Positions 1 through 64,000 of a DNA stretch of 64,000 nt are shown piece by piece. A program made the translations under genes and the position numbers. The notes below the pieces were generated by a model, which saw only the letters and a list, made by a program, of their open reading frames with translations, had not been told where the DNA came from and ran no database searches. The DNA is taken from assembly GCA_963754945.1 (NCBI GenBank), contig CAVWIG010000015.1, positions 32,001 through 96,000 on the forward strand, in the 5' to 3' direction. Numbering within the stretch: the first letter of the stretch is position 1; each line of letters opens with the position of its first letter. This stretch comes from Methanotrichaceae archaeon (GTDB taxonomy: Archaea > Halobacteriota > Methanosarcinia > Methanotrichales > Methanotrichaceae).

Positions 1-393
1 TCTTTTGAGAGCAAGCTCATAGTCGTTTGACAGCGCCTGGGCCGGGCATGTGAGAACGCATGTCGGTGTCTCGTTGGGAGCGCACAGATCGCACTTGTGA
101 GCCAGCTTGTCCGTCCACACAACCCCGAAGGGACATGCAAGCCGGCATAACCCACATCCAGTGCACTTGTCCAGGCTGAAGGAGGTGCGTTCTCCATCCT
201 TGGTCAGGGCACCGCTATAGCAAGCCATGGTGCAGGCCGCCTCTTCGCAGTGGTGACAGAAGAGAGGGACTGATGCCCGGTCTTCACGGATGTGAACATT
301 GACGTGGCCCTTGCCGCCATGAACGCGCTTGCAAGCCACCTCACAAGAACGGCAGCCTATGCACCGGTTGATATCTACGTAGACCCGCATCAT
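1..393 (-). CDS. 4Fe-4S dicluster (HycB/CooF-like) electron-transfer protein, runs off the window edge
   Basis: Manual translation from ATG at 393: MMRVYVDINRCIGCRSCEVAC...CHHCEEAACTMAC...CTGCGLCRLACP...KCDLC...CVLTCP, i.e. four 4Fe-4S motifs. GGGAGG SD upstream. Starts directly after the fdh stop. Not in the ORF track. Confidence 0.9.
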   Translation of the reverse strand, partial: MMRVYVDINRCIGCRSCEVACKRVHGGKGHVNVHIREDRASVPLFCHHCEEAACTMACYSGALTKDGERTSFSLDKCTGCGLCRLACPFGVVWTDKLAHKCDLCAPNETPTCVLTCPAQALSNDYELALKR

Positions 394-2430
394 CTAATCC
401 CTCCCGGATATCTTGCAGGCAGCCACCTTGAACTCAGGGATCTTGGCCTCCGCGTCCCTTGCGTCTGTGGTGAGGAGGTTTGTTCCTGGATAGTGGAAGG
501 GCATGAAAACCACTCCCTGCTTTACGCTGTCCGTCACCCTGGCCAACGCACTCGTCTTCCCACGTTCTGTTGCTACCTCAACGCTATCGCCGTCTTTTAT
601 CCCAAGTGGAGCTGCGTCCACTGGGTTTATCTCAACAAAGAGGTTCGGCGCTCGTTCCATCAGCGACGGGCTCCGTCGTGTCATGGAACCGGCATTGAAG
701 TGTACGGCGATTCTGCCCGTAGTCAGGATGAGCGGATACTCGGTCCCTGTGTCCTCGGCTGCAGGCCTGTACTGGACTGGGGCTATCAACGCCCGACCGT
801 CCTGCAGTTTGAAGCCCGCAGAGTGCAGAATGGGAGTGCCAGGATGGTCCGTGCTCGGGCACGGCCAGATGAGACCTCCAATTCCCAGGCGTTCCCGAGT
901 TATTCCTTTGTAGGTCGGAACTAGTTTGTTGATCTCTGCCAGAACGGCAGCAGCATCTGGATAATCGAAATTCAGGCCCATGCTTTTTGCTACCATGCAA
1001 ACGATCTCCAGATCGCTCTTGGCCTCTCCCGGAGGTTCTATGGCACGGTTGGACCACTGGACTCTCCTTTCCGTGGAGGTATAGGTCCCCTCCTTCTCGG
1101 CCCACGAGGCTGCAGGGAGAACTACATTGGCGAGCCGGGCTGTAGCTGTCATGAATATATCCTGAACCACCAGGAAGTCCAAATTCTCAAGACAGTCCTT
1201 TATGTGGGAACTATACGGATCGGAATTAGCTGGGTCCTCGCCCACGATGTACATGGCCTTGAGCTGACCCTCGCAAGCCGCATCCATCATCTCTGTGGCA
1301 GCTAAGCCTCGGCCTACTGGAAGCAAGGTGGTGCCCCAGGCCTGGCCAAAGAACTTCGCAGTCTCGGGATCGTCGGACTTTCTGTAACCGGGATAGAACT
1401 CAGCCAGAGCGCCCATGTCACAGGCTCCCTGGACGTTGTTATGGCCACGCAGAGGAAGAACGCCCGTGCCCTCCTTCCCGATCTGGCCGGAGATCAGAGC
1501 AAGGTTGGCGACGGATTGGACGTTGTCCGTACCGGAGGTATGCTGGGTTATTCCCATGGAGTAGACGATCGCCGATGCCGGGGATTGGGCATACATCTTT
1601 GCAGCCTTGATTATATCCTTTACAGGGACTCCGGTTATATCTGCAGCTCTCTCTGGTGTGTAGTCCTTTACCGCTTCGGCTAGGTCCTCGAAACCCCTGG
1701 TACTCTTGGATATGAAGGCTTTATCGACGAGGTTCTCGTCTATGATCACCTTCATCATGGCGTTCAGAAGGGCCACATCGGTTCCTGGCTTGAGCTGCAG
1801 GAAAAGATCTGCCAACCAGGCGGTGTGAGTCAGCCTGGGATCGGCTACGATCACCTGGGCTCCCGAGTCCTTAGCCCTGTGAATCCATCGGGACAGGATT
1901 GCGTGGTTCTCAGCCAGGTTGGACCCTATGATGAATATGCATTTGGAGTTGGCCAGATCGGAGATGGGATTGGTCATTCCAGCCGCTCCCAGGGTTCTGT
2001 TCAAACCGACTACGGAGGGTGCGTGGCAGAGACGTGCGCAATTGTCCACATTTCTGGACCCGAGTGTCCGGGCCAGCTTCTGGATAAGGTAGTTTTCCTC
2101 GTTGGTGCACTTCGATGAGGAGAGGAAACCAACTGAATCGGGTCCACTATTTTTGATGGCCCTGCCCAGGCCTTTGGAGACGAGCTCCAGAGCCTCATCC
2201 CAAGAAATCCTAGTCCACTCGTATCCGTTTCTCTTCATTGGATAGAGCAGCCTATCCGCACTGTAGACGACCTCCAGAGCAGCATTGCCCTTGGGACAGA
2301 GGGACCCTTCGTTGGCTGGATGCTCTGGCATATACTCGATCCCCGTAGCTTGACCCTTCTCGACTGCGACATAAAACCCGCAGCCTGCAGCACAATACGG
2401 ACAGATCGTTGAAACAAGCGATTTCGACAT
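394..2430 (-). CDS. fdhA: Mo/W-bisPGD formate dehydrogenase catalytic subunit (FdhF/FdhA type, Cys ligand)
   Basis: N-terminal CPYCAAGC...C 4Fe-4S motif, NCARLCH active site (Cys-His), LRGHNNVQG, C-terminal IPEFK. Confidence 0.92.
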   Translation of the reverse strand: MSKSLVSTICPYCAAGCGFYVAVEKGQATGIEYMPEHPANEGSLCPKGNAALEVVYSADRLLYPMKRNGYEWTRISWDEALELVSKGLGRAIKNSGPDSVGFLSSSKCTNEENYLIQKLARTLGSRNVDNCARLCHAPSVVGLNRTLGAAGMTNPISDLANSKCIFIIGSNLAENHAILSRWIHRAKDSGAQVIVADPRLTHTAWLADLFLQLKPGTDVALLNAMMKVIIDENLVDKAFISKSTRGFEDLAEAVKDYTPERAADITGVPVKDIIKAAKMYAQSPASAIVYSMGITQHTSGTDNVQSVANLALISGQIGKEGTGVLPLRGHNNVQGACDMGALAEFYPGYRKSDDPETAKFFGQAWGTTLLPVGRGLAATEMMDAACEGQLKAMYIVGEDPANSDPYSSHIKDCLENLDFLVVQDIFMTATARLANVVLPAASWAEKEGTYTSTERRVQWSNRAIEPPGEAKSDLEIVCMVAKSMGLNFDYPDAAAVLAEINKLVPTYKGITRERLGIGGLIWPCPSTDHPGTPILHSAGFKLQDGRALIAPVQYRPAAEDTGTEYPLILTTGRIAVHFNAGSMTRRSPSLMERAPNLFVEINPVDAAPLGIKDGDSVEVATERGKTSALARVTDSVKQGVVFMPFHYPGTNLLTTDARDAEAKIPEFKVAACKISGRD

Positions 2431-2715
2431 CTATCTCCCTTGTGGCGATCTCGTTAAATATGAATTCGAGGCCGTAAGCAAGGCGATCCTTGCATTTGCC
2501 TCTGATGGCTCCTTGGTGACATATCCACTGCAGTGGCAGTGACGTGGTGCTTTTTGCAATGATTTCTGGTTCATGCGAGGTTCGGGACGCGGATTGCGTA
2601 GGATCTCGCAAGCATCCTATCCCTCAAACATGTTCAAAGCTATATCCCTTGCGGGCGCAAGATGCCTTTTTCATAATTTTCTAAATGCTTGCCGGGTGCA
2701 TTTCTCGCCACTCGA

Positions 2716-3219
2716 TCAGGCCCTCGATCTCTGAATCTCGGCTGTTTTGAGGCCGGCGTCCCTGCTGGCAACATCAGCGAGCTGCCCTTCATCCAGGAAG
2801 ATCAGAGTTCCTGTTGGACATGCGTTAACGCAGGCCGGGATCTCAAGGTCCTTGCAGCGATCGCACTTCAGGGCGATTCTCTCTTCCTTTTCCCTGCCGA
2901 CTACGCCGTAGGTGCAGATAGTAGCGCAGACCCAGCAGCCCACGCACTTGTCACGGTCTTTCGTGACGATGCCCGTGACGTCGTCCTTGGATGTGGCACC
3001 CGTCCTGCACACGGCCACACACGGAGCTTCATCGCAGTGGTGGCAGAGTAGGGGCATCCTCTGGCCCCCAATCATCTCAACGTAAAGCCTCTTCCTCGGC
3101 TCCGGCTTATCGGCGAGGGCACCGAAGAGATTCTTGCTGCCCGAGTGCTGCACGGCACAGGCGATCTCACAAGAACGGCATCCCATGCAGCGTTCAGGAC
3201 GGACGAATATCTCCAACAT
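2716..3219 (-). CDS. cooF: CooF-type 4Fe-4S protein
   Basis: CMGCRSCEIAC, CHHCDEAPCVAVC, CVGCWVCATIC, KCDRC...CVNACP; immediately downstream of cooS. Confidence 0.88.
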   Translation of the reverse strand: MLEIFVRPERCMGCRSCEIACAVQHSGSKNLFGALADKPEPRKRLYVEMIGGQRMPLLCHHCDEAPCVAVCRTGATSKDDVTGIVTKDRDKCVGCWVCATICTYGVVGREKEERIALKCDRCKDLEIPACVNACPTGTLIFLDEGQLADVASRDAGLKTAEIQRSRA

Positions 3220-3228
3220 AAGCAGCCC

Positions 3229-5076
3229 TCAAAGCCCCAGCTTTTTGCGCTTGCTCTCGATGTGGTCAATAATCAGCTTCGCAGCCTTGAAGGGGTCCGG
3301 CTCCACGGCAAAGGCTCCACCGGTGACGCCCTTTATCCCCTCAGTCAGCAAGCTTGTCACACCTTGGCTCCCCAAGATCGGTGGAATGGTGCCCAGAACG
3401 GTATAGACTCCTGAAGCCACCACATAAGCACCGATTGACACCGCCTTCTCGCTCATCCACTCCGGAGCCGCAGCCGCGGCTGGAAGGTCGCTGATGTCAC
3501 AACCTAGAGCATCGGCCATGGCAGCGCAGGCTACCATTATCCTGCTGATGTCCACACAAGAGCCCATGTGCAGTACGGGCGGCACTCCGATGGCTTTACA
3601 GACGGTCTTCAGGCCATCGCCGGCCAGATCGGCGGCCTCGGGCAACAGCAGTCCGGCCTTTGCGCAAGCCTGGGCATTGCAGCCAGTAGTGACCACGAGA
3701 ACGTTGTTCTTTATCAGCTCCTTGACGAGGTTAACATGGCCGTAGTCCTGCTTCACTTTTGGATTGTTGCAACCGACGACCGCTGCCACGCCACGGATAG
3801 CTCCACCGGCGACGACGTCCAGCAACGGCTTTAGCGTTCCTCCTAGAGCACCAACGATGGCCTCCACGCTGAAGCCTACAACGGCCTCAGACTTGATGTC
3901 GGGAATATGGACCTTTGCGGGGTCGCGTAGACGGTAGTTTAAGACCGCCGTCTGGACGATCTGCTTGGCAGTCTCAAAGGCGCTCTCCTCCTTGAACTCC
4001 ATATGCGTTGCGCCTGGGAACTTTGCTTTTTGCGATGTAGAGATGAACTTGGTGTGGAAGCAGCCAGCCAGCGCGCCCAGGGCTGGCATGACGCACTGGA
4101 CGTCCACAACCATGGCGTCCACAGCTCCTGTGGCCACCGCAAGCTCCTGTTGGAGGAAGTTGCCGGCGATTGGTACGCCATGGCGCGCTAAGACCTCGTT
4201 CCCGGTACAGCACATGCCGGCCACGTTGATGCCTTTGGCTCCCTGATTCTTGGCTAGGTCTACAAGCTCGGGATCGCTGGCTGCTGCGACTATCATTTCG
4301 GACAGAAGGGGCTCATGACCGTGGACTACGATGTTGACCTTGTCGGCCTCCAGGACTCCCAAGTTGGCCTGGGAGCGGACGGGCGTTGGTGTGCCGAACA
4401 TGACGTCCTGCAGCTCAGTTGCGATCATGGAACCGCCCCAGCCGTCGGCCAAGCTCGTCCGCAGGCCGTGAAGCAGCAGGTTGACGTGATCATTGTCAAC
4501 ACCCATGGTTGTCCTGTGCATGCACTCCACTATCTCTCGATCGATTCCCCTTGGATCAATGCCCAGTTTCTTCCACAGCTCCTGGCGCTTTGCGGGAGCA
4601 CGACGAGTGAACTGGATCGGACCTTCCTGCTTTCCAAACTCTGCCATTACAGCGTTGGCTAGATCGATCTGGGTGGATACCCCGTACTCTTTCATCAGCC
4701 GGTCGAGCTTGGCTTGGTCCTTGACCTGATAGGATGGCGCTTTGCCCTCAGACATCAGCTTGAAAGTATGGGCCACATCCCTCGCGTGGTCCGAGTGGGC
4801 TGAAGCCCCGGCGGCAATAGCTCGCAGAAGGTTACGGGCAACGATGATGTCTGCTGTAGCACCGCATACGCCTTTTGTAGCCGCCTCCCCAAAGGGATCA
4901 ATGCGGCAGGGACCCATGTTGCAGTTGCGGCAGCACAGGCCAAGTTCTCCGAAACCGCATTGTGGTTGCTGCTTTTCTAACCGATCCCATGCGGTTTCCA
5001 GGCCAGCCTTGTGAACGATGGCCAGCATTTCCTGGCTGGCAGGGTCTATTGATCTCTCTTTGATGTTCGTGACCAT
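3229..5076 (-). CDS. cooS: Anaerobic Ni,Fe carbon-monoxide dehydrogenase catalytic subunit
   Basis: QCGFG...CCRNCNMGPC D/B-cluster motifs; C-cluster ligands in HGHEP, GMCCTG, DVQC, VGCNN, TGC, MGSCVD; SEKA. Start placed at ATG 5076. Confidence 0.95.
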   Translation of the reverse strand: MVTNIKERSIDPASQEMLAIVHKAGLETAWDRLEKQQPQCGFGELGLCCRNCNMGPCRIDPFGEAATKGVCGATADIIVARNLLRAIAAGASAHSDHARDVAHTFKLMSEGKAPSYQVKDQAKLDRLMKEYGVSTQIDLANAVMAEFGKQEGPIQFTRRAPAKRQELWKKLGIDPRGIDREIVECMHRTTMGVDNDHVNLLLHGLRTSLADGWGGSMIATELQDVMFGTPTPVRSQANLGVLEADKVNIVVHGHEPLLSEMIVAAASDPELVDLAKNQGAKGINVAGMCCTGNEVLARHGVPIAGNFLQQELAVATGAVDAMVVDVQCVMPALGALAGCFHTKFISTSQKAKFPGATHMEFKEESAFETAKQIVQTAVLNYRLRDPAKVHIPDIKSEAVVGFSVEAIVGALGGTLKPLLDVVAGGAIRGVAAVVGCNNPKVKQDYGHVNLVKELIKNNVLVVTTGCNAQACAKAGLLLPEAADLAGDGLKTVCKAIGVPPVLHMGSCVDISRIMVACAAMADALGCDISDLPAAAAAPEWMSEKAVSIGAYVVASGVYTVLGTIPPILGSQGVTSLLTEGIKGVTGGAFAVEPDPFKAAKLIIDHIESKRKKLGL

Positions 5077-5504
5077 GAATAATCCTCTTTTTATAATCAT
5101 TGTTGTTTATAAACAGTGCCTCTTCCGACCTGAAACTACTTAAGCTTATCTTTATTATTTTAAAATATTTATCTTGATTTGATATTGCACAATAACTTAA
5201 AAATTTTGTTACTCATCATGATCATACAATTATCTAAATTAAATGCGATCTGGCCTTTTTTGACGATTGTAAATAAGAGCTTTTTCTAGCTAAATTTTCT
5301 CGCTAATATTTCTACCAGATATTTAAACTTGATTCATAAACTTCCAAATTTTTGATTAATTTTCTGCGTAATTCCGCGACCACATCATTCAGACAACTCT
5401 TGGCAATTATCTCTTGATGAGTCGAAACTGAAGTGACGATCCAGTTAGCAAAGCTTCGCTCAATTGATAGAGACTCTCAATGACCTGATAGACACAAGGA
5501 TTGA

Positions 5505-7514
5505 CTATTTTTTTTTCATCCAGGGCGGTGTCGGTATTTTCAGAGATCGAAATCTATTTCCGTTATTGGTCTGCTTTTTTTTGGATTCTTGGGACTGGGC
5601 TGAGACTTTTGTGTAGATGTCATTTTTGCTATTGTCTCCTGCGTGATTCTGAGATATTTCCGTCCCATTGTTAAACGACGACATGGCTGAGAGAGATGAT
5701 CTTCCTTGGCTTTGTCCAGTTTTTGTGAGATTGTTACTGAGGTCGTTGTTAGGTTCTTGGATTTTGTTGGAGATGTTATTTTTGGCTAGTACAACTCTTG
5801 TGCTCGATTCAGAGGAGTTCGAGTGGCCTTTAAGGTTTCCAAAACCTTCATTGATCTTGTTTGATCCGACATTTGATGATTTATCTGGCGTATTATTGAC
5901 TGAAACATTGTCGTCGCGCACCTTTGATACAATGGGGGTTAGTTTGCCCCTTTTATCCTGCACAGAAAGCATCGATTCGTTCTGGGCTTTTTTATCCTTG
6001 ATTGCGCTGTCGTTTGTCGTTAGGTTGAAGGTACCATTCTCTATGTAAGTTTTATCGTTTATAAGATCCGATTCTTTGGGGGCTGATACTGCCGAACCAT
6101 TTTTGTCAGAAGCGATTCTTCCTTCTGTCTCTGTAGGTTTCGAAGTCGTAGAACTCGTCTGAGGCCGCGCAGAATCTGTAGAACCAGAAGAGGGGTTATC
6201 AAATGAAAGGTTGGGTCTCCCTGAGATAAAAAGATAAGAGCTGCTTCTACTCTCATTACCTCCAAGTTTCGCGTCAGGAAGAACATTTGAGATGTTACTG
6301 GTCGGATAAGAGTCCCTCTGCTGTTCATTCCCTTTTGATTCATTTGTCAGCGATTCAACTATCTGTGAATCGTTCATCCGAGTCTCATTCATCCGAGATT
6401 CAATGATCTGGGTTTGATTTATCCGGGATTCAGTCAATTGAGATTCGTTTGTCTGAGATTCGTCTATTCGGGTATCGTTTACTCGGGATTCATTAGTCCG
6501 GGTTTCATTCATCCGAGTCTCGTTTATCGGGGATTCGCTGACCTGGGTTTGATTTATCCGGGATTCAGTCAATTGAGATTCGTTTGTCTGAGATTCGTCT
6601 ATTCGGGTATCGTTTACTCGGGATTCATTAGTCCCGGTTTCATTCATCTGAGTCTCGTTTATCGGGGATTCGCTGACCTGGGTTTGATTTATCCGGGATT
6701 CAGTCAATTGAGATTCGTTTGTCTGAGATTCGTCTATTTGGGTATCGTTTACCCGGGATTCATTAGTCCGGGTTTCATTCATCCGAATCTCGTTTGTCTG
6801 AGATTCGTCCACTTGGGTATCGTTTACCCGAGATTCGTTAATCTGGGTTTCGTTCATCTGAAAATCGTTATTCTGAGGTTGATTTCCACCAATTGCGTTA
6901 AATGGAACTGCATCAGCTCTGTCAGCCTGATATGCAACACTTTTATCTTTCGAAGGGTTATATTCCCAGCACTTAACAGGCGTATCTGAGCCGCTATCGA
7001 GATCTGAGCTTCCTATTATGGGAGCGCTGGCTTTCTTTGCTGATTGAACAAGCCTTTGGGCTCGCGATGAGTTTGATGAGTTCAAAGATATCTGCTGATG
7101 GTTGAGATTTTTCATGCTGGCATTAGTCTCTTTTGCCTTAGGGACCCTATTCTTAGCCATTAGAGCCCGGGCTTTATAGCTATTGACTGCTGCTTTTTTG
7201 GCTGCCGCGCTGTTTAGAGAATTTATTCCCAGAATAGATTTGAATTGATCCATCAGCCTTATGCCATTTTCCTGCCAGGTCTTTATCGCCTTTATGCTTC
7301 CTTGAGGGACCTTGAGATCGAATCCGGTGAATGGTCCCTTGTGGGATGTGTTTGATTTGAAAGAGAGGATATCGGATAACAGGAAAGCACCCATGGCGAT
7401 CAAACAGATCAGCGCCAAGGCCAGGAAAATGTTAAACATCTTCGGATGTTTCTGAATTAAGCCTTTGCTAACTGAGCTATATATGGTGCTTCTTGTTTTC
7501 TCCGGATCCCTCAT
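5505..7514 (-). CDS. Membrane-anchored low-complexity (N/E/S/T/Q) repeat protein, putative surface glycoprotein
   Basis: One hydrophobic N-terminal segment (IFLALALICLIAMGAFLL), a pentapeptide-periodic central region, many NxS/T sequons. Confidence 0.7.
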   Translation of the reverse strand: MRDPEKTRSTIYSSVSKGLIQKHPKMFNIFLALALICLIAMGAFLLSDILSFKSNTSHKGPFTGFDLKVPQGSIKAIKTWQENGIRLMDQFKSILGINSLNSAAAKKAAVNSYKARALMAKNRVPKAKETNASMKNLNHQQISLNSSNSSRAQRLVQSAKKASAPIIGSSDLDSGSDTPVKCWEYNPSKDKSVAYQADRADAVPFNAIGGNQPQNNDFQMNETQINESRVNDTQVDESQTNEIRMNETRTNESRVNDTQIDESQTNESQLTESRINQTQVSESPINETQMNETGTNESRVNDTRIDESQTNESQLTESRINQTQVSESPINETRMNETRTNESRVNDTRIDESQTNESQLTESRINQTQIIESRMNETRMNDSQIVESLTNESKGNEQQRDSYPTSNISNVLPDAKLGGNESRSSSYLFISGRPNLSFDNPSSGSTDSARPQTSSTTSKPTETEGRIASDKNGSAVSAPKESDLINDKTYIENGTFNLTTNDSAIKDKKAQNESMLSVQDKRGKLTPIVSKVRDDNVSVNNTPDKSSNVGSNKINEGFGNLKGHSNSSESSTRVVLAKNNISNKIQEPNNDLSNNLTKTGQSQGRSSLSAMSSFNNGTEISQNHAGDNSKNDIYTKVSAQSQESKKKQTNNGNRFRSLKIPTPPWMKKK
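6345..6860. repeat. Coding tandem repeat: 15-bp units nested in about three near-identical 135-bp (45-aa) higher-order units
   Basis: atccgggattcagtcaattgagattc recurs at 6421, 6556 and 6691 (period 135). Confidence 0.9.
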
Positions 7515-7893
7515 ACATTACATGATATTTTTTTAAGTTTATAACATTTACGCTTGAAAAAATTCTGAAGTTGACTTAGATTCGAGCCGCCTTAGAATAA
7601 GCGTGAATGCTTCTCAATATACGAATACCTCGCTGGGTCTGGTTTTCTTTTTTCCTTGCTTAATGAGTATCAATGTCTCATATTAAATAAATTAAATAGA
7701 TTAAAAAACAAATTGATAAAGTACTCGCCCTTAACTCGTCGGCCCCTCCTTCCAGAAAGATGGAACTTCTCGGCCATGCCCACTAAACAAGGACGAGGCA
7801 CTTAAGTCGTATAGATCTTGTATGAGGTCGCGAGGAAAGATCTATGCGAGATCATCTGGGTTTTTAAAGGTTAATCCTTTTAAAGGAAATGAA

Positions 7894-8700
7894 ATGCGAT
7901 TAAGGGAACGACTTAAGGGGATCATTCCGGAAGATGATTTAGCTCGTCTCTCAAACCGGTTTCACGTCGTCGGAGATATAGCGATAGTCTCAGTCCCTCC
8001 AGAAATAGAGATCTATAAGATGGAAATCGCAAAAACCATAGTCTCTGGACACAGAAACATAAGAACCGTTCTCAACAAGGTCTCCAAGATTGACGGCGAT
8101 CGGAGGGTGGCAAGCTTTGAGATGTTGGCGGGCAATAAAACTGTAACCCTACACCGAGAGTTCGGATTCGTATACAGGTTAGATGTGCGCAAGGTCTTCT
8201 TCAACAGCCACCTTGGCTACGAAAGAAGGAGAGTGGCCCAGAAAGTCAAATCCGGGGAAAGAGTGCTCATTCCCTTCGCTGGAGTGGGTCCTTTTGCAGT
8301 GCCCGTAGCTGCTAATTGTGCCAGGGTTGTGGCCATTGAGTCGAATTCGGAGGCGTGCAAGTGGCTGGTCGAGAACGCCAGTTTGAACAGAGTAGAAAAT
8401 AACATCGATTTAATTAGAGGGGATGCTCTCAGCGTTGCTAATTTGCTAAATTTTAAAGATCTTAAATTCGATAGAGCAATTATACCAACGCCCTATGGAA
8501 TGGATCAGATTCTAGATATCTTATTGCCTTTGGTTAAGAAAGGATGCACAATCCATTTTTACACCTTCAAGAAAAAGCATCAGATAGATGGTCTAATTGC
8601 AAAATATGAAAATGAGGGGTTAAATGTCGAATTTCATCGCAGTTGCGGTAACGTGGCTCCTGGTGTATGCCGGTGGGTTTTTGATATGGTAAAAAGCTAA
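7894..8700 (+). CDS. Trm5/Met-10+ family class I SAM-dependent (tRNA) methyltransferase
   Basis: VVGDIAIV, HREFGFVYRLDVRKVFFN, FAGVGPF motifs; start placed at ATG 7894. Confidence 0.82.
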   Translation: MRLRERLKGIIPEDDLARLSNRFHVVGDIAIVSVPPEIEIYKMEIAKTIVSGHRNIRTVLNKVSKIDGDRRVASFEMLAGNKTVTLHREFGFVYRLDVRKVFFNSHLGYERRRVAQKVKSGERVLIPFAGVGPFAVPVAANCARVVAIESNSEACKWLVENASLNRVENNIDLIRGDALSVANLLNFKDLKFDRAIIPTPYGMDQILDILLPLVKKGCTIHFYTFKKKHQIDGLIAKYENEGLNVEFHRSCGNVAPGVCRWVFDMVKS

Positions 8701-8758
8701 GGTGCAGAAAATAGCAGAAGAATCGTAGAAGAACAATAACAGAAATAAGAGGCATACT

Positions 8759-9630
8759 ATGCAGATTTCCGACAAAATTCACGCACTTAAGGTCCCTTTC
8801 CAGATTACTGACCGATCCGGCCTGAAGGTCCCGCGGTTTGTTTACGTTTACCTCATCCATGGCGAAAAGACGTGTCTTATCGATAGCGGAGTCGCATCCT
8901 CGGAGCAATTCATATTCGATTATATCAGGAATACGGGAAGACAGCCTGAGGAGATTTCTCTGCTCGTCCTTACCCATTCTCATCCCGACCACATCGGGCC
9001 GCCCTGGCAATAAAAAAGGCATCAGGCTGTGCCGTCGCAGCGCCTGCGGCCGAGAAAGCCTGGATCGAAGATGTTGACCTGCAATCCAGAGAGCGTCCTG
9101 TCCCAGGCTTTCATTCTTTGGTTGGAGGATCGGTCAAGGTGGACCGTGTGCTTGAGGAAGGTGACATCTTGGACCTGGGCGACAGCTTGAACCTGGAAGT
9201 CATTCACACTCCCGGTCACTCCATAGGCTCGATCTCCCTATGGCTAGCAGAAGATGGGGTGCTTTTCTCCGGAGACGCAATTCCACTGCCGGGAGAGATG
9301 CCCATATACGACGATCCTCTGGCATCCGTCAAATCCATCAAGAGGCTGAAGGCTATCGTTGGAATCAAGTTTCTGCTCTCCGCTTGGGATCAGCCCAGGG
9401 AAGGGGAGCAGGCATACCGGATTATGGAAGAAAGCCTGCGCTATCTTCAGCGCATCCATGAGGCAGTTATCAAGATCTCAAGAGGGCAGCAAACGCTCGA
9501 TTCTATGGAGCTGACCAAAAGTGTCCTGAAAGAGCTGGGACTGCCGGAGACGATGGCAAATCCAATTGTTGCCAGGTCTTTCCTGGCCAACTTGAAGGTT
9601 CGCAACCATCAGAACCTGCTACAAGATTAA
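8759..9630 (+). pseudogene. MBL-fold metallo-hydrolase with a 1-nt frameshift near 8998
   Basis: THSHPDHIG in the first ORF; HTPGH and SGD in the second. Adding one G in atcgggccg restores IGAALAIKKASG. May be a sequencing error. Confidence 0.8.
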
Positions 9631-9694
9631 GACCATAAGATAGACCATAAAGATAAACCGCCAAGACAGACATTGACTTAACAGGAGAAGACCG

Positions 9695-10769
9695 ATGCCT
9701 ACCAACCTTCGCATTGCCACATTCAATCTTCTGAACCTCGACGACAAGCTCGGGCGCATGCCCACCCTGGACGAGCGCATCCCCATCATGCGCCCGCAGC
9801 TTGTCAGGCTCAACGCCGACATCCTTTGCTTCCAGGAAGTGTGCGGCCAGGATGAGCATGGCAAGACCCGCCTGTCTGCCTTGAACAAGCTCCTGCAGTC
9901 CACTCCCTACGAAGGCTACCACAGGTTTTCCACCACATTTGAGGGAACCAACCGGGTCTACGAGAGCCGAAACCTTGTGATCCTGAGCCGCTATGAGATC
10001 GTCGAAAGCCATCAGTACATGCACACTTATGCGCCATCCCCTCGATACCAGAAGGTGACTGCCCAGCCGGAGGAGACCGAAGCAAAGGAGGTATCCTGGG
10101 AGCGGCCCATCCTCCACGTCAAGGTAAAGGTGGAGAACAACATGGTCCTGGACGTGATCAACCTCCACCTGAAGTCCCGGCGGCCCACCAGCATACCCGG
10201 TCACAAGCTTGATGACTACACCTGGAAGACGGCCTCCGGCTGGGCTGAGGGCGTCTTCATCTCCAGCATGAAGCGCATCGGTCAGGCCCTGGAGACAAGG
10301 ATGCTCATCGACAAGCTCTTCGACGTAGAGCCTTCAGCCTTGATCGTTGTGTGCGGCGACTTCAACGAGGAGTTCGACGAGGTTGCCATCGAGGCTATCA
10401 GGGGCGACGTTGAGAACACCGGAAACATGGACTTAGCCATGACGGGTTATGGTGCCAACGGAGCGCAACATCCCTGAGCCTGCCAGGTACTCGTTCCTGC
10501 ACAACGGCAAGGGCAAGATGCTTGACCACATTCTGGTCTCGCGGACCCTGCTTGCATACTTCCGTGGCTCGGAGGTACACAATGAACTTTTGCACGACGA
10601 GTCGATAGTCTTCACTCCAAGGATATTCTATCCTGAGTCGGACCACGCCCCGGTGGTGGCGGAGTTCGAGCTGCCAGATTCAAGGATAAAATGGGCCATC
10701 GGATCGCGGCCAAGGGTGTTGAAGGATTCAAAGGAGAGAACGCGGGAAGAGTGCAGCTATAAGCCTTGA
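9695..10769 (+). pseudogene. Endonuclease/exonuclease/phosphatase (EEP) family protein, frameshift near 10442
   Basis: IATFNLLN, ADILCFQEV, HLKS, CGDFN, LDHILVS, SDHAP motifs across two ORFs. The copy at 12688-12951 shows the extra base (gccatgacgggtt vs gccacgcgggta). Confidence 0.85.
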
Positions 10770-11003
10770 GATGCTGTTCAATTCGATTGATTCTCTCATT
10801 TTGGAATGACGCATTTCTTCAGAAGCTGCCCCAATTCTGTCTGCCAGAGCGTCATCCTGACCAATCTCATCCAGGATCTCTGAAAGTTTCCGTTTGGCTG
10901 GGAAGTTCTGCATAATAACCTCCGAAAAGCTCTGATTCTCACCTTTTCGACTATTCAGCCTGTTATAAGCCTCTTCTGTTATGGTTATTGTCTTGGTTGA
11001 CAT
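10728..11003 (-). CDS. Archaeal VapB-type (DUF217) antitoxin, no adjacent toxin
   Basis: MSTKTITITEEAYNRL...K...SFSEVI signature. Confidence 0.8.
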   Translation of the reverse strand: MSTKTITITEEAYNRLNSRKGENQSFSEVIMQNFPAKRKLSEILDEIGQDDALADRIGAASEEMRHSKMRESIELNSISRLIAALFPRSLL

Positions 11004-11269
11004 GCTTGAACATACGTGTAGGTGCTTGAATTCATTTAGATCTTCAGGCACCATGTCCGTAATTTCGATTCAGGCCGAGCCAGTTTAATTACTGTTCTGT
11101 TCTTTTTCAACGCTCACAAGCAAGCTGCTTAATGCATTTTTGTCTAACGGACATTGAGGCAGGCTAAGCTGAGTTACAGAGAGCGCGAATAATCACTTAC
11201 AATGTCTTCAATTGAAGTTCCACCATACTATCGAAGGGCTTATAACCGCAGCCTATAATTGTAGAGACT

Positions 11270-11704
11270 ATGGGGATTTGTACAAGGCATGCGATTTTGT
11301 TTCTGGCGGTCATGTTATCCGCCTTCATCTGTCTTCCTCACGCTAAAAGCTGTGGAGGGTCTTGTGCAGTCAGCGGAGGTTCTTCTTACGACTTCATGGG
11401 CGACCCAGCAGTCAACATTGACATGCCCAGCTATGATGAGTTTGCGAGAGACAACCTCGGCAACCATCAAACGACATTACCTGCGAAATCTCTCTCGCGG
11501 GAGATTCTTTCAAATAACAATTCATCCTTTAACCAAACCAACAAAGGCAATGTAAGTCAGAACAGCTCTGCAGTCAGCCGTGTAATCGATAGCCCAGTAA
11601 ACACGACATCCGATAACACGCCGGTTAAATTGGGAGCCTTAGGCATGCAGGACAAGAGACTATCAACTCTGGCTCTTACTACTTTCAATAACAATATGTT
11701 CTAG
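11270..11704 (+). CDS. Secreted hypothetical protein
   Basis: Signal-peptide-like N-terminus, CGGSC motif, N-rich tail. Confidence 0.6.
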   Translation: MGICTRHAILFLAVMLSAFICLPHAKSCGGSCAVSGGSSYDFMGDPAVNIDMPSYDEFARDNLGNHQTTLPAKSLSREILSNNNSSFNQTNKGNVSQNSSAVSRVIDSPVNTTSDNTPVKLGALGMQDKRLSTLALTTFNNNMF

Positions 11705-11793
11705 GCGGAATTCCTGGTGAAGCTGAAGGGTGATTTTAAACCATCCAATCACCTTTAGCGAGATTTTCTTCTATACACTGTAGAAGTCCAATT

Positions 11794-12004
11794 TGCTGGA
11801 CCTCATCCTGGTTTCGCGGACCCTTTTGGCTTACTTCCGGGGTTCGGAGGTACATAATGAACTTTTGCATGAAAAGTCAATAGTCTTCACTCCAAGGATA
11901 TTCTATTCCCGAGTCCGACCACGCACTGGTGGTGGCTGAGTTCGAGCTGCCAGAGTCAAGAATAAATGGGCCATAGGATCGCGGCTGCAGGTGCTGAAGG
12001 ATTC
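11794..12004 (+). repeat. Diverged second copy of the EEP gene 3' end
   Basis: Aligns to about 10519-10729 (LDHILVSRTLLAYFRGSEVHNELLH...SDHA...gaaggattc), mostly third-position changes. Confidence 0.9.
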
Positions 12005-12106
12005 GAACTATGCAGAAGACCTTCAATCGAGCCATGCATAGGCATCCTTACCTGGATTTTATCAAACTTCAGAGTGCCTGCCTTAAAATCGATTTAATGG
12101 GCTGGA

Positions 12107-12441
12107 CTAAAGCTTCAAACAAACATCCAGGGCCTTGTTAACTTCGGCCCTCAAGGATTTATCGGCTGTCCCAAGCAGACCCACTATAAAATGAGTCTTT
12201 ATTGTTGCTATTTTATTTAACTTTATGACCGAATTCCACTTAAGGCCAGACTCATCAAAAGGAGATGTACCTCTCGTTATAAGACATCACTAGGAGCGGG
12301 GATTACGGGAACCCTCGATGAAATGTAGGCGATTGTTGTCTCATTTTCTATGCTATCTTCATAGAGAATCAACGCTGGCCTCCGCTTCACTGTGCTGAGG
12401 TCGGAATTTGGAAAAGGAACGAGTACGATATCTCCCTTCAT
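12107..12441 (-). pseudogene. PemK/MazF-family toxin with two small frameshifts
   Basis: Manual translation MKGDIVLVPFPNSDLSTVKRRPALIL...SGLKV.S.IKLNKIATIK...VGLLG; ATGA overlap with the upstream gene; not in the ORF track. Confidence 0.8.
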
Positions 12442-12620
12442 CGGTATCGGACTTTCAGATCATCGTCCTTATAAATATCGGGTTCACTCGCTAAAAAGTC
12501 GTGTAGTGATATCTCCGAGATCTTCATGAGTGCATCGGTAATCTTCCTTTCGTCTCCTGGCTCTTCCAGGTCGTAAGGGAGATCATCCGGCGCAGTCCTG
12601 CTCTCTAGACTCTCACACAT
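12438..12620 (-). CDS. Probable cognate antitoxin of the PemK/MazF toxin
   Basis: 60-aa acidic ORF ending SEISLHDFLASEPDIYKDDDLKVRYR, translationally coupled (ATGA) to the toxin. Confidence 0.65.
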   Translation of the reverse strand: MCESLESRTAPDDLPYDLEEPGDERKITDALMKISEISLHDFLASEPDIYKDDDLKVRYR

Positions 12621-12687
12621 AGATATTACCTTCAGGTTCTTGCTATTTAAACACTGGGAAAAGACCAAATGAGGCTGATTCGCTACC

Positions 12688-12951
12688 ACGTGAGGAACAC
12701 GGAAACATGGACTTGGCCACGCGGGTAATGTACCAACGGAGCGCAACATCCCCGAGCCTGCCAGGTATTTGTTCCTGCACAGCGGTAAGGGGAAGATGCT
12801 GGACCACATACTGGTCTCCCGTTACCTTGCTGGCCTACTTCAGGGGGCTCGGATGTCATAAGGAGCTGCTTCACGACGAGTCGATAGTCTTCACTCCAAA
12901 GGATATTCTATCCCGAGTCCGACCACGCCCCAGTGTTGCGGAATTCGAGCT
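12688..12951 (+). repeat. Diverged third copy of the EEP gene 3' end
   Basis: Aligns to about 10407-10672 (ggaaacatggactt...gagtcgatagtcttcactccaa...ttcgagct) with indels. Confidence 0.9.
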
Positions 12952-12963
12952 AACCTGCATGGA

Positions 12964-13221
12964 TTACCACCAATCCATCTTAAAGAATGCATAAACGCCT
13001 AGAACCATGAGGAAACATATTAGGAAAATAACATCTGATATGTTTAATGGAAAACCATCGCCTTGTTTCGAAAGGGCCGAGAGATTGACACCAAGTATTC
13101 CTCCAATTACTGCCGGAATGATAGCAAGACATGTAATGGCGGCGATTTTTTTCATGATTCTGTTCGTGTCATAGGAAACATTATTTGTATGCAATTCTAT
13201 TAAGGATGCGAGGTCTTCCTT
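12964..13221 (-). pseudogene. C-terminal transmembrane part of a CorA/ZntB-family transporter (fragment 4 of the split gene)
   Basis: DLASLIELHTNNVSYDTNRIMK...IGGILGVN...FFKMDWW; joins in frame to 17052-17339 through the 8-bp TSD. Confidence 0.85.
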
Positions 13222-14492
13222 GGCAGTGTAACGATTTTTCTGTACTTTGATAATAAGAATGATTATCGGCCCTGTATCCTATCCAATCTTGAGAAAAGGA
13301 GGACACAGGACCATGATACCCATAGCACTCTTGGAAGATTACCTTATCGATCAGGAAGATGGACTAAAGAAGCTTCTGACCTGGTTCTTGAACCTTGTAA
13401 TGCAGCTAGAAGCGGCGCAACAGGCAGATGCAGAACCGTATCAGAGAGTCGAATCCCGAAAGGCACATAGGAATGGCTACAAGGAAAGATCTCTGAAGAC
13501 GCGAGTTGGAGAGCTCCGACTCAAGAAACCTCAATTCCGTGAAATTTCCTTCGAAACCAAGGTGTTCGACAGATTTTCGCGCGTAGAGAAGGCTTTGGTC
13601 AACGCTGTACTCGAATCGTATCTCCAGGGGGTTTCAACCAGGAGAATCCAAGATATTGTCTCTCGATTTGGCATCGAGAATTTATCTGCCTCTAGCGTTT
13701 CCAGGATATCCAAAGAGCTTGACGAGAAGGTAGAAGAATTCCTGAAGAAACCTATCGAACGTCCTATTCCTTATCTTTATGTAGATGCAAGCTACTTCAA
13801 AGTAAGAACAGAATCAAGATATGTTACCAAAGCTTTCATGATCGTCACAGGTGTTAGAGATGACGGTTATCGCGAGATACTTGGCGCAAGAATAGCTGAC
13901 AGTGAAGATGAACTCTTCTGGTCGGGATTATTTCAAGATCTGGCGGATCGTGGGTTGTCCGGAGTAAAGCTCGTGATATCAGATGGTCATAAGGGAATCC
14001 AGAAAGCGGTTGAGAAATCATTTCTTGGTGCTTCATGGCAAATGTGTCACGTTCACTTTTCAAGAGCGGTCTTGAGAAACGTTGCCAAGAAGTATCATAA
14101 GGAGATCGCCGATAAGATCAAGATCGCTCTGGAAGACGAAATCAAGATACAGGACTTAGCGAAAGAATTGAGGGAAAGAGGTTATGCGAAATCTGCTGAC
14201 ACTATCGACCGCTTCAGATTCAGTCTGTGGAATTACAGGGCATTCCCCAGAGGTCACTGGAGAAGGATTCGGACTACAAACGGGCTGGAGAGGATCAACA
14301 AGGAGCTGAAAAGAAGATCCAGGGTAGTCGGTGCCTTCCCAAGTGAGAGCTCGTTCATGAGGTTAGGGGTTTCGATCCTCATCGATATCAACGAAGAATG
14401 GCTGACCGCTAAAAAGTATTTATCTATGGATGCTGATTGAGTATGTTGGGATACAGGGCAACTCCAAATTACAGAAATCTCGGCACACTACC
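13222..14492 (+). mobile_element. IS256-family element, copy 1 (1271 bp)
   Basis: Imperfect TIRs ggcagtgtaacgatttttctgta / tacagaaatctcggcacactacc; flanks tcttcctt and ctgagttc. Confidence 0.95.
13313..14440 (+). CDS. IS256-family transposase
   Basis: RNGY, GVSTR, YVDA, ISDGHKG, QMCHVHF, TTNGLERINKELKRR. Confidence 0.95.
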   Translation: MIPIALLEDYLIDQEDGLKKLLTWFLNLVMQLEAAQQADAEPYQRVESRKAHRNGYKERSLKTRVGELRLKKPQFREISFETKVFDRFSRVEKALVNAVLESYLQGVSTRRIQDIVSRFGIENLSASSVSRISKELDEKVEEFLKKPIERPIPYLYVDASYFKVRTESRYVTKAFMIVTGVRDDGYREILGARIADSEDELFWSGLFQDLADRGLSGVKLVISDGHKGIQKAVEKSFLGASWQMCHVHFSRAVLRNVAKKYHKEIADKIKIALEDEIKIQDLAKELRERGYAKSADTIDRFRFSLWNYRAFPRGHWRRIRTTNGLERINKELKRRSRVVGAFPSESSFMRLGVSILIDINEEWLTAKKYLSMDAD

Positions 14493-15536
14493 CTGAGTTC
14501 AGCGCAAATAAGATATTCAGTGACGACTTGATGATTGCTCTTGCAGCAATTCTAGCCTTCGTCGTGATTCTTCCGTCACAGCATTTTCTTACATTCTCTC
14601 CGGCAATGGAAGCAATCTTTGAAAGTCTTTACTACCCAATCATTGCTGCATTTGTTGCAGAATACGTTTCGAAGTTTTATATAGCCGAATCGAAGAGGAC
14701 TTTCATCACAAATCCTTGGAAGATCCTTGATCTTCTCATTATCATTCTTGCATTATCCGATTTCTTGAATTCGATTCCAACCATCCCTTATTTGTCGGAT
14801 TATCAAATTGATTCGCCTATGTTGCGATTGTTACGGGTACCTCGTCCCCTTTTCGGACTCATTTCTGCAACTATCGCATCTACACGCAACAAAAAGCCTC
14901 CTGATACAATTGAGCCGCCAGCATCTAAGCTACAGATCTCAACGCTCGAAATTGACAAACAAGGCAAAAAGGTTGTCAGAAGGTGCTCAATGGGAGAGTC
15001 GTGTTGCATGTTTGCGAGAGAAGAACATCCGCGTTGGTTTGACCTCCATCTCAATACTGAAATGGAACCCGACAAAACAAAGGCAAAAATTGTCAGAAAG
15101 TGTTCTGTAGAAGAGTCGTGCTATCCTATAACGAGTGATGGACAACCACGTTGGATTGATCTTCAACTTATTACCGAAATAGATCTCGATCGTATCGCAA
15201 GCTAATAACTATTTCTCGCGAAGACATCGACAAAAAGCTGGTTAAAAGGTCAATTCCAAGGATAGACCATATTGATGGTATCTCAACTCCAACAATATTC
15301 TTATCGGATCTCCAATTCAATCCACCTGATCATAAGTTTAATTCAAATGAACCTAATGATTCGGACCTCAATATTACTATAAACAATATGCTGATAGTTT
15401 GCAAAAATAACAACATAATCACTTTAAGTAAACTAAGAAGCAAACTATTTGACGAAATATGCAAGCCACCTGAATCTAACCTGTTACCACTAAAAGAGGA
15501 AACCTTCGCGGTTGGTGTTTTGTATTCCATACTAAA
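14493..15536 (+). pseudogene. Inverted fragment 2 of the split gene: S1-S4 ion-transport (voltage-sensor-like) helices plus the start of the CorA cytoplasmic domain; frameshift near 15199
   Basis: FVAEYVSK, NPWKILDLL, LRLLRVPR, then RWIDLQ...PRID...IITL; in frame with 18611-18709 across the TSD ctgagttc. Confidence 0.75.
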
Positions 15537-15589
15537 CCCTCATGATTCGTTGACTCATACATGGAGCATGAGAAACCTGATTGCCTCAT

Positions 15590-15760
15590 CTAACCTTAAT
15601 ATGGTTGATATGGGCAGTGAAGGCTGTTTTATTTTTGGGACCACGATCCTGTAATCTAAACTAGCCATCAAACCGCTCGCATACATGGATGCGTCTTTGA
15701 ACGCGTATGGGAAAATGTCCCTACGAGGGTTTAAGGATCTGCCCATATCAGGCCAGGTTA
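15590..15760 (+). ncRNA. Candidate IS110 bridge RNA
   Basis: Perfect 12-bp long-range helix (15606-15617 with 15739-15750) enclosing two internal-loop stem-loops, upstream of the recombinase. Confidence 0.55.
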
Positions 15761-15764
15761 AAAT

Positions 15765-17012
15765 ATGGAGCAGCAAAGGAATAAAGTTTGCGGAGTTGAC
15801 ATCCACAAGAGATTTCTTGTTGCCACAATCCTCACACGAGACGGAACCAAACTGCAGAAGCGGTTTGAGACTAACATCGATGATCTATTGAATTTCAGAG
15901 ATTGGGTCATCAGGGAAAATTGTGATTGTGTGGCTATTGAGTCGACTGGAGTCTATTGGTATCCAGTTCATGCCGTTCTAGAAAATAAGGTCGAGCTGAT
16001 ATTGGCTAATGCACATCAGATCAAACATACTCCCGGCAGAAAGACGGATGCTTTAGATTCAGAATGGATCGCAGAGGTTGCTCTCAACAATCAGATTGAT
16101 CCATCGAGGATATTACCGAAAGAAGATCGAGAGCTTAGAAGATTGACACGAACAAGAGAAAGTCTAGTCAAAATCAGATCTCAGATGAAGAACCAAGTTC
16201 ACCAAGGACTGGAATCATGTAGCATAAAGCTCTCTTCCGTTCTATCGGACAGCTTTGGCAAATCAGGGAGATATATCCTGGACAGCTTGATCAAGGGAAA
16301 GAACATCGATGAGGTTATTGCTGGAATTCCTTCGAAGAGGGTCAGAAATAATGGTGATCAGATACGAGCGGCAATTAAAACCGGTCTAGACCAAATCCAA
16401 GTATTTCTTATCCAATCTCATCTGGACACCATTGACTGCTTAACGCAAAAGCTCGATGATATCGATCTTGAGATAAAGCAAAGGGTCTCCGGAAGAACAG
16501 AAGATTTGAAGATCGCCATGTCTGTACCAGGTATAGGATTCACAGCGGCTACAACTATTCTAGCAGAGATAGGGAATTACAGGGACTTCAGTACTCCCGA
16601 TAAACTTGCTGCTTGGTGTGGATTAGTCCCCAGTGTGTACCAATCGGCAGACAAGCTCATTACAGGTAGCATTACGAAACAAGGTTCAAAGCACATCCGT
16701 TGGATACTCGTCCAGGTTGCTCAAGCCGCAGCCAAAAAGAAAGGGTCGAAGCTTAGGAAGTTCTTTCTCAGGGTTAAGGCCAGAAAAGGGCATAACGTGG
16801 CGATCGTGGCTTTAGCCAGAAAGATCCTCTGCATTTTGTATCATCTTCTAATGAACCAGGAAATTTATCAAGAAGATGGGGCGGAGAAATCAAGAACATC
16901 TAGGATCGATTGGTCTTCCTCGACAACTGGTAAGATGAGTCTCCAAACCATGATTGAGATCATTGCCAAAGCAGGTTATGAGGTGAAGAAAATTGAACGA
17001 GATGGGGTTTAG
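15765..17012 (+). CDS. IS110-family recombinase/transposase
   Basis: GVDIHK, IESTGVYW, KTDALD (DEDD); VPGIG, GLVPSVYQS (catalytic Ser), VALARK. Confidence 0.95.
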   Translation: MEQQRNKVCGVDIHKRFLVATILTRDGTKLQKRFETNIDDLLNFRDWVIRENCDCVAIESTGVYWYPVHAVLENKVELILANAHQIKHTPGRKTDALDSEWIAEVALNNQIDPSRILPKEDRELRRLTRTRESLVKIRSQMKNQVHQGLESCSIKLSSVLSDSFGKSGRYILDSLIKGKNIDEVIAGIPSKRVRNNGDQIRAAIKTGLDQIQVFLIQSHLDTIDCLTQKLDDIDLEIKQRVSGRTEDLKIAMSVPGIGFTAATTILAEIGNYRDFSTPDKLAAWCGLVPSVYQSADKLITGSITKQGSKHIRWILVQVAQAAAKKKGSKLRKFFLRVKARKGHNVAIVALARKILCILYHLLMNQEIYQEDGAEKSRTSRIDWSSSTTGKMSLQTMIEIIAKAGYEVKKIERDGV

Positions 17013-17051
17013 GTCCCCCCTTCTCGGTTTTTGAAGGTTTCTCATGGGAAA

Positions 17052-17339
17052 TCAAAAAATGAGCCACTACTACGAGATCATCCAACTCATAAAAAATGAG
17101 TTTGAGGAAGATAATCTGGAAAAGACATCACCTACCTTCCTTAAAGATGCCTTTCACTTAAAGGAAGAGATTCAAAAGGTTAATAGCAGCCTTTGGCATT
17201 TTCACCAAGTTGTACGTCAAATAAAAGAGCATAAGATCGGAACTACATTTGACTTGAAAATAAAAGACAACAGATATTTTGATGATCTTCATGAAGATTC
17301 AGATTTCATGCTAAAAAGCATTCAAAATATCAAGGAAGA
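17052..17339 (+). pseudogene. Inverted fragment 3 of the CorA-like gene (helical stalk region)
   Basis: QKMSHYYEIIQ...YFDDLHED...QNIKE continues in frame into 13221 (-). Confidence 0.8.
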
Positions 17340-18610
17340 GGTAGTGTGCCGAGATTTCTGTAATTTGGAGTTGCCCTGTATCCCAACATACTCAATCAGC
17401 ATCCATAGATAAATACTTTTTAGCGGTCAGCCATTCTTCGTTGATATCGATGAGGATCGAAACCCCTAACCTCATGAACGAGCTCTCACTTGGGAAGGCA
17501 CCGACTACCCTGGATCTTCTTTTCAGCTCCTTGTTGATCCTCTCCAGCCCGTTTGTAGTCCGAATCCTTCTCCAGTGACCTCTGGGGAATGCCCTGTAAT
17601 TCCACAGACTGAATCTGAAGCGGTCGATAGTGTCAGCAGATTTCGCATAACCTCTTTCCCTCAATTCTTTCGCTAAGTCCTGTATCTTGATTTCGTCTTC
17701 CAGAGCGATCTTGATCTTATCGGCGATCTCCTTATGATACTTCTTGGCAACGTTTCTCAAGACCGCTCTTGAAAAGTGAACGTGACACATTTGCCATGAA
17801 GCACCAAGAAATGATTTCTCAACCGCTTTCTGGATTCCCTTATGACCATCTGATATCACGAGCTTTACTCCGGACAACCCACGATCCGCCAGATCTTGAA
17901 ATAATCCCGACCAGAAGAGTTCATCTTCACTGTCAGCTATTCTTGCGCCAAGTATCTCGCGATAACCGTCATCTCTAACACCTGTGACGATCATGAAAGC
18001 TTTGGTAACATATCTTGATTCTGTTCTTACTTTGAAGTAGCTTGCATCTACATAAAGATAAGGAATAGGACGTTCGATAGGTTTCTTCAGGAATTCTTCT
18101 ACCTTCTCGTCAAGCTCTTTGGATATCCTGGAAACGCTAGAGGCAGATAAATTCTCGATGCCAAATCGAGAGACAATATCTTGGATTCTCCTGGTTGAAA
18201 CCCCCTGGAGATACGATTCGAGTACAGCGTTGACCAAAGCCTTCTCTACGCGCGAAAATCTGTCGAACACCTTGGTTTCGAAGGAAATTTCACGGAATTG
18301 AGGTTTCTTGAGTCGGAGCTCTCCAACTCGCGTCTTCAGAGATCTTTCCTTGTAGCCATTCCTATGTGCCTTTCGGGATTCGACTCTCTGATACGGTTCT
18401 GCATCTGCCTGTTGCGCCGCTTCTAGCTGCATTACAAGGTTCAAGAACCAGGTCAGAAGCTTCTTTAGTCCATCTTCCTGATCGATAAGGTAATCTTCCA
18501 AGAGTGCTATGGGTATCATGGTCCTGTGTCCTCCTTTTCTCAAGATTGGATAGGATACAGGGCCGATAATCATTCTTATTATCAAAGTACAGAAAAATCG
18601 TTACACTGCC
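17340..18610 (-). mobile_element. IS256-family element, copy 2 (1271 bp, inverted)
   Basis: Same ends and identical protein as copy 1; flanks aaggaaga and gaactcag. Confidence 0.95.
17392..18519 (-). CDS. IS256-family transposase
   Basis: Identical translation to copy 1. Confidence 0.95.
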   Translation of the reverse strand: MIPIALLEDYLIDQEDGLKKLLTWFLNLVMQLEAAQQADAEPYQRVESRKAHRNGYKERSLKTRVGELRLKKPQFREISFETKVFDRFSRVEKALVNAVLESYLQGVSTRRIQDIVSRFGIENLSASSVSRISKELDEKVEEFLKKPIERPIPYLYVDASYFKVRTESRYVTKAFMIVTGVRDDGYREILGARIADSEDELFWSGLFQDLADRGLSGVKLVISDGHKGIQKAVEKSFLGASWQMCHVHFSRAVLRNVAKKYHKEIADKIKIALEDEIKIQDLAKELRERGYAKSADTIDRFRFSLWNYRAFPRGHWRRIRTTNGLERINKELKRRSRVVGAFPSESSFMRLGVSILIDINEEWLTAKKYLSMDAD

Positions 18611-18709
18611 GAACTCAGCTACTTCATGCAGTTTTTTTTCGATAACCTTACATGCTTTATGTAGCCTTATTTTCCAGGATTCACCTTGCTGAACATCGTC
18701 ATCCTCCAT
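18611..18709 (-). pseudogene. N-terminal 33 codons (fragment 1) of the split VSD-CorA gene
   Basis: MEDDDVQQGESWKIRLHKACKVIEKKLHEVAEF joins SANKIFSDDLMIAL (from 14501) in frame. Confidence 0.75.
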
Positions 18710-18916
18710 TTTCAATCCCTCTTGAAAGAGCATCGTTAATCTACTATAAAAACATTGCAAGAGATTGATTCTCCATTGACGGCCAATATGCTATATGGGC
18801 TGGTATTTTCAATGGGCAAACAAATGTTATGGTTCTTAACATTCAATCCAAATAGATAGATATAAATTAAAATTAAAATAGAGCGAAAGGCAAGAGCTTT
18901 GCCAACCTCTGCGATT

Positions 18917-19792
18917 TTATTTCCTGCGTATCATCGTCCCAATCCCTTCGTCCGTCAGCAGCTCCAAGAGAATGGCGTGCGGCTTCCTGCCATCGATGAT
19001 GTGGGCCTTCTCCACTCCGCCCTCCACCGTCCGAACGCAGGCTTCCACCTTGGGGATCATGCCGCCCTTGATAACGCCGTCCTCAACCAGTCGCTCGAAG
19101 TCGGAGACCGGAAACTCGGAGATCACAGTGTTCGGGTCGTTGGGGTCCATCCGGACGCCTTCGACATCCGTTATGGAGATGAACTTCTTGGCGTGCATAG
19201 CAATGGCTATTGCTCCGGCGGCGGTGTCGGCGTTGACATTCAGGTTGTTGCCCTCATCGTCAACGGCAATTGGTGAGATGACAGGGATGTAGCCCTTGCC
19301 AGCGGTGATCATGATGATCTCCGGGTTGACGGACTCCACATCGCCCACCCAGCCCAGGTCCACAGGCTCTCTTCCCTGAATTTTGACTGGCGCCTTCTTC
19401 CTGGCCTTGAGGAACATGCCGTCCTGGCCTGAGAGGCCGATGCCCTTGCCGCCGTATTTGCCGATAAGGGAAACAAGCTCTGCGTTGATGTTGCCCAGAA
19501 GGACCATGCGGGCTATCTGCAGGGTCTCCTTGTCCGTGACCCGCAGGCCGCCCACGAACTCGGCCTTCTTGCCGAACCTCTCCATGGCCTCGGAGATCTC
19601 CGGGCCGCCGCCGTGAACTATTACCGGATGAATGCCGATGTACCTGAGCAGGACGATGTCCTGGATGAAATCCTCCAAGACCGCCTTGTCGGACATGATG
19701 GAGCCACCGATTTTGGCCACCATGACAGAGTCGTAAAACTCGCGAATGTAAGGCAAAGCCTCAATGAGCACCTGTTCTCTCTTGATGGACAC
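18917..19792 (-). CDS. argB: Acetylglutamate kinase
   Basis: EALPYI, KIGG, VHGGGPEI, GLRVTD, NVNAD, GGMIPK, GIGT. Confidence 0.95.
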   Translation of the reverse strand: MSIKREQVLIEALPYIREFYDSVMVAKIGGSIMSDKAVLEDFIQDIVLLRYIGIHPVIVHGGGPEISEAMERFGKKAEFVGGLRVTDKETLQIARMVLLGNINAELVSLIGKYGGKGIGLSGQDGMFLKARKKAPVKIQGREPVDLGWVGDVESVNPEIIMITAGKGYIPVISPIAVDDEGNNLNVNADTAAGAIAIAMHAKKFISITDVEGVRMDPNDPNTVISEFPVSDFERLVEDGVIKGGMIPKVEACVRTVEGGVEKAHIIDGRKPHAILLELLTDEGIGTMIRRK

Positions 19793-19944
19793 CTTTGTTG
19801 CTCCTAATCTTGTAAACTTCTTATTCCTTATTACCGATCTTCGGCCTAGCCTTATTAAATTGATGGCTTTACGATTGCCTCTTACGATGGCTTGCCCAGC
19901 AGGCTTTCTAATCCCAATAATCCCAATACCAATTTTCCTCAGTC

Positions 19945-21657
19945 CTAATCTATGGACATCAAGACGTCGCCCGGGGTGACAGTTGTCCCTTCCTTGACGT
20001 AGATCTCCTTGATCGTGCCGTTCTTGTTGGCCAGGATGTTGTTCTCCATCTTCATGGCCTCTAGAACGGCCACTGCGTCACCCTTGGCTACCTTGTCCCC
20101 CTTCTTCACCGCGTACCTTATGATCACACCCTGCATGGGTACCGTGACACCATCTGTGGGAGCCTTGGGCTGGGCTTCCTGGATGGTCATTCCTGCTGGA
20201 GCAACCTTCACCAGATAGGCTTCTCCATCGACCTCCACATCGAAGGCCATCGGGTGTCCGGCATTGATTGGCTCAGCAGCGTGAGTATGGGCAGGCTGTT
20301 TCTTTACCAGCGGCTCCTCTACAGCTTCGCCCTGCAAGAATTTCAGTGCCACCTGGGGATAGAGGGCATAGGTCAGGTAGTCCTCCTCCTTCTTGGCAAG
20401 GCACAGAGCATCGACAGCTTTCCTGGCCGCCTCGTACTCCGGCGGCAGAAGATCGGCTGGTCGGACGGTTATTGGCTCCTCGTCGCATAGGACCTTGAGC
20501 CTGACCTTCGGGTCTATCATGGCTGGGCTTTTCCCATAGAGCCCCTTCACGTAGTCCTTGACCTCTTTGGGGACCATCTTGTACCGATCGCCTGTCATGA
20601 CGTTCAGCACTGCCTGAGTGCCAACGATCTGGCTGGTTGGAGTTACCAGGGGCGGGTATCCCAGGTCCTTTCGGACTTTAGGGATCTCTGCCAGGACTTC
20701 CTCGTACCTGTCAAGGGCCTTCTGTTCAATAAGCTGGGAGACCAGATTGGACAGCATTCCTCCAGGAACCTGGTAAGCCAGAACGTTGGTGTCCACGCGG
20801 GCTGATATGGGATTGAAGACAGGGGCGTAAACCTCGACAAGCTTCTCGAAGTACCTCTTAATCTCCGTCAGAAGCTCCATGTCCAGGCCAGTGGCAAAGT
20901 GAGTGCCAACCAGGGCAGCAACCACGCTCTCTGTCGAGGGCTGAGAGGTGCCACCTGAAAGAGGCGATATGGCCGTGTCTAGAATGTCCACACCTGCCTG
21001 ACAGGCATAGAAGTAGCTCATCTGAGCCATGCCGCTGGTGCAGTGGGTATGAAGATTTATCGGCAGGCTTACCTCCTTCTTGATCGCCCGGACCAGATCA
21101 TAGGCGTTCTGGGGAGTGATCAACCCTGCCATGTCTTTTATGCAGATGGAGTCGCAGCCTAGCTCTGACAGGCGAACGGCGAAGTCCGCAAACTGTTCAA
21201 TGGTGTGAACCGGGCTGGTCGTGTAGCTTATTCCGCCCTGGACGTGAGCGTCGGCGAGCTTGGCGGCCTTTATTGACCTTTCCATGTTCCTGATGTCGTT
21301 GACCGCATCGAAGATCCTGAATATGTCAACGCCGTTCTTGGCAGACCTCTCAACGAACTTGTCCACCAAATCGTCGGCGTAGTGCCTGTACCCAACCAGG
21401 TTCTGTCCGCGAAGAAGCATCTGCATCGGCGTATTGGGCATTGCCTTCTTCAGCGCCCGCAAGCGTTCCCAGGGGTCTTCGTTCAGATAACGGATGCAGG
21501 TATCGAAGGTAGCGCCACCCCACATCTCCATCGAGAAGAACCCGACCTGGTCCATCTTCTCCGCTATGGGTAGCATATCCCTGGTCCGCATCCTTGTAGC
21601 CAGAAGAGACTGGTGAGCATCCCTAAAAGCCGTTTCAGTAAGCTTTACCCTGCCCAT
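19945..21657 (-). CDS. pycB: Pyruvate carboxylase subunit B (carboxyltransferase plus biotin carrier)
   Basis: RDAHQSL, WGGATFD, IKDMAG, HTHCTSG, VTPTSQIVG, EAMKM. Confidence 0.92.
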   Translation of the reverse strand: MGRVKLTETAFRDAHQSLLATRMRTRDMLPIAEKMDQVGFFSMEMWGGATFDTCIRYLNEDPWERLRALKKAMPNTPMQMLLRGQNLVGYRHYADDLVDKFVERSAKNGVDIFRIFDAVNDIRNMERSIKAAKLADAHVQGGISYTTSPVHTIEQFADFAVRLSELGCDSICIKDMAGLITPQNAYDLVRAIKKEVSLPINLHTHCTSGMAQMSYFYACQAGVDILDTAISPLSGGTSQPSTESVVAALVGTHFATGLDMELLTEIKRYFEKLVEVYAPVFNPISARVDTNVLAYQVPGGMLSNLVSQLIEQKALDRYEEVLAEIPKVRKDLGYPPLVTPTSQIVGTQAVLNVMTGDRYKMVPKEVKDYVKGLYGKSPAMIDPKVRLKVLCDEEPITVRPADLLPPEYEAARKAVDALCLAKKEEDYLTYALYPQVALKFLQGEAVEEPLVKKQPAHTHAAEPINAGHPMAFDVEVDGEAYLVKVAPAGMTIQEAQPKAPTDGVTVPMQGVIIRYAVKKGDKVAKGDAVAVLEAMKMENNILANKNGTIKEIYVKEGTTVTPGDVLMSID

Positions 21658-22287
21658 GAAGATCTTCTCCTATACGGTCCCTCATATTTAAAGCACCTTC
21701 GACCATCGAACTCCGGCAACATGATCTGATCATCTCTCCGCATCCTGGACGTAGATAACTGGGCTGCCCTACCGAGCTTAATCCTATGACTGACTTTTGT
21801 TATGGCCCCAACGCCCACAGCTCGTAACGCCTCTTACTATGGAGCATTTGGAGAAGCATAGTTCGATCTTAATTCTCCAGCTGAACCAATTATATGTTAT
21901 ATAAAGCTAGTGGAATGAAATTCTTTGAGATCTATAAATTCTCGCTGATATCAAATAATCCGTAATTCCATAGCAGATCAAATCAATTAGGCTCATTTTG
22001 GTTGGATTATGCCCGTGCTAAATTTTATTTTGCATAAATACGCGGATATATTGTTATTCGCTTCCTTCAATTCGAAAGTCATTTATGAAGGCAGACTGTC
22101 TTGCGCAGAATCTATCTGTAACTATCTGTAACTCGAAAATTGTGGTGAGAATGCCTTCTAGGCTTTCGAATCATACGAATTTCAGCAGACTTTGGTAGGT
22201 CCTATCCATCTTTAGCTGTTACTCTCCTCTAGCGGGATCATACAATAGGTGGAAAGTTTTATGGTCCGGTAAGTCACATCCCTTCAG

Positions 22288-22893
22288 GTGGCAGAACCTC
22301 AATCCAAGATGTTGTTGATCGTAGCATGCGTTCTGGCGATTTATACGGTATCCATCTTTAATGTAGCAGCTTCCGGCAGAAGCGTAGAAGACCTGGTCGG
22401 CGTCTTCTCCATTCAGAAGACCATCAAACTAGGCAGCAACAGTGAATGCTTTGCCGGTTCGCAGAGCTCTTCGGATTCTCTGAGCCCGCAGAACAACGGT
22501 TTATCAGACAATCAGCCTCCAGGCCTGGCCGGCCTCAGCATTGAGCCCAAAGCGATAAAGGCATCGTCGTCTCAATCAATCAACCTGACGGCCCACATTG
22601 TTGACGACCAAAGTGGCCTTGCGGAAGGGAGTGGATCGAACCTGTCGACCGCCTGGTTTGTAAGCCCTTCGGGGAGACAAGTGATCGGAACTAGCTCTTG
22701 CTCCGGGCGACCTCACATCTGGAACCAAGCTGGACGGCTTCTACAAAGGCTTGATAGTTCTGCCAATGAACAGCGAGATAGGAACCTGGCGTCTTGACAA
22801 CCTCACAATTGTCGATGAACAGGGCAACCGAAGGGTTATAGGACGAGACCAGATGCTCGGATCGGGATTTCCGGCAGAATTTCTGGTGACTTG
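22288..22893 (+). pseudogene. Secreted hypothetical protein, frameshift near 22690
   Basis: Signal-like N-terminus; the alternative frame continues LTSGTKLDGFYKG...GTWRLDNLTIVDEQGN...FPAEFLVT*. Confidence 0.55.
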
Positions 22894-22895
22894 AG

Positions 22896-23309
22896 CTATT
22901 CGCCCAAGATCTGGAGGATGATCCTTCGCTTTCGAGGCCGGTTGTCCAATTCCAGGAAGACTATTTGCTGCCATGTTCCCAACATGAGCTGGCCGTCTAG
23001 GAAAGGAACTGTCAGGCTGGGACCGATGAGCGATGCCCGGATGTGGGAGTGGCCGTTACCGTCTCCCCACTTTTGATCGTGTGCGTACTGAATCTCTTCA
23101 GGGACAATCCTCTCCAGAGCAGCTCTGATGTCATCGACCAGTCCCGGCTCGTGCTCTATGGTGGTTACAGCAGCAGTTGCTCCAGGGACGAATACCACAG
23201 TTATGCCGCTACGCACGCCGCATTCACGAATTGCAGCCGCTACCCTCTCTGTTATATCGATGACATCTCCGATGCTCGCGTCAAACTCCAAATACCTGGT
23301 TAAAATCAA
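22896..23309 (-). CDS. yjbQ: YjbQ/UPF0047 secondary thiamine-phosphate synthase family protein
   Basis: DIT, GNGHSHIRASL, LGTWQQI, ELD..R.R; TTG start inferred. Confidence 0.88.
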   Translation of the reverse strand: MILTRYLEFDASIGDVIDITERVAAAIRECGVRSGITVVFVPGATAAVTTIEHEPGLVDDIRAALERIVPEEIQYAHDQKWGDGNGHSHIRASLIGPSLTVPFLDGQLMLGTWQQIVFLELDNRPRKRRIILQILGE

Positions 23310-23620
23310 CGACTTTTCTCCCGATTTTATCAAAGAAATATCGATAGATTACATGATATATCCTTCGCTAGCCCATGCTTGAATCTCCCAGGAGATCTCA
23401 GCGCCCATCCGCCTGAGATTGGCTGTAGAGAGATAGTTTCATAGGATTGGGGAGACAAATATACGTAAAATCTAGAACACATGAAGTTCTAAATCCTAAA
23501 CAAACGTCCAGGAGGTACCATAATCCGCCCAACTTCTATTGAATCTGTAACTCATAACCCGATTGGCGAAACATCATTCCAGCGGTCTATCTATCGTAAT
23601 GCCTCTATGGCACAAGGCGG

Positions 23621-26600
23621 TTGGCGATTGTGAGCAGCGAATCAACCGTTCTCCTGTCTGTGAGGGGTTCTGGAACACCAGCCGCACGGAGCTATGCGTT
23701 TACCATCCTTGCCGAAGGCAGGACCCTGGACGATCGCACTCTAACGCCTGTTGAGTCTCAGGAGATCGGTGAAATATCCGGGCAGTATCAGTCGCTATTT
23801 GATCAGAGCTGCCGATACAATACAACCGATTACCTGGATATCCTGGGGTCAGGACTGTTCCATCTCTTCTTCGAGGCAGCTTGGGGCCAAATAAGATCCA
23901 GAACCTCTTTTGGCAAGGTCAATCTGGTAGTAGCCACGGACATCTACGAAGTTCTGACCCTGCCCTGGGAGATAGTGCGCCCTCCCGATGGAGATATGCT
24001 AGGGTTCGACTCATCTATTAGCATCCTGCGCCTGCCAGAGGAACAGAACTCCATGTCACAGTTCAAAGGCCAGCTACCACCTGGACCTTTGCGAGTTGTC
24101 TTTGCCGCATGCGCCCCAAGACAATCCCTGGACTACGTCAAGGAGGAAGAATCCTTTTTCAGAGCTTTAGATGGCATGGAGATCGTCTCGGATTCTTGCG
24201 ACCTAGGAACCTTCGAGGAGCTGAGGAAGAGAGTTGATGAATTCAAGCCCCAGATCGTCCACCTAGTCGGACAAGGAGTTGCGAAAGACACCCAGAACTA
24301 CTTTGCCTTCGAAGGGACCAATGGAATTGCCGATCTCAAATCGTCAGCAGAGATTCTGAAGGCAATGCCAGGAGTTCAGCTGGTATTCCTGAGCGGTTGC
24401 CAGGGCAAGAATCCTTACGTTCTGGCAACCCTTGGAATCGAGTTGGTAAGGTTGGGTCTGCCCTTGGCCGTTATCTGGCCCGGCTCAATTGCGGATGCCG
24501 AATCGGCTGTGAGAGCATTCTATGGAAATTTAGCTTCTGGAAAAACCCTAGAGAGCGCGATGACATCCATGCGCCAGGAGATCGGGGTTGTTCACGAACA
24601 GGGTGCGGCCTTGCTCGCCTTTCCGTCACTCTATTCCCTGACTGATCAGAACAGGACCTTCGATCCTCTACAAAGATCTGTTCTTCCTCGGACTTTCCTT
24701 TCCAGACAGCCGCCCCTGAAGGGCACGACTGAAGGGTACACAGAGAATTTCGTGGGACGGAGGAGAGATCTACAGCGTCTTGTGCCAGCATTGAGTGAGG
24801 GCACAGTCAAAGCAGTGGTAATAACGGGCCGTCATGGAACAGGTAAGAGCACCCTGGCAGTCCGGCTTGCAGAAGAGCTTGAATCGGCAGGATTCTGTGT
24901 AATCGCTATTTCTAGCTCTATAGAGAACCCTTTAAGCGCCGCCAGGTTGATCGATGCTCTGGGCAGTGCCTTTCACAGGGCGGCAGCAGAACGCCGGGCT
25001 CTTGGCAGGAACGATCTTGCGGAGAGCATCCAGGCCGCAGTCCACACCTTGAGGACTCTTGGGAATTCTGCAGATAAGCGCCTCAGGGAAGCCGTAGAAT
25101 CATTGAACCTGGGCCAGTTCCTCCTGGTTCTCGACGGCTTTGAGGTCAACCTGGACGAGTCAGGGCGGATAATTGACCCTGACGTAGCAATGTTCTACTT
25201 GCTGGTCCTGAACAGCCTCGACCGATCCAGGGCCATCATCACCAGCGAGCGCTTGCCTGCGAACGCTACGACCTTGCCCCAGAGAGCATGGGAGTATGCC
25301 GTTACGGGATTGACTAAGGCAGATTTCTTCAGGTTCCTTCTAAGGGATGGCGATTTAGTCGACCGCCTTAGATCCGGAGAATTGAATCATCAAATGCTCG
25401 CTCAAATCTACGAAAGAACTGATGGACGACCGCTATGCTTTGACCGGACTTGCAAAACGCTTGGAGGTGTTAATCCCGCTTATTCCTTGGCAGAAGCTAT
25501 GTCTCAGTCTGCTCTGCGGTCTTCGAGCAGCTTATGCGATGAGATTACATCCAGGCTTTACGGTTCATTGAGCCCTGATTCTCGGGCATCTCTCAGCGGG
25601 GCGGCGGTTTATGCGGTTCCGATCAACTTGGATGGACTTGAGGCCGTAACCGGAGAGACGCAGGAGCGGATCAGAGGTCTCTCCGAAGAGTGGACAAAAA
25701 AAACCCTGGCATTCCGGAGAGACGACTGTCTGCTCGTCATCCGAGGCGAGCTGAGGGTCTGGCTGACTGAAAAGCTGAGCAAAGAGGAGGCCAAGCAGGC
25801 ACATGAAGCCGCAGGGGACTTCTTAGACACAACATTCAAGGAAAAAAACTGCGAAGAGCTTGGACTTACAAACCTAGAGTGTTCGTTGGAAGCGCGAGCG
25901 CACTTTCTTGCCGCTGGTGTTTTGGATAAAGCCATTGAGGTTACAAGCCGTATCAGCGCCACGATGATGGCCCGGGGGTTTTATGGGGAGGTCATAAGGC
26001 TTAACCAAGAGCTTCTTGTGCAGAGCGAGCACTCAATGCCGATAAGATGGACGGCCCAGGCGTTCTTCGAGCAAAATGACTTCGAGCATGCTCTGGAGTG
26101 GTATCAGAAGGGGCTCCTGGTTCCAGGCAGATCTGAAGAAGACGATGCTACATCGTGGCAAGGAATTGCCTCAATCGCCCTACGCCAGGGCAGATACGAT
26201 AAGGCAGAAGAAAACCTACGAAATGCCTTGGATGTCTATAGGCGAAAGGGTGACGTAAAGCGCGAAGCTGAAGTGCTTCGTGGCTTGGCCTCAATGGAGA
26301 TGGCCAAAGGAAACTACGAGAACGCCGGGGAGAATTTGAATAAGGTTCTGCAAACTCAAATGAAAACTGAGGACTTGGCGGGACAAGCCTCCACGCTGAA
26401 AGACCTTATCGCCATCGACCTGTACCAGAAAGATCGAGATGCTGCAATCGAGAAGCTCAATAGGTCCGTGGAGATCTTCAGAAAATTGGGTCATCCCGCT
26501 GACGAAGCGGCTGCACTCTACGGTCTGGCATCCCTGGACATGGAGAAAGAGGATTTCGATTCTGCTACCGAGAAGTTCCAGAGGGCCCTCGAGATCAGGA

Positions 26601-27016
26601 GACAGATCGGTGAGCGTGAGGGAGAGGCTGCAACACTTCACAGCCTGGCCTTGATCGATGCCCATAAAGGAGACGTCCAGGTAGCTAGCGAAAAATTCGA
26701 GGGTGCTCTTAAGATCTACCAGCAGAACGGAGACAAGTCCGGTGAGGCGGCAGCCTTTTTCCAACTCGGCGTTCTGGCAGTACGTCTCGGCCACAACATG
26801 AATGACGGAATGAAGCTCATGGCCCTAAGCGGCATAATCCTGAGATCGATAGGGAGTCCTGATGTCAGGAATGTAGAGCCGGTTATAGAAAGGATGGCTT
26901 CCCACATGAAGTACACTCAGGACAAGTTCGCGGAGTTGGTGCAAGAGGCTGTTACGGCATATAGGAAGGACAAGGGTTGGGGGCTTCTGGAGGCTGCTTT
27001 CGGAGTTGAAAGGTAG
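23621..27016 (+). CDS. CHAT domain - STAND-type NTPase - TPR protein
   Basis: LPWE, IVHLVGQG, FLSGC (CHAT); FVGRR, GRHGTGKST, LLVLDGFE (Walker A/B); C-terminal TPRs. Confidence 0.85.
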   Translation: MAIVSSESTVLLSVRGSGTPAARSYAFTILAEGRTLDDRTLTPVESQEIGEISGQYQSLFDQSCRYNTTDYLDILGSGLFHLFFEAAWGQIRSRTSFGKVNLVVATDIYEVLTLPWEIVRPPDGDMLGFDSSISILRLPEEQNSMSQFKGQLPPGPLRVVFAACAPRQSLDYVKEEESFFRALDGMEIVSDSCDLGTFEELRKRVDEFKPQIVHLVGQGVAKDTQNYFAFEGTNGIADLKSSAEILKAMPGVQLVFLSGCQGKNPYVLATLGIELVRLGLPLAVIWPGSIADAESAVRAFYGNLASGKTLESAMTSMRQEIGVVHEQGAALLAFPSLYSLTDQNRTFDPLQRSVLPRTFLSRQPPLKGTTEGYTENFVGRRRDLQRLVPALSEGTVKAVVITGRHGTGKSTLAVRLAEELESAGFCVIAISSSIENPLSAARLIDALGSAFHRAAAERRALGRNDLAESIQAAVHTLRTLGNSADKRLREAVESLNLGQFLLVLDGFEVNLDESGRIIDPDVAMFYLLVLNSLDRSRAIITSERLPANATTLPQRAWEYAVTGLTKADFFRFLLRDGDLVDRLRSGELNHQMLAQIYERTDGRPLCFDRTCKTLGGVNPAYSLAEAMSQSALRSSSSLCDEITSRLYGSLSPDSRASLSGAAVYAVPINLDGLEAVTGETQERIRGLSEEWTKKTLAFRRDDCLLVIRGELRVWLTEKLSKEEAKQAHEAAGDFLDTTFKEKNCEELGLTNLECSLEARAHFLAAGVLDKAIEVTSRISATMMARGFYGEVIRLNQELLVQSEHSMPIRWTAQAFFEQNDFEHALEWYQKGLLVPGRSEEDDATSWQGIASIALRQGRYDKAEENLRNALDVYRRKGDVKREAEVLRGLASMEMAKGNYENAGENLNKVLQTQMKTEDLAGQASTLKDLIAIDLYQKDRDAAIEKLNRSVEIFRKLGHPADEAAALYGLASLDMEKEDFDSATEKFQRALEIRRQIGEREGEAATLHSLALIDAHKGDVQVASEKFEGALKIYQQNGDKSGEAAAFFQLGVLAVRLGHNMNDGMKLMALSGIILRSIGSPDVRNVEPVIERMASHMKYTQDKFAELVQEAVTAYRKDKGWGLLEAAFGVER

Positions 27017-27953
27017 TATTTTCCATCGATTTCACAAGTGCGTACAATGTTTCATTTGCTGGCACTTTCATGCCATGCTTTCTGGCCAGGCTGATCACAT
27101 AGCCGTTTATGGAATCGATCTCTGTCATCCTACCCCTCAGCACGTCTTGTTGCATGCTCGACGTGTTCATGGAGGTTTTTGAGGCGATCGAGTGAACAAG
27201 GTCGAGGACGGTATCTTTATTCGCTATGCACCCCTCCTTGGCAGCAACGCTCACACATTCTTCAACTATCTTTTCGACAGTGTCTTCGAGGCATTTCGAA
27301 AGTACGATGCCGTTATGTTCCCTTGTCAGGGCGGTTATCGGGTTTATTACTGAATTTACAAAAAGCTTGTTCCACTGGTGGTTCTTAAAGTCCTTCGCGA
27401 ATTCTATCTCGAAGCCCTTTTCCTCAAACATCTTCCTCATGAAATGTTTGATTTTCGGTCCTATTCTTTCCTCAAAAACAGTCTTTCCTCTTCCTCTGAG
27501 CTCGATTGAGCCATCTTCAGGAAAATTGATGCCAATAGAGGTAACGCCTTCGAAAACGTTATGGGAAGTCAGTTTGAAAACGTCCCTGTTTCCCATTCCA
27601 TTCATCAAGAGCATAAAATCCGCTTTCTTTAAATTCCCGTTCAGCGCCCCGGACGCCATTATCTCATCCAGAGCTCGTTGTAGAGAATATGTCTTGACAC
27701 ATACGATCACCTTATCAGGGAAAAAGTTCGAACTACATAGTTCGCCGAGGCTAGTAAAACAATGCCTGTACCTCAGAGACTTGTGCCCTTCCGGAAAATC
27801 GATTCGTAAACCTGCTTTGATTATCTTTTGAATATGGCTTTTTCTGCCCAGAAGGGCCACATTCTCGATTGGGGTGTCCCCGGCAATATCTGAGAGCAAG
27901 TAACCCACAAATGAGCCTATTGCCCCTGCCCCATATATCATTACATTTTTCAT
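26952..27953 (-). CDS. panE: 2-dehydropantoate 2-reductase
   Basis: GAGAIG, CVKTY, WNKLFVNSVINP, SSMQQD..GR.TEIDSING; overlaps the convergent gene by 65 bp. Confidence 0.9.
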   Translation of the reverse strand: MKNVMIYGAGAIGSFVGYLLSDIAGDTPIENVALLGRKSHIQKIIKAGLRIDFPEGHKSLRYRHCFTSLGELCSSNFFPDKVIVCVKTYSLQRALDEIMASGALNGNLKKADFMLLMNGMGNRDVFKLTSHNVFEGVTSIGINFPEDGSIELRGRGKTVFEERIGPKIKHFMRKMFEEKGFEIEFAKDFKNHQWNKLFVNSVINPITALTREHNGIVLSKCLEDTVEKIVEECVSVAAKEGCIANKDTVLDLVHSIASKTSMNTSSMQQDVLRGRMTEIDSINGYVISLARKHGMKVPANETLYALVKSMENTTFQLRKQPPEAPNPCPSYMP

Positions 27954-28086
27954 AAATTCGGGCTTATTGAGCTGTTCGTTTCAGCAAAGATGGATGCACG
28001 AACGATATGAATCTTCTCAATGTAAGATCGGCGTTACAACTCGAAGTTCCAGGCATTCCGTAAGGCTCGAACTCTAATATTAATTC

Positions 28087-28578
28087 TTAATCCATGATAC
28101 GGTCAAGGCAGAACCTCCAGACACATCTTTCAGCGCCTTTGCAGATCTGCTCCTCCAGCTCAAAGCTGATATTCCCGAACTCCGAGGCCCAGGCCGAGTT
28201 CTCCTCTCTGCAGATCAAGCTGCTCACCTTTTCCGAAAGATGCTCTCTGCCTGATTTGACCATGAGTTCATGCCACGGACACCGCTCGATGAAGAACTTT
28301 AGGCTGTCGTTTTCCTTCTCGGCCTCAAACTCGAACCCTTCCAGAGCGAGCCGGGTCTCGATGCTTTCACCTAGCCCCTTCATTCCTTCATCCAACAGCA
28401 GCATGGACTTGAGCATCCTGGCCTGGATCTTGGGCAGGACTTTCCACACCTGGTCGTCGATCTCCAGAGCAGTGTCGAAACCGCACTTCTCTTCGACCTT
28501 CATGAACCACAGTCCGTCTGCTGCGGCGTAGGAGCGGTGAAAGTACGCTGCAATCTGCTTGTCGGTCAGTTCTTTCAT
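28087..28578 (-). CDS. DUF6125-like (L-2-amino-thiazoline hydrolase/V4R-like) protein
   Basis: AADGLWF, CPW, C...C...C-W pattern. Confidence 0.65.
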   Translation of the reverse strand: MKELTDKQIAAYFHRSYAAADGLWFMKVEEKCGFDTALEIDDQVWKVLPKIQARMLKSMLLLDEGMKGLGESIETRLALEGFEFEAEKENDSLKFFIERCPWHELMVKSGREHLSEKVSSLICREENSAWASEFGNISFELEEQICKGAERCVWRFCLDRIMD

Positions 28579-28593
28579 TTTATCCTTTTCGGC

Positions 28594-30531
28594 TTATGCT
28601 TCCTTTTTGTCCTGCCATTTTTTGGCTGAAGCTTCCTTGGCTTTCCTGGAAGTTTTGAGGATCTTCCGGCAGGCTTCAATGGCATTCTGACACTTGTCTG
28701 CCTTCTCCCTGGCCTCGGCCGACCTCGGGTCCTCGACAGATTCAAACTCTCTGTAGGCGTCTGAATAAGCTTTAAAGGCTTTCTTGTAGGCTTTTACTGA
28801 CATCTTGCAGTTTTCTGCCTTATCTTCTACGTCCGAAAGAAGGAGGTAAGTGTATCCGATGTCCCTCTGGATTTCTGCATGTTCAAAGGAAGCTATATCT
28901 GCCGAGTAGACCTTCAAGGCGGCTTTGTACGATTCGATGGCCAACTCACAGTTCTCTTTGAGACTTTCAGTCTCGGCGAGGGTTACGTAGGTATAGCCCA
29001 GGTTCTTGAGGGCGTCTGCATAATCATGGCTGTTCTTCTCGTAGATCTCCATAGATCTCTGGCAGGCAACAATAGCCTTCCGGCAGTTTTCGGATTTATC
29101 CTCTACCTCGGCTAGAGTGGTAAAAGCCGTCCAGAGGAGGTTCTGAATCTCAGCGTACTCCGCCGGTTGATCTGTAGGCGTGTAGACCTTCAGGGCTTCG
29201 TCGCAAGCAGCAATGGCCTTATTGCAATCCCATGTCTTGTCCTCGGGGGTGTCCTCCACGTTTGCCAGCATGCTGTAGGTTATGGCTAGATCCTTCTGGC
29301 AAGACGCGTACTGTTCCGGACAGGCTGCTGCGTAGACCTTGAGCCGCTCCTGGCATGCATCCAGGGCCAGGATGCAGTTCTCCGCACGATACTCCGAGTC
29401 GGCCATTGTGGAGTGAGCAACCCACAGATACCCTTGAATATCTGCATAATCTTCAGGGAAATCCTCGATGTTGTAGACCTTGAGCGCCTCCTTACATGCC
29501 TTGACGGCTTCCCGGCAGTTATCGAATTTCTGGTCTGATTCGGCGAGGACTAAGTAGGCATTTGCCAAGTTGCCCTCCGTCAAAGCATACTGAATAGGGA
29601 ACTTCTCGAGGGAATAGACCTCAAGGGCTTTCCTGTAAGCATCAACAGCTCGCTGGCAGTTCTCAAATCCCTCTTCTGTCTCAGCCAGAGTCAGATAAGC
29701 GTTTCCCAGGTTATTCTCTGTGGCTGCATAGTCGAACGGCAAGCGTTCTTTTGTCCTAACCCGAAGGGCGTCATCGCAGGCCTCGATGGCACGCCAGCAG
29801 TTTGTCGCTTTCTCCTTCGCTCTTGATAGCGAGGTATATGCTGCAGCCAGATTGTTTTGAACTGAGGCGTATACAAATGGCGAGCGGTCAAAGGTGTAGA
29901 ACTCCAAGGCCCTAACATAGGCACGTATAGCGTTACCACAATTTTCCTCTCTCGACTCAATTTCTACCAGAGCTGCATAGGCCATTCCCAGGTTGATCTG
30001 CACGTCTGCAAACTTGCCTGGATAGTCTTTAAATGTATAAAATTTGAGGGCTTCCGTGCAGGCTCTTATAGCTAGCCGACAATTGACTTCATTCTTCTCA
30101 GATTCGGCCAGTCTCCTGTAGGCTATTCCAAGGCTGGCCTGTATCTCGGAATAGTCGGTCGAGAAGCTCTCGGGGAGATAATAATTTAGAGCTTCCTTGA
30201 AGGCAGCAGCCGAAGATCGGCAGTTTTCAGCCTTTTGCTCCGTTTCACCCAGACCGAGGTAGGCTGATCCGATAGCCCTCTGGACTCTTGCTCTTTGGGC
30301 AGGATGGTTCTCTGAGGTAAAGGCCTCCAGGGCCATCTGGTAGGCTGTAATTGCCAGCTTGCAGTTCTTCGCCTTATCCTTCTGCTTAGAGATTTCCGAG
30401 TAAATGTCTCCGACCTTCCTCTGAATACCGGCTCTCTGGATAGGGTCCATCTCTAAGGCCAATATCCTCTGGTATGTTCCCAAAGCCTTGTGGCAATCTT
30501 CGACGAGATCAACAGCATTCATTCCCGGCAT
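28594..30531 (-). CDS. Tetratricopeptide-repeat protein (about 47-aa repeats)
   Basis: Repeated ENC..AI.A...AL.VY.....P..YA..Q.NLG.AY..LAE. Confidence 0.85.
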   Translation of the reverse strand: MPGMNAVDLVEDCHKALGTYQRILALEMDPIQRAGIQRKVGDIYSEISKQKDKAKNCKLAITAYQMALEAFTSENHPAQRARVQRAIGSAYLGLGETEQKAENCRSSAAAFKEALNYYLPESFSTDYSEIQASLGIAYRRLAESEKNEVNCRLAIRACTEALKFYTFKDYPGKFADVQINLGMAYAALVEIESREENCGNAIRAYVRALEFYTFDRSPFVYASVQNNLAAAYTSLSRAKEKATNCWRAIEACDDALRVRTKERLPFDYAATENNLGNAYLTLAETEEGFENCQRAVDAYRKALEVYSLEKFPIQYALTEGNLANAYLVLAESDQKFDNCREAVKACKEALKVYNIEDFPEDYADIQGYLWVAHSTMADSEYRAENCILALDACQERLKVYAAACPEQYASCQKDLAITYSMLANVEDTPEDKTWDCNKAIAACDEALKVYTPTDQPAEYAEIQNLLWTAFTTLAEVEDKSENCRKAIVACQRSMEIYEKNSHDYADALKNLGYTYVTLAETESLKENCELAIESYKAALKVYSADIASFEHAEIQRDIGYTYLLLSDVEDKAENCKMSVKAYKKAFKAYSDAYREFESVEDPRSAEAREKADKCQNAIEACRKILKTSRKAKEASAKKWQDKKEA

Positions 30532-30759
30532 CCTTGCTTAGGTATTTCTCCAAGAGTATAAAGATTTAACCTATGTCATATATTGATGAATGTATCCACG
30601 AAGCCTCTTCATAAAGGCCCTGATCGTTTAAGCCTGGCGGAGGAACGAATGATTCAAATGGACTATCATCCTTCTAGCCCTCGCCCTGGTATTTACTGGT
30701 AAACAATATCTGCTGTTTTAAGGGGGGAAGGTGGCCCGTTCGACGTCTCAGGTACACGA

Positions 30760-31626
30760 TCAGTTCGGTGTGAGTGCACCGATCAGATCTGCTGGGGTGA
30801 TTATTCCCCAAGGAACTCCCGAATCTAAGACTACGAGCTGGCTCGACCCACTCCTTCCCAGAACCTTGACAGCTTCGAAGATTAGTTCCTTCGAATCTAT
30901 GGTCAAAAAGTCGTGAGTCATAATATCCCTGACCTTGAGATCGGCCCTGCCGTTCGCTACGGCTCGGGTTATGTCGGTCATGCTGACAAGACCAAGAGAG
31001 CTTTCATCGACCAGCGCCTCTCGGACTCCGTCATGAATCAACGTCATGGCTGCCATTTGAATGGTGACATTAGGATCAATATGAACAGCCCGCTGCGCTA
31101 TCTTCTTGACTGGAATTCTCGGCACTGAAATGATCTCTTTAACGTGAAAAATGAGTCGGGACATGGTGTCGTCCCTTCCTTCGACATCTCCTCGGATGTA
31201 AAGCTTGTTCACTGGGGTAGGTCCGATTCGGATTTCGTCTCCGACGTTGAAGTCCTTCACATTGCCCAATATGCGTACTGTTCCCCCACACTCGTGGGAC
31301 GACATTACCTTATTGAAGACAATCTCGCTCACAGTTACCCCATCGACCACAACTCCGTTCTTAACGATGGGAACAACAACCACGTCGCCAGCGGTGTCCA
31401 GACTGAGGGCTTCGTATGCGGAACCAGTAGCCTTGTATCCACCTTTGGGCCCTGGCACGCCTTCGACTAGGTTCAATGCCCTCAGGGATTGCATCTGGTT
31501 CCTGACAGTGCCTGGGTTGCGGTCAATGAGACCTGCAATCTCCTCGCCCTTGACAGCTCGATCCTCCTTACGATAAATGTTTATTAGGGCGGTCAAGATA
31601 TCTCTTTGAACAGGAGTTAATTCCAT
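30760..31626 (-). CDS. HrcA-like HTH plus CBS-domain protein (predicted archaeal regulator)
   Basis: LTPVQRDIL...KGEEIA...RNPGTVRNQMQSL...PGPKGGY; GPTP; C-terminal CBS pair. Confidence 0.85.
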   Translation of the reverse strand: MELTPVQRDILTALINIYRKEDRAVKGEEIAGLIDRNPGTVRNQMQSLRALNLVEGVPGPKGGYKATGSAYEALSLDTAGDVVVVPIVKNGVVVDGVTVSEIVFNKVMSSHECGGTVRILGNVKDFNVGDEIRIGPTPVNKLYIRGDVEGRDDTMSRLIFHVKEIISVPRIPVKKIAQRAVHIDPNVTIQMAAMTLIHDGVREALVDESSLGLVSMTDITRAVANGRADLKVRDIMTHDFLTIDSKELIFEAVKVLGRSGSSQLVVLDSGVPWGIITPADLIGALTPN

Positions 31627-31870
31627 TGTTGATCGGCATTAATCATGACTAATGGAATATATAGGTTTGTTGATCTACGGTTCAAACCACGATATTAGAA
31701 TAAAAAATAACACTCGTTGGTCAAGGCATAAAGTTAACTAACCGATGCACTATTAGAGATGCTAAGTTTATGGCCTGACCGAACGTCGACGTGAGCACTA
31801 TACGGAACATGGCCTGCTCACTGGACAACCATGGCCAGAAGTGCACACTCATTCGATAGCTGGAGGATTC

Positions 31871-32308
31871 ATGATGAAGAGATTCGATAAACTACTCGAG
31901 CAGGAAGTCTCAGGCTATAAGGGCAAGCACAGCGAGATCATAATTAAGGCTCCTGCTCTTTACAAGTTGATGACCCGATTGCTGGACGATCCAGCCCTTC
32001 CAGGTCATCTGTCGCCTCTTGTGATTGCCTCAATAGCTTACTTCATCCTGCCCGAGGACGCCATACCAGAGGAGAAATACGGTCCCCTGGGCTTCGTTGA
32101 TGATATTTTCCTTTGTGCCTTTGTAGCTGACAAGGTACGGAAAGAAGCAGGCACCGATGACATCCTGATAAGGAATTGGGACGATAAAACACCCGTTGTT
32201 CCTCTGATACAGCAGATTCTGGAACACGAGGAAGAACTCATAGGCGACAAGAAGCAAGTCATAATGGACTATATTGGATACGAGCAGTTGGGGACAACAG
32301 TGGACTGA
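31871..32308 (+). CDS. YkvA/DUF1232 family protein
   Basis: AYFILPEDAIPE...GPLGFVDD; GGAGG SD. Confidence 0.8.
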   Translation: MMKRFDKLLEQEVSGYKGKHSEIIIKAPALYKLMTRLLDDPALPGHLSPLVIASIAYFILPEDAIPEEKYGPLGFVDDIFLCAFVADKVRKEAGTDDILIRNWDDKTPVVPLIQQILEHEEELIGDKKQVIMDYIGYEQLGTTVD

Positions 32309-32650
32309 AGTCCAGCTTAATGGTGCTGATGTGCATTAGGCTTAGTCGTTCTCACGAGACAGACGGGGGCTCTTCTCTTTAAGTCCGACGCCAGGGAGAA
32401 TGCACCAGAGCTGTAAAATCCTCTATTGCCAAAGCGCGCAGCTCCGTGGTCCTTTCGCTTAATGGTCAACTATCAAGGGCATCGGGTCGCCACAGCATAG
32501 TTCGGTCCTGTCTCGAGCCATCGGCTTCGCGACTCGCTTAAGCATAAGCCTCGCGGAGCTTAGGTAGTCGGGCTGGTCGTCGATTTCTTAAGACTTAAGC
32601 GACCAAAACGGCAATCTAGCCCTGGTTCCTTCAAGGCGTTACTCTTGGAT

Positions 32651-33004
32651 TCAAACACGTTTAAATTTCTGAAGATGTCTTTGTACCGCAACCGGCCTCT
32701 CAACTCCATACGGAATCCTAGTTTGTTTGCCGCATATCAGACAAGTGGCGATGATGGCACCACGGCACAATCTCACCCTCCTTTCGGAAGCTGGGAGATA
32801 GCTGCCACAGTGCTTGCATAACATCCTTTTCATTTGAGAAGACATCCTTATCCGTATACGAGTGCCGATCATCCTTGCGATTTGGACGTACCTGTCTGAT
32901 CTCTCCGGGTGGATGGGCAACTCCTGGGAGGCCAGCTCAAAGAGGATCTCCATGCGCTGTCGGGCAATGTCCCTGGCCTTGGCCGCATTGTTCTTGCGTC
33001 TCAC
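32651..33004 (-). CDS. rnp4: Ribonuclease P protein component 4 (Rpp21)
   Basis: IARQRMEILF...RYV.IA...KR..CKHC...RVRL...TCLICG...RIP; GTG start inferred. Confidence 0.85.
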   Translation of the reverse strand: MRRKNNAAKARDIARQRMEILFELASQELPIHPERSDRYVQIARMIGTRIRIRMSSQMKRMLCKHCGSYLPASERRVRLCRGAIIATCLICGKQTRIPYGVERPVAVQRHLQKFKRV

Positions 33005-33084
33005 TTTTAAGACTCGTGAGTAAGGGATATAAAACCTATTGCACCTAAAACCTATTGTAGCCGAAGATCGAAAGTATCTCTCAG

Positions 33085-33345
33085 ATGCCGTCCCAAACTG
33101 CACCCTTCAGGATGACTCCGGAGATGGAAGATTACATTCGATCCAAGTCAACCGACCTACGAATTTGCACCACCTGCGAAGGCCCAATGCTATTCTCGGT
33201 CAAGATCGCGTCGCCAAAGGCCACAGACTATGTTCAGGAGGTTGGCGAAAGAAAGCTGTACATCTCGGCTGTCCAGGCCCCCTGTATCAAGGTCATAGAT
33301 TCTAGAATGCTGCCAAAGTGTGCACTGGTGAATAGGCGCAAATAG
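33085..33345 (+). CDS. Small conserved-looking hypothetical protein (ICTTCEGP)
   Basis: ORF divergent from rnp4 with a TATA-like tataaaa upstream; CxxC motif. Confidence 0.55.
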   Translation: MPSQTAPFRMTPEMEDYIRSKSTDLRICTTCEGPMLFSVKIASPKATDYVQEVGERKLYISAVQAPCIKVIDSRMLPKCALVNRRK

Positions 33346-33414
33346 TCTAGCTGCTCGTCGGCAGGTGTTCGGTACCCCTAGTGTACAGTCCCGAACCTCA
33401 TGCGGATTCGTGGT

Positions 33415-34632
33415 CTAAATTCCCAGATCGTTGATCTCCTCAATGAGGCCGGTGAAAGCCTCAATCTCCCTATCCAGGACCTGCCGAGTAGTCAGGCATA
33501 TGCTTCGTTCCGATTCCACGGTGAGATTGTCCGGTCCCCTGAAGATCAACCTGTTCTTGCCGTCGCGCCTCAAGGCGTTACGAATTTCTTTGTCGTGGGC
33601 AAGGACCGACCCAGGGATTATGACCCGTTCCTTCACCTCATCGGTTTCCAGGCCTGCAAAGTCATCCAGGGTGATGAGGTTGCCGATCTCCTTATTAACG
33701 CTCACAACGTTCACGTTGTCTCCCAGCTCTTGAAATATTGAGGACAAAAGCGGATAGGCAACTGAGCTGGTGATGATGGTGGCGCTCTTTTCAATTGAAG
33801 GAAGCTTCTTAAGCTCCTCCTTGTGGTGAGCAATGGCAAAAGGTGCCCCCGTGTTGGGATCCCAAAGAGGAGTCCCTGCGATCTTCATATCGCACAACTC
33901 ATTGATCTCGGTCGCCATTCTCCCGATCTCCTCTACTGTGTGAGGAACTATGCCAGGCATTATAGGACCGTTTCCGAAGATAAGACCTTGCTCTCTGGTG
34001 TTGGCAAAAGTCATCAGGACGAGACCCTTTGCTCCCATATCTTCCAGGTCCCGGCAAGTCCTCTCCAGCTCAGGACCGTCGTTTACTCCAGGCACGAGAA
34101 CTGCCATGGCATATACATCGCAGTTCTCGCAGAAGGTCCGGAGGTTGGACTCGAATGCCTCTGGGTGTTTATCGTTCACGAATTTGCGGCGGAGTTCGGG
34201 GTTCGTGGAGAATACAGAGAAGCTAACCTTTCCGACTCCCGCTTCGATAAGGGCATCGGCCTCGTTTCCTCTGGAAAAGCCCTTTCCGCTGGTGTACTCC
34301 AGGAAGACGGGAATCTCACCGCCACTGATGACTCTTACTAATTTAAGCAGGTCAGGATAGCAGCTCAAATCGCCATTTCCTTTGATGGTTATCCCATCCG
34401 CCCTCGTGCCCGAGGTCTTCTGGGCCACCTCGAAGACGAGCTGATCGAAGGGCTTAAAGCCCGGTTCGATCTCTAGAACCATTCTGGAGCAGTAGTCGCA
34501 TCCTCTCCTTAAAGGGCTACAATGTTTGCATCCAAACGGCTCAACTTTCTCGGCTCCTTTGAAGTAGCAGAAGCTGCAGAACCCCCCGCAATCGAATCCA
34601 GGCCTACCTCCTATGTCAACTGTAACATCCAT
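33415..34632 (-). CDS. mmp10: Methanogenesis marker protein 10, radical-SAM MCR arginine methyltransferase family
   Basis: GRPGFDCGGFCSFCYF, PFGCKHC...GCDYC, GDLSCYP, YTSGKG, PGVNDG, RGPD.LT. Confidence 0.88.
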   Translation of the reverse strand: MDVTVDIGGRPGFDCGGFCSFCYFKGAEKVEPFGCKHCSPLRRGCDYCSRMVLEIEPGFKPFDQLVFEVAQKTSGTRADGITIKGNGDLSCYPDLLKLVRVISGGEIPVFLEYTSGKGFSRGNEADALIEAGVGKVSFSVFSTNPELRRKFVNDKHPEAFESNLRTFCENCDVYAMAVLVPGVNDGPELERTCRDLEDMGAKGLVLMTFANTREQGLIFGNGPIMPGIVPHTVEEIGRMATEINELCDMKIAGTPLWDPNTGAPFAIAHHKEELKKLPSIEKSATIITSSVAYPLLSSIFQELGDNVNVVSVNKEIGNLITLDDFAGLETDEVKERVIIPGSVLAHDKEIRNALRRDGKNRLIFRGPDNLTVESERSICLTTRQVLDREIEAFTGLIEEINDLGI

Positions 34633-34906
34633 TGGTTATAGAATGAGTTATAGTACGAGATAAGTGTTACGTATTTAAAATACTTATCAATAATCCTTGG
34701 TATTGTGGCAATAGAGCCACTGCTTAATTTCCAGTTCCTTGCCATCCTGTGCCGGGCTCATCCATTATCTCAGGCATCCGTTATCTTCAAAACTTTTGTA
34801 GCCAGGCCACGAGATCTCAATTCAGCCAACTATACCACGTCTTTATATGTAAGATAGATATCGAATATATGCAGAGCGAAATTTGAAAACCTTATGAGGC
34901 TATCGA

Positions 34907-35392
34907 ATGAAGATTGTAATCATAATGATTTTACTTCTTGCCTCCTGCCTGGTAGCCTCCGCCGGGCCTGTTGCTGTTGGCGGCGACTTCGGCAGGACAT
35001 GGATAAACAATTTCCAGGCTCAGAATCACAAGCCAGTAGAGCAGAACAACTCCACCAACCTCACGAGCTGGGGAGGAGTGCCCAAAGGCAAAGCATTGGT
35101 AAACGGCAACTTGGTGGATCAGCAAAATGCAACAAACCCGCTAAATCCCAGTGCTAGCTGGCTTGGGGATACCACAACCTCAGGAAACCCAAGTTCCCAG
35201 ACGAACGGGACCTTTAACGGATCCTTGCAGGCACCTCAATTCTTCAATAAAGGAACTATCAAGCCCATTCACAATATAGATGCCACCTGGAATAAGACAC
35301 TACAGGAGCCTCAACCGGATGCAAATGGGCTAATACACGGATGGGATGCAGAGACGTACGATGCTATTGGACCGGCACTTGATTATCTCTAG
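34907..35392 (+). CDS. Secreted hypothetical protein
   Basis: Signal peptide MKIVIIMILLLASCLVASA; GGDFGRTW, WGGVPKG. Confidence 0.7.
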   Translation: MKIVIIMILLLASCLVASAGPVAVGGDFGRTWINNFQAQNHKPVEQNNSTNLTSWGGVPKGKALVNGNLVDQQNATNPLNPSASWLGDTTTSGNPSSQTNGTFNGSLQAPQFFNKGTIKPIHNIDATWNKTLQEPQPDANGLIHGWDAETYDAIGPALDYL

Positions 35393-35638
35393 GGCGAGAT
35401 GTAATGTAGTTGAGATAATTGGGATAAATTCAGCGGAGATTGGAGATAAAGTCGCCAGTGTTATTTGCTTTTTAACATATCTCAGTTGAGACTAGCGATC
35501 GATCCTCAGGTTAAGCTGATTATGGCGAGAATCCCCAGACTCATTAAGAAGCTGAGGTAGACTCACTGGAATTTTAATTGCAGGGAAGACGATAACCTGA
35601 AGTTAGTATTAAATACTTAGACTTGCTAGATATGAGCA

Positions 35639-36136
35639 ATGATTGATTTCAAGACAAGGCTCGAAGATGCTAGGACCTTGGCGGATGTCTTCGAGGTGGT
35701 CAAAGCAGTGGTGCTGAAAAGCATGAGGAAAAGCAGAGGCGGACTGATGCTGGGCATGGCCGACCTAGGCAACCATCCGCAGGCATTCTTAGGTGGCTTT
35801 TTCACCACGGGTTCCAATGTGATAGTAATGAACAAGAATCCTCTACAAAGGATAAAAGAAACAAAGCCTGAGCTGTACAAGCCTTATGCTTTTCATGTTC
35901 TGCTTCATGAGTACATCCATTCTCTGGGATACCTCGACGAGAACAAAGTCAAATCGTTTGCTTATCAGATGACCAGGGATGCTCTAGGTGAAGATCATCT
36001 AGCCACGCAAATAGCAGCGAACGCTGAAGTGTTTATGAAACACCTAGTTTACCCGGACCGTGCCTGGAAGCCGGACGATGAGGGAATCGAACTGGTCGAT
36101 AATTTCGATAGATCCAGCGTCTCCTACATCGCTTAA
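35639..36136 (+). CDS. Hypothetical zincin-like protein
   Basis: LLHEYIHSLG HExxH motif. Confidence 0.7.
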   Translation: MIDFKTRLEDARTLADVFEVVKAVVLKSMRKSRGGLMLGMADLGNHPQAFLGGFFTTGSNVIVMNKNPLQRIKETKPELYKPYAFHVLLHEYIHSLGYLDENKVKSFAYQMTRDALGEDHLATQIAANAEVFMKHLVYPDRAWKPDDEGIELVDNFDRSSVSYIA

Positions 36137-36291
36137 ACTATGTAGAAGCTTAATGCTAGATAATTGATGCATCTCCCGCTTCTATAATTTTAAATCCTTA
36201 ATTGAGTGTGGGTGAGCTTTCAGTCACGCTTGTTGACACATCGCTGGGCGAGCTAGATAAGCAATGGCGCAGACAAAGAGGATTTCGGGAA

Positions 36292-36732
36292 TTATTTCCC
36301 GATCTCCGACGTGCAGTGCGGACAGCGCACGGCTGCCAGAGATATGTTCTCCTTGCAGTAGGGGCACTCCTTCGTATTCGGTGCTAGAGGCATCGGTTTG
36401 CTCCTCATGGCGTTGACTTTTCTGACGATGAGGAAGACAACGAAAGCGACGATCAGGAAGCTTATGACAGTGTTTATGAAGGTTCCATAGTTTATGGTTG
36501 GGGCACCCGCTGCCTGTGCCGCGGCCAGAGTATCGTAGTGGACCCTGTTCAAAGAGACGAAAAGGTTTGCAAAGTCCACTTTTCCCAGAACGAGGCCGAT
36601 TGGTGGCATAACTACGTCCTTTACGAGGGAATTGACCACACTGCCGAAAGCTGCACCAATAATGATGCCGATCGCCATGTCCAGGACATTGCCTTTCATG
36701 GCGAACTCCTTAAACTCGCCTACGAACCCCAT
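36292..36732 (-). CDS. mscL: Large-conductance mechanosensitive channel with C-terminal zinc ribbon
   Basis: [24 protein letters not shown]; YGTFI; CPYC...RCPHC. Confidence 0.93.
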
Positions 36733-37012
36733 TCTCTTCCCTGCCCGATTCTGCACAAATCTTTTTCCATGTTTGTGATGATGATATAAATTACTTTTGA
36801 TTCTGATCGCGATCTGGACGGTAGTCAAAACTGCGCACCCCGCGACTGGATGCGTAGTAATCAAAATAATCAATCGCTGACTAATAGACCGAAAATACTC
36901 GTGCTGAGTATTCAAGGATAGACCTTCTTTAACATATCCTCGATTAACCACAATAAATTTATTCTTAAACAGTAAGCATATTAATAGGTTAGATCGTTAA
37001 CTGGAGGATTTG

Positions 37013-38377
37013 ATGAAGGACTGCAACGAAATCGATGAGGCAGATAGCATGGTGACCCTGGAGCCGGACGGCTTTCATGATCCTCAGGGTCGGTTGATAT
37101 ACTTCAGAGGGGTTAATATCGCTGCCAACTCCAAAAATCCACCGTTCATTCCCTTTGAAGACGTTCGTTGGTGGGACCTTTTGGCCTCCTGGGGTTTCAA
37201 TATGGTTCGGCTCACCCTTTTCTGGGAAGCCATCGAGCCACAGCCCGGAATCTACGACCGGTCCTATCTGGACAAGATTGAGCAAATGGTGGATCAAGCA
37301 TCTGTGCGAGGCATGTATACACTATTAGATATGCACCAGGATCTTTACAGTCGCTGGCTTCACGGGGACGGAGCTCCCGCCTGGGCGTTTCCAGCGGATG
37401 TAAATCCAGAGAACAACGACGGTTTCGGGGGAAGATTCTGGGGTTGCGCCTACACGCTGTCCAGAGACGTTAGAGCATGTTTTACCAACTTCTTCGAATC
37501 CAGCCAACTAAGAGAGCATTACAGGAATGCCTGGGCAGAAGTGGCGAAGAGGGTCAAGGATAACCCTTACGTCCTGGGTTACGATATCATGAACGAGCCT
37601 TCCTGCGGCAACATACAGAATTACGATGGTCACTTCGAGAACAATTTCCTTAAACCGTTGTACGAAGAAACGATCGCTGCCATCAGACAGGTGCATCCCG
37701 AGGCTGTAGGTTTCGTAGAGCCGCACATCCTGGACATGTACACTTCAAGGCTTACGCCTTTTGACGTGGACCGACTGGTTTATGCCCCTCATCTGTACAA
37801 TTTCGTTTCCAATACATTGAGGTTCGATCCCCTTCCAGAGGATGTCTCCTTCAGCATTCTTCTGTTGATTCACCAGGAAAAGGCAAAGTATCTACGCATG
37901 CCCCTGTTCGTAGGAGAGTTCGGGTCGCCGTGGAGGATGCAGCCTTTTTATGCCAGGGATATGGCGGTGAACGATGCCCTGGTGGAGCTGGAAAAGAACT
38001 TTGTAAGCAACGCTTATTGGGATTATAGCGTAAAGGATGTTGACGCGTGGAATGAAGAAGATTACTCCTTGATCGACAAGGTTGGCAGTCCACGTGGCCT
38101 TGGAGTGAACGTGCGTCCATACGTCCGAAACTTGAGAGGTTTTCCCCTACACCAGAGCTTCGATCGAACGACCAGGATTTATTCACTCCGCTTCAAAAGC
38201 GAACCCGGAGTGCCTCCAACTATGATTTACGTTCCGGAAAACCTCCAATATCCGAACGGCTTCCAGGTATGCGCATCTGATGGGTACTGGGAATTCCATA
38301 GAGACGGAGATTCAGGTGTGCTTCTCTACTACCCCAGCTTCGACTGCTATCATAATATCACCATTGAGCCAAACTGA
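37013..38377 (+). CDS. GH5 glycoside hydrolase, endoglycoceramidase-like, with C-terminal beta-sandwich
   Basis: RGVN, WEAIEP..G.YD, DMHQD, GAPAW, NEP (acid/base), APHLY, GEFG (nucleophile), RPY. Confidence 0.85.
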   Translation: MKDCNEIDEADSMVTLEPDGFHDPQGRLIYFRGVNIAANSKNPPFIPFEDVRWWDLLASWGFNMVRLTLFWEAIEPQPGIYDRSYLDKIEQMVDQASVRGMYTLLDMHQDLYSRWLHGDGAPAWAFPADVNPENNDGFGGRFWGCAYTLSRDVRACFTNFFESSQLREHYRNAWAEVAKRVKDNPYVLGYDIMNEPSCGNIQNYDGHFENNFLKPLYEETIAAIRQVHPEAVGFVEPHILDMYTSRLTPFDVDRLVYAPHLYNFVSNTLRFDPLPEDVSFSILLLIHQEKAKYLRMPLFVGEFGSPWRMQPFYARDMAVNDALVELEKNFVSNAYWDYSVKDVDAWNEEDYSLIDKVGSPRGLGVNVRPYVRNLRGFPLHQSFDRTTRIYSLRFKSEPGVPPTMIYVPENLQYPNGFQVCASDGYWEFHRDGDSGVLLYYPSFDCYHNITIEPN

Positions 38378-38533
38378 AATGCTGAAGGATTGGATTAGAC
38401 CTAGCCAAAGATTTCGCATACCCTTTCTCAGTTGGACCGATCTTCATATCTGTATTCGTATCAGTAATCCAGCCGACAAATTATTTATCGATTGAATAGC
38501 ATCTTGATATGATCGAAAGTTGGTGAATCTTTC

Positions 38534-38809
38534 ATGAATTTTGAACATGTCGCCGGCAAGGACAAAGGCAAAGTCACTTTGTATGCACTGAGCACCTGCA
38601 TCTGGTGCAAAAAGACCAAAGAGCTCCTATCTAGCTTGGAAGTTAGTTTTGACTACATTTACGTCGATCTCCTGGGGGGCGATGACAGATCGAAGATAAT
38701 TGATAAAGTCAAACAATACAATCCTAGCTGCTCTTTTCCCACTCTGGTCATAGGTGATAAGTGCATCGTGGGCTTCCGTGAAAAGGAGATCAGAGAGGCC
38801 CTGAAATGA
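38534..38809 (+). CDS. Glutaredoxin-like protein (methanoredoxin type)
   Basis: [18 protein letters not shown]; coupled to the FDR gene. Confidence 0.85.
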
Positions 38810-39309
38810 GGGATTACCGTGAACCTACAGACGATGAGGTAGAAGCTCTCTACTCCAGCCTGCGAAAAGATACCAAGCAGGCCGGTTACAATCTTAACCC
38901 GGATGTCCAGTTCACCAAGGACCTGATAAAGGGCATCCTGATCAACCGACAGAGATACGGCTATGACTGCTGCCCGTGCAGGCTGGCAGCCGATGACAAG
39001 GAAGTGGATCTGGACATCATCTGTCCGTGCTATTACAGGGATCCAGACCTGGCAGAGTTCGGAGCATGCTACTGCGCCCTCTATGTCTCAGGAGTTGTCC
39101 TAAAAGGAGAGAAGAAGCTAGAGCCGGTGCCGGAGAGAAGGTCTGCACCTGAGGCGAGGATGAAGATAGCGGTCGCCAGGCAGCCATCGAGCCTTTCTGT
39201 TCCTGTCTGGAGGTGCCTGGTCTGCGGCTACCTGTGTGGTCGTGAGGTGCCTCCTGAGGTCTGCCCCATTTGTAAGGCCAGAAAGGAGAGGTTTGAGAGA
39301 TTCATGTAG
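38806..39309 (+). CDS. Ferredoxin:disulfide reductase (FTR catalytic domain plus rubredoxin)
   Basis: CPCR, ICPC, CYC motifs; WRCLVCGY...CPIC. Confidence 0.9.
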
Positions 39310-39474
39310 CCTCTCCCGTGACATTTTTCTACTTTCGGAGTAGCATGTCCGATCTGGCGCTGGAAAACGGTCGTGGCATCGAGTTCGACCGTTCGGGCAA
39401 CATGTTGCCCGACTAAAGGATTTTATACCTTCGGCAAATATAGTTAATCGAGTTGAAATGAGGAAGTGAAAGAT

Positions 39475-39657
39475 ATGGCAGTAGATCCTGTATGCAAGAT
39501 GAATGTAGATGAGAAGACGGCCAAGTTGACGAGTGAGTACAAAGACAAGAAATACTACTTCTGTGCGCCAGGCTGCAAGAAGGCCTTTGACGAGACGCCG
39601 GAGAAGTACCTGGGCAGCCAGCAGAAGAAAGCGGGCTGTGGGTGTGGGTGCAGATAA
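39475..39657 (+). CDS. YHS-domain protein
   Basis: DPVCKM...YYFCAPGC...F...PEKY; C-terminal GCGCGC. Confidence 0.85.
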   Translation: MAVDPVCKMNVDEKTAKLTSEYKDKKYYFCAPGCKKAFDETPEKYLGSQQKKAGCGCGCR

Positions 39658-39678
39658 ATATATTGCATGTAAATATTA

Positions 39679-41088
39679 CTGTACTTTCCAAGTTTCTCCT
39701 TTATTTATATTTTCTAAATTATATCAAATTATATTTTCAATCCCATGCTTCTGAGTATATAAAGCAATCCGCCTTCCGGTACGGGTATATTAAAATACAT
39801 CAGCACATATTCAAATGTTTCACCTAATGCTTGCATTTTTACTAGGTCGATCATGTCGCCCATAGTTCTTGGATTTGAACCGTCCCCAGATGGCGGATTG
39901 TCTATTTCCCATAAGAGAATCGCAGTCCATACTGAGAAGACTAGCTGAATAAATCTTTCAATTGATTGTTTTTCTCTTAATTGGTAATCTTTGAATCCTA
40001 ATTTTTGATTTGTCTCTCTGTGGGCCGTCTCGATATCCCATCTATCCTCGTAAATTGAGAGTATTTCTTTCGACGAAAGCGATTCATTAGTGCTTATAAA
40101 ATATTTTGTAGTGCTCTCCTTTTTTCTCTTTGAGACTACAAGTTTAACTTCGCCTACCTTGTCTATGACTACCTTCTTTTCAAATGCATAGTAGGTCTTC
40201 TTTTTGCCCCGAACACTAATAGTTGTCTTAATAAAATACTTATCCTCAATTTGGTTTGCTAAGTCTCTAACCTGAAAACACATGTCCTTATTTATCCTGA
40301 TTTTCTTATCAGATTTGATTTGGCAGACTATATTATGCCCTAATTTGAGACACTTGTTAAAGAGATCAGAAGAAAACCACCAGCTATCGAAAACGATATA
40401 AAGGTCCATGCTTTTTGGTACTTCTAATGGTTCAATGATCTCGTCCAAGGCAATCTCCATTTTTGTTCTAAAATTCTCATTTTCGTCATCATTCTTGATA
40501 TACATCTTAGCTTTATGTGGTATGAATAATCCTTTGGATTGGATAACAGAGGTAACAAAATTGTTACCCCAAATGTAGGTTTCTTTACTATGATCATAAA
40601 ATTTTCCTACACCTTCCGTTTGAGTTCCTTCCTTCTCATTGTATGTGTCATCAATTATTAACAACATTCTATCATTTTCTTTTAAACATAATTTCTCAAT
40701 AAAAAGGTCCACTTTGCGTTGAGCAACTTCATCCTCGTCCCAATTCGCATCGCTAAAGAACCAATTGTACGAAGAGCGTGCTTTTTTTCCTTTCCTACAT
40801 TCGGCCATAGTATCACAAAGGTTGGAAACGGTCTTGGATTTATCACACACGCTTAACGCTCCACACAAATCTCGAAACGATCCATAACTCGGTTTCGTAA
40901 AAAGATCCTGAAATTCATTCAAGAACGGCTCTAATTGCAATGGTACCTTTATTATTTTGATCATTCTACTCCCAAAAGAGAGAATTTGATCCTAGTATAA
41001 AACCCTTACTTTTTATTTTTTTTATTAAATTTATATTCTAATTTAATCTGATGATATTATAAATATACGAAAAAGTTGGAAAGTACAG
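39679..41088 (-). mobile_element. IS701/ISH3-like element, low GC, no target duplication
   Basis: TIR ctgtactttccaa / ttggaaagtacag; the flanks differ. Confidence 0.85.
39729..40964 (-). CDS. IS701-family DDE transposase
   Basis: IIDDT, VFDSWW, YEDRWDIE..HR..NQ.LG. Confidence 0.88.
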   Translation of the reverse strand: MIKIIKVPLQLEPFLNEFQDLFTKPSYGSFRDLCGALSVCDKSKTVSNLCDTMAECRKGKKARSSYNWFFSDANWDEDEVAQRKVDLFIEKLCLKENDRMLLIIDDTYNEKEGTQTEGVGKFYDHSKETYIWGNNFVTSVIQSKGLFIPHKAKMYIKNDDENENFRTKMEIALDEIIEPLEVPKSMDLYIVFDSWWFSSDLFNKCLKLGHNIVCQIKSDKKIRINKDMCFQVRDLANQIEDKYFIKTTISVRGKKKTYYAFEKKVVIDKVGEVKLVVSKRKKESTTKYFISTNESLSSKEILSIYEDRWDIETAHRETNQKLGFKDYQLREKQSIERFIQLVFSVWTAILLWEIDNPPSGDGSNPRTMGDMIDLVKMQALGETFEYVLMYFNIPVPEGGLLYILRSMGLKI

Positions 41089-41776
41089 CACCTTTTACAC
41101 ATATCTGGTTGATGAAGAACTGATGTCTGTTAATCCAATTATTCCCTTCAAAAGGAGGTATCTGAGAAAATTTAAAGATGATAACGGTTCCGAAAGTAGG
41201 CAAATAATCAGCATAGAACAGGCATCTCTTTTGGTGAACTCGACCTTGAATAGTCGCGACAAGGCAATCCTCGTCCTTCTGTTCAAAACAGGAATTCGTC
41301 GGGGTGAGTTATGCAATCTTGATTTGGACGACTTAGATTGTTAGAATATGATGATTAATTTGAAGCTCACTGCAAAGAGGTCAAATCGATTGCTATACTT
41401 CGATAATGAAACGGATGAAGCCCTCCAAGCTTGGTTACATATAAGAGAGAAAAAATATTCATATGACATCGATGCGTTGTTCATTAGCAGCCAGGGATTG
41501 AGGATTAGCCCGGAAGAAGTTGATTATATTGTTAAAAAGCATGCAGCCAGAATAGGTCTACATGATCCCAACTCAAAGCGACTTGAAGATCGATTTACTC
41601 CGCACTGCTGTCGCCACTGGTTCACTACGCACTTGATAAGAGCTGGCATGCCAAGAGACTTTGTGAAAGAACTAAGGGGCGATGTCAGACACGAGGCCAT
41701 CGACATCTACAACCACATCGACAAGAAGGAGCTAAGAGAGAGCTATCTGGCACATATACCGCAATTGGGGATTTGA
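41089..41776 (+). pseudogene. Tyrosine recombinase/integrase, 5'-truncated by the IS, internal stop at 41342-41344
   Basis: RDKA...KTGIRRGEL...HCCRHWFTT...LRGD...IDIY (R-H-x-x-R-Y). Confidence 0.85.
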
Positions 41777-41946
41777 GCTCTATTTTAATATTTCCAAATT
41801 GGGTATGTTGCATTAGGGGTTGTTTAAAATGCTGTTGCAAGAGGGTAGGTTGTAATTTGAATAGTGACATATTCGTGTTACTGGTATTTCTCAACTGAAA
41901 ATAAATAATTAGAGTGATACTATTTAAGGAGGACTTGGTTTTTGAT

Positions 41947-42213
41947 GCTGTGTCGCATGATTATTATAGTATTATTTCGTTATTCAAGAATTCATAATTT
42001 ATTTTAACTAATTACTTATATGCTCCTAAGTATATTATACAAAATGAATGCTCTTTTAATCTCGGCGACCATTCCTTCTGGTGAAGATGCCCGAACCGTC
42101 TCACCAAAGATACGCTTGATCGATGAGAAGAAGCCTTCAACTGCCCACCTTCTACCGTACTGATGCATTTGCTTCCAACCCTTGTAGCCCATTTTTTTGA
42201 ATTCCAGAACAGC
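41947..42213 (-). mobile_element. IS5-family remnant (transposase C-terminus 42016-42213 plus end)
   Basis: Manual translation GYKGWKQMHQYGRRWAVEGFFSSIKRIFGE...FILYNIL* (Y-R-E-K motif); putative end catgcgacacagc. Confidence 0.7.
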
Positions 42214-42632
42214 GAAGGCTCAAGGACCTGGAAAGGCAACAGGTCAAACCTGTTGATGTCAAGCTGATTTGGTATGATGAGGAACCCGACCCTGGAGTTG
42301 AGGTTATCAAACTGAGGTGGCTTGATGAGGTCGAGAAAGAGTATTGAGTGCCGATTAGATGTCCTAGAGGAAGGATCAGGAGCCTCCTCCGTCCTGAGCG
42401 GAAAATGAAACCTCTATTGAATATGCTCCGGGAAGAAAGAGCAAACAAACCAATAGGGCCAACAACCAAGATGAGCGCAACGGCTAATTTCCCTCCTAGT
42501 TTTTTGCGATAAATGATCAATCTAATAAGGGTTACGCTGCTCTTTGTTCCTGTCTGTTATCTTTCCTTGCTCTTGCAGTGGCGATATGGTTATATCTCAA
42601 GCACTCGACCTGCAAGCCCCAGGTGAATAGAT

Positions 42633-43415
42633 TTGACAACAATTGAGAAGCTTTTAGGCACGGCTCTACTCCTGGCACTGCTTCTGCCAGCAGCCCTGGC
42701 CTCAAATGATACTCTCTTCCAGACGTCCACCATTAGTGCCCTGATGGTGGGCGACTTCAATGGCACGATGTCCTTCAAGGACCTTAAGAGCCATGGCAAC
42801 TTCGGGGTAGGTACATTCGATAGGCTAGACGGGGAGATGGTAGGCCTCGACGGCCAGTTCTACCAGGTGAGGTCGGATGGACATGCCTATCAAGTGAACG
42901 ACACAGCTACAACTCCCTTTGCCGAGGTGACCTTCTTCAAGCCTGAGGATAACCTCAGCCTGAATGGCACATACAACCTCACTCAAATAGAGAGCTACCT
43001 GGACAGCAAACGCCCTACCAAGAACATCTTCTATGCAATAAGGATCGATGGAACCTTCGATTATGTCAAGACAAGAGCCCCACAGGCCCAGAGCGTACCC
43101 TATCCGACGCTTACTAATGCGCTCAAAACTCAGAAGATCTTCCAGTTCAACAATACCACTGGGACTGTGGTGGGGTTCTGGTGCCCTGAGTATGCCAAGG
43201 ACATAAATGTGGTTGGCTACCACCTGCACTTCCTAAATCAGAATAGATCTGCCGGAGGCCACCTCTTGGACATAAGGCTTCATAAGGCCAAAGTTGCCAT
43301 AGACGACCTGACAGAGCTTGATATGGCATTGCCCACAAATAAAGAGTTCTATCATGCAGACTTGTCGGGAAACCAGCAGGCAGCACTGAAGAAGGTAGAG
43401 AGTAACCCCAAATAG
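42633..43415 (+). CDS. budA: Alpha-acetolactate decarboxylase with signal peptide
   Basis: Q.STI.AL..G, GNFGVGTF..LDGE, TPFA, GYHLHF...GGH. Confidence 0.88.
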   Translation: MTTIEKLLGTALLLALLLPAALASNDTLFQTSTISALMVGDFNGTMSFKDLKSHGNFGVGTFDRLDGEMVGLDGQFYQVRSDGHAYQVNDTATTPFAEVTFFKPEDNLSLNGTYNLTQIESYLDSKRPTKNIFYAIRIDGTFDYVKTRAPQAQSVPYPTLTNALKTQKIFQFNNTTGTVVGFWCPEYAKDINVVGYHLHFLNQNRSAGGHLLDIRLHKAKVAIDDLTELDMALPTNKEFYHADLSGNQQAALKKVESNPK

Positions 43416-43835
43416 ATACTCTACCCAAACTTTTAGAAAGGAAAAAAATAGCTACCTATTGCAAGCACGATAGGTAGATTCCAGAGCCTAAGAACCAGTT
43501 ATCATCCACTTTCATCACGTAAGCGATCTTGAACTCGTCTCGGTTGCCATGAGCTGGGTTTGGAAAAATGAAGTAAGCAAACCCTTTCCCATCCTTGGCT
43601 GTGCTAATCACGTTCTTGAGCATTGGCACGCCGTTGGAGTCGGTCACGTTCAGCTTGTTTTTGCCAATCCAATCGGGCTTAAATGGATGTGCAAGGCAAG
43701 TTCCATTGAAGTCGTAAGCGTAGATGTAGAGCTCTCCGCGGACAAATGAGCCTGTCTTATTGCTAAACTCCTTGAGTGCTTTATCTTTGCCGTTCTTTTG
43801 GGCATAGGCCAGAGCGGATTCAACAAATGAAACTA

Positions 43836-45047
43836 GTGTCGCGTCAGCGATCTAGTGTCGGATAAAGCCGAGATAGTTTAACTCTTGCATCCGTTGTAGT
43901 GAATTGCCAATTTACCTTTGCATTTTTATTATTTCTGAACTCCTGCCATGCCGCTACTTCATCCTTAACAATCTCGATTTTATCGATCCGTCTATCCAGA
44001 CATTGTCCTGTAAGGACATTCAGCTCTATCTCAGCCATATTCAGCCAACTGCCATGTTTAGGCGTGTACACAAATTCAAACCTATCCATTAACGCCTTTG
44101 CCTTATCTGGCGTAAATTTCTCATAAAACGATCCTGCGTTATGTGTGCTGAAATTGTCCATCACCAATGTTATCTTTTCTGCATGTTCGTATTGGGCGGC
44201 GACATCTTCCATAAAGCAAGCCCAATCCAGCGCAGTTTTTCTTTCAGTGACCTTTACCATACGCTTCCCGGCCAACGGTTCGCATGCAATGAAAATATTG
44301 GATAAGCCGCAGCGTTTGTATTCATAGTCGTATTTGGCAGCACGCCATGGAGATACTGCGATAGGTACTCTTGTCTCGGATATCAGCTGTTTTGGAGATT
44401 CGTCCATGCATACAACCGGATGATGTGAATCAAACGGGAGCTTATAGACATCCAATACCATTTCCATATTTGCAACGAACCTACCGTTTTGATTTGGTGG
44501 AATTACCCATCCTTTGCGTTGCCACGGCTTGATCTCGTTTTTTTAAAATTTGGCGCACGGCTTCATGAGAAATGCTGTCGATGTACTTTAGTTCGACGAC
44601 CTTATCGGCCAAAAGCCTCAAAGACCACCGCGCAAAACCATCTGGTGGTTCGCTGCAACTCAATGCAATTAAATGGGCTTCAAAATCTCCATCGGTCTTC
44701 TTGGCATAGATGCGGGTTCCCAATCTTTTTTCAAGAGCTGAATCAAGACCTCCCTCTACAAATCGCTTTTTTACACGGTCTATCTTTCTCATGCTTATAT
44801 TGAGCACACGGGCGATTTCTTCATTCGTTGAGCCCTCTGTTTGGTACTCGCCTTCATCACACCCGAGCAAAATTAATGCATTAAGAATCTTCTGTGATTT
44901 TTGCTTTCCCTTGACTGTAAGGTCGCTAAGAGCTTTGCGCTCGTCCTCAGTAAGCGTTACGATATATTTCTTCATTGCTATTACCCCAAGTTGGATATGA
45001 AGATAATATATCTTAAACTTTATGTCACTTCAATATTGACGCGACAC
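43836..45047 (-). mobile_element. IS630-family element, copy A, TA duplication in ACTAGT
   Basis: TIR gtgtcgcgtca; TA at 43834-43835 and 45048-45049. Confidence 0.92.
43844..44975 (-). CDS. IS630 transposase encoded as orfA (44481-44975) and orfB (43844-44467), probable programmed -1 frameshift
   Basis: HTH RWSLRLL; CMDE, VMDN, TPKHGSWLNMAE; A-run ttttaaaaaaac at the junction in both copies. Confidence 0.88.
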
Positions 45048-48000
45048 TAGTTCTGTCTTGTTGAATGCGGCACTTAATGATGCATTCGCCACGGTGTGGG
45101 ATTCTTCTTTTGCCAAAGCTGACTGGGTTACAAAAATAGTTGCACTCAACAGGAAGATTAATGGTATTAGCGTAATCCAATTCTTCATATCAACCGACTG
45201 TATTTGATGTTGTAATTAAAGAAAACGGTCGAGGAGTTAGCTGTTTTTAGATCAAAGGTGCGGTTCTTTACCAGTAAAAATCAAGAACGAAAATTTACCG
45301 CGAGCGATTTCCACGCGTGGGGGATGAGAACCCCGCATGAATCCTTCCACGTTTTTGCAACTATTCCCGCCAAATCAATTGGTATATATCATAATAAGCC
45401 CCTTCTGGCAAACCAGAACCAGGTCTGCTTTTGGATGGCTATACTACAGAATACGAATTGCGAGCATGTAATAGGACGAAAGAGTAACAGAGTGATGGGA
45501 AGATGGAATCTGCCATGAGGCGAACCGGAATCGATGTTATCGGTGAAGTTCCCTGGGGAACTCATTTCTGCCAATTCTACGAGTCCAGTCAGGACCTGAT
45601 AGAGTTACTTGTGCCGTATTTCAAGGAAGGCTTGGCCGCAAACGAATTCTGCATGTGGGTGACCTCAGAGCCTCTACAGGTCGATCAGGCGACTGCTGCC
45701 TTGCGTGCTGCAGTCCCGAACCTTGATGATTACATCGACAAAGGCCAGATTGAGATCCTCGATTACAGCCAATGGTACACACGATCGGGAAAGTTCTCGG
45801 CAGACGAGGTGCTTCTGGGTTGGGTTGAAAAACTGAAAGCAGCTCAAGAACAGGGATACGAAGGCTTACGGCTGACCGGGAATACATTTTGGCTAGAGAA
45901 GGCAGATTGGGACGACTTCACACGGTACGAGGAGACTGTCAATAGCGTCATCGGCCGGTATCCAATGCTCGCCATCTGCACTTACTCCCTTCAAAAATGC
46001 AATGCTGTAGAGCTTCTCGATGTAGTCGCCAACCATCAGTTCGCCATGATCAAGCGTTCTGGCCGGTGGGAAATCATCGAGAGTGCCCAACACAAGCGAA
46101 CCGGAATTGCTCTGCAGAAAAGCGAGGACCGTTTTGCAACTATCCTGGCTAGCATTGGCGACGCGGTCATCACCACCAATATCGAAGGTAAAATCACCTT
46201 CATGAACGGTGTGGCGGAAAAATTGACTGGCTGGAAGTTTGACGATGCCTCGATGTTGCCTGCTAAGACAGTTTTCAACATTATCAATGAGTACACCCGC
46301 AGAGAGGTCGATGACCCTATCACTAAGGTTCTCGATAACGGAACGATTGTCGGCCTTGCAAACCACACTATTTTGATTCAGAGGGATGGATCAGAAGTCG
46401 CTATAGATGACAGCGGTGCGCCGATAAGGGACCGAAGTGGAGACGTCATGGGGGTCGTCCTTGTCTTTCGCGATATCACCGAGCACAAGCGAGTGGAAGA
46501 TGAATTGAGTGCGGCTAAGGACCGCATGGCCGAAGACCTGGATGTCATGGCCCGACTTCATAAGATAAGCGAAAGATTTGTTGGCCAAGGCGATTTACAA
46601 GAAATACTTGATGAGATTGTCGAAACGGCAATCGCCATCACTCACGCTGACATGGGGAACATACAGCTTTTTGATGCGAGTTCGGGCAGTCTACAGATCA
46701 TGGCAAACCACGGCTTCGAGCAGCCGTTCCTGGACTATTGGAATTCGGTTCACAAAGGCCAGGGGGCCTGCGGCACGGCTTTAGGACGAGGGGAGAGGGT
46801 AATCGTCGAGGATGTCACAAAAAGTCCCATATTTGTTGGCTCTCCAGCTCTGCAGGTCCAGTTGGATGCAGGCGTGCGAGCGGTCCAGGCCACCCCGTTA
46901 TTAAACCGCTCCGGCAATCCGCTGGGGATGCTCTCCACTCACTATCGAACCCCGCGCCGACCAGATGAGCCGGATCTGCAGCGTCTGGACCTGCTGACCC
47001 GCCTGACAGCAGACATCATCGAACGATCGCAGGCCGAGGAGGAGCAGGCGAGGCTTGCGTCCTTCCCTAAACTCAACCCGAATCCCATTATCGAGGTTGA
47101 CAGGGCCGGAAAGGTGCAGTTCCTTAACCCTGCCGCTCAACAGTTATTCCCCGACCTCCAAAAAAGCGAAGGTCGTCATCCTTTGCTGGCCGATTGGGAG
47201 GCTGTGATGCTTGCGTTTTCAGATGACGAAACAAGAACGTATGTACGGGACATATCCGTTGGAGAGAGATGGTACCAGCAGGCAATGTACTCCTTGCGCG
47301 GTAAAGGGAATATCCGCACCTATGGCCTGGACATCACTGAACGCAAACAGGCGGAAATAAGACTGCAAGAAGCTAATGAAGAGCAGGAAGTCATCTCCGA
47401 GGAATTACGTCAGCAGAACGATGAACTCATCCGCTCTCAATCAGCGCTGCATGAGAGCGAGGAGCGTTTCCGTTTGATGATAGAAAGCGTCAAGGATTAT
47501 GCCATCTTCATGCTTGATCCAGAAGGTAGGGTTGTAACTTGGAATGAGGGTGCTGAACGCCTCAAAGGATACAAGCCTGAAGAGATCATAGGCCAAGACA
47601 TTTCCATTTTTTATACTCCGGAAGACGTTGTCCAGAACAAACCTTATGCGCTATTGGATGCCGCCATTTCCCAAGAGCATGCTGAGGAAGATGGATGGCG
47701 TGTTCGCAAGGATGGTTCCCGTTTCTGGGCTAGCGTAGATATCACAGCCTTGCGTGATAAGCAGGGAAAACTGCGTGGCTTTGTCAAAGTCATCCGCGAC
47801 ATTACCGAACACAAACGGATGGATGAAGCGCTGCGTGAGGCAAAGGACTATCTTGAGAGCCTGATCAATTATGCCAATGCACCAATTATTGTATGGGACA
47901 CGTCATTCAATATCACTAGATTCAACCACGCATTCGAAAAGCTGACAGGTCTGTATGCGCGGGATGTTCTCAGCAAGCCTTTGGAGATACTTTTCCCTGA

Positions 48001-48222
48001 TGTGGACAAGGATAATTCTTTAGCGCTCATAAGACGTACTAACTCTGGAGAACGCTGGGAAGTAGTTGAAATACCGATCCTCAGGACTGACGGGTCTGTC
48101 CGCACAGTACTTTGGAACTCAGCAAATATTTACGGCAAAGACGGAGCTACCCCTGTCGCAACCATCGCCCAAGGTCAGGACATTACCGAGCGGAAGCTTG
48201 CTGAAGAGGAGCTTCGCAAATC

Positions 48223-49646
48223 GTATGTGTTTAGCTCCCACGTGAATTAATCCAAAATTGCCTAACCCATTTTGACCAGAAAAATTAAATAATATAATGA
48301 TAATAATCCTCAAATGGGATTATGGACGAAGGAGAGATCAATAAGCAACTTCGGGAACAGAATGAGCTTTTAAAGCGTGAGAATGAGTTGCTTAAGGCAA
48401 AAATACGAGAACTTGAGGCTCGACTAGTTCAATATGAGAATGCACATACTCCACCAAGTCTAAGACGAGGGCGGAATCAAAGAATAAGTCAGGATAAGAA
48501 CCTCAAGGGAAATCCCGGTCAAAAGAGTGGGCACAAAGGTTTAGCGAGACCTTATGCGACTCCAGATAAGCAAGTGGAAGTTACAATGGATCTGTGCCCA
48601 GATTGCGGAGCAGAACTTGGCCTTCCTTTTCGAATTGATTCGAAGATTATTGAAGAAATTCCGGAACCTCAACCTATCACCGTCACTGAATACAAAATCG
48701 CGCATTACAGATGTCCCTGCTGCCAAAAAGAAGTTGTTGCAGGCAATTCTGACTGCCCACACGAAGGTAAATTTGGTAAAAACATAATCTCACTGGCGAC
48801 ACTATTCAGATACGAAGATAGACTGCCTCACAGAAAAATCCGAGACGCTCTGAAGAGACTGTATGGGCTGAAAATAAGTCCTGCTACGATACTTGATTTA
48901 ACCCGGCGCGCTGCTGATGCCGTTAGATCTGAATACGATGCGATTTTAAACAAAATTCGAGATGCTCCGATTCTCTACGTAGACGAAACGTCAATCCACG
49001 TCCAGGGAGAAAAACACTGGATCTGGACATTTACCACACAATCTGAGACATTTTTCGTGATTCGAAAGAGCCGAGGCATGAAGGTTCTGACGGAAGTTCT
49101 GACACGGAGATTCAAGGGAATAATCGTATGCGATGGGTGGAAACCTTATGCTAAATTCACAAATCGCTTGCAACGATGTTGGGCCCATCTACTTCGAGAA
49201 TCGAAAGACCTTGCCGAGAAGTTCGAGGAAGCGATTCCGTTGCATGAAGCGCTAAAAACGCTTTATGAATCATTGACTAAAGCTCTGGAAAGTGATCCTC
49301 CACCAGAAATCCGAGCGGATTTATGGCATTCGGCACGAGAAGCGCTAAAGCAATGGATCATGAAAGAGTATCCTCTAGAAATAATCCAAAAATTCATCGG
49401 TAAAATTAGCAACGGATTCAATTACTGGTTCACGTTTATCATTAATCCGGGCGTAGAGCCGACCAATAATAGAGCAGAGAGAGCGTTGCGACCCCATGTC
49501 GTTTTGAGAAAGATCTTGGGCACGCTGCGCAATGAAAAAGGGACATCGATTCACGAGCGAATCATGACGGTGCTGGCAACCTGGGGACAGAAAGATCTGG
49601 ATTGTCTCCAAATGCTAACGGCAAAGCTAACCAGCTAAACACATAC
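48223..49646 (+). mobile_element. IS66-family (single-ORF, ISBst12-like) element with 8-bp TSD cgcaaatc
   Basis: TIR gtatgtgtttagct / agctaaacacatac; TSD at 48215-48222 and 49647-49654. Confidence 0.95.
48322..49638 (+). CDS. IS66-family transposase
   Basis: TPPS, CPDC/CPCC zinc finger, VDET, CDG, QRCWAHL.R, TNNRAERALR. Confidence 0.93.
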   Translation: MDEGEINKQLREQNELLKRENELLKAKIRELEARLVQYENAHTPPSLRRGRNQRISQDKNLKGNPGQKSGHKGLARPYATPDKQVEVTMDLCPDCGAELGLPFRIDSKIIEEIPEPQPITVTEYKIAHYRCPCCQKEVVAGNSDCPHEGKFGKNIISLATLFRYEDRLPHRKIRDALKRLYGLKISPATILDLTRRAADAVRSEYDAILNKIRDAPILYVDETSIHVQGEKHWIWTFTTQSETFFVIRKSRGMKVLTEVLTRRFKGIIVCDGWKPYAKFTNRLQRCWAHLLRESKDLAEKFEEAIPLHEALKTLYESLTKALESDPPPEIRADLWHSAREALKQWIMKEYPLEIIQKFIGKISNGFNYWFTFIINPGVEPTNNRAERALRPHVVLRKILGTLRNEKGTSIHERIMTVLATWGQKDLDCLQMLTAKLTS

Positions 49647-51109
49647 CGCAAATCTAAAGATGAGCTTGAACAAAAGGTCCAAAAGAGAACCGCCGAGCTA
49701 TCTGATGCGAAAGATAACCTCGAAACGATCAATGAAGAGTTGCAGATGGAAATTTCAGCGCATGAGAAGACTGAGAGAGATCTCCTGAAGGCTAAAGAGG
49801 CGGCCGAAGAGTCCGCCAATGCCAAAGGCGCATTCCTGGCCAACATGTCTCACGAGCTTCGCACTCCCATGAATGCCGTACTCGGCTTCTCGAGCCTCCT
49901 TCTGGATGACTCCCTGACTCAGGAGCAGAAGGAGTACATCGAAGGTATCAGGAAAGGTGGTGAGGCTCTCCTTTCCCTGATTAACGATATCCTGGACTTT
50001 TCCAAGGCTGAAAAGGACAAGATAGAGTTAGAGCGTCAACCGCTCAGTCTAAAGCATCTGATCGATGAATCCCTGGATTTGGTCGCAACTCAAGCAAGCA
50101 AAAAAGGGCTGAACCTGTCCGAGACGATCAACTACGGCACGCCAGACACCATCATCGGAGATCATGGGAGGCTCAGGCAGATCTTAGTCAACCTGCTCAG
50201 CAATGCAGTCAAGTTCACCGACAAAGGTAACGTATCCGTGTCGATCTCATCCAAGGCCGTCGAAGATGACAGGCACCAGATATTCTTCGAGGTCAAGGAC
50301 ACCGGGATTGGCATACCTCAGGACAGGATAAATGGACTCTTCGAGCCGTTTGTCCAGGTTGAACGCACATTAAGTCGCAAACGTGATGGTGTTGGTCTTG
50401 GCCTCGCTATAACCAAGAGGCTAGTGGAACTCATGGGAGGAAGGATCTGGGTTGAGAGTAAACAGGGCAAGGGCACGACTTTCCACTTTATGATTCCGGC
50501 TGAGACCATTCCAGGCAAACAGTTGGATTTCGGAAGGATGGATAGCGGAATCGCTTCAGAATGCTTACTAGGGCTGAAGCCCATGCGCATACTCGTAGCT
50601 GAAGATAACCCTTCGAACCAGAGGGTGCTTGTCGAGATGCTGAAAAGATTGGGCTACAGGGCTGACGCTGTGGCAGACGGCAGTGAAGTTATCCAGGCCC
50701 TTGAACGTCAGGATTACGATTTGGTGCTGATGGATATCAGGATGCCTGAGATGGATGGGGTCACAGCTACTAAGGTCATACGCAAACTGCGGCCCGAGAA
50801 CGTGCCTAAGATCATTGCTATCACAGCTTTTGCTCTTGAGGGCGATCGTGAGATGTGTCTTGAAGCTGGCATGGACGATTATATTGCAAAGCCAGTGCAA
50901 ATGAGAGAACTGGCCGAAACGCTGAAGAGATGTGCCCTGAAGATCCAGTAAGAAGTAGCATAGGTATGTACAACCTGTGACCATTCACCCTATTTTTCGT
51001 TATTCTCCGGACCATTGATATTTTTATAAATACGTTTCATAGCTCGATCCCCAGTTGCATTTGCAGTATATATTCCATATCCTAAGAATCGCTATGCTCT
51101 GGCACAATC

Positions 51110-52380
51110 GGCAGTGTAACGATTTTTCTGTACTTTGATAATAAGAATGATTATCGGCCCTGTATCCTATCCAATCTTGAGAAAAGGAGGACACAGGACC
51201 ATGATACCCATAGCACTCTTGGAAGATTACCTTATCGATCAGGAAGATGGACTAAAGAAGCTTCTGACCTGGTTCTTGAACCTTGTAATGCAGCTAGAAG
51301 CGGCGCAACAGGCAGATGCAGAACCGTATCAGAGAGTCGAATCCCGAAAGGCACATAGGAATGGCTACAAGGAAAGATCTCTGAAGACGCGAGTTGGAGA
51401 GCTCCGACTCAAGAAACCTCAATTCCGTGAAATTTCCTTCGAAACCAAGGTGTTCGACAGATTTTCGCGCGTAGAGAAGGCTTTGGTCAACGCTGTACTC
51501 GAATCGTATCTCCAGGGGGTTTCAACCAGGAGAATCCAAGATATTGTCTCTCGATTTGGCATCGAGAATTTATCTGCCTCTAGCGTTTCCAGGATATCCA
51601 AAGAGCTTGACGAGAAGGTAGAAGAATTCCTGAAGAAACCTATCGAACGTCCTATTCCTTATCTTTATGTAGATGCAAGCTACTTCAAAGTAAGAACAGA
51701 ATCAAGATATGTTACCAAAGCTTTCATGATCGTCACAGGTGTTAGAGATGACGGTTATCGCGAGATACTTGGCGCAAGAATAGCTGACAGTGAAGATGAA
51801 CTCTTCTGGTCGGGATTATTTCAAGATCTGGCGGATCGTGGGTTGTCCGGAGTAAAGCTCGTGATATCAGATGGTCATAAGGGAATCCAGAAAGCGGTTG
51901 AGAAATCATTTCTTGGTGCTTCATGGCAAATGTGTCACGTTCACTTTTCAAGAGCGGTCTTGAGAAACGTTGCCAAGAAGTATCATAAGGAGATCGCCGA
52001 TAAGATCAAGATCGCTCTGGAAGACGAAATCAAGATACAGGACTTAGCGAAAGAATTGAGGGAAAGAGGTTATGCGAAATCTGCTGACACTATCGACCGC
52101 TTCAGATTCAGTCTGTGGAATTACAGGGCATTCCCCAGAGGTCACTGGAGAAGGATTCGGACTACAAACGGGCTGGAGAGGATCAACAAGGAGCTGAAAA
52201 GAAGATCCAGGGTAGTCGGTGCCTTCCCAAGTGAGAGCTCGTTCATGAGGTTAGGGGTTTCGATCCTCATCGATATCAACGAAGAATGGCTGACCGCTAA
52301 AAAGTATTTATCTATGGATGCTGATTGAGTATGTTGGGATACAGGGCAACTCCAAATTACAGAAATCTCGGCACACTACC
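51110..52380 (+). mobile_element. IS256-family element, copy 3 (1271 bp), non-matching flanks
   Basis: Same ends and identical protein as copies 1 and 2; flanks gcacaatc and ctgctgtc. Confidence 0.95.
51201..52328 (+). CDS. IS256-family transposase
   Basis: Identical translation to copy 1. Confidence 0.95.
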   Translation: MIPIALLEDYLIDQEDGLKKLLTWFLNLVMQLEAAQQADAEPYQRVESRKAHRNGYKERSLKTRVGELRLKKPQFREISFETKVFDRFSRVEKALVNAVLESYLQGVSTRRIQDIVSRFGIENLSASSVSRISKELDEKVEEFLKKPIERPIPYLYVDASYFKVRTESRYVTKAFMIVTGVRDDGYREILGARIADSEDELFWSGLFQDLADRGLSGVKLVISDGHKGIQKAVEKSFLGASWQMCHVHFSRAVLRNVAKKYHKEIADKIKIALEDEIKIQDLAKELRERGYAKSADTIDRFRFSLWNYRAFPRGHWRRIRTTNGLERINKELKRRSRVVGAFPSESSFMRLGVSILIDINEEWLTAKKYLSMDAD

Positions 52381-52516
52381 CTGCTGTCAATTAAATATCT
52401 TTTGATTTGTGTGTATTGCAGCTTCTGCGGAATCTTATAAGCATCTTCTCGAAGGTTTCTTCTACATCAGTTTTTGGCTGCAGAGGATGAAACTACGCAT
52501 GAGGTTACCCTGTAAT

Positions 52517-53149
52517 TTAGACTTTTTCGGCCTCTACTTCCAACCTCATCATTCTAACATGGACTTGCCCATTACTATCTAGCGGATGAGCAGATATGTA
52601 GCCCTCAGCTATCTCATGGATAAAATCATGCTGAAGCTCATCTGGTATCCTTTCAATATACGGTAACCATGTACTTCCTATCCAGGATGCAAGACCTTCT
52701 AGGCCGGGCTGGACCATATCCTTTGGAATTAATTCAACTCTTGCAGCCCTTAATCCTGCTTGATCTAGCCAGCGTTCATACTCTTCAGGTCCAAAAAAAG
52801 CGTATTGAAATGCAAAATCCTTGAAGTAACTGGCCCATTTCTTTCTGGAAATCAGGTTTTCTATGACTTTCAAAATCTCGGATGCATTACCTCGGCCTCC
52901 AAATTGAATAAAGAGCTCGCCATCTGATTTGAGACTGCGTTTTATCCCTCCAAGGACAAGTTTATGATCCGGAACCCAGTGTAGACAAGCGAAAGAGACA
53001 ACAAGGTCGAACTCGTCCACGTATTTTAAATCAGAAGCATCTCCATACTGGAAGGATAGATTGGGCCAACTTGATTGGGGAAACTTACCTTGGGCGAAGG
53101 TTATCATCTCTATCGAGTTATCGATACCGACAACCGATCCTTCAGGCAC
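52517..53149 (-). pseudogene. Tam-like class I SAM methyltransferase lacking its N-terminus
   Basis: VVGID.S..M, FDLVVS.ACLHW present; motif I (DxGxG) and the upstream coding region absent. Confidence 0.7.
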
Positions 53150-53452
53150 GAGTTATGCATTGCATCATCCCATGGTACATAGAATAACCCCAAAGATAAG
53201 CATGATCCTTGATGATCGCGAATGATCCGACCAAATTGTCCTATCAGACGTCGTTGAGTACTCGGCAGAAACAGCCTCTGGTGTTTTCATCCTCTTATAT
53301 GGGAAGATAGTGTAGATGCTGTGGACTTGACCGTCTTTACGACCAATCTGGGCAATTACTCTCTCTTCAATTTTTAGAATCTTTGGAAATACAAAATGAT
53401 CGAATCATGAGTGTTTTATAAAGGAACAGTATAAGCTTATTTGGGTGATAAT

Positions 53453-54142
53453 TTGCACATTCCAGACGGTTACCTCGGACCATATACTTATGTTACGCTT
53501 TACTTGGTCATGATTCCCATCTGGTTGTACGCTGGACACAAAATGAGAAGAGAACTCAGGTCCAGGCAGGTGCCCCTTCTGGCATTTTCTGGAGCATTCG
53601 CCTTTGTAATTATGATGTTCAACGTGCCAGTTCCCGGAGGCAGTACGGGACATGCTGTAGGAGGAGCGATAATAGGAATAATCTTAGGGCCTTGGGCTGC
53701 CGTCATTTCCATTTCAGTAACGCTTGTCCTTCAGGCTTTGATCTTCGGCGACGGTGGAATTACAACGATCGGCGCCAACTGCTTCAACATGGCAGTAGTG
53801 ATTCCATTTGCAGCATATTATAGCTATAGACTCATCAGCGGGACCTCGGACTTAAACTCGTCTAGGAGACTAATTGCAGCTGCTATTGCAGGTTATCTTT
53901 CTCTTTCTCTGGCGGCAGGAGTTACAGGCTTCGAACTCGGATTACAACCGATACTGGAACACGATGCAAATGGCACGCCGCTGTACATGCCCTACGGGCT
54001 TAATGTGACCATTCCGGCAATGCTTTTGGAGAACATGTTATTCTTTGGATTCGTCGAGGCACTGGTAACCGCTTTGATCTTTGCCTACATCAGGAAGACT
54101 GACCCAAGCTTGCTAACAGAAAAAAGCTCTAAAACTGTTTAG
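53453..54142 (+). CDS. cbiM: Ni/Co ECF transporter S component (NikM/CbiM), TTG start
   Basis: (M)HIPDGYL, GSTGHAVG, LQALIFGDGG...GAN; the family requires N-terminal Met-His, so TTG 53453 is the likely start. Confidence 0.88.
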   Translation: MHIPDGYLGPYTYVTLYLVMIPIWLYAGHKMRRELRSRQVPLLAFSGAFAFVIMMFNVPVPGGSTGHAVGGAIIGIILGPWAAVISISVTLVLQALIFGDGGITTIGANCFNMAVVIPFAAYYSYRLISGTSDLNSSRRLIAAAIAGYLSLSLAAGVTGFELGLQPILEHDANGTPLYMPYGLNVTIPAMLLENMLFFGFVEALVTALIFAYIRKTDPSLLTEKSSKTV

Positions 54143-54440
54143 ATAAGGGTGTTCTCTTCCTGGACCGGCCTTCTGAGCTAGAGTCACTCCCTCCCTGTTG
54201 AGTTGCACACAAAAATTAATAGCTTGATTTGAGAAAAAGTGGTAGCGCAGTGCAGGAAAAGGAGGGGGGGCCGACATAGCTCTGGCGGGAGGTGAACCTC
54301 ATTTTGAAACGAGTCATGTCGGCATCATCAGAGTCTCCGCAATGTCATGCCACAATATCGTCCATCGAGAGGCTCAATTTGTTTGCTATGGGACTAAATA
54401 GTTAAAGATTTCGGCTATACGCGGAGACACCGAAACGTCG

Positions 54441-55295
54441 CTAAAGCCTCTGCAGGATGGCTTCAACTATCTGGTCAAAGGCTTTAGCAGCAGGAGTATC
54501 TTTTCCTGTGAAGACCTGGCCAAGGTCGCCCAATCTCCCAATCTCCGCATCCAAAGGTATGGCTCCAAGGAATGGCACGTTAAGCTCTTTCGCTGCTTTC
54601 TCCCCGCCACCTGTTTTAAACACATTTATTTGTTCACCGCAATGAGGGCAGATAAGACCACTCATGTTCTCTACTATGCCAAGGACTGGAACCTTCATCA
54701 TGAGGAACATGTTGACCGCTTTTCTGGAGTCCAGCAATGCCACCTCCTGAGGAGTGGTTACAATAATAGCTCCATCCAGGTCCGGTATCAATTGTACTGC
54801 ACTGATAGGTTCGTCGCTGGTCCCTGGAGGAAGATCCACTAGCAGAAAGTCCAGATCGCCCCAGTTCACCTCGGAGAGGAACTGCTTCAAGGCCGCCATC
54901 TTCATAGGGCCGCGCCACACAACGGCCGAGTCTTTACTCTCAAGCAGCAAGGCCATGGATATAACCTTCACATCATCGGCATCAACGGGCTCGATGCCTT
55001 CCTCACCAGGCCGAACCTTTTTGTCCTCTACGCCCATGAGCTTGGGAACGCATGGGCCGGTAATGTCGGCGTCCATGATGCCAACGCTATAGCCTCTGCG
55101 CTTCAGAGCAACGGCCAGGTTGACGGTCACTGTGCTCTTGCCCACGCCACCCTTTCCGCTTCCCACAACGATCTTGTGCTTTATCCGCTCCATGCGAATC
55201 GACGTCTCGTCTTGCTCCCTGGGATCGGTGCATGTGTTGCGCTTGCCGCAGGAATCACAGCTTCCATCGCAGCTTTCTTTAGCAGAACCGTTCAT
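54441..55295 (-). CDS. Mrp/NBP35 (ApbC) Fe-S cluster carrier ATPase
   Basis: N-terminal CxxxCxxC...C, GKGGVGKS, WRGP, DLPPGT.D, ENMS...CPHC. Confidence 0.92.
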   Translation of the reverse strand: MNGSAKESCDGSCDSCGKRNTCTDPREQDETSIRMERIKHKIVVGSGKGGVGKSTVTVNLAVALKRRGYSVGIMDADITGPCVPKLMGVEDKKVRPGEEGIEPVDADDVKVISMALLLESKDSAVVWRGPMKMAALKQFLSEVNWGDLDFLLVDLPPGTSDEPISAVQLIPDLDGAIIVTTPQEVALLDSRKAVNMFLMMKVPVLGIVENMSGLICPHCGEQINVFKTGGGEKAAKELNVPFLGAIPLDAEIGRLGDLGQVFTGKDTPAAKAFDQIVEAILQRL

Positions 55296-55433
55296 ATCAT
55301 AATCACCGTAAGTTAGGAATAGTAGGCAATGTCATTGCTCGCTAAAAGTAGCTGATGAGATCATATATTTAAGCTTTCTCATAATAAAATGAGATCGAAA
55401 TATAAAAGTGTATGGAGGCTTAGCGGCAGATTT

Positions 55434-55934
55434 TCAAGCCTTATCGGCCCTATTGAGACCTTCTTCTGCGGTTTCGCTCTTCGCTTCACCTTCGGCTCCT
55501 TTCAAGGAGCTCATCTTGGCGATGATGTAATCAAGCCTGGTTCTAAGAAGATGCAGTTCCCGTTCCATCAGGGCCATCTCCACTTCACCTGCGGCTTGAC
55601 TTGATGGCTCTGTAGTGGTCGCAGTTTCCTCTTGTTCTCTCAGTATGTAGCTCCCGCCCTCGATAAGGATGCCCATGCCGTAGACGAGTGCCACTGATAT
55701 CTTCTTCCTGGCACTGGATAGATCGTTCCAGAAGGCCTTCCTGGAAATACCCATGTAAGATGCCGCCTCCTCCTGTTCCAGCTCAAGAAGATCTACCAGG
55801 CGCACTGCCTCCAGTTCCTCAAGGCTCAAACAGACTGCTTCTGTTCTCGGGCAGCCATCGGGCAAAAAGCATCTGACCTGAGGGAGCTCCGAAATCCAGC
55901 GTCTTCCTCGGCGTCTACCTCTGCAAGGACACAT
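55434..55934 (-). CDS. DUF134 HTH protein (predicted regulator)
   Basis: LSLEELEAVRLVD...QEEAA..MGISR......L.SARKK....LV.G..I.IEGG. Confidence 0.85.
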   Translation of the reverse strand: MCPCRGRRRGRRWISELPQVRCFLPDGCPRTEAVCLSLEELEAVRLVDLLELEQEEAASYMGISRKAFWNDLSSARKKISVALVYGMGILIEGGSYILREQEETATTTEPSSQAAGEVEMALMERELHLLRTRLDYIIAKMSSLKGAEGEAKSETAEEGLNRADKA

Positions 55935-56133
55935 GAAATATCATCTTGATTAAGTTATATTTAACCTTAGCCTATAGAAATATTTAATTATATAGTCCCG
56001 TAAGTTACTATTACTCAGAGGTTAACGTCTCAGCGAGACGAACGAGGGTTCGCCAGTGAAAAAAAAAGGCACGGGCAAGTCTACTGAATCTTAACCAAAA
56101 CCTATTCAAGAGTCAATATGGTGAATCCAGATT

Positions 56134-56176
56134 GAGTTAAATTCAAATATAACGTCGCATACGACATAATTGTTCT
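56134..56176 (+). promoter_or_regulatory. Promoter/operator motif, copy 1 (upstream of atwA)
   Basis: gagttaa-N4-aaatataa-c-gtcgcatacgac-ataattgttct; repeated at 60512-60555. Confidence 0.6.
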
Positions 56177-56226
56177 CAAGACAGAAAATCGGTCAATGAA
56201 TCCGAAATGCGCATTAAGCTCAGTCC

Positions 56227-57850
56227 ATGAGGTATGATAGTTTGGCACCTTTTATCGAGATCCGGGATCTGACAGTTCGCTTTGGTGATGTGAAAGCCCT
56301 CAACAAAATCAATCTGGACATAGAGGAGGGCGAGTCGGTTGGTTTTCTAGGCAAGAGTGGCTCGGGAAAAAGCGTTTTAATGCACATGCTCCGAGGAGTG
56401 GAGACATTCCCGGACACCACTGGCAGTGTGATCTACCATGTAGCCAGATGCAAAACCTGCCGGCAAGTGGAACCTCCAAGCCACGCCGGGCAGAAATGTA
56501 GGTGTGGAGGAATTTTAGAGCCCAAAGATGCAGACTTTGTGGCTCTGGACGTTAATGACCCTCTGAGGAGGGACATCGTGAGAAGAGTCGCCATAATGCT
56601 TCAGAGGACCTTTGCCCTTTATGGCGACGAGCGGGTTATAGTCAACGTCATGAGAGCGGTGGAAGAATCTGGAGACAACATAAGCATCCAAAAGGCCGCC
56701 GACCTTCTGGACGAGGTCAACCTTTCCCACAGGATGATGCACGTCGCCAGGGAGCTCTCAGGGGGAGAAAAGCAGCGGGTGGTGCTGGCACGACAATTGG
56801 CCAAGTCTGCCAATGCTGCTTTTGGCCGACGAACCCACGGGAACCCTCGATCCATCGACCGCTGAGGTCGTCCACGAGTCCATAAGAAGAGCAGTCAAGG
56901 ATTTCAAAATGACTCTGATCATCACCAGCCACTGGGAGGATGTGATGATCGACCTCACCGATAGGGCGGTGCTTCTGGACCAGGGCGAGATCAAGTGCAT
57001 GGGAGATCCCAAGGATGTGGCCTCCGAGTTCCTTTTGATGGCAGGCGAACTGGGTCATCGAGAACTTGTAAAGGTCGGAGAACCGATAATTAAGGTAAAT
57101 GATCTGGCCAAGAGGTACATCAGTATAGACCGGGGAGTGGTCAAGGCAGTGGATTCTGTTAGCTTTGATGTGAAAGAAGGAGAGATCTTCGGCCTTGTTG
57201 GAATGAGCGGTGGAGGAAAGACCACACTGTCCAAGATGATAAGTGGAATCATAACCCCAACTTCTGGGAATGCCTGGGTCAGAGTGGGAGACGAGTGGGT
57301 GGACATGAACATCCTGGGGTCCAATGGCCGGGGTAGAGCCACCAAGTACATTGGCGTCCTACACCAGGAGTACACCCTTTACCCTTCAAGAACCGTAATC
57401 GACAACCTCACAGGGTCTATCGGTCTGGCTCTACCTTTCGAGCTGGCAGAAAGAAAGGCCGTTCACACCTTGACGACTGTCGGCTTCACTGATGGGCAAG
57501 CTGAGGCGGTTCTGGACAAGATGCCCGATGAGCTTTCCGAGGGAGAGCGACACAGGATAGCCATGGCCCAGGTCCTGATCAAAGAGCCAAGCATTGTTAT
57601 CCTGGACGAGCCCACCGGCACCATGGACCCTATAACCAAAATTGAGGTCACAAAATCCATACTCAACGCCAGAGAAGAATTGGGGGAAACCTTTGTCATA
57701 GTCAGCCACGACTTGGACTTCGTTAAGAACGCCTGCGATAGGGCACTGCTCATGCGCAACGGCAAGGCGATCTTCACCGGGTTCCCGGATGAAGTTCTAG
57801 CCAAGATCACCGAAGAAGAACAAAAAGAGATGCTGGGGAATTCGCATTAA
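56227..57850 (+). CDS. atwA: Methyl-CoM reductase system component A2 (dual ABC ATPase), apparent 1-nt frameshift near 56808
   Basis: GKSGSGKS..HMLRG, C..C...EPPS..G..C.CG, AIMLQRTFALY, HRMMHVARELSGGE, ADEPTG; second half VGDEWVDM...RGRA.KYIG.LHQEY, LSEGERHR. Confidence 0.88.
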
Positions 57851-57972
57851 AAGGTTCTTATCGGAAAATTGGCTTGAGAGCATGCCTTTGATTCTTCCAA
57901 ATTATGTCTTTCCAGTATGTTCTTACCCTTGAAAGTCCATATATTATCGAAAACGACTCTTGAGTTTAAATT

Positions 57973-58794
57973 ATGAATTATACACGAAGTACTCTAAAAG
58001 AATCTGCCCAAAGATTCGAAAAAACCGTGAATTTAGAAATAGGCTCGCTTTATCAGGCAAAAGCAGTTGAGAAAATTCCAAATGTGCAGGACGGTGGTGT
58101 TGTAACAAGCCTTTTGGGATACGCTCTTGATGAGGGCATAATAAAAGGGGCGGTAGTTATTGGGAAGGATGTTCAATGGAATACATTTCCTGTTCTCGCG
58201 ACCGATTCACAAGAGCTGAGAAATTATACAGGGAGCGTTTATTTTCCCATAAACAACAGAGACTATCGAGCGATGGTTAGAAAAGCAATAGATACCTTCA
58301 GGGATATTGGAATCGTGGTCACACCAGGTGAACTGAAAGTTCTTGACTCGGGATCTAATAGGGTAAAACTTGACGAGGTTTACCTGAAAATCGGGCTTTT
58401 TTGTCTTGGCAGTTTCAACCCAGAAAAATTCTGGAATTACGTAGGCAAAGGAATAAAGAGAGAAGACGTTAAGAGATTTGAAATTGACAAGGAACTCAGA
58501 CTCGTCGATGGAGAAGGAAAAACCGTTTTCCAAAGGCCGGTCAGGGAAGCGCACGAATATTCAATTCCTTGGTGCAAAAAGTGCCGTGACTTCATGCCCG
58601 GCACTGCGGACTTGTCTGTTGGGGCTGGACCTGAAAAGGGTACATGCGCTGTATACCTCCAAACAGCAAGAGGCTTGGAGATATTCAGGGAGGCGTATGA
58701 AAACGGCCGGCTAATTGTAACAGAAGTACAGACTAAGTTTAAGGAAAAGTTCGAAAAAACGATGAATCAGAAAACAAAGATTATACCGAGATAA
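57973..58794 (+). CDS. Divergent FrhB/FdhB-like (F420-binding beta subunit family) protein
   Basis: QDGGVVTSLL.YAL, VTPG (usually GTPC), IGLFC, CKKC.DF....ADLSVG. Confidence 0.7.
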   Translation: MNYTRSTLKESAQRFEKTVNLEIGSLYQAKAVEKIPNVQDGGVVTSLLGYALDEGIIKGAVVIGKDVQWNTFPVLATDSQELRNYTGSVYFPINNRDYRAMVRKAIDTFRDIGIVVTPGELKVLDSGSNRVKLDEVYLKIGLFCLGSFNPEKFWNYVGKGIKREDVKRFEIDKELRLVDGEGKTVFQRPVREAHEYSIPWCKKCRDFMPGTADLSVGAGPEKGTCAVYLQTARGLEIFREAYENGRLIVTEVQTKFKEKFEKTMNQKTKIIPR

Positions 58795-58873
58795 GCATTA
58801 GCCTACGGATCACGCGCAAAAATGAAAAGAATATGCATAAATGATACTCTCATGAAAAATAAGTTTCATTAGC

Positions 58874-58993
58874 TCAGTGGCAACAGTGGTGCTCATGGTG
58901 ATGTTCTTCATCATGGCAATGCTCGTGAGAATGTTCCTCTCCAGAATCGTGCTTATGCTTGTGCTCGTGTTTATCGCTATTATGACAACACAT
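58874..58993 (-). CDS. 39-aa His/Cys-rich putative metal-binding peptide
   Basis: GGAGGT SD at 59001-59006 (-), then MCCHNSDKHEHKHKHDSGEEHSHEHCHDEEHHHEHHCCH*; below the ORF-track size cutoff. Confidence 0.75.
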   Translation of the reverse strand: MCCHNSDKHEHKHKHDSGEEHSHEHCHDEEHHHEHHCCH

Positions 58994-59199
58994 CTGTGTT
59001 ACCTCCAGTTGAAACCTAAGTGCCGAAAGATTTTAAAATACTTGGATTCTATAATCTAAATACTTTTTGGAGGCTAATGCTGTAATCTATACTACGATTA
59101 GGGATAACATGACTATCGGAGAAAAGCATAGATCAGGAATCGAAGGTAAGGCAATCTCAATGACACTTATTGTAGTCCTTTCGCGAGGTTGAGGAAATC

Positions 59200-60426
59200 A
59201 TGAAGGTCTGGAATGGATTCCGCAGAAGCGAGTCTTCAATCCGCAAAGTAGCTCTATATTCCCTGATTTTAAATATATCTTTAGTAACTGCCAAGCTGGC
59301 CCTATCTGTGGTTACAGGGAGCCTAGCTCTGCGTGCGGATGCCATACACTCTTTGGTTGACGTCTTTGGGTCTCTAGCCCTAATAATGGGGTTGATCATA
59401 TCTAGCTGGAAGAGCAATAGCTTCCCATACGGTTTTTACAAAGTGGAGAATCTAGTTTCGATTTTCATATCGTTTTTACTTTTCCTGACGGCCTACGAGA
59501 TAGTCCGGGAAGCATTGACTAAGGAGAGCCTGATAAATCCCTACGGCGGATGGGTTCTATTAGCGGTTGGTCTCATGATCCCAGTCCCTCTTCTGTTCGG
59601 CCGTTTTGAGGCGGGGGTGGGAAAGATAGCGAATTCTCCGAGCCTGATTGCAGATGGCAGCCAGTTCAAAGTGGATGCCCTTACTGCATCCATAGTTCTT
59701 TTCGCTTTGCTTGGTCAGCGATTTGAGGTTCCTCTGGATAGAATCGCAGCATTAGTTATCGCTATTTTCGTGGTCAAGGCGGGTTGGGACATCCTAGTTA
59801 ACGGGATGCGTGTACTCCTGGATGCATCTGTGGACGCTCAGACATTGGCGGAAATCCGAGCCGTAGTCGAGGCTGAACCGACAGTTAGTGCTGTAAAAAC
59901 GATCACAGCCCGCAACTCTGGACGGTATCTCTTCGTTGAGGTTAATGTGACGCTACGTATCTCAGACCTGAAGAGAGCGCACCAGGCAAGCGAGCTCATG
60001 GAGAAAAAGATACGAGATACAGTGCCCCACGTGGATCGGGTTCTAATACACTACGAACCCCAGATCAGGACAAAGATTCGCTACGCTCTTCCCCTGGCCG
60101 ATACCAATGGAGAGATCAGCATCCATTTCGGAGAGGCTCCTTTCTTTAGCCTGGTGGAGATAGATCTCCAACAGAAGACCGTCTCTCGACGAGATGTGAT
60201 GACCAACCCCTTCAGAGATCTGACCAAAGGTCGCGGTCTGAGGGTTGCCGAGTTTCTGCTCGGCCATAAGCCGGACGTGATCCTGACCCGAGAGAATCTC
60301 TCCGGAAAAGCTCCAGGATACGTTTTCGCTGAGGCAGGCGTGGAGATAGTACAAATAGAGACAGAATCGCTTGAAAAGCTAGTCGAAGATCTGCTAGCAG
60401 AAATTAAAAAGGATTCAACAACTTGA
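59200..60426 (+). CDS. Cation diffusion facilitator fused to a C-terminal NifB/NifX-like domain
   Basis: SLAL.ADAIHS..D, FPYG..KVE, S.SL.AD, IHYEP; then HFGEAPFF...NP...KG. Confidence 0.88.
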   Translation: MKVWNGFRRSESSIRKVALYSLILNISLVTAKLALSVVTGSLALRADAIHSLVDVFGSLALIMGLIISSWKSNSFPYGFYKVENLVSIFISFLLFLTAYEIVREALTKESLINPYGGWVLLAVGLMIPVPLLFGRFEAGVGKIANSPSLIADGSQFKVDALTASIVLFALLGQRFEVPLDRIAALVIAIFVVKAGWDILVNGMRVLLDASVDAQTLAEIRAVVEAEPTVSAVKTITARNSGRYLFVEVNVTLRISDLKRAHQASELMEKKIRDTVPHVDRVLIHYEPQIRTKIRYALPLADTNGEISIHFGEAPFFSLVEIDLQQKTVSRRDVMTNPFRDLTKGRGLRVAEFLLGHKPDVILTRENLSGKAPGYVFAEAGVEIVQIETESLEKLVEDLLAEIKKDSTT

Positions 60427-60511
60427 TTAATCGTATTATTTATATATAATATTGACTGTAATACTGAAATCTGTTCTACCTCATTCGGGGGGGATAAGGA
60501 ATCTCGAAATC

Positions 60512-60555
60512 GAGTTAACCTTAAATATAAAGTCGCATATTAGCATAATTGTTCT
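60512..60555 (+). promoter_or_regulatory. Promoter/operator motif, copy 2 (upstream of the nifX-like pair)
   Basis: gagttaa-N4-aaatataa-a-gtcgcata-ttag-cataattgttct. Confidence 0.6.
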
Positions 60556-60575
60556 AAGTGATATAGAGGCGTTCA

Positions 60576-61073
60576 ATGAAAATATGCGTTACTGCAGGGG
60601 CATCCGGCCTGGATGCTACATTTGATACCAGGTTCGGTCGCTCTCTCTTTTTTACAGTTATCGAGACTGATGAAATGACTGTAGAATCAATTCCAAACTC
60701 CATGGCCGGATCCTCGCGTGGAGCAGGGATGTATGCTGCTCAGGCCGTAGCCGGGCTGGACGTGACTGCCCTGATTACAGGAACTGTCGGTCCTAATGCT
60801 CTCCAGACGCTTACTGCTGCGGGCATTGACGTTTACCAGCAACTTGAAGGCACTGTCAGAGAGGCTGCAGAGCTATTCAAGCAAGGCAGGCTGCAAAAGA
60901 TCACCTTTCCATCGGCACAACTCAGCCCAGGCATTTGTCGAGGCCAAATGGGGCAAGAGCCACAAGGCCGGGGAAGATGTCGCGGAAGATGCCATGGTGG
61001 TCCTGGAACATGGCTGACCAGGTATCCGACAGAGGCCAGTGGGAGTGGAAGAAGCTGCAGATGTAGATGGTGA
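60576..61073 (+). CDS. NifB/NifX-family protein with Gly/Arg/Cys-rich tail
   Basis: MKICV...RFGR..FF...GAG..AAQ...ITG.VGPNA...L.AAGI. Confidence 0.85.
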   Translation: MKICVTAGASGLDATFDTRFGRSLFFTVIETDEMTVESIPNSMAGSSRGAGMYAAQAVAGLDVTALITGTVGPNALQTLTAAGIDVYQQLEGTVREAAELFKQGRLQKITFPSAQLSPGICRGQMGQEPQGRGRCRGRCHGGPGTWLTRYPTEASGSGRSCRCRW

Positions 61074-61077
61074 TAAG

Positions 61078-61437
61078 ATGAAGGTTTGTATACCCACAAT
61101 GGGCAACGACGGGATGGAAGAGGCCGTTTCTCAGCACTTCGGACGGGCTCCTACCTTCACGATGGTGGATCTCGAAACCAAAGAAGTGCAAATCCTGCCC
61201 AACAAGGGCGAACACATGGGTGGAAGTGTTCTGCCAACGGATACGCTCAAGGACCAGGGTGTTCAAGTCATGATCGTAGGCGGCCTGGGGCCCAAGGCGA
61301 TCCAGGCCTTTGCTGAGCAGTGCGTGGAAGTTTTCGTCGGAGCGACGGGCACGGTCAAAGATGCGATAGAGGACTGGAGAGAGGGGCGGTTGACTAAGGC
61401 CAGATCTGATAACGCATGCAAGGAGCACAGGCATTAG
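61078..61437 (+). CDS. NifB/NifX-family protein
   Basis: MKVCIPT...VSQHFGRAP.F...GGLGPKA...GTVKDAI. Confidence 0.88.
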   Translation: MKVCIPTMGNDGMEEAVSQHFGRAPTFTMVDLETKEVQILPNKGEHMGGSVLPTDTLKDQGVQVMIVGGLGPKAIQAFAEQCVEVFVGATGTVKDAIEDWREGRLTKARSDNACKEHRH

Positions 61438-61690
61438 AAAAGAAGGCTTACACAATGGGCCTCTATTCCTATGTCAGCCCTGAATGACCCATGTCCTGCA
61501 CTACCCACAAGGCGGAATATCATCGTTTGCATCAACATGGGCGAGAAGCCAGGTGTAGTAGGTGTGCATAGCTTTCCATCAACCAAGATTAATGTTGATA
61601 TTGCTTACAGCCTTCAAAATTTTGATATCGCCAGATCTAAATCTAAAAATGCCATATTAAAGGCTAGAAGCACAAAGGGGAGATGTTGAA

Positions 61691-62426
61691 ATGAGATACA
61701 ACAATTTTTTGCTGTGTACGATAGTAATCTTTTGCCTTGCGTTTCAGGCATGCGCACAGTCAGACTATCTAAATGAAGGTTCCAGCAGCAACACAATGGG
61801 ATCCAGCGGAGACTATCTTAGCCCTAACATGGGCCACGTGGTCAGCAGTACAAATCCTGATGAAGGGCTGAGTGGGATGTTGCAGTGGCTCGATCAACCA
61901 GTCCCCAGCTACCCCTGGTACAGCCCGGTTGGCGGCACCTTCTATAGCCGAGGGTATAGCAGCACATCGTTCTCGCCATTCAGAGAATATTATACAAGCT
62001 CTGGTGTGCCTGTAGAAGGCGGGATTATAAGCAATCCTGCCAAGTTCGATATAACTAAGAAAACGCCTTCCAGGATATACTACGGCTCAGGTCAAGGGTT
62101 GCCATACACCCAGTATACATCCATAGCGCCATCCAAGACCAATGATCTCTGGATCCAGGGAGCGACAGATTGGTCCCAGTATGTAGTATGCCCACTCGGA
62201 ACCTGGTTACAGCTTGTCGCCAATGTGCCCTCTGGAGGGCCTGCGGGCTTCTATGAGATGATTCAGACCGACACAACCATTTCGAAGTACAAGACTTATC
62301 AGTTCAATCCGGGTTATAACACCATGAACTTCAATGCAGACCCAGGTTGGAAGACACATGCTTTACTTTGTCGTGAACAACCAGCCCAGCAATGTGGTCA
62401 TCGTGGATGTGTTTGCCCAGGCTTAA
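61691..62426 (+). CDS. Secreted hypothetical protein, apparent frameshift near 62342
   Basis: Signal peptide; LWIQG...W.QY...P.G; the corrected frame gives FNADQVGRHMLYFVVNNQPSNVVIVDVFAQA*. Confidence 0.6.
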
Positions 62427-62429
62427 CCA

Positions 62430-62678
62430 GGGTCAACGACGCCAGTACATACATTATCCTAGAGATATGCATACTGGCACAAAAATCTGAGATTGAATGG
62501 CAGGCGCATTTCGGCCATCAAGCCTCATGTGACCGACCGAAACGCAGTGCTACTGAAACATACTCATCGCAGGATAGGGCAACCCGTAGTGCCCGTGGAA
62601 CCAAAACCGCTATCTTGCTCTCAGTGAGGCAAGTTTTGCGATGAAATGGGACGCCTGCCTTTCAGGTAGGGCAACTCA
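62430..62678 (+). mobile_element. Decayed IS200/IS605 tnpB 3' end with omega-RNA-like right end
   Basis: Degenerate DRNA...NILIAG* (RuvC-III like), gggcaacccgtagtgcccgtgga, hairpins cttgc...gcaag and cctgcct-ttc-aggtagg, ends ...actca. Confidence 0.5.
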
Positions 62679-62764
62679 GGCTAAACTTAAATATATTGGA
62701 GACAACCTACGGCGAGGTGGATTATTAATGATGATAATCAAATGTCTTTGTCTTATCTTCACTA

Positions 62765-63976
62765 GTGTCGCGTCAATATTGAAGTGACATAAGGTTTAAG
62801 ATATATTATCTTCATATCCAATGTGGGGTAATAGCAATGAAGAAATATATCGTAACGCTTACTGAGGACGAGCGCAAAGCTCTTAGCGACCTTACAGTCA
62901 AGGGAAAGCAAAAATCACAGAAGATCCTCAATGCATTAATATTGCTCGGTTGTGATGAAGGTGAGTACCAAACAGAGGGCTCGACGAATGAAGAAATAGC
63001 CCGTGTGCTCCATATAAGCATGAGAAAGATAGACCGTTTAAAAAAGCGATTTGTAGAGGGAGGTCTTGATTCAGCTCTTGAAAGAAGAACGGGAAACCGC
63101 ATCTATGCCAAGAAGACCGATGGAGATTTTGAAGCCCATTTAGTTGCATTGAGTTGCAGCGAACCACCAGATGGTTTTGCGCGGTGGTCTTTGAGGCTGT
63201 TAGCCGATAAGGTCGTCGAGCTCAACTACATTGACAGCATTTCTCATGAAGCTGTGCGTCAAATTTTAAAAAAACGAGATCAAGCCATGGCAACGCAAAG
63301 GATGGGTAATTCCGCCAAATCAAAACGGTAGCTTCGTCGCAAATATGGAAAGGGTATTGGATGTTTATAAGCGTCCGTTTGATTCATATCATCCGGTTGT
63401 ATGCATGGACGAATCTCCAAAGCAGCTGATATCCGAGACAAGAGTACCTATTGCAATATCTCCAGGGCGGGCTGCCAAACACGACTATGAATACAAACGC
63501 TGCGGCTTATCAAATATTTTCCTTGCATGCGAACCGTTGGCCGGGAAGCGTATGGTAAAGGTCACTGAAAGAAAAACTGCGCTGGACTGGGCTTGCTTTA
63601 TGGAAGATGTCGCCGCCCAATACGAACATGCAGAAAAGATAACATTGGTGATGGACAATCTCAACACACATAATGCAGGATCGTTTTATGAGAAGTTTAC
63701 GCCAGATAAGGCAAAGGCGTTAATGGATAGGTTTGAATTTGTGTACACGCCGAAGCATGGCAGTTGGCTAAATATGGCTGAGATAGAGCTGAATGTCCTT
63801 ACAGGGCAATGTCTGAATAGGCGAATCGATAAAATTGAAACTGTTAAGGATGAAGTAGCGGCATGGCAGGAGTTCAGAAATAATAAAAATGCAAAGGTAA
63901 ATTGGCAATTTACTACAGCGGATGCAAGAGTTAAACTATCTAGGCTTTATCCGACACTAGATAGCTGACGCGACAC
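62765..63976 (+). mobile_element. IS630-family element, copy B, TA duplication in ACTAGT
   Basis: TIR gtgtcgcgtca; TA at 62763-62764 and 63977-63978; diverged isoform of copy A. Confidence 0.92.
62837..63968 (+). CDS. IS630 transposase (orfA 62837-63331, orfB 63345-63968; probable -1 frameshift)
   Basis: Near-identical to copy A; A-run at about 63268-63274. Confidence 0.88.
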
Positions 63977-64000
63977 TAGTAGCACTTATCGACTAGCATC

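Follow-up and report, generated by a model that had tools for sequence, protein, structure and literature searches.

The soluble arm of Escherichia coli formate hydrogenlyase (7z0s/7z0t) is a three-part wire, FdhF-HycB-HycF, leading to the HycG/HycE hydrogenase and membrane subunits, and its FdhF uses selenocysteine. HDCR, the hydrogen-dependent CO2 reductase of T. kivui (7qv7) and A. woodii, is a soluble FdhF-type enzyme wired only by HycB-type polyferredoxins, with no third, HycF-like FeS protein; according to the part of PMC9166738 available to us, HDCR can accept CO electrons via CO dehydrogenase (CODH) plus ferredoxin. A cooS-cooF pair shares its cluster with a membrane-bound, energy-converting [NiFe]-hydrogenase that yields H2 in Rhodospirillum rubrum and Carboxydothermus hydrogenoformans, where CooF hands electrons to the partner enzyme (same part of PMC9166738). 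That part also states that direct coupling of CO oxidation to the formation of formate is not known from any natural enzyme, and shows that an engineered CODH-FeS-FDH fusion achieves it. This synthetic CO:formate oxidoreductase (CFOR), considered here together with the native Fdh3ABC of Thermococcus onnurineus, joins CodhAB (equivalent to CooFS) to a formate dehydrogenase (FDH) whose B subunit is of the 4x[4Fe-4S] and whose C subunit is of the 2x[4Fe-4S] type. In our literature search, we found no published account of a natural CO-to-formate enzyme like the one predicted below.

We analysed 64,000 nucleotides (the window) of the genome of a peat methanogen of the Methanotrichaceae, an acetate-eating family. 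The window starts inside a five-gene cluster with the following features:

5101..5504, minus strand: AT-rich region upstream of cooS, likely the operon promoter region
3229..5100, minus strand: cooS, monofunctional Ni,Fe CO dehydrogenase catalytic subunit, 623 aa (TIGR01702, PF03063)
2716..3219, minus strand: cooF, 4x[4Fe-4S] HycB-type electron-transfer subunit, 167 aa (Fer4 families)
2431..2715, minus strand: cooF-fdhA spacer, 285 bp, including a conserved element (roughly 2628-2661)
394..2430, minus strand: fdhA, Cys-type Mo/W-bis-PGD formate dehydrogenase catalytic subunit, 678 aa, type A (TIGR01591)
1..393, minus strand: FeS1, HycB-like 4x[4Fe-4S] protein, 146 aa, complete at G000:C15:31953-32393 (L004:14953-15393)
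G000:C15:31540-31956 (L004:14540-14956), minus strand, outside the window: FeS2, HycF-like 2x[4Fe-4S] protein, 138 aa

All five genes are co-oriented. cooF lies 9 nt past cooS, FeS1 starts directly past the fdhA stop and has its last 47 nt before window position 1, and FeS2 overlaps FeS1 by 4 nt; past FeS2, convergent fragments of a histidine kinase, interrupted by an IS transposase, mark the end of the operon. The region upstream of cooS contains several TATA-like runs on inspection and has a GC content of 0.38-0.45, compared to 0.56-0.59 in the cluster. The preliminary description of this DNA had listed four co-oriented genes of a methanogen, namely a CooS with all cluster-ligand motifs, a 4x[4Fe-4S] CooF, a Cys-type FDH with no NAD or F420 module and a second 4x[4Fe-4S] protein abutting the fdh stop, with a 285-bp gap between cooF and fdh. 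The open reading frames, motifs, domains and lineage bear out each of these points; cooS itself also stands, and its end at 5076 proved to be an alternative start at Met9, with the reading frame reaching 5100. Inspection of the genes beyond window position 1 completed FeS1 and added FeS2 as a fifth gene, with no fdhB, hdr or hydrogenase gene downstream of the FDH arm. The domain search of the cluster proteins detected no NAD, F420, flavin or membrane-anchor domain in either module.

CooS scored 748.5 bits on TIGR01702 (cut-off 478) and 613 bits on PF03063. It carries the D/B-cluster motif C-x7-CC-x2-C-x4-C-x13-C together with HGHEP, MCCTGNE, VQCVMP, GCNNP, TGCNA and GSCVD, which we take to supply the cluster ligands following CODH-II numbering. 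Orthologs of 70-97% identity are present in 93 of 105 family genomes, and cooF followed cooS at each of the 27 cooS loci that were examined (the copy in G024 is split). CooF has four Cys motifs, with all 16 Cys invariant in 23 orthologs, matches Fer4_11 and other Fer4 families, and finds 9mqx_E (2.3e-24), HDCR HycB4 (1.2e-22) and HycB3 (1e-17) among solved structures. FdhA, in which only molybdopterin domains were detected, scored 849.5 bits on TIGR01591 (cut-off 666), and its PDB scores were 707 bits for 9t1s_L, 645 for HDCR FdhF (7qv7_S) and 519 for E. coli FdhH (1aa6). Its CARLCH (Cys136-His137) and PLRGHNNVQG (the Arg329 motif) align with CARLCH and PLRGQNNVQG of 7qv7_S; we take the Cys-His pair and the arginine of LRG(H/Q)NNVQG to be FDH determinants. 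FeS1 also has 16 Cys, invariant in 20 orthologs, and matches 9mqx_E (2e-20), HycB4 (1.2e-19) and E. coli HycB 7z0s_B (2.2e-19). For FeS2, the AF2 model (pLDDT 89.5) gave E. coli HycF as the best Foldseek matches (7z0t_F, E 4e-9; 7z0s_F, E 2.5e-8), with a TM score of 0.70-0.72 over 132-136 columns, the whole length; its C-terminus bears an invariant CxxC...CPxCR(R/Q).

The preliminary description had proposed an HDCR-like architecture, with CODH in place of the hydrogenase. We revise both points, since the FdhF-HycB-HycF arm of formate hydrogenlyase is closer, FeS2 being HycF-like over its whole length, and since the organism does not lack hydrogenases: two [NiFe]-hydrogenase loci, accompanied by hyp maturation genes, lie elsewhere in the genome. 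Unlike in formate hydrogenlyase, the hydrogenase and membrane subunits are not encoded beside the cluster, their place being taken by cooS-cooF in the window or by glutamate synthase (GOGAT) genes in relatives, and FdhA uses Cys. The likeness to HDCR lies in FdhA, whose CARLCH is identical, and in CooF and FeS1, which match HycB4 and HycB3 at 1e-16 to 1e-23; no [FeFe]-hydrogenase subunit was found at the cluster or in the genome, which is 87.7% complete. CFOR has the same parts list; the solved CODH most like CooS is 6t7j (6t7j_B, 800.8 bits in a PDB search). However, CFOR required an engineered FeS-protein fusion (available part of PMC9166738), whereas the cluster genes are separate and natural and would encode at most a putative complex; on the FDH3_beta model, whose cut-off is 240, FeS1 reaches just 46 bits. 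Compared to the cooS-cooF clusters of R. rubrum and C. hydrogenoformans, the neighbour here is an FDH arm and not a membrane-bound [NiFe]-hydrogenase, so that formate is the predicted product instead of H2. A canonical FdhA-FdhB pair is encoded on another contig (C27) of the same genome.

We surveyed the adjacency across genomes. Co-directional cooS-cooF-fdhA was found in at least 24 of the 93 CooS-bearing genomes, in 7 of 16 genera, as counted by matching two tables by eye, with some loci hidden by contig ends, and in 5 of 16 sampled Methanosarcinaceae genomes with a CooS ortholog. The order is thus conserved in two families, and the adjacency first noticed in the window is more than chance. 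In tblastn searches, FeS1 followed fdhA in 12 of 12 adjacency genomes examined, and FeS2 was found in 11 of them, G007 being the exception; all 3 Methanosarcinaceae loci that were fetched contain these five genes as well. The full set is confirmed in 12 Methanotrichaceae and 3 Methanosarcinaceae genomes. Most cooSF-linked arms belong to a paralogous type B, spaced from overlap to about 60 nt, in 20 family genomes and the Methanosarcinaceae. With the search thresholds applied, at least 60 CooS-bearing family genomes showed no fdhA alongside (all 50 of genus g2, plus g4, g15, g16 and g12), which indicates that CooS-CooF functions without an FDH arm.

The arm in the window is of type A (SH-aLRT 98 in the FdhA tree). 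In 21 of 24 related loci, an orthologous FdhA-FeS1-FeS2 arm (67-80% identity) lies directly behind glnA-gltABC, for glutamine synthetase (GS) and GOGAT, with gaps of about 12-90 nt, and not behind cooSF; the commonest partner of type A is therefore GOGAT, and the arm is clearly not dedicated to CODH. We found no description of this GS-GOGAT-FDH-arm operon of Methanotrichaceae in print. The cooSF-linked arms of genera g1 and g11 nest within the GOGAT-linked clade. In the CooS tree, type B is found in the basal lineages, and the derived clade divides into lineages with cooSF only and a group that combines cooSF with type A (g1, g11 and a remnant in g14; SH-aLRT 83). The contig of g10 stops right past cooF, and g10 has no firm placement. 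The GS-GOGAT locus of the window's genome (contig C22) has no FDH arm and the genome has a single FeS1/FeS2 pair; the gltB contigs of G001, G002, G012, G015 and G023 carry no fdhA either. From these trees and gene orders, the GOGAT-type arm appears to have moved to cooS-cooF in the window's genus and its nearest relatives, probably following loss of the original cooSF-linked arm. This repeated re-association of an FDH arm with cooSF argues for a functional coupling of CO and formate.

We put the chance at about even that the five genes form two soluble, iron-sulfur-wired modules cooperating as a CO/CO2-formate redox system, and the recurring layout may represent a natural CO-to-formate converter. 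CooS would oxidise CO and pass the electrons to CooF, from which they would reach the Cys-type FdhA through the HycF-like and HycB-like proteins, and FdhA would reduce CO2 to formate, with a reversible net reaction of CO + H2O <-> formate + H+. Instead of communicating via free ferredoxin, the modules may be in contact, with CooF touching either the HycF-like or the HycB-like protein, and the flow presumably runs from CO to formate. Candidate roles would be to scavenge CO leaked by the acetyl-CoA decarbonylase, with the electrons stored as formate, or to supply formate for biosynthesis. The E0' of CO2/formate is about -430 mV. Together with -520 mV for CO2/CO, this puts the step from CO to formate at roughly -17 kJ/mol by our arithmetic; the CO2/CO potential comes from the part of PMC4652020 available to us, which also reports CO equilibration near 0.16 Pa by a culture of Methanothrix and notes that electrons from CO oxidation require a sink other than proton reduction.

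Alternatively, the two enzymes could be autonomous and uncoupled, which we consider rather unlikely: the arm would be a portable formate:ferredoxin (or formate:GOGAT) electron module, brought behind cooSF by a rearrangement in this genus, with a spacer promoter of its own driving its transcription, while CooS-CooF just reduces ferredoxin. The GOGAT linkage of most type A arms and the presence of cooSF alone in most family genomes are consistent with this, as are mobile elements in the vicinity (in G000, the window's genome, an IS transposase plus an integrase on the downstream side; in G001, an ORF with a transposase domain upstream of cooS). So is the long spacer, which measures 270-376 bp in G000, G001, G002 and G012. 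Its element at about 2628-2661 consists of the palindrome CTTGCG-CC-CGCAAG followed by a TATA-like GGATATAGC; this block of about 34 nt is conserved in an alignment of the four genomes, and the rest diverges or, in G012, is missing. Its 16-nt core is present a single time in the window and has one exact occurrence in the genome, and an Rfam search of the spacer gave no match at E<=1. The element may be a promoter or operator, which makes separate transcription possible, and the FDH arm may have its own promoter in this locus. RNA contigs 93-99% alike to cooS, cooF, fdhA and FeS1 occur in four peat RNA libraries; they indicate presence in the libraries only and cannot reveal transcript ends, and none in the G000 form crosses the spacer. 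On the other hand, the paralogous type B arm sits tightly behind cooSF in two families, and the same position and orientation reached in the g1/g11/g14 group would have to be coincidence. At least 4 genomes from two genera, with FdhA identities of 76-97%, also keep the type A arrangement, and cooS and fdhA have decayed jointly in G015, which has an in-frame TAA in cooS and only a C-terminal remnant of fdhA.

It is improbable that the HycF-like FeS2 instead docks the FDH arm, perhaps with CooF, onto a membrane complex I-like or hydrogenase module encoded elsewhere, so that the true end of the wire is a membrane complex or hydrogenase, as in formate hydrogenlyase and CODH-Ech complexes. HycF/NuoI-type proteins do bind a hydrogenase or the complex I Q-module in known complexes, and contigs C42 and C26 of the genome encode the small and large subunits of [NiFe]-hydrogenase along with hypD/E/F and a HycI-type protease. 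However, these loci are on other contigs with their own small subunit, none of the cluster loci examined has genes of this kind next to it, and the conserved neighbours of the arm, cooSF or GOGAT, are both soluble.

That FdhA is a ferredoxin-dependent assimilatory nitrate reductase (Nas/NarB), its adjacency to CODH being unrelated to formate, is hardly credible: this would account for the usual site of the arm beside GS-GOGAT, among conserved nitrogen-assimilation neighbours in relatives, and Nas-type enzymes have lately been proposed in Methanococcales (available part of PMC13381448), but the NasC and NasA models match FdhA only secondarily and below cut-off (553 against 1100 and 364 against 1000) where TIGR01591 is exceeded, FdhA reaches 520-707 bits with solved FDHs but 376 with Nap (2jim), and the His after the metal-ligand Cys and the arginine motif agree with HDCR FdhF.

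The open reading frames place cooS, cooF and fdhA in the same direction on the minus strand, followed by a gene for a HycB-like 4x[4Fe-4S] protein (FeS1) that abuts the fdhA stop, which confirms the gene order of the preliminary description; the 285-bp gap that it reported between cooF and fdhA is also present at that length. The same description had pointed beyond position 1 for possible real partners of the formate dehydrogenase (FDH). In the DNA fetched from there (locus L004, where a coordinate equals the window position plus 15000), FeS1 is completed, a HycF-like 2x[4Fe-4S] protein (FeS2) is added as a fifth gene, and no fdhB, hdr or hydrogenase gene was found in the flank after FeS2. The features of the cluster are as follows.

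3229-5100, minus strand: cooS, open reading frame
2716-3219, minus strand: cooF, open reading frame, 9 nt after cooS
285 bp between cooF and fdhA: cooF-fdhA spacer
394-2430, minus strand: fdhA, open reading frame
Start at 393, minus strand, running past the window edge: FeS1, 4x[4Fe-4S] gene, directly after the fdhA stop, complete at 146 aa
Beyond window position 1: FeS2, fifth gene, 138 aa, with a 4-nt overlap with FeS1

Downstream of FeS2, L004 holds fragments of a PAS/histidine kinase, convergent and interrupted by an IS transposase, with an integrase farther on. The fragments (L004:12142-14331, which is G000:C15:29142-31331 in the source genome G000, outside the window at G000:C15:32001-96000) belong to a PAS/HisKA/HATPase sensor kinase interrupted by an IS4/DDE transposase gene; in genome G001 this site has a PAS kinase of 977 aa that is intact, and the integrase, of the phage type, lies ~7 kb beyond the split kinase. 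Upstream of cooS, a 669-aa open reading frame (window 5505-7514, minus strand) has weak pentapeptide-repeat matches and a GC content of 0.43, compared to 0.56 for the cluster, and genome G002 has a 614-aa frame without a Pfam match at the same position.

CooS scored 748.5 bits against TIGR01702, the equivalog of CO dehydrogenase (CODH; cut-off 478), and its closest solved structure is CODH 6t7j. The sequence shows the D/B-cluster Cys pattern in full, together with the C-cluster motifs, and we take these to be the B-, C- and D-cluster ligands. With a CooS equivalog followed 9 nt downstream by a 4x[4Fe-4S] cooF, whose 16 Cys are invariant among orthologs, the pair is a monofunctional Ni,Fe-CODH with CooF. 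FdhA scored 849.5 bits against TIGR01591 (FDH-alpha equivalog; cut-off 666), and 520-707 bits against solved FDHs compared to 376 bits against Nap; its motifs CARLCH and PLRGHNNVQG align with their counterparts in the FdhF of HDCR, a hydrogen-dependent CO2 reductase. An assimilatory nitrate reductase (NasC/NasA/NarB) was rejected for FdhA, which reached 553 against a cut-off of 1100 for NasC and 364 against 1000 for NasA. The only domains in FdhA are molybdopterin domains, and the cluster has no FrhB_FdhB domain, in agreement with the earlier view of an FDH that has neither an NAD nor an F420 module. FeS1 has 16 invariant Cys, and both FeS1 and CooF match the HycB-type subunits of HDCR and formate hydrogenlyase (FHL) in a PDB search. 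FeS2 has a 2x[4Fe-4S] core and an invariant CxxC...CPxCR(R/Q) tail; its AF2 model (pLDDT 89.5) matches the fold of E. coli HycF over the full length (E 4e-9, TM 0.70-0.72), and the sequence match to HycF is 2.3e-5. Since FdhA is an FDH, FeS1 is of the HycB type and FeS2 is HycF-like, the FDH part of the cluster is an arm of the FdhF-HycB-HycF kind known from FHL.

HDCR is resembled in the FdhF-type Mo/W-bis-PGD CO2 reductase subunit (FdhA, 645 bits against 7qv7_S, with the Cys-His and Arg motifs conserved). Its two HycB-type subunits, HycB3 and HycB4, may have counterparts in CooF and FeS1, which match them at 1e-16 to 1e-23; one of these two is a CooF ortholog, and a third FeS protein, of the HycF type, is also present. 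The [FeFe]-hydrogenase subunit HydA2 is absent: neither the five genes nor the genes around them carry a hydrogenase domain, and PF02906 ([FeFe]-hydrogenase) was not found in the G000 genome (2.97 Mb, 87.7% complete, GC 0.484). The HDCR-like architecture of the preliminary description is therefore abandoned in favour of the match to the FdhF-HycB-HycF arm of FHL: the cluster is not an HDCR, though in principle it would work like one. FHL-1 shares this electron-input arm (FeS1 against HycB 7z0s_B, 2.2e-19), but its [NiFe]-hydrogenase HycE/HycG and membrane subunits are in neither the cluster nor its flanks. The F420-dependent FdhAB of methanogens differs by its FrhB_FdhB domain, and G000 carries its own FdhA-FdhB pair on contig C27. 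The engineered CODH-FDH fusion, as far as the accessible text of PMC9166738 describes it, has the same parts list as the five-gene cluster, whereas the genes of the natural cluster are separate. We rate the cluster as a variant form of the known modular FeS-wired enzymes. Literature searches found no published description of a cooS-cooF-fdhA-FeS1-FeS2 operon, and the terms 'formate dehydrogenase', 'fdh' and 'cooS' are absent from the text of Zhu et al. 2012 (PMC3349665).

CooS orthologs with 70-97% identity were found in 93 of 105 family genomes. When CooS coordinates were cross-matched with FdhA hits, co-directional cooS-(cooF)-fdhA adjacency was seen in at least 24 of these 93 genomes, and outside the family in five Methanosarcinaceae genomes of a 400-genome phylum sample; the cooS-cooF-fdhA order is thus conserved across two families. 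Because the phylum-wide survey scored each genome by its two best FdhA matches, adjacency outside Methanosarcinia is given as not found in those searched. Two lineages of the arm stand behind cooS-cooF. Type A, the lineage of the window, does so in four genomes (G000, G001, G002 and G012), and type B, a paralogous arm with FdhA 56-62% identical to that of the window, in 20 genomes of genera g13, g9, g8, g5 and g6. The cooF-fdhA spacing is 270-376 nt in type A and ranges from overlapping to ~60 nt in type B. In fetched loci searched by tblastn, FeS1 follows fdhA in all 12 carriers examined and FeS2 in 11 (G007 is the exception), and all five genes are present in 3/3 fetched Methanosarcinaceae loci. 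No cooS-fdhA adjacency was seen in genus g2 (0/50) or in g4, g15, g16 and g12.

Several variants were met in this survey. Two clusters are decaying: in G015:C5:4497-7383 (L045), cooS has an in-frame TAA and fdhA is reduced to the C-terminal ~130 residues while FeS1 and FeS2 are intact, and in G023:C153:1986-5183 an internal deletion of fdhA joins residues 1-85 to 503-650. In type B FeS2 of g8 and g6 (L032, L033, L036), the second ferredoxin motif has lost most of its Cys and the first has lost one, so that ligands remain for a single [4Fe-4S] cluster, and the CxxC...CPxCR(R/Q) tail is invariant. Several g8 genomes (G050:C7, G046:C66, G045:C2, G052:C1) have a second FdhA, 60-62% identical, ~0.9-1.3 kb past the type A fdhA and right behind the two FeS genes, which would give the arm a pair of catalytic subunits in these genomes. 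Genomes of family f9 (e.g., G124:C1:48561-50450) have CooS homologs 48-49% identical, mostly inside open frames of 1378-1418 aa, which suggests, from the frame lengths, a fusion of CooS with a further large domain.

Elsewhere the type A arm usually keeps different company. Among 24 type A loci examined in the species collection, 21, all in other genomes (L053-L069, L071, L072, L074, L077), have glutamate synthase (GOGAT) genes directly upstream; most of these keep glnA-gltA-gltB-gltC in full, and L071 has glnA and gltC fragments only. Two have cooS-cooF, both in the genus of the window, and one begins at fdhA. The close linkage of glnA-gltA-gltB-gltC with the FDH arm suggests a formate-driven archaeal glutamate synthase. 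In an FdhA tree (23 rows, quick LG+G4), genera g1 and g11 fall within a clade (SH-aLRT 98) of otherwise GOGAT-linked members. In G000, the GS-GOGAT locus (C22:23358-28451) has no FDH arm, glnA there is broken into two ORFs, and the genome holds a single FeS1/FeS2 pair; in G001, G002, G012, G015 and G023 the gltB contigs lack fdhA, several of them ending close by. In the CooS tree, rooted on Methanosarcinaceae, the basal lineages carry type B, and a derived clade (SH-aLRT 96) separates lineages with cooS-cooF alone from a group with cooS-cooF and type A (g1, g11 and a g14 remnant; SH-aLRT 83); g10 has no settled place. If the gene tree is taken to represent the species tree, the simplest reading is that an ancestor had both arms, that the derived clade lost type B, and that one sub-lineage moved the GOGAT arm behind cooS-cooF. 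Horizontal transfer of a high-GC cluster was also considered and rejected, since the GC of the cluster genes (0.50-0.59) is inside the upper range of the long ORFs of the genome and CooS orthologs follow the family-wide tree. The long ORFs of G000 have a median GC of 0.53, with 19% at 0.56 or above; the cluster genes resemble gltB (0.573) and fdhA on C5 (0.571), and it is the low-GC flanks, not the cluster, that are unusual.

Conservation among the spacers of G000, G001, G002 and G012 is confined to a ~34-nt block (about 2628-2661), consisting of the palindrome CTTGCG-CC-CGCAAG followed by GGATATAGC. From this arrangement we infer a possible operator and promoter for the FDH arm. A repeated regulon motif was rejected, with one exact copy and two 2-mismatch look-alikes in the genome, as was a riboswitch or other known RNA (window 1-5600 has no Rfam hit at E<=1); a scan for bacterial promoters and terminators, a model inapplicable to archaea, gave counts near those of shuffles. 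Four peat RNA-library runs contained 13-20% of sampled words, and their contigs, 93-99% alike, covered 19-27 of 30 bins with all genes included, although such contigs show neither transcript ends nor levels. No contig in the four runs bridges the spacer in its G000 form. The contigs depart from the window sequence exactly between 2451 and ~2607-2612, and therefore the variable part of the spacer differs among strains while both ends are shared. Two runs join both points: in X2 and X4, one contig each joins 2451 to 2612 with a short side of only 25 letters, which points to relatives whose spacer differs or is shorter.

Both modules lack pyridine-nucleotide, flavin, F420 and membrane domains, and therefore electrons can leave only via the FeS proteins. 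In FHL, HycF joins HycB to the hydrogenase; beside the HycF-like arm, the gene neighbour is CooF-CooS in the window and GOGAT in relatives. In the favoured model, electrons would pass from CO through CooS, CooF, FeS2/FeS1 and FdhA to formate, with the modules joined by contact or via ferredoxin. This path would release roughly 17 kJ/mol at standard conditions, with E0' for CO from the accessible text of PMC4652020 and a background value of E0' for formate. The predicted complex of FeS1 and FeS2 with CooF as partner scored 0.57, compared to 0.60 for the control. Gene order is consistent with a putative single complex that passes electrons from CO to the FDH without free ferredoxin. The CO-to-formate interpretation of the preliminary description is partly supported, by gene content and the conserved cooS-cooF-fdhA order, and falls as regards HDCR architecture. 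A broader idea, which we consider rather doubtful, is that Methanosarcinia have a natural direct-wired CO:formate oxidoreductase, CooS2-CooF-HycF-like-HycB-like-FdhA, in which the HycF-like protein serves as a docking adaptor of general use for the same FDH arm. The arm would then plug into CODH (in the window and type B loci) or glutamate synthase (in most relatives), and this would be why the lineage of the window, once the original was lost, was able to form a CODH-FDH operon anew with the GOGAT-associated paralog.

Methanothrix-type archaea rank among the main sources of methane from acetate, and FDH activity, so far unexplained, is found in those unable to grow on formate. The conserved cooS-cooF-fdhA-hycB-hycF operon offers a testable link between this activity and the handling of trace CO, since CO leaked from acetyl-CoA cleavage could become formate, which would store electrons, act as a carrier between species or supply a C1 unit for biosynthesis. 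Handling of trace CO by these archaea, likewise unexplained so far, is near equilibrium according to the accessible part of PMC4652020. CO-to-formate conversion is a bioengineering target obtained so far via protein fusion, and direct coupling of CO oxidation to formate production is not known from any natural enzyme (both from the accessible part of PMC9166738); a natural version would serve engineers as a template. One FDH arm with two different partner enzymes also bears on the evolution of modular FeS-wired complexes.

The other FDH genes of G000 are the canonical FdhA-FdhB on C27, an FdhA with Fer4_22 and an NAD-binding partner on C5, and FdhA-FdhD on C20. In the last of these (G000:C20:36441-43596; L028 3441-10596), a 60%-identical FdhA paralog has FdhD after it, and before it, on the opposite strand, lie a gene for a fused EtfB/EtfA-like protein and one that is ETF-QO-like; G012 has an FmdE-like gene ahead of the FdhA paralog. 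G000 also has two near-identical [NiFe]-hydrogenase loci (G000:C42:621-6288 and G000:C26:1-6917; L136 and L137) with hypF/hypD/hypE, the small and large subunits and a HycI-type protease. The two copies may come from a genuine duplication, or be an assembly or strain duplicate, and these loci stand out in a family that is usually described as little reliant on hydrogenases.
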